DNA of 63,913 bases, counting the filler, from Collodictyon triciliatum (taxonomy: Eukaryota), in assembly GCA_043381765.1 (NCBI GenBank). It is 11 parts of 11 records of this genome, joined end to end, with 100 filler letters (N's around TTAATTAATTAA, not from the genome) between each part and the next. Parts side by side here need not be neighbours in the genome. Positions count along the whole stretch, not along the records: positions 5,829 to 11,555 come from JBHJMP010004990.1; 10 more parts are not named here. One strand, 5' to 3'. Both the position numbers and the translations under genes were made by a program. Below the pieces are notes generated by a model. It worked only from the letters and a program-made list of their open reading frames with translations, was not told the DNA's origin and made no database searches. Below are positions 1 to 63,913 of the stretch, piece after piece; position 1 is the first letter of the stretch, and each line of letters begins with the position of its first letter.

Positions 1-25
1 ACACACAAAAAAGGGCAAAAAGGAA

Positions 26-97
26 TTCCGATACCGGGAATCGAACCCGGGTTGCGTGGGTGAAAGCCACGTGTGCTACCGACTACACCATATCGGA
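26..97 (-). tRNA. tRNA-Glu(TTC)
   Basis: Minus strand reads TCCGATATGGTGTAGTCGGTAGCACACGTGGCTTTCACCCACGCAACCCGGGTTCGATTCCCGGTATCGGAA: 7-bp acceptor stem, TTC anticodon loop, GTTCGA T-loop, followed by a T-run terminator. Confidence 0.95.
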
Positions 98-1049
98 TTT
101 TCTTGGAGTTTCAATGATTAATAATATAATTTAATATTATGCTATTCGTTTTCTTGTTTTCTGCGAGTGTGTGCTTTTCAGCCCTTCACTGCCCGGTTTC
201 TATGCGCTCCAAACACACAGACTTGATTATAACATCTCCAGCCATTTTCTTGAAAAGATGAGAGTGTTTTGTGGTATGCGGCCACAGCCAAGACAAAGAA
301 AGGAGGCGGGAATCTGTCTCTTTTTTTTTTTTCTTGCGGTGTATTGAACAATTCGTACCACATATCTCTTCGCTCAAAATGCATTGGATCGTTTAACAAA
401 GAAAAAACAAAGGATGGAGCGGTATGTATGACGAGTACATCATCCAGCGGCTTCTTGGCGCTTTCCTTCTCGACGGGGACACCATCGGCCTTCATCAAGT
501 GTGCCTTAGAGTACCTCTCTCTAACAACTAATACGACTCTTGCGGAAATATGCGTCACTTGCCATTCTTGTCCGCCAATTGTTCTCCAGGGGGTGACGGG
601 GTTTGCGCGCGGCTGGCTTTTGTGACACACGTTATATATAAACTACAAAAATGCAAAATCAGACAACAAAACACAGAATGAAAAATCGCAACATCAGCCA
701 GGATTTGCATGGTTGACGCGGTCACATCGACCTATCGCGCACGACCACAAGGTGTTCCTGCATTATCCCTGCATGCTTAATCTCAACCCAATTCAACCCA
801 AACCCGTGGCAAACCAAACGAAGCGCGGCCTGTCAACCGCGCGACACAACGTACTCTCACCACGAAAATTGAGCCGCGATGACGCACGAAACGTGCGATC
901 ACACAGAACACAAAGCCACCGAGCGAGAAGGAAAGAGACAAAGACAAGGAGGTGAAGGAGTGAACAACGCTAAAGACAATCCCAGCCAGCACTCACCACA
1001 ACCTTTCTGCCCAACCAACCAACCGACCAACCGACCACCGTCCTTTGCC

Positions 1050-2384
1050 ATGGCTACTGCGGTGCTTCGCCGAACTGCCCTGCTCCTTCCTGGCCTTTCG
1101 CGACTCGTCCCGCTGCAACGCGCACACTCTGCCCTGCGCAACACACACGCCCGGCAGCCGACCGGCAAGGACGCAGCAATGGCCGAGACGAGCACGGAGA
1201 CTGCCGGACGCGTGTGCGTGGTGGGCGGGATCTTCATGGACCTTGTGATCACGACGCAGCGCCGGCCCAACGCGGGAGAGACACTCGTGGGGGAGTCCTT
1301 CGGCATGTTCATCGGGGGTAAGGGCTGCAACCAGGCGATCGCGGCGCAGCGCATGGGGGCGCAAACGGTGAGTCCCCGCCTCTTATCTGCCGACCGATGT
1401 GCTTGTGCCTGTGCTTGTGCTTGTGCAGGCCTCACCAACCCGACCGACTGCAGACCATGATCGGGCGCGTCGGCACGGACGGGTTCGGAGACCAGATTGT
1501 GGAGAAGCTGGGGGGCTTCGGGCTGAACACGCGGTGCATCGTCAGGGACGCGGAGAGCGGGACGGGGATAGGTAAGGAGCCGCTGCGGCGGTGTGCGTTG
1601 TGGGGAGGGGACGAGCATGTGGCGGCACAGGGGCACTGACAGCGTCTCTGCACACGCCGCAGGAAACCCGATTGTGGAGGCGGGCGGGCAGAACTCGATC
1701 ATCGTGGTGCCGCAGGCGAGCGGGCGCGTGTGCGCCGAGGACATGGACGGGGCGGAGACGCGCCGGGCGCTTGCCGACGCGGCGGTGGTTGTGGCGCAGT
1801 TTGAGACGCCGGCGGAGGCGTCTGTGCGGGCGGCGGAGGCGGTGCGGCGGGCGGGCGGGGCGGTGGTTGTGAACGCGGCGCCGATCCCGCCGGCCCTGGG
1901 CGACGCGCACCGGCGGCTGATTGCGCTGGCGTCCGTGCTGGTGGTCAACGAGATCGAGGCTGCGCAGCTGGGACGCGCCTACGCCGGGGGCGATGCTGCG
2001 GATGATGCGCCGCCCGCCACGGTGGGGCAGGCCGTCGGGCTGGGCATGCGGCTGCGCGACGCCACGCGCGTGCCCGTCCTGGTGGTGACGCTCGGCGCGC
2101 TCGGCCTCGTGGCCCTGGACGAGACCGGCGTCACGCACCTGGCTGCACACCCCGTCTCCGTCGTCGACACCACCGCCGCCGGCGACGCCTTTGTCGGCGC
2201 ACTCGCCGCAGCCCTCGCCGCCCGCCGCCCCCTCTGCGACGCCCTTGCGCTCGGCAACGCCGCCGGTGCCCTTGCCGTCACGGTTGTCGGCGCAGAGCCC
2301 AGCCTCCCCTCCGCCGCCGCCGTCCATGCCTTCCTCACCCGCGGCCACGTCCACTCCGACGTCGTCCCCGTCGCCATGCCCTGA
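1050..2384 (+). CDS. RBKS: Ribokinase (PfkB family), 3 exons (introns 1368-1453, 1572-1662), with possible N-terminal targeting peptide
   Basis: Motifs GGKGCNQAIAAQRMG, IGRVGTDGFG, NSIIVV, VVNEIEA, DTTAAGDAFVGALA. GT-AG introns join the frames; second in-frame ATG at 1179. Confidence 0.92.
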
Positions 2385-2473
2385 CCCGGCCCGACGCGCA
2401 AATAAACACACCTGCAAATCAGAAGCTGGCTGTTTGGACTCACCAGAAGACTCCCCAGAAGCAGGACGCCCCC

Positions 2474-5413
<2,940 letters not shown>

Positions 5414-5728
5414 AACCTCGGGTGCTCTGCCCTTGCGTCCTTCCCTCCGCCCTGTGCCCGAAAGGCAACGCACATCCTCCACATTTGCACAGGAACCGCA
5501 CGTGCACTTGTCTATTGCTGGAATTTATATCCTGAACTTCTGCTAAACGATAACGTGCACAATTTTCGCCTTGATGGTGAGAAATTTGACTTTGCATGCG
5601 AATATTTGGAGGGTTGTTGTAACTGTGTGGCGCTGGCCTCTTTGGGTCATTCACCTGCCAGCTTGCAGTTTTTGTTCGGGCTGACATATCGCTTTAAAAA
5701 AAAAAAAACAAAAAAAAAACAAAAAACA

Positions 5729-5828
5729 NNNNNNNNNNNNNNNNNNNNNNNNNNNNNNNNNNNNNNNNNNNNTTAATTAATTAANNNNNNNNNNNNNNNN
5801 NNNNNNNNNNNNNNNNNNNNNNNNNNNN
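5729..5828. other. Artificial contig linker (N-run/TTAATTAATTAA/N-run); also at 11556, 17381, 23204, 29027, 34846, 40663, 46477, 52291, 58105
   Basis: The same 100-nt linker with all-frame stops occurs ten times; contig lengths decrease steadily (~5.73 to ~5.71 kb). Confidence 0.98.
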
Positions 5829-6781
<953 letters not shown>

Positions 6782-7145
6782 CTTCAGTGAACTATTTTTG
6801 CCTTGTTGTGTATGTTTAGTTTTCTATTTTATCATCTGTCTTTTTGTGTCGAATGTACGCCCTTTTTTCTTTCTCCTGTAGGCATATCATATCTTCTTTG
6901 CTGTCTCTTCTTTTAGTTTGTCGTGTTTTGTTTTGCGTGTGCGTGACTTGATTTCTGATCGGTTCTTTCTGGTTGCACTGGTGTTGCAAAGGCAGGTAGC
7001 AGAAGGAATTTGACAGGTTCTAATGCACCACGAGAAGTACGACGAACTAAATTGGAAGACATGCCAGTTCGGGATGATGGACACTTTGAATCAGAGACCA
7101 GCTTGTCTAAGATTTTTCTTTTCCTTCCTTCTTTATTGCAGTCAG

Positions 7146-7265
7146 CTAGAAGGAGTATACCAATCGAAAGAATGGTAAACCTGGTGCGCTAGTATCCAAG
7201 GTCTCACCACCTTTTTCGCAGATATTGTGTGGCGGTGAAGGCTGCCAGGAAAGACCCGACAGCCT
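7146..7265 (-). ncRNA. Candidate Fanzor omegaRNA scaffold
   Basis: Four back-to-back stem-loops (7239-7265, 7204-7238, 7178-7203, 7158-7177) just downstream of the Fanzor frame, with G-U pairs that form only on the Fanzor sense strand. Confidence 0.6.
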
Positions 7266-7299
7266 GTTTTTTAGAGATAGGTGATGCATATTTTGAAGA

Positions 7300-9183
7300 T
7301 TAAAAAAACTTGAGTATATTTTTAGCGCTGTTAAAGTCCCTTGTCAAGAATACAGTTTATTTGCTTTCTGAGCGATGGCATTCTTTACATATGAGACATT
7401 TATACATCTTTTTTGAACTTCCTTTCAGTTTGATATGTTCCAGTTCTTTTTCGCAGCTGCAGCACATCTTGGAGGTTCTAAATACATTTACACTAACTGC
7501 TTCAAAACGTTTGGTTAGTATTTTTATAATCCTCTTCCGATTGTTGGCATATAAAGGTCTCATCGGACATTTTCTGCTCCAGTCTCCACACGTCAGTACA
7601 ACATCCTTGCCAAATGTCTTTTTGATTCGATTCATAGACAATTCTTCACTTGTTTTTGTATGAACATACTGCCTCCATCTCATCTTTGGAAAAGTTACTT
7701 GTTCATAAAAATGTGGATAGTTCTATCTGGTATCTTGATTTCATATATACATATTTCGAAATTATTCATAATCGACAGCGCATGAATTATGGTTACTCAG
7801 TTCTGTCTCTAAATCGATTAAAGATAGTCTCGATATCTCAAACCGCTGATTCTCTTCAAAAGTCCTGTAACCAAAAGAAACAGCACTTTGCAAATCTGTT
7901 GCCATCCATATCCCTAAGAATTGTATTATTTTTCTCGCACAAGAGTATTTTACGATTTTATAGAGATTTGCTACCATGTCTTTGGTGTCCGTGTAACATA
8001 ATTTCATACCTGTCTCATCCACCACGTAAACAAAATTAAACTTGCCTGAGTCCAATCCAACTTTTTTTTTTGTCGCTAATGAAGATAACTGCTGTTCGGA
8101 AAGTTCATCTATATAACCATATTCTTGTGTTTTGTTTTGATTATATATGGATTTTGAATTTGAAATACCTTTCTTTTGAAAGAATAATGACACCGCCAAG
8201 CCGTCTGTTCGTATCATATATTTAAAATCGTGGTCTCTTTGATGAAAGACTTTCTTCTTCATTTCAAAGAACTCATCTCGAAGTGTCTCTTTGCATCCTG
8301 ATATATTCTTCATTGATAATGTTTTTCCAGCTGACACTAATAGATATATCAAACATGCAGTATCTGGAGTAATATGACATGGTATATTATTAGTTCTTAC
8401 AAAAATTGGTTAAAGCAGTTTGGTTCCAATGCCCTCAAAAATGCAATTCATCTAAAACAGACACGGAATGTACTTATTTGGGTTGACTTTGACGACATAT
8501 TTGATAGCTTTTACAATATCGTTGGGAATGATATGATGCAAATGCGTTGTAGCCCATCCTTTAAATTGTTCTGGTATGTCGAGATTCATGAATATGGGTT
8601 TTTTTTTTTAACTTTCGTAACTCTGCCTTCTTAATAGCTTCCGTCATATTCTCATCTTTAGGAGCTGTTTAATTTATAAAGCGCAGTAACCTATTTACGA
8701 AATGTTTGTCAATGTTTTTTTTCTCCTTTATTCGATTCAAAGAAATGTTTGTCAATGTTATTATGATAAGCTGTTAACATTTACTTCGCCAAGTACGGGG
8801 ATACATGAGAATGTCCAACCAACGGAGGGCGTTCTTCTCGGGACAAAAGGAATCGAAAATCACTGAGATAAAAATCATCATACCATCTCTCATATCTGGT
8901 TTTTTAAACTTGTGGGTCTATCTTGTGAAACTACTCCAACTGTCTTAAAAGCGTACAAAAAAACATTGTCATCAATTGTTGGGAGTGGTTGTGATTTCAA
9001 TATGTAACATCTTGCAAACAGATAGGTGTCAGTAACCAAAGTATGACACAATAAAACTGTATCGTTGACTTTGTCATAGTCATCCGCATTCTTTACAATC
9101 GACTTTAGAGATGTTTTCACATTTTGATAGTCTGGTTTTACAGACTTAAGATTCTCAAACTCAAGCCGTTTTCTTTTCTTCAC
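7300..9183 (-). pseudogene. Fanzor1 (eukaryotic TnpB-family RuvC nuclease), frameshifted and nonsense-disrupted
   Basis: Ordered motifs: N-terminal KTSLKSI...TDTYLF; YHNNIDKHF..RLLRFIN; IRTDGLAVS; RuvC-I VGLDSG; GDWS; RuvC-II N(E>V)FRTSKMCCSC; CKEC zinc finger; RuvC-III TRDFNSAKNI after an in-frame TAA at 7357. Confidence 0.88.
8699..8759 (-). mobile_element. Micro retro-insertion, family A, inside the Fanzor frame
   Basis: 18-bp TSD GAAATGTTTGTCAATGTT (8699-8716, 8742-8759) around minus-strand TTTGAATCGAATAAAGGAG(A)n. Confidence 0.85.
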
Positions 9184-10626
9184 CAGAAAGTCTTTGTTTT
9201 ACTTTTTCCTTTAAAAAACCACCGAGTTTTCAATTTTAATAAAACTCTAGTCAATCAGTCTATTTGATAATAAAAAACAGCATCAAATCAATTTATGTAT
9301 AATTAAGCATCTACCAAGACTCTCAAAATGTGCGCATTGTGGCAAACAAACGCACAAAGTTTTTTTTTTTACAAGTGATTTGAGACAAAACGCTGAGAGC
9401 CTATTCGGCGAGTTCGAAATGACGGCTGTATAGCAATTGTAACTGAAAGTCAACATATCGGCCTAAACAACATGATTAACAGCGCAAGTGTGGGTTGGAT
9501 GGTTTTTGGAATGCATGTTTGCTGGCAGGTTTATTGGGTGGGTTCTGCCTAGGCCAACGCAAGGACTTGTTTGTATTTTTTGAATTTTAATGCGATAATA
9601 TTACATAAATGAAAACAAAGTATAAATTGATTATATGAATAAAATGAGATTATTAAGTATTTTTAATCTGATTGTATATACTAATATACTATTACATTAT
9701 TCAGGTTTTTTCTTGGATTCATCAAAGCTTCTGCTTTCGTCAATCCAGATTTAATTCGATGGTTGTCTGTGCAATAAACTGCTATATATGGTTACACTCG
9801 TTGTATAAAAGTGTTGTGCCTTGAAAGGGATAAAACCAAGTTCGTCACAGCCTTTGTAATGAAGTTTATCCATTTACCAGCCGAATGAGACCGAAAAAAA
9901 AAGGAAAAATGAAAAGTAAAAAGAAAGAAAACAAAAAAAAATTGAAAAAGAAAAGATAAATGAATCAGAGCAACTAATTCTGAGCATTATGTTCATACTT
10001 ATCTTGCTACCCGTGTTTCGATGGCTAGAGCTCGATCGATTTTTCTATTCCCCTTTATTATTATCATTATGATTATTATTATTGTTTCAAAGAGTTCACT
10101 CTGTCTTATTAGTAGTTTGCTGTACTCACGGGTCGGTGTTCGCTGGCGTCCTGATCGTCGGTGTGTCTCTGTGCACAACCTGTGTTATGAAGGATGCGGT
10201 AAAGTGACCCTTTTGCTCTCTGTGTTGGCTGCGTCGGCCTTCCTGGTTTGCGTACGGTCAGTAGGCATTCAATGGCGCAGAGCTGTGGCGTCGGTCTCCT
10301 GATTAACGGTCTCGTCCTTCTCAGGATTCCTCTTTCCGATCACTTTCTGTTTTTTTGTTTGTTTTTTCGGCTTCAGGACATGCTGGGTTGGCAGAAGAAA
10401 GAAAGAACCCGAGTGTAATATGATTATTTTATGAAGATTGTGTCCTTTTTTTCTCTGTCGGTGTTTAATATTTCTCAGCAAAGGGAACTTTTTCTTATTC
10501 ATATCGTGTTTTTTTTATTGTTCCTCTCGGCTCTGTCTCTCCTTGTGTGATCACCACATTTATTCGTATTGCAATTAATATAATTTGATCAGTCTTTGGC
10601 CTGGGTTGGAACATTGGCTCACTTCA

Positions 10627-10790
10627 CAAACAAATAAACAAATAAACAAACAAACGAACAAACAAACGAACAAACAAACAAACGAACAAACAAATAAACA
10701 AACAAACAAACAAACAAACAAACAAACAAACAAACAAACAAACAAACAAACAAACAAACAAACAAACAAACAAACAAACAAACAAACAAA
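10627..10790. repeat. (AAAC)n microsatellite
   Basis: Direct inspection. Confidence 0.95.
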
Positions 10791-11235
10791 GGATGCCAAC
10801 TTATTGCAGGCAATACATAACACGCATTGTCCTTCACAGGAGCGCGCAGAGCTTTTGTTTACGCATTTTAATTTTTTATTTCGGTTTTTCATCTGATTGT
10901 TTCAGTATTTTATTTGCTTTTATATATTTATATGGTTATTTATTTTTGTTGGATTACTTTGTGCTGTCTTTCTACAAAACTTTCGCTGTTTGAGTTCCAC
11001 AACTCTATTTTTTTTTCGGTGCCCAAAACAACAGTTCCGCGCGTATACTTTTCATTGAAACGTACTCTTGACAGAAAAAAAAAGCAGCATAATGTTGTTT
11101 TCCCCCGTCTCCTTATCTTCAAATAGAATAAAGAAACTTAAGCAAAGCAAAGCAAAGCAAAGCAAAGAATAATAATATTCACAAAGACCATCTTTCGGTT
11201 TATTGCTTCGCTCAACATTCCTTTGCCTTCAGCAG

Positions 11236-11335
11236 ATGAGACTTTCGTGGAAGACTCTTCTGGCGGCTTCGGTTTTGATCGCTGCCGTTGCCTGGTGCAT
11301 CCCACTCATGGACGCACAAGAAAAGCCCGAACATC
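11236..11335 (+). CDS. Possible first exon of a secreted protein (signal peptide), truncated by contig end
   Basis: MRLSWKTLLAASVLIAAVAWC followed by a GTATGA donor. Confidence 0.3.
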
Positions 11336-11454
11336 GTATGACTTTTCTTTTATCGGATACTTGGCCTTCTTCCGGACAGCATCAGCCTTCTTCCTTCTGC
11401 TAGATGCCAAAATAATAACAATAATTTTTTTTATTACAACACAATACCAACAAC

Positions 11455-11555
11455 AAAAACCAAAAACCAAAAACCAAAAACCAAAAACCAAAAACCAAAA
11501 ACCAAAAACCAAAAACCAAAAACCAAAAACCAAAAACCAAAAACCAAAAACCAAA
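11455..11555. repeat. (AAAAACC)n 7-mer tandem repeat
   Basis: Direct inspection. Confidence 0.95.
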
Positions 11556-11695
11556 NNNNNNNNNNNNNNNNNNNNNNNNNNNNNNNNNNNNNNNNNNNNT
11601 TAATTAATTAANNNNNNNNNNNNNNNNNNNNNNNNNNNNNNNNNNNNNNNNNNNNAAGTAGAGTAGAGTAGAGTAGAAACAACAACAACAACAAC

Positions 11696-11798
<103 letters not shown>

Positions 11799-11819
11799 GT
11801 AAATAAATAAATAAAGTAT

Positions 11820-14800
11820 TTTACTTTCTGAAGCTCATCAGAGGTATGCGATGTTAGAATAACGTTCATATTTGCCGAAATTTGTGAAATCCAGTCGAGT
11901 TTTTGAGGACAGGAGCTGATTTCACATGGAGAGAGATCATCAAATCCGTCAATTAGGACAACGTACTTTGACCTAGGATAATAATCATTGAAATATAATT
12001 CCCTAAGGAGTTATGTGTTTTCTCCTAAATACTATTGTTTGAAATTTTATTTTATCTTCACCCAGGGTCACCAGCTGTCTTATGGCACAATAATTTGAAA
12101 CTGTCTATCGTTGGAGATTCCGCTATTTCCGAAAAATTATATGCCAATTAGTCTGACTTTTATATTATTGTTATTATTAAGAAAAATTGGGTCAAATCTA
12201 TGAAAGTAATGACATACTGTGCAATCCATAAGCATTTAGGAGATATCGGAAAAAGCTGATAATTTTTTTTTGATAAATACATGAATAAATGAATGAAGCG
12301 AGTTATATCTGAAGAAGAAAACGTGAACTACATGCTATTTATGAATTTGAAGATAAATGTCGCTTTATATTTACTCACTGCGACAAACTGTTTCCTCTCC
12401 AACCATGAGCTACAAAATAATCGATAACTTTGTAGCCTTCTTCAAGTTTCAGTTTGGAAGCCAGGGCAGACATTAAGAAAGTCTTACCACAACCTGCTCT
12501 CAAGATAATTAGAAAAATGAGAAATAGAAATAAAAGAAAGCAAAAGGTAAACCATGACAACAAGAAAAGGGTAGAAACTACAATGAATTCAAGTGCGCAG
12601 GAAAAAAAGAGAGCAGTATTTGCATTCGCATATCTTATAACCTTTGGAGCCATGTAATATAATAGGCTTTCGATCACTTGGCATTGACGTTACCTTTAGA
12701 CATAAACAATGTATATTTATTTAAATAGTCTAATTTCTAGAATGGCTCCTTTTTTTTTTTTTGATGTGTTATTAATTTATAGGGAATTATACTAGGTGCA
12801 TGAGATTCTCCATAATGTAATCCCTTTCAACATAATACTGCTTGACGTGGATATGGAGTAAACGATTGTGCATATTTTGTTGCTCAGTTATCTAAAATTA
12901 AATGTGAGTCTTCTGATAATCATCAAAAATTCAAAAGGATGACTCTATCATAATACAAAAAAAAAAAGAGGGAAAAAACAATCAAGGCTGTTTCTATCAA
13001 ATTTCTTTACCGATTTTTCATCTCCTAAATCCTGAACAATCGCAGTCTTAAGATTCCTTAAGGACTTAATACACAGTTGCTGGATATTCTCATACGAAAC
13101 ATAACAAAATGACTCATGACTGACAACGTCTCTGAATTCTTTTTGTTTCAAGTCCTGTGCCATGAAGAAAAAAACAAAGTGAATGTAAACTGCGTTTTCA
13201 AAGACTTTGAGATGGAATAATATACTAAATTCTTTGTCTGAGAAATGTGTTTTTACACCGAATACTACCTCCTTCCCTACAGATTTCTCCCTAGAGTATA
13301 TAATCATCCTTGACACAGTACACCATTTCTCTGAAAGGATAAGTCTGATCTATTCATCGAATCAGAGATTAAGAAAAGGAAGGGCACGAGCATACCGATA
13401 GCTGGTATACAGTATACTTTGTATCTTTTACCTTCCCATAACGATCCAAGTTAAAACTATATGCATAACAAGACATAAAAGCAAGAGAAAAATACTACCA
13501 AATCATATATTATAAAAAATAAAGTAAAGCGTTTTTTTCTCCATCGACGAATTAACATAATCAAATATATATATTCAGGCATACTTACCTCTATTTCGTT
13601 CAAGCTCTTTTCAAGGCACGATTCAAGAAATTTGTATCTTTCTTTCTTGAATAGCATCAGTCTTGATAAAGATTCTTGAGGAGGAACCCATCCATAGCTT
13701 AAACATGATTTTATGTTAGCGATGGAAAAAAAAACATATTTTTATATATTTAAACCACACTGAACGTTCTTTAAGTCCGTGTTGAAGAACAAAAGATAAT
13801 ACTTATCGTATATGTTAAAAAAAACTGCATGCAAAGCAATAAACAATAAAATATTCGGTATAGAGTTGGTTTGTTACTCCACCAATCGCCTATGAAAGTA
13901 ATGTAGTAATCACAGTTTGCGATAGAATCCAATATAAAATCCCAAATCTAGTTATTTTGACGTGACTAATCTCCACATATATTAGGGTTATATACATTTC
14001 TTTGAAGGGTGTTTATACCTAACGAATTTTTTATTGCAATTCCAAATAAAAGTGAAGAGAAAAAACCTTTTCTTCATCCTGTAGTGTTTCTTTTATCATA
14101 CCAACATCAGAATACACAAGCTCGAATCCAACATTAGCTTTGGCACAGTGCTCCTTTAGCCTAATATCCCATTAATAATATTACTATAAGCAATATGAGG
14201 TAAATTATATCGAATACACACATGCATACATGATAAATAAAATTACTTAAGCTCTGTAGATATAGATTTTTTTTATTTTATTTAGAGTACCAAACCAAAT
14301 TATTAAAAAGCTTAAACAGTAACCTTGGAATGGTGAATTCGCGAAAGTAGTTGAAATCGTCTACCAGATCCACATCGTGACAAGACACAAACAAACGAAG
14401 TACTCGTTCAGTGACCGACTTTATGCTGACCGGCTTCACAAAACTCGCCTTAGTTTGGAAAAAAGTTGAAATGGATTGAAATAGGCGACATACCGAAGAT
14501 ATTGTAGATTGGAAAATAATTTCCTTAAAAATATTCTTAAACATTGTTAAAGCTAGACACAAAGTCAGATAAAGAGGAGAACGAAAAAAACTTGTGAAAA
14601 AAACTCATGGTTACATGGCATGTCTAAAAAAGAAGATAATTCATCAAATCACCACACAACGAGGATATGTTCCTTAATGTTTTCTTTCATTTAAAGAAAT
14701 ATACGATATTGATAAAAAAAAAAGCAAAGCAATAATACTAGAATACCACCAAAATTAGAATTTTTTTTTTAAAAAAAAACAAGGAAAAGGCGATATACTT

Positions 14801-15449
14801 GAAAAAACAAATCCACTGGTGCAACTTCGGCCGTTGTAGCGATAGACACAACAGATGCCTCCATGCCACGTTCTGACGGTTCTATGAGATAATACTGGGA
14901 CCTTTCCGAGTCGCGTTCGGGGTGAACAAACAAATGAACAGCGCCATTTGAAGACGCGGCCTTGTGAGAGAAGAATGACGCGGTAGTTGGTGGAGGAATC
15001 GGCGAGAGAGCCGAGCCAACCATCGGGGACGGATTCGGGGTGGAGGTCAGCGAAATGCCCGGAGATGGACCACGCGAGCTGAGACCCGATTCATCGCCCA
15101 GCGTGGTACTTGGGCGTCGAGCACTGGCCGGTGTTTGCAGCAAGGCGAGACGATCGGCTGACAAGCCTGTGGACAAGCGCCGACTGGACCGACGCGAGCC
15201 TAGTTGAAAGGCGTGGATTCCTGGCGCAGATAATCCGTCTGCATCTGAGTGTGAAGCTGCTCCAACTGCGGCCTTGCGAGTCTGCTCAGAGCCGTGGATT
15301 TCGATGGGGCTTCGGGGAATCTGTCTGTTGCCCTTGGGCAATGGTTTCCCCTTTGAAGCAGGTGGCGTTTTCTCGGTTTCTCTGCTTGGAATTGCGTGGT
15401 ATGATGATGGAGACGACGATGTCTTGCGGCGGCTGATTCCGCAACCCAT
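11820..15449 (-). CDS. DUF4062/NPHP3-like + NACHT STAND NTPase, multi-exon, 3'-truncated
   Basis: MGCGIS lipidation-type N-terminus; VLRLFVSCHDVD..FREFTIPRL (DUF4062-like); Walker A AGCGKTFLMS (~12480); Walker B YVVLIDGFDDL (~11950). Confidence 0.7.
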
Positions 15450-15484
15450 CCGTGCTTAATCTGATTCGCGCCACGAAGGCGGAA

Positions 15485-15596
15485 AATAAATAGATAAATA
15501 GATAAATAGATAAATAGATAAATAGATAAATAGATAAATAGATAAATAGATAAATAGATAAATAGATAAATAGATAAATAGATAAATAGATAAATA
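15485..15596. repeat. (AAATAGAT)n tandem repeat
   Basis: Direct inspection. Confidence 0.95.
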
Positions 15597-16258
15597 GGAA
15601 AATAAACGTATATATATATAGATAAGGTGGGAGTGAACTGAAAAAATGAGACAAATGGGAGTCAGAAGGTGGGGTTTCATCGGGGACACCGTTTGAGCGT
15701 TTGTCATGCGCATGCTGAGGGATAGCCTCCCGTTCAGTCGGTGGACATAATGTTTGGTTTTTGTGATTTTCTTGGAGTGGATTTTGCAGCTTGTGGCGTT
15801 CGGCCTGCGTTGGGACTCTCATTGCCTGTTTTTTTTTTTTTTTTTCTCTCTTTTTTTCGTCTTTTCTTCTTGCTTTTTTCTTGAAATTACAGCGAGTATG
15901 GCTACCTGGTAAACAACCACAAAAGCCACCCCCTCGTGACGCAAAACATGCGAACACAAGACACCCGCTTTTCCACAATAAGAAACTAATTAAAATACCA
16001 TACATATATATGGCTTAATTTGTTACCGTGTATTTTGAACGGGAGCTCGACCTTTCTGGTTGCTTTCACAGAGGATGGGGTTGTCTTGTCTCGAAGGCAG
16101 CAGCCACGCACAAAGCACTTCACAGCAGAACAGGGTAAGCAGAGCCAAGGGAGTCAAAAGAAGAGGTAGGTGAGAATAGAAGGTACACAAGTACAGCAAA
16201 CACAGAAAAGAAAAAAAAAAGAAGGAAGAGAAGGAAGCACGCTCGGCAACTGGACAAG

Positions 16259-29195: not shown

Positions 29196-32100
29196 CTTAT
29201 TTTTTGATAAGTCCAGATATACTAGGCCTGTAAGAGCGAAGCATGACTCCGAGAAAGATACAAGCTGTGAAAAGGTGGTGAGTTACAATATGGTCAATAA
29301 TAAAATTTGTTGGTGGCCTTTTTTTTATTTATTTATGTGAATATTACTTCGTTTGAATGGAGGTAGAGTTTCTTTAGCCCAACTAAATGCCTGAGCCAAT
29401 CAGGAATCTGAGAGAGCTTCATATCGCCCATCCACAGCGAAGTTGCATGTTGAATTCCATGATTGTTAGGGGAGTACTGCACATTCATATATTGAATTTC
29501 TTCCAATTCTTGAAGGGTACTGGAGCTTAATGGATGTTTAGGAGACTCAGTCTCATTTGGATGTAGGTGGTCGTTTATGAATTGGGATGCAAACGAGAGT
29601 TCTTGCTCAGAAAGCGAATGGGTCGCATGAACATCGGGCTGGTCAAGCTTGGATATTGTGCTTCCGTCAAGCCTCAGAGCCATTACTTTCTCAAGCAGTC
29701 TTTTCGACAGTTCGTCTTTCTTTTTCTGCAGATGAGTCACCAATTGGCTGTAAAATAATTGTTCAACTTTTTTCTTTGGAGCTTGGGAATCGCTAGTGTC
29801 TTCCTCTTTCGACAGTTCTACAAATGCACAAACGTCATCTGATGATATGTGATACATATCAACCATCGTCCTTTCATCCAGTATGTCTTGAATTTCTTTG
29901 AAACTTATCCAGCTTTGATTTGAAATTGTATCGCTTAGTTTTAAAAAGCCATACTCTCGCAGCCACTCCACAAATTCACCCTGGTACATATCAGCCAAAG
30001 GAGTATATTTAATTGGAAGCAGTTCGTTCATCACTTTTTTAGAAAGCTTCGGCTCATCTGATTTCAATTCACCCAGGTATATACAAACTTGATTCAAAGA
30101 AGGTCGGAGCTTGTATTTTTGCCTCCAGCACGCTCTGATAAGGTGGTTAAGCTCACGAGTGGCTTCTTTCGGTATTTCAAGCCGTAATCCCCTGATAATG
30201 AAACTCTGTGTCTCTTTTTCATTCATAAAAGGCTCGACGCCAGAGAACATGTACCAAACGAGCATTCCCAAAGCATACACATTACTTGGTTCTCCACGAT
30301 GCCCCTGATTTACTTCATCATCACCATACATTTCTGGATTATCATTATAAAGCGGTTTACATGAAACTTCATGGATTTCCGGTGCTTGCCAATTAACAGT
30401 CCCGTCTCGCTTGTTCTCACCAAATCTCGTCGGTAAGTTTGACCCGACTTTATCAACTTCACGATGGCTCACTATCCCAAAATCCACAATTTTTACTGTT
30501 GTTTCGCCCACAATCATAACATTATCGGCCTTCAAATCTTCGTGATATAGATGCTTGGAATGCATGAAAATGAGACCCTTGCAAAGCTGCTTTGTGTAAG
30601 AAATTATTTGAGGTAATGTTGGCTTGATATTTTTCTTCTCCAACATCGCTTTCAACGAAATACCTGCATTCTCCATAATCATGAAAAAGTCGTCATCTTT
30701 ACGATACACACCAAATAGTTCGACAATATTTTTACATTCCTTGCATTCATATAGAAACTTGCTTTCAAAAATGAGCGATTGAATCACCTGGCTGAGGGTC
30801 TGCTTCTTACTCTTCTGGACGGTTTGGATTTTCACCACAGCACTTTTTCCTTCGAACATCGTTGTATAAACTCGCCCATATGCCCCCTTTGCGAGATAAC
30901 CTGACAGTTCTATTTTTTCATGAATCCATTGGTCTTTTAATTCCCGGTCGATTGAATCCATCTCAAGAACTGCTTCAGCAGGTTGCGACTTCTTTTTCTT
31001 TTTCTCTCTCACCACAGAGGTAAATCTCTTCGAGATTCCTTTATTTTTCAAGAAAAAATTATTTACTAATTTTCGATAATATTTAATCGAATTAATATTA
31101 ATTTAAAAATAAACATAAATTCGAATATAGTTATTATAATAAACCTTGTTCCAGATAGACGCGCCCTTGCTTCACTGTACTCGCTTCTAGTTTATGGTTT
31201 CTGGTACTACATACTTTCAATTCTGAGTCATCTATCTTTGCCGATGTTTGAATATAACCGTCTAATTCATGGCGCTGGCATTCAGGGCATTCAAATTGAT
31301 ATGCTTCCACAAAATTTGGTCGAATTGATGATATTTGTTTGATGAAGGTTGAAAGGATATCAAAAATCCTGACGAATCTATCACCTTCATGAACGTTATT
31401 TTCGTATTTTCTAATCTTGACTGAAATATTCTTCTGGTGGATTTGATACAAAATAATCAAACCGTCTCCAGGAAGCAGTTGAATTTCATCCGTTCCTGTT
31501 TTGTAGGAAGCATTTAGATGTATGAACGCCACATCTCTGAAAAATTGGTCGTCATACTGAACTCCGGCTTGTGCCTCTTTTGTCAAACGAAGCGCTTGAA
31601 TGACAACGTTACTTTTGTCAGAGAGTTGGACTCCACCATTGGTCATTATTTTTACAGAGGTTTCAGCGATGCAATTTGACTCTGGTTTATCATTCCATAA
31701 TGCTTTGAGATTTTGGCAATCCTCCATCAATGCGGGGAAGGCGATGCATTCTCTGTTGAATTGAATCCCAAGGCCGAAATGGTCAAAGATTCGAAGAATT
31801 GTATTGAACACATGTCCATCCATTTCTGTTTTCAATTCGTGTTTTATTCGGTCTTTTAGCTTGCCCAACAAAATGATGCCACTTGTGTCCTTTCCAATGC
31901 CTTTGAAGCTGAAGACACAGCGAAAAATGTTGATGAGAAAGAGCGGGTCCAAAAATAAAATATCCTTGATATTTTCAAGTGATGAATACCAAACGACCGA
32001 GCCAAGGTCATGGAGAAATTTGAGAGCACTTTCGCACCCATTTCTGTCCATACCCAGCTGCTTCTCGGCAAAATCGTGAGTGTCTTGGATTCGTTCGTAC

Positions 32101-32427
32101 TTTGATACTTGGCCTTTTGAATCCAGATAATCTTTTAGCCCAATGTATGTTTTTGGAACGTCCTTGTTCATGTTATCAAGTCTCATCATTCCTTTGTATA
32201 TCTCTCCCTTCAAATCTGAGATTTTTGTTCCACTCTTGTTGCTTACTTTCAACTCTGTATTGATGAAGATGTGGCGAGCCTTTTCATCCAGTTTCTGCTC
32301 ATTTTCTTTTTTGATTCGTATGATTTCTTTCTGCATCTCCTGGCTATACGTTTGATTTTCGCAATCTTGGCGAGTTCCAGCAATTATGATTTTTGAGCCG
32401 GGCGCGAAGTCATCGAGCATTTTGACC
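29196..32427 (-). CDS. Roco-family protein fragment: C-terminal half of Roc, COR, kinase, SAM-like region, LRRs (introns 31039-31144, 29265-29347)
   Basis: Roc G4/G5 IIIAGTRQD and VSNKSG; COR motif FLHDLGSVVWY..DPLFL; kinase GAYG/VVK/HEDLKADN/DFG/WQAPE; LRRs LKKLYLHSN and LVYLDLSKN. Intron phases are compatible. Confidence 0.85.
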
Positions 32428-32471
32428 CTGATATTTATTTATTCTAGATATATAGAATAAATAAATATCAG
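32428..32471. repeat. Perfect 19-bp inverted repeat with 6-nt spacer
   Basis: CTGATATTTATTTATTCTA-gatata-TAGAATAAATAAATATCAG. Confidence 0.95.
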
Positions 32472-32513
32472 TTTATTTCATCCTCAATTGTTTTATGGGG
32501 TTTTTAGTTTATT

Positions 32514-32873
32514 CTAGTCAGTTGCAGGTACCCAACGGAGGTTTTCACACTTGTTATCTGTTTTAATTCCATTGCAATGCATAACTTGTTCGTAATTGCT
32601 TGGGTTGTCAACAAACGCCAACGCGACCAATTGATGAACGTAGTAAGTTGTACTTTTGCGTCCACCATAAATAGTAACAACTTTGTAACCACTTGAACGA
32701 TGTTTAGTTTGTTTCACATCACTCCAGGTATATGATTCACACATATTGCCATAGGACGAAATTCGGTAATAATCATATTGCTCAAATCCTGGAATTAGTG
32801 AAAGCTTCATCCACTTTTCGTTGCGGTCAACTTTGCAAATTGCTAAAGCCATTTTTTGTTGTTGCCCAGTCAA
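32514..32873 (-). CDS. NUMOD4/HNH homing-type endonuclease (possibly degenerate)
   Basis: W...IPGFEQY.Y.ISSYG (NUMOD4-like); GYKVVT..YVHQLVALAFVDNP...VMH.NG.KTDN..ENLRWV. Confidence 0.85.
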   Translation of the reverse strand: MTGQQQKMALAICKVDRNEKWMKLSLIPGFEQYDYYRISSYGNMCESYTWSDVKQTKHRSSGYKVVTIYGGRKSTTYYVHQLVALAFVDNPSNYEQVMHCNGIKTDNKCENLRWVPATD

Positions 32874-32941
32874 ACATACAACAAATCAATTTTACAGTCA
32901 CAAAATTGATTAGTCTATTATTTTACCTAGACAATATCAAA

Positions 32942-33607
32942 ATGAACAAGTACACGCTGCACGAAAGATTTATCCTCGGTCTTAAAAATAAATATGACAT
33001 GGTACCAGCAGACTTGAATGGTTGGTGGTACATTGGCGGAGAAAAGCGAGACACTGACGGCGACGGTGATGCCGTGACAACAACAACGTATTTCGATCTT
33101 GTTGGTAAAAATAATCCCGAGTTGATAGCATCACTTAGGCCTTTGCCTGAAAGTAATGAATGTGTGTGCTACCATGAAATTAAATACAATCATTGGATTA
33201 CCGATGGCACCAAAGTCCTGGTCATAGGCAGCTGCTGCAAGAAACAGTTTGCAGAATCATACGGAGTTGCCAGCGGCCGCAACTGTGACATATGCCATGA
33301 CCCGCATAAGAATCGAAAAGTCAACAGGTGCAATAAATGTAGAAAAGGCCTCTGCGATAATTGCAGTTCTGTATGCGACCCCAAATATAAATTGTGTTTA
33401 ATGTGTCGAGGCGAGCCTTACTGCAAAACTTGCACATTGTTAACACCCTTTATTGACGGCCACTGTGAAACTTGTTATCTGAGAAAAATGATTCCTAAAT
33501 GTACGTGTTGTGACTTCTACCCACCAGACCAAGACCCTGCGCATTTCCCTTACTGCAAGGACTGCTACATCTACAAGCACCGCTTTGAGATCTACGGCCG
33601 AAAATAA
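32942..33607 (+). CDS. Intronless Cys-rich zinc-binding protein of giant-virus type
   Basis: CVC.H.I...VLVIGSCC..QF, C..C..PHKNRKVNRCNKCR and several CxxC pairs; resembles NCLDV hypothetical proteins from recollection, not from a search. Confidence 0.65.
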   Translation: MNKYTLHERFILGLKNKYDMVPADLNGWWYIGGEKRDTDGDGDAVTTTTYFDLVGKNNPELIASLRPLPESNECVCYHEIKYNHWITDGTKVLVIGSCCKKQFAESYGVASGRNCDICHDPHKNRKVNRCNKCRKGLCDNCSSVCDPKYKLCLMCRGEPYCKTCTLLTPFIDGHCETCYLRKMIPKCTCCDFYPPDQDPAHFPYCKDCYIYKHRFEIYGRK

Positions 33608-33608
33608 A

Positions 33609-33853
33609 CCGCCCGCTCCGAGCACCCATTGTGCCGCATGATTCCCTGGCTAAGGTCAATAGTAGAGTATTGAGGGTTTTGACATCCCCTCAACTCTCTT
33701 TATAATATCTCTTTTTTTTTTATTTTAAAATTTTAAAAAATAAAAATAAAGAATATAGAGAGAACTGGAGCCCGGGTAAAAAGCCCAATTAGCCAGCTAT
33801 AGACCTTGAGCCTTGGGGAAAAATGCGGCGAATTGGGTGCTGGGGGCGGGCGG
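33609..33853. repeat. ~245-bp degenerate palindrome with nested hairpins (cruciform)
   Basis: Outer GC-rich arms 33609-33662 and 33797-33853 (~45/57 complementary); inner AT-rich arms centred on TTTTAAAA|TTTTAAAA at 33730/33731. Confidence 0.85.
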
Positions 33854-34039
33854 CTCATTTTAAAATTTCAAGACGCGCTATGTAACAAATCCTTTTCACT
33901 TTTAAATTCGACAGTGCCCCCGCAACACGAACTGCGTTTGAGATGTTCGACTGTATATTTCCACACACGCTCTATAACAAGTACACAAGTCATAAGTAAT
34001 GAGATTATTGTAATTGGTTCCATTACTTATATAAATATT

Positions 34040-34845
34040 TTATTCTACGCGGAAAGTCTGCTGGTTGGATTGAATTTCGAGGACAGCGTCATACAGCGAT
34101 GCAACAATGATATTGTACGGCCCGTCAGTGTCACCAATAGCAGCATTGAAGTTTAATCTTAATGACATCAAGTCGCTACCGGATGACTGAATGTCTGTTC
34201 CGACGATCTCCCCTTCGATTGCATCAAGCACCTTGCGGAGATTAAAGCCAATCATAAATTCACTGGCTGGGCCCCGGCAAGTTTGTCCATAATATCTATT
34301 AATTAAATCACTATTGAAAGTCGCGTTTTGACCACCGGCAGCATTAGTAACAGTAAATGCCGAATGATTTGCATTTGATACAATACTACAAGTAATTTCA
34401 TTATTTGCAGCACCACCACCTGCAACTGCTGGTTTATTTCCTGTTATAACAGCCCCATTTACCGACGCGCCATTATCAGATAGTATAACAACTGGAGCAT
34501 TTACAGTTACCGCACTTTGAGCATTTGCTCCTTGTGCAGGTACAGTGCATGAAATTGCAGTTTGCAAATTCTGCATTTGATTTATATAATTTCCAGCAAA
34601 GTTTCGGCCATCAAACCCGAACGGCCCATTGTATTCACTTCTCACGTGAGTAAGACCAAGGGCCTTCTGCAGTTCCAAGAATGCTTGGGGCGCATTGCCT
34701 TCACAGTCCATTGGCTGCAAAGGATAATAAAACGAACCAAGCTGAAGCTGGGCGTCAACAAGTGTTGGGGGCTTGTGCTTTCTATCTTTGCCAGGAACCA
34801 AAAATGTGCCTTGCTCTCGCTGCTTGAAAAACGCAATATATACCG
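34040..34845 (-). CDS. Major capsid protein C-terminal part, Polinton-like virus/virophage-type double jelly roll (5'-truncated by contig end)
   Basis: QLQLGSFYYPLQP...AFLELQKALG...FMIGFNLRK...GTDI...LRLNF...YDAVLEI matches the PLV-type MCP C-terminal pattern. The frame is open to the contig end and intronless. Confidence 0.75.
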
Positions 34846-34945
34846 NNNNNNNNNNNNNNNNNNNNNNNNNNNNNNNNNNNNNNNNNNNNTTAATTAATTA
34901 ANNNNNNNNNNNNNNNNNNNNNNNNNNNNNNNNNNNNNNNNNNNN

Positions 34946-35411
34946 AAGTAAACCAACAGAGACCTCGGTGATGCTCTACCAACTACCGCTGGACGTGTGG
35001 CCGCAACTCCTTCGTGAGGAGCTGAAGCCGTTCAGACCGACCCACGTGGAGATCAAAAAGGACAAAAGGCTTCTTTACAGACACGGCCGTGGTGAAGCTT
35101 CTTTGTCACAAGAACCAGCTCCCTGCAAAGTTTACGGTCATGGGTAAGAAGTGTCCAAAGCGCATCCTCAAGATCGCTCCAGCCGCGAACAACGAACGAC
35201 AAGTAAAAGCTCTGCAAAAGAATACACCTGCCAAGCAGACAAGCAGCAACGGGTCAAGGAAGCCATGGCCAGGCAACAACAGAGTCCACAAGGCTCACAG
35301 CAGATACTCGCATACAGCGACAGCGACGATGACATGGAAGGAAATCTCGGTTCCTCTTCAGAATCCTCGTATTCAAACCCTTCGTCGCCAACGCTGGACA
35401 AGACCGCATAA
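34946..35411 (+). mobile_element. Possible degenerate LINE ORF1 fragment
   Basis: VMLYQLPLDVWPQLLREELKPF, then a frameshift, then FTDTAVVKL...LPAKFTVMG: an RRM-like ORF1 pattern. A-rich sense strand, no introns. Confidence 0.4.
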
Positions 35412-35945
35412 CTGCTATCCAGTTACTTTGGACACAATCAAAATCACGTTGGAATTCGCCACTCGAGTTGAATGGTCTGTATGTGTGAAGGAAATCACAT
35501 TTTTTTTTAATTTTTCTCTACTGATATCCAAGAAGAATAACCAGTGTGAAATTACATCTAGACTACATTGTTTCTCTTCAACTCACACAACTTGACTGGT
35601 GGGTTTGGATAATTATTTTATACTTTTCAAGCATTTTGATAAAAAAAATACCTTTAATTATGTAGGTGTAAGAGCAACCTATACGCTAGTGTCATGGAAC
35701 CGTCAGAATGTGAAGTTTTCGATGTCAAAAAGCGGCTGTTAAATTTTCTGTACAGGACATTGGAGGCAAACCATAAATATGTTTGCTGCAGCACCTGTTA
35801 CGTTTCGACAACATACACTGTCTCTCAAATTGATAATATCAATCTAAGAATATAATGGTTCAATCCGTGTGATACCTTTTTCATCCATTTATTTTGTGCA
35901 TGTTTCGAAAAGTTTCCAAATTGAAATGAAGCAATAACAGAAATG

Positions 35946-35989
<44 letters not shown>

Positions 35990-36214
35990 AAAAAAAAAAA
36001 GGGAATATTTGGGAGCATTTTGGAGTTATGCCAACGTTTCGATTCTTGAAGGGATAGGCATGGACATCGAGTAAGAAACCAGGAGTCTATTAACATGAAA
36101 AGCTCATGATGAAAGTATGCAAAATATGTCAATACTATAGCCATTTGGTATGGGGCTTGCACATTTGAGTAAAATAAGAGGATTTTAATACATAAATGAA
36201 TGTATGCATATTAG

Positions 36215-36320
36215 TGCTTGCGATACAACGCCAAGGACTCAAGTTCAACATCGCTCACGAACCAAAGCCAACATCCCCACGGTCCTGCACAAAATTGAAA
36301 GGAAGAATAAAAAAAAAAAA
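36215..36320 (+). mobile_element. LINE 3'-tail fragment, family B
   Basis: GAACCAAAGCCAACATCCCCACGGTCCTGCACAAAATTGAAAGGAAGAAT(A)n matches 47886-47940; 5' boundary approximate. Confidence 0.75.
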
Positions 36321-39300
36321 CGTTTGTGCATATTCACAGTATGTAATATTTATATTCATGTTCAGACCCGTTGTATGTAGAGACATCCTGCCGTGTGAGA
36401 AATCATTCTTCATCCGCTTTGGTATGTCGAAGTTTCACTAGTCCACTTTTTGACCTTTCATCCCATAAAATACCATGTTTATTTCTTGTTATCATCATGC
36501 AGCACACACTTTTTTTTGGAGAGGTTACTGAAACAGATGCCTTTTATTTCATTGAGACCACCTTTTTTTTTTTTTTTAAAAAAAATGATATTCATTCAAT
36601 TAGAGCTGCTTGTATTCTGCTGTGCCATTTTGATGAAAAAAACGACATGATTGAATTGTTTTGATGAGCCTACACAAGTTAGTACATTCAAGTATTTTTG
36701 ATTACGAAGCGATAATTTCAGAATTTATATTTTAGAATATCATTAACTCAATTTTGAACATTTATAATCTTTACATGGAGGCGAATAGACAATATGGTTA
36801 TGTAATCATATATAAGTCGATATTGTCATCGTAGGGTCTGAGAACTAACATTTCAAGGCAGTATCCTTTTTCATTTATCACTCCGATATATTATTTTTGT
36901 ATTTCTATTCATATAGGAATGACTAAATTCATGCCTCTTGACGGACTGCTGCTGAAGTAAACGAAAGTGACAGAGGTTTTTTTTATTATAGATATTTTTT
37001 TTACTTCACACATGGAAATCGATTGATACAAAGACGATATGAATTTAGTCGGCTTTAATGATTACGTCAGTTTATTCTTGTCCAGTTTCAATAACTGTAA
37101 ATAACTATAGCCACTGCGCAACCAAATTGCTTGCATTCTGAATAATATAATATTGATATAAAATGTTGTATTCATGATTATACCTACATTAATGAGAAAA
37201 CTTAATATTCGTTTATACTATGCAGGAACCAGTTGGAGGCCTTTGAATACCCAATACGGCCGAAAGTAGATGAATTTGTTTGCTCATGAAGTCGCGTATC
37301 TCACAGTCTATTACGTTACCTGAAAAAAAATTATATTAAACAAATGCTTTTATTTTACCTTATTTTTTTACGTGATTAAAATAAAAGATTTATAAATTTA
37401 TGTCAGTTTCATGCCCCATCGCTAATCTGGGTAACATTAGAATAGCTCAATACAGCACATTATTTTTAAATTTGTTTCAATCGAAAATTTGTTAAGCAAA
37501 AAGAGGTGTTTATTTCAGTATCATAAGAATCTCGAGATTTATCTTTCAATTTATCTTGGATTTCCAATGCATTTGTCTTGTCTAATGACGAATCAGAATT
37601 AACACATGAATGAACAATTTTAGTGATACTTGGGTTCATAAGAACTAACCAGCTGATTAGAGAAAACTAGATTTTATATGAAAGTTTCAGTTACCAACCA
37701 ACGATGATATATGATTTTTTGAGGAGTTATCTATTGCAATAGTATTAATTATAGCATATTTTGAATTATTTCCATCGTAAAAAATGACATAGAAATCATC
37801 TTTTGTACCTGATTTTCGCTAATTTTTCACCCGCCATGAATCCTGTGTAGTTCATCATAAAAGGACACCAGAGAAAACAACCAAGGGAATGGAACTGTCC
37901 GGTCTGCTGCTACTACCGAGAGGAGAGGGGTGGTTGGATGGATGGCACCCAGTTCTTCCGGTGTTATAAGGGAATGGTCAAAATAATGATTTGTGGGGTG
38001 TGGGATGAGTTGTTATGTGAGAATAAGCAAGTCTCAATATTGTCGATAAATTTCATAAAAATAATAATAAAAAGGCATTTCAATATATATTCGATGTGTT
38101 AAATAGAACGCGACGGAGCGGGTATGCAATCACAAAATCATATTCTATAGATTTTTATACATTACTATTTTCATGTAGATTTACACGATTTGTATTTTAT
38201 TCAAAGAAATCAATATGTCAATTATTCCAAAAAATACAGTTGTGTTTCTTCAGTGCAATTATATTTTGCTTTTCATAACCAATTAAAGCATGTTACACCA
38301 GCGATGCCCATGCCTGCAAATTTCAGAACTTATCTTTTCTATTTTATTAAAAATACTATATGAAAGATGAATTTTAATTTTGCAATTGCTCTAATTTGCC
38401 AGCTGAGTCTATTTATTATGAAACTGATAGTAGTCCTTGCCAAAACCGATGGCCACGTAAACCACGAAAGGTGTATTGTATTCTATGCATATTCCATTAT
38501 TATATTCTCCGTATTACTCAAGAGCAACTATCTGCTCGAAACCCTTCTTGCCTTAGCTCGCTGCCTGTGATACCACCACTTCCCCCGACTCAGCTGGGAA
38601 TCCACACCCGACAACAGGTCATCCCCGCCCACACAAATCGTTGCCTCGCTTCGGCTGCCTTTTTGTTGGTTTGTGGTAAGGAGTATGAATTAATTTATAT
38701 CCAAATGAATATAAATGCATCTATTAGATGTTTACTGAAACTCTTGTAACTGATTTTATTTCTTTTTTTATCTTTTTTCTTGGACATAATAAAACCATGG
38801 AGAACGAAAGCGCAAGCTTGAAGCAAACACAACCAAGCACAAGAACGGAGCCCTCCGCTCGAGCAAAGCTTCCCAGCCACAGCTGTTCGCTAGTAAAAGA
38901 GCACTGGGAAGCACATGTGCAGATTCGGCTGCCACATCCGCCTTCGAGGTAAGCACAAATGCCCATAACTACCACGCCCACATACAGATAAGGAAATAAT
39001 AAGCCCAAGTCGTGAAAGATATTGCGTGTCACTTTTAGAAGACTTTTGACCAGCTATTCGATTAACTTCAAAAATGCACATCATAATTTTCAAAAGAAAT
39101 AAAACTAGGGGAGAGAGAGTAAGTTAATACTTATCCGTTCTTTTTTTTTTTCCGCCGATACAAAGAGAGATCAGCTTTTTGCTACCCATTATCCGTGGCA
39201 TTTCTCGTGGCTTCATCAAGGAAGACATTGAAAGTACGTGAAAAACAAGCATTCATATTAGCAGTATTCATCAAATGTTAAAACGTGTTTTGATGAAAGT

Positions 39301-40762
39301 TGCGCTGAACTAGAATCTGGCATCAGAACTATGCAATAATTTATAAAAAAAACCTTCAATTTTATGTTTCCCTGTCCTTCATAATCCATCCCAGAATGCA
39401 AGAAAAAACCAAAGGAAAAAATCATGTTAAACGCCACCACAAAATACTGACAGACCGAGCATCCAAGCATAGAAAGACAATGCCGATAATTTTAAATCCA
39501 ACCACGCGGTGCTATGGAAGAATCAGCATCGCTCAAGCAAGAAGCAACTTTCACAGGAGCTCTCCATAAAGAGTGGACGGGTTATTAGAAACGCACTCCA
39601 CACTGAAACAATCTGGGCTAACAATGCAAGGTAAAGTAATATCAAGATAGTAATATTTCTATTTTTCATTCGAAGTCTATTATTTTACAAATTTAATTCC
39701 TAACTAGACTTTTTTTCATGTTTTGTCTTTTAATAAAAGGTACTTATGGAAAACATGCTTACGTTGAATGAAAGGCGAGCACATAAACCTTGGAAAACTT
39801 GAGCGGTGGTCTTGGTATTTTTTTTTCAAGTCCCACGTAAAATCTTCATGATACCAACCTCAAGATGATTAATGCAGATTATTGCATGAGTATCGGTATT
39901 ATAATTTTATTTTGTATTAAATTTGATATTCTTTGGGAACATACTAACCATTACAATTAGTTTGAGACATTTGCACAATTTTAAATAATTCAAAGGAATT
40001 GTAACATCGAGCAGGAATTATACCAATTTACCACACAGAGACTTGCAGACATCCTATTTCTTATATTATACGAAATATCATCATTAAGAGAATGTTTAGT
40101 GGCTGTATGATGCATAAACAACCCACATCTATATTATTATCAATTCAAATTAGCAATTAAAAAGCAAAGAATTAATTTCACATTGAAATATATTTGTTAA
40201 TACGAATAGTTGATATCATAACAAAAATATAGTATGCAGAGTTGATAATATTGAGCTTTAATCTTTAATACAATGTAACTTTTTTTAGCCTTTGAAAGCA
40301 TCCAAAATGCATCCAAAATAAAAATCGATAAATCAAACAAAAACATTCATGAAAAAGGAGAATAGCTTGTTTTATAATTGACACTAAATAAAACTAATGA
40401 ATGTGATCTTTTTAACATGCAACAAACACAGCGAGCACAGAGCTGACAGCCTCGCCGGAAAACACACAACTTCCCACCGCAGAGGCCGTAGCATCACCCG
40501 CACAACACACAAGAAAACTATCAACGCCAAAATTGCGAAGGACGCATGCTGAGATACCAATAATAACTTCCGAAACAAATACAACAACCATAGCCACAGA
40601 AACACTCACAACTACCACGACCGAGTCAACACAGATATCCGCAAACACAACTGAACAGAACGNNNNNNNNNNNNNNNNNNNNNNNNNNNNNNNNNNNNNN
40701 NNNNNNTTAATTAATTAANNNNNNNNNNNNNNNNNNNNNNNNNNNNNNNNNNNNNNNNNNNN

Positions 40763-45283
<4,521 letters not shown>

Positions 45284-45959
45284 CTGTTAGCGTTTACAGA
45301 TTATTAGTCCATGCTTATTTCGTTTGGTTTATTGTTTTACATGTTTGTTTTTTGGTTTTTCTGATTCTATACGAGTTGATTCTGTTGATTTTGATGATTG
45401 GGGTTTTATTAAATGCAAAAAATACCGTACTTACCATTTGTGGACTAGATGCCGAAAATTCTCGTATGAATGTCATAACTGGGTGGCTGCAGAAAATACT
45501 GTTGACTATTTCCTGTTCTGGATATTTAAGGAAAGGTTCGTTGCGTGCTTCAATGTCCTGCGAGATTTGTTGGAAATCCTATTGCACAGATAAACATGTC
45601 AGCTCCAGCAAAAATCAACTATTCATTATCGATTCATACACAGCATCCAGTGGAATCTTGTATACTTGACGGTTTCAGACAGGCCAGACGAACTACCCAA
45701 GAATCGAACATTCTCAATAAATTTCCACGAATGAGTCTGGAGTGTTTATAAGTGGAAAATATGAATTAATCAATTTTTAATACCCATTCTTCATAAATCT
45801 ACTCTAATGACATATATTATACGAAAACTAAAACACATTGATACAGACACTGGGGAATGAATTGGATATGAAGGGCGCTTCCGTCACCGATCAGATCTCA
45901 TCGTTTTTTTCCTCCTGCAGCCTCAGACTCAATCAAACCTGCGAAACCGCCTCTGCGTC

Positions 45960-46310
45960 ATGTCCCACAACGAGCTGATCGACAAACTGTTAGGTATGGC
46001 CAACCTCATAATACCCTCCTCATAAACACAACCTGTGAAGCGTTAAGAGACGTTGGCGGTGAACCCGTTTGTCAACCCCCCTCCTTTTTTTTCAGGAAAA
46101 TTATCACCCGTAAAAATGTTTTTCATCGTATCATTATTATATTATTATCTTTCAGTCGCAAGGTCTGTACGCTTTCACTTCAACTAAACCACACCCACAT
46201 TCAACCTTAGACTTTTGCTCGCAGGATAGCTTCAATAAAGCCTTGGAGACATTTGTAGAGCAGAATGCGTCTTCATTCACCGGCCCGAAGTCTGAGGAGC
46301 ACAAACTGGA
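45960..46310 (+). CDS. BART/ARL2-binding-domain protein, first two exons (truncated)
   Basis: MSHNELIDKLL|DFCSQDSFNKALETFVEQNASSF...EEHKLE; GT-AG intron 45994-46210. Confidence 0.75.
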
Positions 46311-46316
46311 GTAATT

Positions 46317-46476
46317 TATAATCACAATATAATCACAATATAATCACAATATAATCACAATATAATCACAATATAACCACAATATAATCACAATATAATC
46401 ACAATATAATCACAATATAATCACAATATAATCACAATATAATCACAATATAATCACAATATAATCACAATATAAT
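46317..46476. repeat. (TATAATCACAA)n 11-mer minisatellite
   Basis: Direct inspection. Confidence 0.95.
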
Positions 46477-47159
46477 NNNNNNNNNNNNNNNNNNNNNNNN
46501 NNNNNNNNNNNNNNNNNNNNTTAATTAATTAANNNNNNNNNNNNNNNNNNNNNNNNNNNNNNNNNNNNNNNNNNNNTAATAACAATAATAATAACAATAA
46601 TAATAACAATAATAATAACAATAATAATAACAATAATAATAACAATAATAATAACAATAATAATAACAATAATAAATAAATAAATAATCAAAGTAAAAAT
46701 AAAAATAAAATAGTAAGCAGACAGACAAACAAACCATAGAGCCAAGATCAACACCTGACGATACCATGGAATCCATCTGTATCGAGTTTTTACTTTTCTA
46801 TTCATAGAAATCAACCTGACAAACCAGAGGGCCTTGAAATTTGATAAAATCGCGTATCCTGCGTTTAAGACCAGGAGGCGGAGGAAATGCCCGCACATAT
46901 AGACAGACTGCAAGAGGGAAAACTATGATAAAGCAGCTCTGTAAAAGAAATATGCACATATATGTAATAATTGGCTGCTCTACCATATCTTCGCTCAACG
47001 TCCCAAGCCATTTTAAAATTTGTTTTGCGTTCTTCCAAAAATGAAAATTACAAAGGTTTTTGTTGACGCTCAAAATTATATATTTGTATAACATTTAGAT
47101 GTTCGTGTATTCAGGTCTATTACAGCTTATTGAATCATAATTCTTAATCGAAAACGAAT

Positions 47160-47946
47160 CTACAAAAAGTCAAAACATCAACGATGGGGAGAAACACTGG
47201 GCATCACCCACACCCCGCTGACCGCAAGCTGGAGACAACCATGAACCTTGCAAGTCCTCCCAAATCACCGCTCTCTAATGCTTCATATCACCAATAGGGA
47301 GCTGTGGATAGGCACACGCGCGGCAAAAGCTGGCAAAGTCTCCCAACAATGCACACTTTGCAGCAACGGTGATGAATCCATTGAGCACACATTTGTGCAA
47401 TGTCGCTTCGCTCAAAACCTGTGCAGAACAGCCGGTGAGATTCTCCGACTGACACTCAAGACGGCTGCGGTTGTTTGTCCAATCCAGGCGATATTTAGAC
47501 CTCTGCAACAGCTGCGCCCAGATGCAAAAACGCTATGGGCAGTGACGCGAGGCCATTTGCTATGGACTATGTGGATAGCACGCATATATTCACGCAAAGC
47601 AAGACTCAACAACCAGCCACCCATTCCTGATAATAGGTTGAATGACATTATACAAATCTCTTTTCTCAACATCTTCCTTCGCCACCCGCACGTTCTCTAC
47701 TACTCAGACCCTGTGAGAAGAGACATGTGGAAAGAGGCTGAGAAAGAAATTTAAACCTCACCTTGTATCTCTCATGTAAGCACAAGACCCAGGCTACAGG
47801 CCACACAGCAGGATGCAATTGCTGATTACCGACTACTTCTCCGCCACCCGGCCAACAAGTAGCGTCCATGGAAACAATGACTAGCGAACCAAAGCCAACA
47901 TCTCCACCATCTTGCACAAAATTAAAAGGAACAGAAAAAGAAAAAC
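47160..47946 (+). mobile_element. 5'-truncated L1/Tx1-type LINE: zf-RVT C-terminus, 3' UTR and A-rich tail
   Basis: CTLCSNGDESIEHTFVQCRFA (zf-RVT), LLWTMWIAR, upstream in-frame stop; the 3' UTR ends in the family-B sequence. Confidence 0.85.
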
Positions 47947-48216
47947 AATATAGTCTCAGTTGCAAGGTAGAATAAAAAAGAAACAGGCTACGCAGGAAAC
48001 ACATATTGAAGTACGCAAATAAATCAAGAATTTTTAGTCAGATAATCAATCCAGCGATTTCTTAAATATCCGAAACTCATATAGACAAACACATGAAAAA
48101 AACTTTGTGGAGTAGTAGACATGACCGTAGATAATATAGGAAATATCAGAGAAATGGATTAACTGAAATGGTAATACCATCTTTCTGACCGATACAAAAA
48201 AATGGCGAGTAGCATT

Positions 48217-49468
48217 TTATTTTGATTGAGGTAACTTAACGTCGGATTGAACGTTTCTTGAACTTGTAATCAAATCCCTCAATTTAGATTGCAGAGCTAT
48301 CTCAGAATATTGCTCCTTTGATATCCTTCTTACCTCCTATACTCACAAGAAAAAAATATTGAAATATAAAAAGGCTTGTGTTATACGCAAGGTTACACGG
48401 ATGCATTTTCAAAAAGATTGCGATTTAGATTCACTCATTTACTTTTCTCATTATTATCTGAGTGTATCATATGATCGATTTGTCGATGAAATACGATATT
48501 GACTATCTAATTAAGAAGTGGAATTGTTCCTGCCTTCAGATAGATATCTAATCCTATTTTCCCAGCACCCAGAGCAACATCAAGAGCATAGCTATAGTCA
48601 TCCAATGCATTGAAGTCTGCAAGAAGGAAAAAGTTAAGCGAGAGGTTTTGGGGACAGTACTGGGTGATATCGAAAAATATACAGACACGATAAAGAAAAA
48701 GAGGGCGATTTTAAAACAAATCACACAGACAAAAAATTAGTGTAGAAAAATTTTTTAAATATAAGTTACTTGATTTTGATAGAAAGAGTTTGCGGTAAAA
48801 TCCTTCTTGGACGACTAGCCTATCGGACGGTGGCTCATCATGTAATTTTTGCATTTCCGAAACAATGCGATCCAAGCGGCGAGATTCAGAGTTTGCATGG
48901 CTGATTCGTGTTGGTAAATGGGCCTGAAAGGTGTATTTTTTTTTGTTTTTTTTTAAAAAAAAAGAGCAAAAAATCAAATAACTTTGTAAAAGACCTGAAA
49001 TAAAATAATATTCAGTCATAATCAGGTCAAAAGTCACCTTTGCATTTGTAATTTCTGACTTTTTCCACGTGACCTGCTGCCTAGAGTGCGAAAATAAACC
49101 TTCAGAAGCCTGTAAATTCCTTAGCGATTCCTCTATACTCATAATATCCTTTTGGACTATTACCTATGTATTATTATTTTGTCACGGAGTAAGCAACGCT
49201 TTGAAATTGGCATTTTTTTCTCCTCAGAGGCGAGCTAGAATTATGTAGTAGGGATGCAATTTGATGCAATTTGATTTATAATTACGGATGCCCGTTGCTT
49301 AAGTTGGTTGACCAGCTGACTCTTTCGAATTACTTGCTGGTCCAAATAAACCGGTGCTGGACCGTATGACGGCCGGTTGGATGTAGGAGGGTATCCATAT
49401 GTCGCCTTTCATATAGAAGTTAATTTGGTGATGAATACAAATATGATATAATGGGATAATATAACATC

Positions 49469-49566
<98 letters not shown>

Positions 49567-51073
49567 CAGAAATTGAGAAAAGGGTTTATGAGACTTTGTT
49601 GTGGCACAAATGATATCTTGAAATTAAACTTTTTTTTTTAAAAAAAAAAACCTGAGGGTACGGTGGGGGATATGGTGAAGGCGGTTGTGCACTCTGTTGG
49701 TTATAGACATCCGGTTGTTTATACAAGTCATGGTGAGCACTGTCCATTTCGAATTCTGAGGCATAGGGTGATTTTGACGGGCGTGATGATGTCGATCTTG
49801 ACGGATTTGACGCCGCATAAGTAGGGGTGGGTGTGATTCTGAAAAGAAAAAAAATCATAATTAGACATTAGATATAAATTAAAGTAAACATTCTATGTGA
49901 CTGAACTGCACCTATGACCATCATATGTAAGAGTTCAATTTTTCTCAACTCAAGCCAGGGGAAAAATCGAAAGCAAAAACAAAGCCCCTACTATGATTAT
50001 GTTGCTTTTTAAGTCTTTGACTCACGTTATGGGAAAATGAGTGGATAGGTTTTCTGCCATGCGAAACACGAATTCGAGTATTGTCGATTTTTCATCCCAC
50101 TTTGCTAGTTCAGGGGGATTATAGCTTCCATCTTCTCCAACGAATCTGTTCTTCCGATTAATTGTGGTTCCTAAGAATGTAAACCTGGCAGGTTAGTCCA
50201 AATCAGAATAAAGCATCACTTGCATCTTTATTTAGGAGGGTCACTATCGCGACCAGGCACGTTCTGCGTCATCTGAACAATAGAGGAAGACACATACCCT
50301 CTGTGGGTCTGATGTATACTATAGGAGAGGTGTCGGGAAATTCCCAGTTCAAGTACATTTCAACAATTAAAATGCACAAAGATCCTGAAATATTTGATGT
50401 TTTGATAAATAAATATATACATATAAAGAAATTATATAAGGAAATAATATTCAAGAACTGGACAGCATCACAAGCCTCCAAGGGAGAGGCTTCGCATCGC
50501 ATATTACAGTATCTTTCGCATTCATACCAATGACAGCCAAATCAAGGAAGAATATAAAGGTCAAAGAAAAAGAACTCCCGAACGCAAAAGAAGGAAACAA
50601 ACGGTTCAAAAAGGTTAAAAATAATAATGAATTTAATTGATAATAAGTGGCGATGAAAACCTTCGTAGGCCACCTCCAACGGAACCTTCAATGAGATGAG
50701 TTCCCTGTCATTTTGGATCTCCCACAAGACTAGCCGAGCGCATTTGTGCAACCCAATTACGCATTAGTTAAGAAACATAACGAAACATTAAAGACATGTC
50801 CAGATTTTCCATGCCGTTGTGTAATCAACAGCGGGGTTTATTTTTTTTTTTTTGGTTAGCACCAAGAATAGGCGTATCAAAGCACACATGCGTCCGAAAA
50901 AAAAACAGAAGGAAGGGAGAAGATCTCATGAACACAGCCCTCAACCACTTACAAGTATTATCCGAGCTCACTACGATGCCAGGGTAGGCAGCGAGCAACG
51001 ATCTAGTCTGCTCCTCAAGGGCGTCCGGCGTGCGGTAATTTCGGATAAGTTCAGGAAACCTGGAGCGTATCAT
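48217..51073 (-). CDS. TSG101: ESCRT-I subunit TSG101/Vps23, multi-exon
   Basis: UEV domain (YLNWEFPDTSPIVYIRPT, FVGEDG..PELAKW), Pro-rich linker, coiled coil, SB domain (ALDDYSYAL...IGLDIYLKEVRRISKEQY). Confidence 0.82.
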
Positions 51074-51636
51074 GGCAGAGTCCAGTCCAGCCCGGCCTAA
51101 TATACCAACTGGAAACTATCATCATCATGATCATTCTGATCAATATTATTAAATTCAATATTTTATTTTGTGCTTTAAACGCGCGGCAGTTAGTCTCCTT
51201 GGGCCCAAGAGATAAATATCAAGTGGGTTGCATCGAGGGACGGTGGGTTCACAGAGGTTAGCATCCGGGTCTTCTGCGCAAAAGTGATGGCCCTTCTAGT
51301 CTGCTGCAGAGCGAACCAAAGTGTTGGGCGAGTTGCCATCGCATCATGTCTTTTCAGGCTCACGCTCACACTCGCTCCAGATCACTTTGGGTCGCTTCGG
51401 ATCGAAGCTAACTCAGACGGTTCTGCTTGTGCGAAAGGAGGAATGAATCCATCTAGAAAGAAAGAAAAAAATATCTTACAGATATGGTATGATTGCCTGT
51501 ATCAGACAACCAAAATCAGAAGAACGACAAGGCGATTATGTCATCACAGCGACGGAAGGGACAAAAAAAAAAAAGAAGAAAAAAGTTGCCTGTTCGCAAT
51601 CACCCCGCCAAACGCTAATTTGATGCAAACGAGACT

Positions 51637-51690
51637 CGATTAGGTTGCATTTTTCTCCCCTTTATTAGATTCAAAGCGATTTGGTTGCAT
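51637..51690 (-). mobile_element. Micro retro-insertion, family A with TSD
   Basis: 13/14-bp TSD CGATT(A/T)GGTTGCAT around minus-strand CTTTGAATCTAATAAAGGGGAGAAAA. Confidence 0.75.
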
Positions 51691-51747
51691 CTTTATAACT
51701 TTGCTCTTGATGCGATGCAAGAGATGTGAGCGCCTGAGGCAATATAC

Positions 51748-52182
51748 TCAGTTCATAAAGCCGCGACACGATTCAGCACCGCAGTTGCAGGAGAGCTTGT
51801 TTTCAGCATCCAGGTCGAAGAAGTAGTCATACGTGATTTCTTCACCCCGCTTGATACCAGAGTGAGCTATCAAAATAATCCTCTTCTTTCCTTCATACTC
51901 TATTATCTTGGATATGCAGTTTGGCTGTGATGTGTATATGTTAGTGTTAATGTAAAAAGAGAGAAGAAGGAGAGAGAAAAGAGAGATGCGACTTGGTTTC
52001 TTTCACATATCCCGAGACAGACAAGACAGATCACTTGATCAAGTCGCTATTCTGGTATGAATATTATTTGGGTTACCTCACAGGAATGATTGACAAATCG
52101 AGACAAATTCCCTGCTTCTGTGGCATCAACAATATGCCTGTAGTCAAGTCGAAACATATAACATCCTATATTTCTTTCCTGT
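51748..52182 (-). CDS. SET + post-SET domain 3' end (SET1/trithorax-type histone methyltransferase)
   Basis: GCYMFRLD..IVDATEAGNLSRFVNHSC|PNC...GEEITYDYFF...CNCGAESCRGFMN*. Confidence 0.9.
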
Positions 52183-52499
52183 AGACAAAAAAAATGAATG
52201 CCTTTTCATGCCTCTTTCTTAAGATTCACCATGACTTGACATCCCTTAGAAACAACAATACATAATACAAAAAAATACTTAATACAATCANNNNNNNNNN
52301 NNNNNNNNNNNNNNNNNNNNNNNNNNNNNNNNNNTTAATTAATTAANNNNNNNNNNNNNNNNNNNNNNNNNNNNNNNNNNNNNNNNNNNNAGAAAATAGA
52401 AAAGAAAATAGAAAAGAAAATAGAAAAGAAAATAGAAAAGAAAATAGAAAAGAAAATAGAAAAGAAAATAGAAAAGAAAATAGAAAAGAGAATAAGCCC

Positions 52500-55400
52500 A
52501 TGGTTGAGTGAGAAAGGAACGATCTCTTGAGAGAGCTTATCGTTTGCGCAAAGAAATCATAGACAAATGCGGTCATTATCAATTCTTTGGGAATAAGCCC
52601 GCCACGAGCGCACATTGTTCCCTGACATTTCCTTATACCCAATCAACAAACAGGGTACATCATCTTCATCATCACCTTCATCCCCATAATCAGTATTCAT
52701 GCGTCGTGTGCACACCCGGCAAGAACACACGGATCAACTCTAATATTGGATGCATATCTCAGGGGCGACAATTGGCAATCCAGCCGAACTTTGTTATCCT
52801 CCCTGTGATTTCCTTTACTACTATTTTATGATATATGTGAGTGTACACATGCATCCCCTTGACCATCTCTTTTTTTTTTCTTTCTTTTTGGTCATCAGTC
52901 CATCCTCGTAGGCTTATAAGTGTATGCTTTGTGATAGCGATTGCGGCCGAATTATAAGCCTGGGAATCGGACGAGACTTTGCGTTCGATTGGTAAGCGTG
53001 TGTGAGCACAAAGACTGAAGCCCGTCTCTTATGAGTACATGTCACGCAAGAAGCGCAGCGCAGCGAGCTCCACAGAGAACATGGATCCGGATGCTTCATA
53101 CTGCTCCACAGTCGGCATAGGCGTATACAAAACCATCGGAGGCGGAAACGGTGTAAAGTCTAACGGCGCAGCGAGTCGTCCGTTCATATCCAAAGGATTG
53201 TCAATTTTCAGCGGGTTTCTGACGGGTTTGTTCTTGGTTGGCTCTACATCGGGCTCGGTGGCTGCCTCTAGTTTCAGTGATGACTGGTTATCTTTGATGG
53301 ACGGAAAAGGGTGTTTAGATGAGATATCAGGGGAATTTGTTCTCTTTGGGTTGGACAGTTTTTCTCTGGAGGATATCGCTGGTGAATGCTCTTGATTTGG
53401 TTGTTTTGCTGTGGGCAAGGCTGTGGACACGGACCGCGCCTGCTCAAGAAAAAGAAAAAAAAAAGGATTCGAATAGGCCATGAATATTCTAGGGATTAAT
53501 TCTTCAGATTGTCTGTTTTATATTTGCGCTTATCTTATGGATTAATATATACTTTCAAAGATTCTAATGTTTAACAAGGGACAAGGGACAATAAACTGAT
53601 AGAGCTAAATGCAACATAAAGATATAGCAAGCTTCTTACGTCAATTTGCACTGATTGAACACTAGACGTTGAAGCGACTTGTGGTTTGAGTGCGTGATTT
53701 GAATCGGTGGGTGCTATGCTTGAGTTACTTAGAATTTGAAAGCCTGATTTGGAGTGTATAAATCCGTCCCTGGAAGTTTCAGGATAGCGGTTTCGATATT
53801 GGTCGGTATGACTCTAGAATCATATAGAATAGAAGAATGAGTGGTATATTTATACATGAATAATCATAATATTCTTCCCTTCAATTTGTGCAAGACAAAA
53901 TATTTCAATGGATTATTCTTTTACATTTGCATTTAAGAGACTATGAAGATATGACTTTAAACCTGATTAGCCAGCTGATTTAAGGAGGGTAGTTGAAGTC
54001 GATTTTCATTGGATGTATATGGTAGGTTTGATGTGGTGGACATTGCTTTAGTGACTAATGGCGTGCTACCCATCGAATACTATAATTTTTTTTGTTTTTT
54101 GTTTTCAAGTGATATTTTAGAATGCAGGTAAAAGCGAAATTAATTGTTCGCTTGTAAAGTCTTCGAAGCTTTTTTTTTTTCCAATTCGTTCATATATTTT
54201 CTTCCAAATACCTGATTTAAATTATGGTTGTATGATTTTTCTGGTGCAGATGGTGTTTTCAATGAGTCGGACTCTTGATTTTGGGCTTGTGTGGGCATAG
54301 GAACACTTTTTTGTGGTTTCTTGATGGATTTTTGTTGCGGAGACATTGGAGATGTTGAGGGTGCTTGCGAATCTTTAGCACTTTCAATTGGTTGAACAAG
54401 GAATTTGTGTTGAGAAGGAGTTTCAAGCTTCACTGGTTGAATAATGTCCTGATTTGAAGATGAAATTAAGTCTCTACGCAGTTTAAGTAAAATCAAATTA
54501 TCAAATGCAAGAAATAGATAAGAGGAAAAAAGAGAGGAAAAAAAAAAAAAACATGTAGGAAACGGCTACAACCAAATTAGGAATATTTACCGAAGCATGT
54601 GGCTTACAGAACAATTTTAGATACCAAATAAATAAGAAAAAATAAATTGATATATATATATATTCTTGTTTCTTGATTCATTGAAGCCAACCTGCTGCTG
54701 CGGTTGAACAGTAAGGAAGGGAAGACTTGATTTGTGTTCATGGTCTTCAAGACCGAGAAAGTCCTGCCTCTGGGGCCTTGAAAACATTTGGGAACCAGCT
54801 GGTACAGCAGCATAAGATGAGCGAGTGTTGAATGGCGAATTCATGGTATTGATTGACTTTTGTTCTGGCGATTGAAAGAAAGGCGATATGGTGCTTCGAG
54901 AATTTGAAATTGTATTCTCAGATTTCAAAGAATCAGTATGAGAAGAAGCTTGTTGCTGAGTAAGATCGATGATATTGGATGAGAGAGTTTTCTTTTTGGG
55001 GGATGATTTGGCTGCTGGCTCTGAATAATCTGCTGTCCTCTTTCGTGGTGGTTTTTTCATTTGGCTATCAGATTGTGCTGCTGACAAGTTTTTGGCATCG
55101 CTGAAGTCTTGGTTGTCCACTGGTGGCATTAGATGTGGGGTGGTTATCTGTGTGAGGGGACCCGCTTGAGAAGCTGTTTGATGCAGATTTGTCAGACTGG
55201 GTGTTTGCACAGAAACTCTACTTAGGTAGAGATGTGACTGGGGGCGCTGCTGGGTTTGGGGTGACTGAGGCGACTGTAGCGGCTGAGCAGGTTGTTGGGA
55301 TTGCGGTGTTGGTGAAGCTTTGTATGGAGAAGCTTGGGCATGGTATGACTGTAGCGAATGTGGCGAATGGGGATATTGTTGAGGCTGAAGAAATGGGACA

Positions 55401-58039
55401 GATTGTTGAGATTGTGAAGTTGATTGTGGTCGGTAAGTTGTGGGCGGCTGTTGTGAAGAAGGTGCCGGCTGCGGTAATTGCGCCTGCTGGTATGACTGGC
55501 GTTGATTAAATGTGTATCGATAGGCTGAAAATTGTGGCTGCTCAAACACTATTGATTGTGGCCTGATGAGTTGCTCGTGGTGATGCACTTGGGATTGGTG
55601 GGATTGTACATGCGACTGTTGCAATCGCTGAAGTTGCTGAGGTTGCTGAGGTTGCTGAGATTGCTGAGATTGTTGCGATTGTTGCGATTGTTGCGATTGT
55701 TGCGACTGTTGCGGTTGCTGTGGTTGTTGCGGTTGCTTTGATGGGGGTTGGAGCTGTGGAGGTAGCAGTTGTGGGGGTTGGAGCTGGTGGGAGTTGGAGC
55801 TGTGAGAGCTGTATAAAGTTTCGAGGCCATATTGTGGCCTAAGTTGGAGTTGAGGATGGATGGTTGATTTCATAGAATTTTCCGACGCTCTTTCCATCTG
55901 AACATTGTTGAATGAAGCAGGACCAGATTGTTGGGGTGGCTGAGATTGAAAATTATGATGTGAATGTGTTTGAGAGTTTTGGTTAGTATGACTTTGGGCT
56001 TGGGTTAGCGGCTGGGATTGTGCTTGAAGCTGAGACAGTGTTCGAGATTGGAATGGATTGTGTGGTGTATTTAAGGGCGAGCCTTGCGAGCCAGGTGGAT
56101 TTTGGCGCAGCGATTGATCTTGTATGGATTGAGGTTGAAGAGACTGGAGAGATTGGTGGATTTGCTCGTGAGGGGGACGAATAGAGTACATTGCTGACTC
56201 TTCGGGTTGATCTGCCTGTTTTTTCGTTGGGGGATTTTTTTGGTCAAGCAGGGATTGGTTTTGGTGAATTGGAGACAGCTGAGACCGCACTTGTGTGGAA
56301 GGGGATAATTGAGGAGATTGCATTTGAGACTGTGGCTGCGGTGATGGTTGCAGTTGTGCCTGTGGTTGAGCTTGTTGAGGATTTCGATGTGGGTGAAGCA
56401 CTTGAGAATGTTGGTGGGGTGGAAAAAGTGAGGGTGGCTGTAGCTGTGTGGAATATTTGTTAGACTGAGATGTTTCTTGTCCAAGGGGATACATGGGCGG
56501 TCTAGATCCGGTTTGTACTGGAGACTGTGATTGGATGCTCGACGGAGAATGAAGAGGCGGAGGTGGTTGAGGGAGACTATATGGTGAAGATGTCTGTCCT
56601 GAAGTATGTTGTTGACCCCATTTCTGGCTCCCAAACACCGGTGCTGCCACTCCGCCATATGCTGCCGAGGATCCGGCTGCGGGACGATACGAGACAAAAA
56701 CATGAGATGAACTTCCAGGCTGGTCATCATTTGGTGGGTTGTTGCGAGGGGGCGGATTTTCTTGTCCACTTTTTGACTTTCCCTTCACTTTGGGGGTTGG
56801 CTTCTTCTTCCCAGAATCCATGACGAAAGTCTGTTGGGCAGGCTGTAGAGGAGGTGGGGGTTGTGGCTGCAGTTGAGACTGCAGTTGCAGGTGTGGTGCT
56901 TGCTCATGAATTGGTGCCGCACCTTGACCAGGGCGGATAATGTGGTTGGGGCTTTGTTGTTGGGAGACTCCATGGGACGGATGAGTTGCTTGGACTGGTC
57001 TTGTAAGAGAGGGAAATGATGAAAGCGATTGCAGCTGTGATTGAGGTTGACCTGAGCTTTGTACTGGGGGTTGAGATTGAGACAGGGATTGAGATTGGTG
57101 TTGTGGTTTGTTTTCAAATTGATGGTGTGGCTGAGCAAGGATTTGGGGTCGGGATTGGGTTTGGGTTTGGGGTTGGGGTTGGGATTGGGATTGGGATTGG
57201 GATTGGGATTGGGATTGGGATTGGGATTGGGATTGGGATTGGGATTGGGATTGGGATTGGGATTGGGATTGGGATTGAGGTTGGGATTGAGGTTGGAGCT
57301 GAGGTTTGTGTTGAGACAGAGATGGCATATGCGGCTGGAATTGGAATTGGAATTGAAACTGGGACTGGGATTGGGATTGAAACTGAGGTTTAGACTGAGA
57401 TTGGGTATGTGATTGGGACTGAGTATAAGCCTGAGATTCAGATCCAGTCAGTGATTGTGGTTGTGATTGTGATTGTGATTGCGATTGAGGTTGTGGTTGA
57501 GATTGCGATTGTGGTTGATTGGTATCGTCTGTTATTTGCGGGCGAGATGCAAATGACGATATAGCGGAAAGTACATATGGAGGGGGTGGTGTTGGACGTT
57601 GATGTGAATTTTGATGGTAATGGTGCAGTTGTTGCTGGAGATGATCACCACCAATTAGTCTTTGCCCACGCCCTTGTGATGGATGAGATTGCCACACATT
57701 CTGTGCTTGTGCTTGTGCTTGCGCTTGTGCTTGTGCTTGTGCTTGTGCTTGTGCTTGTGCTTGTGCTTGTGCTTGTGCTTGTGCTTGACCTTGTGCTTGA
57801 CCTTGTGCTTGACCTTGTGCTTGTGCTTGCCCTTGTACTTGCCCTTGCCCTTGTACTTGCCCTTGTACTTGCCCCTGTATTTGTCCTGCAGCGGGCTGGC
57901 TCATGGCTTCTAAAAGTTTTGTAGATAAATTCAAGGCATTTTCTTTCATAGTATCGAAGAATTTCTCATATAGCTCTGGCATGGTGCATGAACTTGGTGG
58001 GTTGATAGATCGTCCTATAGGTTCGACTCGACCGTGCAA
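52500..58039 (-). CDS. Large Gln/Ser/Pro-rich low-complexity protein, multi-exon, incomplete
   Basis: 1140-codon ORF with QA/QS/QP repeats and an NLS-like KKPPRKR; further downstream exons at ~54140-54480 and 53029-53440. Confidence 0.65.
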
Positions 58040-58369
58040 AAGTGAGAGCTGTGGACCCGAGTAGTTTTTGGAGGCAGAAAAGAGAAAAGAAGAAAAAAGA
58101 AAAGNNNNNNNNNNNNNNNNNNNNNNNNNNNNNNNNNNNNNNNNNNNNTTAATTAATTAANNNNNNNNNNNNNNNNNNNNNNNNNNNNNNNNNNNNNNNN
58201 NNNNAAAAGTAAAAAGTAAAAAGTAAAAAGTAAAAAGTAAAAAGTAAAAAGTAAAAAGTAAAAAGTAAAAAGTAAAAAGTAAAAAGTAAAAAGTAAAAAG
58301 TAAAAAGTAAAAAGTAAAAAGGGAAAAGAGCATGTTTGCATTTAATGGTCTTTATACTATTAGAAATGT

Positions 58370-61300
58370 GTATTTTCACCATTCAGCCAGATTGAACTCA
58401 TTTCCGACGAACTGTTGGATGTATTTGTCCAAATCGCCTTCGCTTAGTCCAATCCTTGACACATACAGAACCTTCATAGAAACCTCTACAATCGGTGCCT
58501 CTGAATAATATTCATAAAACATTTCAATTACGTCATGTTTTGTTATTATATACTTAGAATAATATATGATGATTTATAAAAAAACACCTTTTGAATTATA
58601 CTTCTTTTCCCATCGAGAAATAACCAGATTATAGAGTTCAATAACACCATCAGTCGAAAGAAGTTCGTGAAGTTCAATATCAAGTTTCTCATAAACCCCA
58701 AACACCCGAATTTCGTCAAGGACAAGGCGCAAGTAAAGAGGATGTCCTTTATTAAAGAAAGACATGCAATTGAAAAAAAAAATTAATCGTAGTCATGTAA
58801 GCACACGGAAAAAAAAAAGGAATGGTGCAGAAAAATATATTAAAAACTTATTCAAACCGGTATCTCCTTCATCACTACATATCATCTTGATTTGTAACTC
58901 ATTCAGCTTTTTGTCAAAGCGATTCAAAAAAGAGACTGTGTTTTCCATGATTTCCTCCTTTTTTAATTTTGTCACTGGGATAATAACCAATCCACTTTCA
59001 ATCGCAGACTATTTAGGTACATTTTAGTACATCCGTCTTTAATATTTCTTATGTCAAATAGATCCATAAAATACTGAGTTGGAAGAGCACATTTTCATAA
59101 TGAATCTAAAGATAGGATAAATACCTTGCACGAAGCGTGGGTGTGTATTGTGGAAACAACTATGGCCACGTTTTTTGGTGCGGTTTTTGGCAGCCAAGTG
59201 AGGAGGTGAGGGACCGGCGTCTCTTGTGACGGATTGATTTGGTTTATAGCATCAATCAAAAAGAGGAACTTATGGTTCCTGGGTTATGAGAGAAAGTCGA
59301 AAATGAATATCTATAAATAAAATGAAGAGAAAATACATATAATCTAATGTATTGTGATAAAAAAAAATAATCTGATGACGGGAAGAGGAAGTGCCATACA
59401 ACTTGGTTGACTCAATCATGTCGAGAAGTCCTTGAATGCCTTCCTTCTGAAAATGCAGGTCTGAAAGCATTTTTTCAGACAAAGAAGAACGAAGATTCAT
59501 GATTTTTTAAATATATATCCAAGTTTTGAATCCAATAGCAACCTGAGTTTTGATGAGTGGATATATGCAGCATTCCGGTCGAGCTCACAACTTGTCTCCA
59601 GAAGCGAATCGAGATGCTATTCGATATACTTATCATTCTTTTGATTTCTCTGTTTTTTCTTTTACAGGACTACAGAGGTATGACATAGTTCGTTAACATA
59701 TCATTATAAGCGATGAAAAAATTGACTCACCTCTCCACATAATTGCTGATGTTCGTACAGCCAACAAAGTGGTATATAACACTCAAGTCACTTTGCTTCA
59801 TGTTTTCAAAATCGCGACTTGTGGCCGCCATCAAAGAAGACTTTCCAATACCTGATTCCGCTGCCAAAAGCGTGATGCTCTGCTGAGCACTACCAAACTG
59901 TGTCATTACCTTTGTGTTTGAAAAAAAATAATTTAAATATCAAAAATTCAATATAAAGTTTGTGAAAAGCTTCTCATATACTTTTTTTTCAAAAAAAAAC
60001 TTTGATTTCATAAAAAGGCTGTTTTCTTTTATGCATAGCGTACTCCTTGCGTAATAGCCCCCAATAGTTCACCACGTCCACAGAAGTCAGTGAGGCGATG
60101 CATTTTGAATTGGTGGTGGGCCTGGTCTTCTGGGTCGCGAGTCTTTTTATTTTTATTATTATTGATAAAATATGAGATTATTTGATTGAAGCATTAATTC
60201 CATCAGATAAGGATGTATGCATATGTAATATTTTCTGGATATAAATTCGGTCCTTACTTTGCGATTGGAGAAATCCTCGTTGATGGCGTAAGTTAAATGA
60301 AAAGTGACTAAATCAGAAAATTGCTCAGGTCCTTGGTAATTGACAGCACCGTATAGTTCTCTTATCTTAAACTTTAAAGCGTCTTGACGTTTCCTCTTTA
60401 ACAAGGGAGTGTAATAAAATTAAAAAAGAAGAAACTTTTCGTCGTCGAGAATCAAATCAAATTCAAGTTTTGAATTATTAAAAAAAATCGAGTTTATCTT
60501 TAAATACGAATAGAAGGATAAGATGCAGAATTTGAATATATTTGGTGTTACTGCCTCCTCGTTCTCTGCTTGGAATAGATGCTGCTCTTCCTCATCCTTT
60601 GCATGACTCACGGCATATTCCTCATCTCTGAAATAGAAGAAAACTCGACTACATACCGGCTTTTTAATCAATGCAGCGTATTGAATCTATCAATTTTTTT
60701 AAAGGAAATATTACATTGGGAAACTGTATTTTTTTTCCTTTATTCGATTCAAAGCCATTGGGAAACTGTATAAAATCTATATCACATTAATTATGATTAC
60801 AAAAATAGTAAAACTCCAATTTTTTCTGTCACGTGTATTATCTGTATCAAATTATGAATGTATCTAATTTTCTATTTGTGCTTGCCTCGTATTCAGTCAC
60901 GCTTAAGCCAGGGATTCTATTGATAAAAGGAAAGCGCTTGTTTGTCTCCGGCTGCCATTGCCTCAGGTCAGTTTGGTCTGGTATCCATCCATAGCGCGCA
61001 CCAAGAGAACAAACAAAGTAGGCACACTTTTCGATAGAGTCCAGGCAACGGATAACAACCTTAAAAGCAAGCAAATTAAGTCATTAGAAATTTTGTAGGA
61101 TGAAAGCCGCCGTTTATCAGGCACACAATACAGTGTCTACAATCGGATAAAATAAAATAAAAAACGCTTGTTTGTTTTTTCAAAAGGGATTACCCATCCT
61201 TCACTACTATCTGTTGCTGTTAATCCCCAACGCAAGTCAATGAAAACGAGCTCCATTCCCTTTTTCTTTGCCACATTTTTTAATCTAAAACGATAATTTC

Positions 61301-63299
61301 ATCAATGTATGAGTCAGCCTGGTATATCCAAGCAAAATCTCTTACTCCACCGCGCCGTGCTGAAAAAAGTGGTCTCGCTCATACTGCATATCACGGAAAG
61401 TGGACGACATAAACACTCGCAAAATGCATCTCTCAAAGATTATTTCACTTAAAGGGACAGGGGTCTTGTATCTTTGAGGAGGAGCCATCCACTTTCGAAC
61501 TCGCGCTACCTTTCCTTCCATCTTGAATGAGTTCATCTATATAAAAATTATCAACTTGATTTCAAATGGAAAGGGAATATTATGATGCGTTGATGGGTCC
61601 TTGAAAAAGAACGGGCAACCTTGTCAAGTAGCATACAAGTTCGTAAAAGAACATCGGTGCCTCTGTTTTCCAGTCCGAAATCTTTATAAAAATAGAAATC
61701 ATGTTTTACAACTTTTATAAAATGATAAAATGCCCAATTGAAAAACAGTTAACAAGGATATCATGTTGTTGCTCTTTTGAAAGTAAAAAAAATAAAAAAT
61801 AAAAAAACAAATGCCTTCGAAAGGAAACGGAGTTTTTATGTCATCGAACAGCTCCTTAGCTTTTTGATATCGAACATGTCTTTCCTTCTAAAGTATTTGA
61901 AGTCATAAATCGTTTTCAGGCTTTTTTAATGGTTCAACTTGCAAAAAAATATTGTAATTGAATTATCTCCAAGGGTTTAAGTCATATTAGTAAGAAGTAT
62001 GGTTTTTGGTTGCTCGTAATTCGTATGGATGCACTGACCAACATATTTGCTTTCTTGTTTATACTGGCCCCAACCAAAGCCCAGAGGATAGGGACGACAA
62101 GGTCTATTTTAAGGGTAAAAATACGAATTCAGGTAAGTAAGCAGTTCACTCACGAAACAGCATAACGTACAGAAAAGAGAATAATCAGACTCTTGGTCGG
62201 TTGTTTGGATCAGATTGTGAAAACCGTACAAATAAATAAATAAATAAATAAATACCTGGGAATGGTGAATCCCGGATTCCACCTAATGTCTCAACAGATT
62301 GTGCCTCAGTCATCCCAACAAACCAGCTCCGAAGTAGCTCCTGGTTCTCACTGATAAGTTGTGTGTCTTCGAGTGGCTTGTTTCTAGTGTACATCCAGTA
62401 TTACACAACGAAAAGGGGATAACAAAGAGCAAGAACGAGTTGAGAATTTTTGAGAACTCAATTGATGTAAACATATACATGCAATCAATCATATTCAAAG
62501 ACAAGAGGGACAAAAGGGACAAGAGGAAAAGAACTAACGCATATATCCGGGAGTTGAGGTCTTTCAGTGGCATCTTTGTGACAATCTCCACAAGCATGGC
62601 CAAGAAGAAGCCGTCACCCATATCTTCCTTTATGTCTTGAGCAGTGAGCTCCAGTTTGTGCAGGTGATAGTTTGCCCATCTGAGCAGACTCTAAAGGGGC
62701 GAGAGGAGTTTGCGAACCAGAAAACAAATTAAATCGTCTGCAAAAGTCGCAGCGACATCAGGAGTTGACACCAAACTAGTCAGTCAGTAGAAAGTCCTCT
62801 CTTCAAGAAGACAGAAAAGAGAAAAAAGAGAAAAAGAGAAAAAAGAGGAAAAAAAAGAGAAAAAGAGAAAAAAGAGAAAAAAGAGAAAAAAGAGAAAAAA
62901 AGAGAAAAAAGAGAAAAAAGAGAAAAAAAGAGAAAAAAGAGAAAAAAGAGAAAAAAGAGAAAAAAGAAGATAAAGAGAAAAAAGAGAAAAAGAAGATAAA
63001 GAGAAAAAAGAGAAAAAAGAGAAAAAAGAGAAAAAAGAGAAAAAAGAGAAAAAAGAGTAAAAAGAGAAAAAAGAGAAAAAAGAGAAAAAAGAGAAAAAAG
63101 AAGATAAAGAGAAAAAAGAAGATAAAGAGAAAAAAGAGAAAAAGAAAAGAGAAAAAGATAAAAAGATAAAAAGATAAAAAGATAAAAAGATAAAAAGAGA
63201 GAGAGAATAATGTCTATCCTTGCTGGGTCTCTGCGGTAATACCTTGGCCTCGTCTCTAGATTCCCTGGTATCGTGGCGTCGTATAAGCGCACAAAACAT
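58370..63299 (-). CDS. Calponin-homology + DUF4062 + NACHT STAND NTPase, multi-exon, 3'-truncated
   Basis: CH-like SLLRWANYHL...DMGDGFFLAMLVE; DUF4062 LRVFMSSTFRDMQYERD, FIDLRWGL, LGARYGWIP; Walker A AESGIGKSS; Walker B LFLIDAINQ; GHPLYLRLVLDEIRVFG. Confidence 0.82.
60714..60771 (-). mobile_element. Micro retro-insertion, family A with TSD (intronic)
   Basis: 16-bp TSD CATTGGGAAACTGTAT around minus-strand GCTTTGAATCGAATAAAGG(A)n. Confidence 0.85.
62815..63205. repeat. (GAGAAAAAA)n purine-rich intronic tandem repeat
   Basis: Direct inspection. Confidence 0.9.
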
Positions 63300-63913
63300 C
63301 TTGCTCCGTCGTTTTCTTTTCTTTTCCCTCTTTCGTTTCGGCTTTCCTACCACTTTGAAGTCGGCCAGGGTGGGAATGATACCGCCGACCACGCTATCAC
63401 TTCTGGATTTGTCTTTGCAAAAGGAGAGTAGAAGAGCACCAACGCACGTCGCCAAACGTAGGTTTTGCCAGAATTCAGTGTGTGAGGAGGGGGTGAAGCG
63501 AAAGAGTAAAACACACAGGTTTGAATGCAGAGTTGTCAAAGGGCAGCGACCGCAGACAAAGTCGCTTTATTGATGGCGACACAAACGAGAAAGGCCCCCA
63601 AGCGGGTTGTTTTCAGATTCTATTTAAGCAAAAAAAAAAAAAAAACTGTTTGATATTCTTATTCACCCCTTCTTACCCTTCAAAATAACTTTGTTGTGAA
63701 TGCTGCTGGTCACACCGGGCGGTTGATATTTCGGCTGCTGGTGTAAATAACACATCTGCTTGGTTTTATGAGCGCTAAATATTTTGCGAGAATTCGGGCT
63801 ATCAGAAAAAGATATCTACAAAAAAAATCAATCGTTAATGGGAAAACCTGAAAGGCATGTCAAGAGAGACCATCAAAATCCCGCAATCACCAATAGTACA
63901 CCAACAAAAAAAA

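What the first reader, a model, noticed from the sequence alone, without database searches (positions are those of the whole stretch)
7146..7265. Four abutting, strand-specific hairpins directly 3' of the Fanzor frame: candidate omegaRNA
Seen on the minus strand: AGGCUGUCGGG/CCUGGCAGCCU (11 bp, 2 G-U), UCACCGCC/GGUGGUGA (8 bp, 1 G-U), GACCUUGG/CCAGGUU and UACCA/UGGUA, with no spacer between stems, then UACUCCUUCUAG. The G-U pairs would be A-C mismatches on the other strand. The third loop contains CUAG, which could pair with the terminal CUAG as a pseudoknot. Established: TnpB/Fanzor omegaRNAs come from the element's right end and the guide from flanking DNA. Inference: the scaffold ends near 7146 and the guide begins CUGACUGCAAUAAAG.
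Basis: partly seen in the sequence, partly recalled or inferred. Interest (0 to 1): 0.85.

Follow-up and report, generated by a model that had tools for sequence, protein, structure and literature searches.

The report
Relic guide-RNA end of dead Fanzor
The flagged hairpins are real and most likely the leftover guide-RNA scaffold at the right end of a decayed Fanzor1 transposon copy in a eukaryote, which makes this a further example of a published design and not a new kind of system.

Summary
The four abutting hairpins at 7146-7265 (minus strand) exist as described. They fold far better than shuffles (z -3.81, 0 of 200) and better than the opposite strand (z -1.69). This is the most structured of 72 local 120-nt windows. 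Taken singly, hairpins 1, 2 and 4 beat chance; hairpin 3 does not.

The gene upstream is Fanzor1, but it is dead: at least 3 frameshifts, 7 stops in its last segment, and the invariant alternative catalytic Glu replaced by Val. Hairpins 1-2 are not "3' of the frame". They overlap the last ~20 codons of the ancestral frame (KKQAVG...W-stop), as published for GtFz1 (17 aa) and as seen here in 61 giant-virus relatives.

About 430 contigs in each of two runs from other organisms cover the element down to the 7135-7241 bin and nothing from 6814 to 7134. The repeat family's right end therefore lies at about 7113-7160.

No covariation test or RNA evidence was possible for this subfamily. A covariance model of the viral relatives' scaffold does not match the window. 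The exact end at 7146, the proposed guide and the CUAG pseudoknot are unsupported.

Verdict: probable relic omegaRNA scaffold (0.65), a new member of a known kind.

The parts
7303..9183 (-). Decayed Fanzor1 gene (pseudogene). RuvC-I D, zinc-finger cysteines and RuvC-III RDFNSAKNI are kept; the invariant alternative Glu is replaced by Val.
   Evidence: tblastn of P0001 needs 4 segments in frames 0/2/1/0. There are 7 in-frame stops inside the last segment 8604-7225. Identity to P0001 is 51%. P0001 hits PDB Fanzor1 chains at 2e-28. The E-to-V change is seen in the alignment, at the position invariant in 25 of 25 relatives.
7204..7302 (-). Ancestral C-terminal coding tail that overlaps the RNA scaffold. 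It reads ...SKKQAVGSFLAAFTATQYLRKRW, with the stop TGA at 7206-7204 inside the 3' arm of hairpin 2.
   Evidence: The frame-1 translation aligns with the tails of P0001, P0152 and P0153, which all carry KKQAVG. tblastn reaches 7225.
7239..7265 (-). Hairpin 1 (candidate SL1): 11 bp, 5-nt loop.
   Evidence: -19.2 kcal/mol, z -5.85, 0/200. It starts at the codon after the last conserved protein motif (F-K-K, equivalent to RPxxFxR in relatives). Inferred codon changes in the P0001 and P0153 tails keep the pairing (inference).
7204..7238 (-). Hairpin 2: 8 bp, 19-nt loop; contains the ancestral stop codon.
   Evidence: z -3.22, 2/200. The family-wide difference at 7231 turns C-G into U-G, so the pair is kept; the one at 7218 lies in the loop.
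7178..7203 (-). Hairpin 3, weak.
   Evidence: -4.5 kcal/mol, z -0.56, 52/200 shuffles as good. Absent from the centroid in the 231-nt context.
7155..7180 (-). Hairpin 4. The core UACCA/UGGUA is 7177-7158, and it can be extended to GUUUACCA/UGGUAUAC. It is the candidate terminal stem of the scaffold.
   Evidence: z -4.11, 0/200. In 61 viral relatives the last stem's 3' arm is the very end of the element.
7113..7160 (.). Interval that holds the right boundary of the repeated element family.
   Evidence: Contigs of runs X1 and X2 (434 and 429 laid) give depth 78 and 55 in bin 7135-7241 and 0 in the three bins 6814-7134. The tool masks 7113-7137.
7118..7154 (-). Possible fifth hairpin (UCCUUCU/GGAAGGA) enclosing AAUAAA. 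Either element-internal or flank.
   Evidence: -10.3 kcal/mol, z -2.31, 8/200. Not resolved.

Best explanation
The segment is the right-end, guide-RNA (omegaRNA/reRNA) scaffold region of a Fanzor1-carrying transposon, preserved in a copy whose nuclease gene has decayed. In an active element, the inferred mechanism is as follows. A transcript of the Fanzor strand is made or processed into a ~110-140-nt scaffold. It begins at hairpin 1, which overlaps the last ~20 codons of the nuclease gene. It runs through hairpin 2 (holding the stop codon) and a variable middle part to a terminal stem (hairpin 4) at the transposon end. It then continues ~15 nt into flanking DNA, which serves as the guide. The nuclease would hold hairpin 1 on its RuvC/TNB surface and use the flank-derived guide to cut element-free target sites. 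Shown here: the gene family, the pseudogene state, the fold and its strand bias, the ORF overlap, and the coarse family boundary. Inferred: transcription, protein binding, the exact scaffold end and guide function.
For: (1) Gene identity. P0001 is 51% identical to the window frame and matches GtFz1 9cer at 2e-28, PpFz1 9cf0 at 3e-24 and SpuFz1 8gkh at 4e-23. It has 3147 relatives at E<=1e-3. (2) Fold. z -3.81 against -1.69 on the other strand; top of 72 local windows. HP1, HP2 and HP4 are individually better than chance. (3) Position. Hairpin 1 starts right after the last conserved protein motif. The ancestral frame runs ~20 codons into the structure and stops inside hairpin 2. Saito et al. 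2023 (PMC10432273, passages) report a 17-aa overlap for GtFz1, and Xu et al. 2024 (PMC11423790, passages) report four stem-loops and 150 nt for the GtFz1 omegaRNA. GtFz1 is P0001's best structural relative. (4) Same layout in relatives with DNA. In 61 distinct giant-virus loci (37-47% identity to P0001) a 116-162-nt conserved scaffold starts 1-2 codons after the same protein motif. It contains the stop codon 44-92 nt in (one exception). It shows compensatory pairs in SL1 and ends with a stem whose 3' arm is the element end. Conservation falls to background within 3 nt after it. (5) Family boundary. X1 and X2 contigs cover 7135-9800 and nothing in 6814-7134. (6) KKQAVG is kept in 4 of 4 available tails while the loop residues differ. 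The inferred changes Leu-to-Ser (CU to UC opposite GG) and Ala-to-Thr (G to A opposite U) would all keep hairpin 1 paired, if Ser is UCN (inference).
Against: The covariance model R1, built from the 61 viral scaffolds, finds held-out viral loci: L002, L005 and L007 at 1e-6 to 1e-7, L001 at 2e-6. It gives no match at 7100-7300 even at E<=10 with filters off; the best match elsewhere is E 0.43. There is therefore no sequence or structure homology to the only relatives with DNA. No nucleotide alignment of this subfamily could be obtained, so there is no direct covariation. No RNA run is on record. Hairpin 3 is at chance level. The density of family-wide differences is about the same in the segment (2 per 120 nt) as in the ORF (about 33 per 1880 nt among the 40 rows shown of 603), so there is no sign of extra constraint in this copy. 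No inverted repeat of the right end was found in the contig piece. The nuclease here is dead, so the RNA has no partner in cis.
Confidence: 0.65

Rival explanations
1. It is only the 3' UTR and terminal region of the transposon's mRNA. The structured sequence precedes an AAUAAA signal and has no guide-RNA role.
For: AAUAAA lies at 7137-7132, inside a possible fifth hairpin. Depth arithmetic suggests the family may reach the mask at ~7137. The viral omegaRNA model does not match.
Against: Every Fanzor1 tested in the papers read encodes its guide RNA at exactly this place (PMC10432273 and PMC10711439, passages). The overlap with the ORF end and the stop-in-stem layout match GtFz1 and the viral relatives. 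A UTR role does not exclude processing into an omegaRNA.
Confidence: 0.15
2. The hairpins are subterminal DNA or RNA structures used by the element's transposase (end recognition), not by Fanzor.
For: They lie at the element's right end. In relatives the terminal inverted repeat is part of the last stem.
Against: The G-U pairs make the fold strand-specific at the RNA level. No matching left-end inverted copy was found in the contig piece. Published work shows that TIR and TSD are recoded into the Fanzor1 RNA scaffold, so the two roles coexist (PMC10711439, passages).
Confidence: 0.1
3. A chance or neutral relic: a stretch that happens to fold well, with no function in any copy.
For: Hairpin 3 is at chance level. 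There is no covariation data. This copy is decayed.
Against: 0 of 200 shuffles fold as well, and it ranks first of 72 local windows. KKQAVG and the opposite Ala codons are kept at 51% protein identity while the residues between them vary. The position is exactly as expected for the known RNA.
Confidence: 0.1

Closest known systems
GtFz1 omegaRNA (Guillardia theta Fanzor1; PDB 9cer; Saito et al. 2023 PMC10432273; Xu et al. 2024 PMC11423790)
   Same: Best solved-structure relative of the intact homologue P0001 (2e-28). The published RNA has four stem-loops, is 150 nt long and overlaps 17 codons of the ORF end (passages read). Here there are four stems, ~110-120 nt plus guide, and an overlap of ~20 codons.
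   Different: The published SL1 has 7 bp and hairpin 1 here has 11. This copy's nuclease is a pseudogene.
Right-end scaffold of giant-virus Fanzor1 transposons
   Same: Proteins are 37-47% identical to P0001. The scaffold starts 1-2 codons after the same C-terminal motif, the stop codon lies inside it, and the last stem ends the element.
   Different: No detectable sequence or structure homology: model R1 finds nothing at 7100-7300. In the viral scaffold the last stem encloses a 50-60-nt insert with its own hairpin and pairs the TIR with an internal anti-TIR. Here hairpin 4 is a simple 20-26-nt stem-loop, and no TIR partner was found.
SpuFz1 omegaRNA (Spizellomyces punctatus; PDB 8gkh)
   Same: Encoded between the ORF end and the right inverted repeat, with a 75-nt scaffold plus a 14-15-nt flank-derived guide (PMC10432273, passages). 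The protein is related (4e-23).
   Different: The SpuFz1 RNA lies wholly downstream of the stop codon and has two stem-loops. The candidate here overlaps the ORF and has three to five stems.

Membership tests
Fanzor1 protein (eukaryotic TnpB homologue) | Significant similarity to characterised Fanzor1 proteins over REC/WED/RuvC/TNB | tested here: met
   The window frame is 51% identical to P0001 over 99% of the queried part. P0001 matches GtFz1, PpFz1 and SpuFz1 at 2e-28 to 4e-23. Pfam gives only a sub-threshold Cas12f1-like_TNB hit (18.4 bits against a cutoff of 26.3).
Fanzor1 protein (eukaryotic TnpB homologue) | Intact reading frame and catalytic set (RuvC-I Asp, alternative RuvC-II Glu, RuvC-III Asp, CxxC...CxxC) | tested here: not met
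   At least 3 frameshifts and 7 in-frame stops in 8604-7225. The Glu invariant in 25 of 25 relatives (E555 of P0001) is Val in the window. The Asp of GLDSG, RDFNSAKNI and the four Cys are kept. It is a dead member of the family.
Fanzor1 omegaRNA / reRNA | Encoded on the nuclease strand at or overlapping the 3' end of the gene | tested here: met
   Hairpin 1 begins at the Gln codon of KKQAVG. The ancestral stop at 7206-7204 lies in hairpin 2.
Fanzor1 omegaRNA / reRNA | Scaffold conserved among copies up to the transposon right end, followed by copy-specific sequence (guide) | tested here: inconclusive
   Family cover ends between 7113 and about 7160 (depth 78/55 in bin 7135-7241, 0 in 6814-7134). 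Resolution is one 107-nt bin and the tool masks 7113-7137. Only 12 of 219 loose ends were shown.
Fanzor1 omegaRNA / reRNA | Conserved secondary structure supported by covariation | tested here: inconclusive
   No DNA of close relatives could be fetched (searches found nothing usable). There is only inference from three protein tails that hairpin 1 pairing is kept. The two family-wide differences in the segment are structure-neutral, but n=2.
Fanzor1 omegaRNA / reRNA | Homology to an omegaRNA family with known sequences | tested here: not met
   Model R1 of 61 viral scaffolds gives no match at 7100-7300 at E<=10 with filters off, although it finds held-out viral loci. Rfam 15 has nothing there; the one match is E 2.9 on the other strand.
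Fanzor1 omegaRNA / reRNA | Expressed as a small RNA extending ~15 nt past the element end and bound by the nuclease | not testable with these tools
   No run on record as RNA holds the stretch. Binding needs an experiment.

The most novel reading that the evidence does not exclude
The P0001-type Fanzor1 lineage is compact (~648 aa). It is present as hundreds of contigs in two further organisms, and at least one intact ORF is on record. It may use its own omegaRNA scaffold of three to five abutting hairpins, unrelated in sequence to the giant-virus and published Fanzor1 scaffolds. A purine/pyrimidine fifth hairpin may enclose a poly(A) signal at the scaffold-guide junction. That would make it a distinct scaffold class and a possible link between mRNA 3'-end formation and guide-RNA release.
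Probability: 0.3. Interest if true: 0.5.

Novelty: new member of a known kind. Interest (0 to 1): 0.3.

Why it matters
If confirmed, it adds one more Fanzor1 lineage, with a compact ~648-aa intact relative, whose guide-RNA scaffold differs in sequence from those characterised. Such scaffolds are raw material for genome-editing tools and for understanding how they diversify as Fanzors move between transposon families. For annotating this genome it simply marks the right end of a dead transposon copy. The design itself (ORF overlap, stems, end at the transposon terminus, flank-derived guide) is already published.

Tried and rejected
- Whole genome: none is held for this window, and there is no second copy in the window by blastn or tblastn.
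- Earlier scan notes: no notes on this genome and no look-alike stretches.
- Closer DNA relatives: none found. The metagenome scan gave one 21%-identical locus, L001. Genome contigs gave none. Viral contigs with P0001 and with subfamily alignment A3 gave none. A back-translated FKKQAVG pattern in viral contigs gave 16 matches, none next to a Fanzor.
- Protein fragments: a search for fragments of 30-93 aa found none.
- Sequencing runs: no RNA holder is listed. X3 laid nothing.
- Rfam: nothing relevant.
- Terminal inverted repeat: only 9-15-nt chance-level matches. The 11-nt match at 18400 lies in a different contig piece and does not extend. A 16-nt right-end word with up to 3 mismatches has no partner in the piece.
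- Pseudoknot CUAG/CUAG: considered and not adopted. It is 4 nt and self-complementary, it may lie in the guide if the scaffold ends at ~7155, and the Fanzor1 literature reports loss of the pseudoknot (PMC10711439).
- Alternative genetic code as the cause of the in-frame stops: rejected. All three stop codons occur and frameshifts are present.
- First z-score scan: it timed out and was repeated in smaller form.

Full report
**Observation**

- hairpin 1: 7265-7239, 11 bp with 2 G-U pairs;
- hairpin 2: 7238-7204, 8 bp;
- hairpin 3: 7203-7178;
- hairpin 4: 7177-7158.

The MFE is -42.7 kcal/mol with z -3.81, and 0 of 200 dinucleotide shuffles do as well. The + strand reaches -35.7, z -1.69. The fold is therefore strand-specific, as expected when G-U pairs matter.

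In a 231-nt context the four stems remain in the MFE. Hairpin 3 is lost from the centroid.

| Hairpin | z | Shuffles as good |
|---|---|---|
| 1 | -5.85 | 0/200 |
| 2 | -3.22 | 2/200 |
| 3 | -0.56 | 52/200 |
| 4, extended to GUUUACCA/UGGUAUAC (7180-7155) | -4.11 | 0/200 |

In my own scan of 72 120-nt windows on the minus strand (step 60, starts 6226-10486), the window overlapping the finding had the lowest z (-3.34). The background was -0.01 +/- 1.21.

**Context: the window**

The window is not one continuous locus. It consists of pieces of about 5.7 kb in descending length, joined by N44-TTAATTAATTAA-N44 linkers. The finding lies in the piece 5829-11555, and only that piece is its genomic neighbourhood. 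Other pieces carry eukaryotic domains: NIDO, FG-GAP and ROC-COR kinase.

**Context: the gene**

The minus-strand frame 9183-7303 is a Fanzor1 gene in ruins.
- tblastn of the intact homologue P0001 needs four segments in frames 0/2/1/0, so there are at least three frameshifts.
- The last segment, 8604-7225, holds seven in-frame stops, using all three stop codons.
- The Glu that is invariant in 25 of 25 aligned relatives (E555 of P0001) is Val in the window.
- The RuvC-I Asp, the four zinc-finger Cys and RuvC-III RDFNSAKNI remain.

P0001 (648 aa) is 51% identical to the window frame. It matches the solved Fanzor1 structures GtFz1 (9cer, 2e-28), PpFz1 (9cf0, 3e-24) and SpuFz1 (8gkh, 4e-23). It has 3147 representatives at E<=1e-3 in the 1.84-billion library. 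Pfam alone gives only a sub-threshold TNB-domain hit.

**Relation of the hairpins to the frame**

P0001 ends ...RDFNSANNILNNALSILKIPHTKLFKKQAVGYSSTALTVTHKRMRM. In the window the same frame, after the stop at 7302, reads ...SKKQAVGSFLAAFTATQYLRKRW, with a stop at 7206-7204. tblastn carries the alignment to 7225.

Hairpin 1 therefore begins at the Gln codon of KKQAVG, and the ancestral stop codon sits in the 3' arm of hairpin 2. Among the 102 of 151 family proteins in which my motif search found RuvC-III, the conserved protein usually ends about 20-25 residues later in RPxxFxR. That is the F-K-K just before hairpin 1.

Two more tails were found: P0152 (...LFKKQAVGYLP) and P0153 (...LFKKQAVGFHSAACMVTHRNM). 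KKQAVG is kept in 4 of 4 tails, while the residues that would form the loop vary (SFL, YSS, FHS).

Reading the codons back gives two kinds of change. Leu-to-Ser (CU to UC opposite GG) and Ala-to-Thr (G to A opposite U) would each keep hairpin 1 paired, provided Ser is UCN. This is an inference from protein sequences, not an observed nucleotide alignment. Hairpin 2 is only partly compatible in those tails.

The read-laying table of insertions shows that the family carries +1 nt at 7266, 7283 and 7297 and +3 nt at 7316 relative to the window. That explains why the window has 13 residues instead of 15 between NIL and KKQAVG, and a local frame disturbance.

**Family boundary**

Two small runs from other organisms, within one study, hold 434 and 429 contigs that lie on the element at 80-99% likeness.

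| Bin | Depth X1 | Depth X2 |
|---|---|---|
| 7135-7241 | 78 | 55 |
| 7242-7348 | 135 | 260 |
| 6814-7134 (three bins) | 0 | 0 |

The tool masks 7113-7137. Simple arithmetic on the depths at 7218 and 7231 suggests that cover continues to about the mask edge. The assumption of flat depth fails for X2, so I draw no finer conclusion.

Of the 40 best-supported differences shown (of 603), two fall in the segment. 7218 lies in the loop of hairpin 2. 7231 changes C-G in the window to U-G in the family, so the pair is kept. With n=2 this says little. The density matches that of the ORF, so this copy shows no extra constraint.

Upstream, the family continues past 9183. The window copy departs from it at 9766, and a far more abundant repeat covers 9703-9800.

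**Relatives with DNA**

No closer DNA could be fetched. IMG/VR, however, holds 452 giant-virus loci encoding relatives. The best 80 (37-47% identical to P0001) were kept.

From 81 loci I extracted 63 distinct 3' segments and aligned 61 of them. L027 and L030 were left out because of long insertions. The aligned segments share these features:
- They form a conserved scaffold of 116-162 nt (mostly 117-143), running CGTCTTTCAC...GGTGTA.
- It starts 1-2 codons after the same C-terminal protein motif.
- It holds the stop codon 44-92 nt in (one exception).
- It is 100% conserved through GGTGTA and falls to background within 3 nt.

RNAalifold finds SL1 with compensatory pairs: columns 11/50 are CG 30, UA 16, AU 15, and columns 13/45 are CG 49, GC 11. 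It also finds a terminal stem in which the element's last bases pair with an internal complementary word.

This is the layout published for Fanzor1. The TIR and TSD form part of the scaffold, there is no pseudoknot, and the RNA extends ~15 nt beyond the end (Yoon et al. 2023, PMC10711439, passages). GtFz1 has a 17-aa overlap with the ORF (Saito et al. 2023, PMC10432273, passages). The GtFz1 RNA has four stem-loops and 150 nt, SL1 is held by RuvC/TNB, and the rest is variable (Xu et al. 2024, PMC11423790, passages).

The window's segment has the same layout: start after the motif, stop inside the second stem, a stable last stem near the family boundary.

**A result against homology**

The covariance model R1 built from the 61 viral scaffolds recovers held-out viral loci: L008, L027, L030 and L041 at 1e-21 to 1e-25; L005 and L007 at 2e-7; L002 at 1.5e-6; and the right end of L001 at 2e-6. 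It also finds inverted left-end copies.

In the window (5000-12000, filters off) it gives ten matches at E<=10. The best is E 0.43 at 9037-9146, and none overlaps 7100-7300. The resemblance is therefore one of architecture and position, not of detectable sequence or structure homology. Rfam has nothing.

**The scaffold end**

Three positions remain open:
- By analogy with the viral family, the scaffold would end 0-3 nt after the 3' arm of the last stem, at about 7155-7152.
- The published inclusion of a TSD (up to 12 nt) in the scaffold leaves 7146 possible.
- The tail UCCUUCU can pair with GGAAGGA at 7128-7122, enclosing AAUAAA (z -2.31, 8/200).

No inverted repeat of the right end exists in the contig piece. 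The left end is therefore missing, diverged, or not a TIR.

**Verdict**

The most likely reading (0.65) is a relic of the omegaRNA-encoding right end of a Fanzor1 transposon: a new member of a known kind, sitting beside a dead nuclease gene. The rivals are a plain 3' UTR or terminal region (0.15), transposase-recognition hairpins (0.10) and a chance relic (0.10).

The pseudoknot, the exact end and the guide are not supported. What is missing is nucleotide-level comparison of copies of this subfamily and any RNA evidence.

Noticed in passing
window 5729-5828, 11556-11655, 17381-17480 and every ~5.8 kb after: The window is a chain of ~5.7-kb pieces in descending length, joined by N44-TTAATTAATTAA-N44 linkers. 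Sequences beyond 5829-11555 are not genomic neighbours of the finding.
   Followed up: partly
L002-L081 (IMG/VR giant-virus contigs), 3' of each Fanzor1 ORF: A large giant-virus Fanzor1 family (452 loci matched) carries a strongly conserved 116-162-nt right-end scaffold, CGTCTTTCAC...GGTGTA. SL1 covaries, and a terminal stem pairs the element end with an internal complementary word. Model R1 also finds inverted left-end copies (L001 1975-2029, L027 1562-1620, L030 2015-2086).
   Followed up: partly
window 9703-9800 and 9766: Depth of laid contigs jumps to ~712-721 in 9703-9800. Contigs run on past 9766 with a shared, unlike sequence (agreement 0.78-1). The window copy seems interrupted upstream of the ORF by, or joined to, another far more abundant repeat.
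   Followed up: no
window 7118-7154 (-): A pyrimidine run UCCUUCU pairs with the purine run GGAAGGA and encloses AAUAAA. This is a possible fifth hairpin and poly(A) signal just past the flagged segment (z -2.31, 8/200).
   Followed up: partly
window 7483-7485 (-): The Glu invariant in 25 of 25 aligned Fanzor1 relatives (SVNEFRTSK) is Val (SVNVFRTSK) in the window copy.
   Followed up: yes
protein P0154 (NCBI source, 136 aa): This is a predicted protein that looks like a translated pseudogene of the same family. Its N-terminal part is frame-shifted. Its tail repeats the RuvC-III region in a second frame (TLTALKIYS), matching the window's frame-2 reading of 7343-7310.
   Followed up: no
window 5829-6781 (-): A long poly-Gln/His-rich open frame starts at the ATG at 6781, about 365 nt downstream of the element end on the same strand. 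It is presumably a host gene or low-complexity ORF.
   Followed up: no
window 16139-17113, 18968-20062, 20987-22261, 29336-32438: Other pieces carry long open frames with FG-GAP, NIDO, protein kinase and COR-A domains, consistent with a eukaryotic source that has few introns in these genes.
   Followed up: no

Follow-up and report, generated by a model that had tools for sequence, protein, structure and literature searches.

The window that we analyzed, a 63,913-nucleotide stretch of Collodictyon triciliatum DNA (GCA_043381765.1) in which 11 records are joined end to end with filler, carries on its minus strand a full-length Fanzor1 pseudogene that runs from 9183 to 7204. In a single minus-strand frame from 9198 to 7300, the greater part of a Fanzor-like protein can already be read, broken by stops. 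We aligned the relic DNA with a frame-aware dynamic program to the nearest intact protein, P0003, which is a 648-aa protein from metagenome collections. In this alignment 363 of 636 columns are identical (57%), covering P0003 residues 1–647 of 648 and window positions 9183–7210, and the alignment, taken with the matches to Fanzor1 chains in the PDB, delimits the pseudogene at 7204–9183. The read-through translation of the relic (P0001, with X at the stops) matches P0003 at E = 4.5e-166, PpFz1, the Fanzor1 of Parasitella, at E = 7.1e-14, and SpuFz1, the Fanzor1 of Spizellomyces, at E = 1e-7; the sole further PDB match of P0001 at E ≤ 10 is a chance match (E = 1.4). A sequence-only reading of this DNA had proposed a Fanzor1 relic with all of the hallmark blocks in order, which the matches to P0003 and to two solved Fanzor1 chains, far stronger than chance would give, bear out. 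That reading placed the relic at 7300–9183; the upper limit holds, as the former start codon lies at 9183–9181, and the lower limit does not, as the coding relic reaches a terminal TGA at 7206–7204.

To characterize the family, we built an alignment and profile, A2, from 20 intact relatives. Against the solved chains, A2 matches SpuFz1 (E = 2.3e-82), PpFz1 (7.9e-80), and GtFz1 (1.8e-63) over nearly the full length, and the chains that rank next are TranC and Cas12g, at E ≥ 0.007. Neither Fanzor2 nor TnpB appears in this search of solved chains at E ≤ 1. The likeness of the relic in the PDB and family-profile searches therefore runs full length to Fanzor1 and not to Fanzor2 or TnpB. The sequence-only reading would have been contradicted by a repaired protein unlike any RuvC/TnpB profile; the read-through translation matches Fanzor1 structures, and the likeness is not to TnpB itself. 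Pfam by itself would miss the relic, because the sole match to the relic pieces and the read-through translation is a subthreshold one to Cas12f1-like_TNB (16 bits against a cutoff of 26.3, E = 0.014). The intact relatives P0003–P0005 likewise have no Pfam match above the cutoff. The family comprises 3147 cluster representatives at E ≤ 1e-3, or 537 at E ≤ 1e-30, and relatives measure 572–648 aa, in agreement with the family of ∼600 aa that had been proposed.

The Fanzor1 signature given by Bao and Jurka (PMC3627910) is D-X(125,275)-[TS][TS]-X-X-C4-X(5,50)-RD, together with a conserved Gly (G500) and Glu (E536). In the relic, the RuvC-I motif reads D-S-G-K (8041–8052, minus strand, within VGLDSGK), where the alignment to P0003 and A2 gives D-P-G-K as the family consensus. 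The Asp is retained (codon 8052–8050) and aligns with the invariant D364 of P0003, in which the Asp and the TS pair are 194 residues apart; the family-invariant Pro has become Ser (8049–8047). The G-D-W-S block (7576–7587, minus strand, of YGDWS) retains Gly (7587–7585) at the former canonical RuvC-II Glu site. According to Jiang et al. (PMC10530073), this canonical Glu is replaced by Gly or Pro in Fanzors, all of which carry an alternative Glu ∼45 residues beyond it. The family motif for the alternative Glu is VNEFRTSK. The relic has V-F-R-T-S here (7471–7485, minus strand), with Val (GTA, 7485–7483, one change from GAA) in place of the catalytic Glu and with the TS pair kept (7476–7471). The Glu is present in P0003, in all 20 rows of A2, and in the sibling fragments P0190 and P0191, so the Val is a lesion of the relic copy. 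The earlier statement that the RuvC-II Glu reads Val is thus right about the substitution, with the proviso that the residue is the rearranged Glu carried by all Fanzors in the account of PMC10530073, rather than the one at the canonical TnpB position.

The C4 zinc finger (7378–7464, minus strand) keeps both CxxC pairs, at 7464–7453 and 7389–7378, with Cys at 7464, 7455, 7389, and 7380. The RuvC-III motif R-D-F-N-S-A-K-N (7318–7341, minus strand, in TRDFNSA) keeps its Arg-Asp at 7341–7336, 12 residues past the last Cys in P0003 numbering. The two RuvC Asp residues and the CxxC/CxxC finger that had been read as retained can therefore be assigned to individual codons. Among the 27 columns that are invariant in A2, 22 are retained in the relic, and the changes are M1V, P365S, E391G, R487P, and E555V. 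We mapped residues to SpuFz1 through the alignment of the PDB match and a constant offset of 394, inferred by us, between chain and protein numbering. On this mapping, three aligned residues fall on D383, N385, and E541 of SpuFz1; the RuvC-I Asp of the relic would correspond to D383 and the Val to E541. According to Saito et al. (PMC10432273), D383, N385, E541, and D606 of SpuFz1 coordinate two magnesium ions, and PMC10530073 reports that E467A in ApmFNuc, at the equivalent of the Glu lost from the relic, abolishes cleavage.

The substitution of the Glu is one of many lesions. The start codon of the relic is GTG (9183–9181), formerly ATG. In the alignment to P0003 there are eight in-frame stops (TAA at 8783, 8671, 8412, 7960, 7764, 7359, and 7302 and TAG at 8454), and the frame-aware procedure places ∼10 frameshifts along the relic. 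One of the frameshifts is caused by a 43-nt tandem duplication in the REC part (8699–8762, minus strand; copies 8699–8719 and 8742–8762), which was identified by repeat finding and by contig joints at 8699>8743, 8704>8754, and 8706>8755 and which some sibling copies lack. What remains is five long blocks in one frame, with short shifted segments between them. We note that the frameshifts form compensating sets, such that ∼80% of the columns stay in one frame, a pattern that random decay does not predict. With its start lost, eight stops, ∼10 frameshifts, a Val for the metal-binding Glu, and 5 of 27 invariant columns changed, this copy can no longer make protein, RNA-guided cleavage of DNA by it is not to be expected, and the description of it as a dead copy with stops and frameshifts was correct.

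We then turned to the DNA in which relatives of the relic reside. A metagenome scan for close relatives with DNA returned one distant locus, L001 (21% identity), and a single-protein scan of viral contigs returned no close relatives with DNA. When the viral contigs were scanned with A2, 442 of 599 pattern stretches were found to encode relatives. We retained 80 of these viral loci, many of which lie on contigs with the record prefix GVMAG, which we take to denote giant-virus genome bins. The relatives were placed in a FastTree of 147 rows, many of them on long branches and most of them unnamed. In this tree the relic and P0003 form a pair with support 100, and the pair falls inside a seven-row set with L002–L005 and one more representative (support 96). 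The nearest placed relatives of the relic are Fanzor1 genes in mariner/IS630-type elements of giant viruses, and the family may have been exchanged between virus and host in the past.

One viral element, L002, is complete. It measures 3316 bp, its 32-nt inverted ends (8637–8668 and 11921–11952 on its contig) match perfectly, and it carries the Fanzor1 gene and, on the other strand, a gene for a DDE_3 transposase of 346 aa (Pfam E = 1.3e-13). Inverted ends of 18–50 nt are found in 60 of the 72 testable viral loci (8 of the 80 are not testable), and the ends have a conserved core across the whole viral set. The right end lies 47–135 nt past the Fanzor1 stop. A Fanzor-only class measures ∼2.35–2.45 kb and longer classes span 2.6–6.3 kb; a DDE_3 ORF stands upstream of Fanzor1 on the opposite strand in 25 of the 80 loci.

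These relatives also allow the 3′ end of the relic to be compared. The minus strand from 7400 to 7100 is more stably folded than shuffled versions of it (z = −3.06; none of 100 does as well), and RNAalifold applied to the relic with L002, L003, and L005 gives 21 pairs in three helices. In this alignment of four sequences, on which the structure was itself predicted, 97.5% of the cells are paired, whereas shuffles give 83.7% and none of 500 attains the observed figure; 10 pairs are changed on both sides, as compared with 3.2 in shuffles. Slid controls pair at 36–56%. The relic keeps helix 1 (7265–7254 with 7247–7239) and helix 2 (7238–7234 with 7208–7204), has partly lost helix 3, and has an eroded version of the conserved TTGATTTTAC-like stretch that precedes helix 3. 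RNAalifold on 48 viral 3′ ends, of which four divergent rows are misaligned, yields only a 4-pair stem. The main viral group has a hairpin of its own, at whose four pairs both sides are changed in 20, 7, 8, and 1 of the 48 sequences. The stretch at 7161–7265 (minus strand) is on this evidence a structured 3′ module and a candidate remnant of an omegaRNA scaffold; hairpins in this position would fit a scaffold at the 3′ end of the gene, as in SpuFz1.

The preservation of helices 1 and 2, with compensatory changes relative to the three viral relatives and with a region that outfolds its shuffles, raises the question of whether, with the protein gene dead, its 3′ end remains functional as an orphan guide (a “ghost” omegaRNA) that serves intact Fanzor1 copies elsewhere in trans. 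Loci of that kind that work with SpuFz1 are described in PMC10432273. We nevertheless consider a working ghost RNA very unlikely at this locus: the comparison is one of four sequences with the structure predicted on the same alignment, the window has only eroded versions of helix 3 and the TTGATTTTAC-like stretch, no right inverted end can be recognized in the relic, and the partner protein in the host is putative only.

The relic belongs to a multicopy family in the host. Within the window, tblastn with P0003 and P0004 finds the relic locus only, the remaining matches being at E ≥ 0.17. Other copies are found in two public runs, X1 and X2, which come from one study, may include the window’s own sample, and consist of contigs of uncertain kind that give no copy number and cannot place copies on chromosomes. 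Contig pieces that fall within the span from 7161 to beyond 9500 number 338 in X1 and 342 in X2, at 85–99% identity. Those of X1 divide into 18 at ≥99%, 75 at 95–99%, 134 at 90–95%, and 111 below 90%, and many contig pieces have internal deletions. A third run, X3, has no pieces on the stretch, which is not proof of absence. Family cover in the X1 and X2 contigs begins in the 7161–7247 bin, is near nil at 7074–7160, and is nil below that; it stops ∼43 nt past the stop codon of the relic, and in L002–L004 the right end lies at 47 nt. On the other side, cover is still present at 9500, the limit of the stretch compared, so that 9184 to at least 9500 (minus strand) can be assigned to the 5′ noncoding part of the repeated element.

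Sibling copies differ from the relic at several of its lesions. Other copies carry a G at 8412 and 8671, which turns TAA into CAA, have an extra G after 7526, at one of the frameshifts, and are without the 43-nt duplication. P0190 and P0191 are NCBI-sourced fragments of sibling copies from short contigs. P0191 is in frame across 7554–7526 and keeps the Glu in VDEY; P0190 has VDEF with the Glu and reads Gln at the 7359 stop of the window, and is itself frameshifted further upstream. Because the sibling contigs, P0190, and P0191 lack some of the lesions, the damage to the relic is partly private and less-decayed members exist. Of the suggestion that the family may have intact members elsewhere in this genome, the existence of other members is upheld, by ∼340 contig pieces in each of two runs and by two fragments that keep the Glu and are each free of one or two relic lesions; an intact full-length member is putative.

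We next consider the boundaries of the element and the means by which it may have moved. The dinucleotide TA occurs at 7156–7157, where family cover ends; the left end is not located, so that no target-site duplication can be read. A search by nhmmer with a profile built from 120 viral end arms is negative at 7150–7200 and at 9600–9700, and a repeat finder and short-word blastn find no terminal inverted repeats in the window. The best pairing of the two flanks of the relic is equaled by 100 of 300 shuffles, so no inverted ends are demonstrable there. A resemblance noticed by eye between 7156–7185 and 9680–9657 was dropped, as neither the end profile nor the shuffles supported it. The “apparent ends” of the sequence-only reading thus do not stand, since none can be recognized by repeat finding, viral-arm profile, or flank shuffles. 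Its remark that no transposase is present fares better. When 503 ORFs that adjoin the viral relatives were compared with the window, the one match was to a Fanzor fragment and no transposase was found, and 10 ORFs in the 4.5 kb upstream of the relic have no Pfam transposase domain. With no transposase remnant in the window, and with a Fanzor-only form of ∼2.4 kb as the commonest among the viral relatives, the relic is probably a Fanzor-only, nonautonomous form, consistent with what had been proposed. The mariner-type assignment derives from the relatives, because the relic copy has neither inverted ends nor a target-site duplication to read; by analogy with them, its element would have transposed by a cut-and-paste mechanism of the mariner type.

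The surroundings of the relic are eukaryotic. In the window we find a ROCO-type gene (COR-A and kinase, 29333–32438), two NIDO ORFs, FG-GAP ORFs, and a LINE zf-RVT fragment, as well as a PfkB kinase at 75% G+C, a tRNA, and many microsatellites. Past the right end of the element, at a distance of ∼340 nt, begins a poly-Gln ORF whose composition is host-like. One could still suppose that the relic belongs to one block of giant-virus DNA that entered the chromosome and decayed there, since giant-virus contigs carry its nearest placed relatives, it lies within an AT-rich block, and a virus-like ORF is found 25 kb away (34040–34843), which is a lead only, with an atlas score of 0.92 and low recognition. 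A larger insertion of this kind is unsupported by a probe with 1128 ORFs from 81 loci (L001 and the 80 viral loci), whose matches in the window are all to the relic except for a single weak one to a kinase. The family cover also ends ∼43 nt past the stop codon, with none in the 6900–7073 flank, which is how a discrete repeat should behave, the runs contain dozens of versions that have diverged and carry internal deletions, and the host-like poly-Gln ORF stands close to the right end. We give a decayed viral insert even less credence than a working ghost RNA.

That the gene is alive, with its stops read as sense codons (TAA/TAG as Gln) or hidden in introns and with an ORF that ends at the TGA, is close to refuted: all eight in-frame stops are TAA or TAG where the terminal stop is TGA, three of the eight align with Gln in P0003, and two of them are CAA in sibling copies, but the ∼10 frameshifts persist whatever the code, neither start codon nor catalytic Glu survives, the stops at 8454 and 8412 fall inside ungapped blocks aligned with PpFz1 and P0003 and so are not in introns, two neighboring host ORFs of AT-poor-to-moderate composition and with Pfam matches (kinase and COR; 590 and 435 codons) have 53 CAA/CAG, no internal TAA/TAG, and end in TAA, and one-step mutation of intact relatives produces TGA in only 23% of new stops, such that eight of eight non-TGA stops has P ∼ 0.13. 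Recoding and introns were rejected on host codon usage, this mutation expectation, the frameshifts, and the stops in ungapped blocks.

We are accordingly highly confident that the stretch is a decayed, nonautonomous copy of a cut-and-paste DNA transposon that once carried Fanzor1, lying in a eukaryotic chromosome. A working Fanzor1 of ∼650 aa binds an omegaRNA whose template is the 3′ part of the Fanzor1 gene together with the right end of the transposon. Its one RuvC site, which consists of Asp, the alternative Glu, and Asp and lies beside a C4 zinc finger, cuts guide-matched DNA. The Fanzor1 element is moved by a DDE transposase that acts in cis or in trans. The element of the relic would, in these terms, be a once mobile Fanzor1 transposon that was copied in the host and has since decayed until its ends became unrecognizable. 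Catalogues of Fanzor1 genes and their wrecks, from protists and fungi to animals and giant viruses, date back to 2013, and work on their biochemistry dates back to 2023.

Comparison with known systems places the relic among them. It shares the domain order of SpuFz1 (8gkh), PpFz1 (9cf0), and GtFz1 (9cer) over its full length, the A2 profile covering residues 398–1027 of the SpuFz1 chain. The relic itself can be followed along PpFz1 and SpuFz1 from the REC/WED part over RuvC-I, GDWS, and E-x-x-TS to the zinc finger. It differs from the solved Fanzor1 proteins in being a pseudogene, in having Val at the position mapped to E541 of SpuFz1, and in its low identity to them; its family is a subclade other than theirs and is abundant on giant-virus contigs. 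Fanzor2 and bacterial TnpB (IS200/IS605 and IS607) have in common with it the RuvC fold with an inserted zinc finger and a 3′-encoded guide RNA, but the A2 profile finds no such chain at E ≤ 1, and the relatives of the relic lie in elements with inverted ends and DDE_3, unlike IS607-like elements.

Mariner/Tc1-Fanzor1 elements in PMC3627910 include PGv-1 of Phaeocystis globosa virus, with a transposase and Fanzor1, and PUl-4, with Fanzor1 only and Mariner ends. The viral relatives share this build, with inverted ends and either DDE_3 or Fanzor1 alone, a likeness drawn from the descriptions given there. The relic, by comparison, has Fanzor1 alone, with neither inverted ends nor a TA duplication demonstrable. 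Old multicopy, partial, or ghost Fanzor1 loci are also on record, namely, CMe-1A (PMC3627910) and full, partial, and ghost versions of Spu-1 (PMC10432273). The family of the relic is likewise repeated; its copies are decayed and internally deleted to many different degrees, and some keep features that the relic has lost. The relic is thus a real but ordinary member of a well-known kind, a Fanzor1 on a mariner-type transposon.

Taken alone, the relic matters little, and its value as a pointer is modest. The viral relatives to which it leads give a clean picture of a subfamily: its ends are conserved, its elements come with or without a transposase beside Fanzor1, and compensatory changes mark a 3′ hairpin. 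A family whose nearest placed relatives are mariner-type elements of giant viruses and which is present in many diverged copies in a eukaryote fits the old idea (PMC3627910) that viruses spread Fanzors. An intact copy, should the host have one, would offer a candidate compact nuclease and a way to learn what Fanzor contributes to its transposon. A more ambitious scenario is that a mostly giant-viral, mariner-type Fanzor1 family crossed into this eukaryotic host and multiplied to dozens of copies or more, of which some may be intact, and that the 3′ hairpins of relics may still supply orphan guide RNA in trans. We regard this full scenario as unlikely, on balance. If true, it would make the host a natural system in which to watch the Fanzor-assisted spread of a transposon after a jump from virus to host.

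When the Fanzor1 relic at 7204-9183 on the minus strand is aligned in a frame-aware manner to the intact 648-residue protein P0003, its 10 frameshifts fall into compensating sets of 2+2+1+1, 2+1, 2+1 and 1+2. Five long blocks of the relic therefore keep one common frame, which covers 509 of the 636 aligned columns, and the shifted segments between the blocks are just 27-308 nt in length. Compensating sets of this kind are not predicted by random decay. Paired or complex indels, past selection for an open frame, and a bias of the alignment itself are each possible causes of the pattern.

The remainder of the window holds several further features. A block at 1000-3000 has 68-69% G+C, and the ORF of a PfkB-family sugar kinase within it reaches 75%, compared with 30-40% over most of the window outside; a tRNA gene on the minus strand (26-97) adjoins the block. 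A ROCO-type gene at 29333-32438, also on the minus strand, encodes a protein kinase (E ∼6e-37) downstream of a COR-A domain (E = 9.8e-12); its two ORFs lie in different frames, 31 nt apart. The zf-RVT fragment at 47245-47754 on the plus strand (E = 1.7e-8), a zinc-binding domain of reverse transcriptases, is probably a LINE remnant. At 54617-58156, a minus-strand open frame of 1179 codons shows abundant Gln/Ser/Pro dipeptide repeats and strong GC skew. The window also contains ten pairs of 44-N runs (880 N in total) with 12 bases between partners, near-regularly spaced at ∼5.82 kb from the first at 5729, which look like masking rather than biology. One N run interrupts a 267-residue open frame on the minus strand (34040-34843) that matched no Pfam family. 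The nearest atlas clusters to this frame are viral hypothetical proteins (0.92) and an NCLDV capsid cluster (0.87); recognition is low, and we treat the viral likeness as a lead only.

The inverted ends of the Fanzor1 elements on viral contigs (L002:8637-11952 and 59 further loci) share a conserved core, which reads roughly TACACC, a variable stretch, and then CATTTAAAACGCC. The same core is present at the ends of the distant metagenome locus L001, despite a protein identity of only 21%. Both Fanzor-only elements of ∼2.4 kb and longer ones carrying a DDE_3 transposase or cargo occur among the viral loci. Directly upstream of Fanzor1, and on the same strand, 36 of the 80 viral loci have a recurrent small ORF (for example, L023:5738-6280) with a Lys/Glu-rich, coiled-coil-like tail, for which a search found no matching Pfam family. 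This ORF could encode a genuine small protein belonging to the Fanzor-only elements, or its overlap with the left end could be coincidental. In the main viral group (L009-L081), a 3′ module located ∼60-170 nt short of the right end is strongly conserved. Its elements follow the order CGTCTTTCAC, hairpin, AAAAGTTAGACCATC, second hairpin, TATTGATTTTACA, and compensatory changes are numerous in the first hairpin. This module is probably the omegaRNA scaffold of the group.
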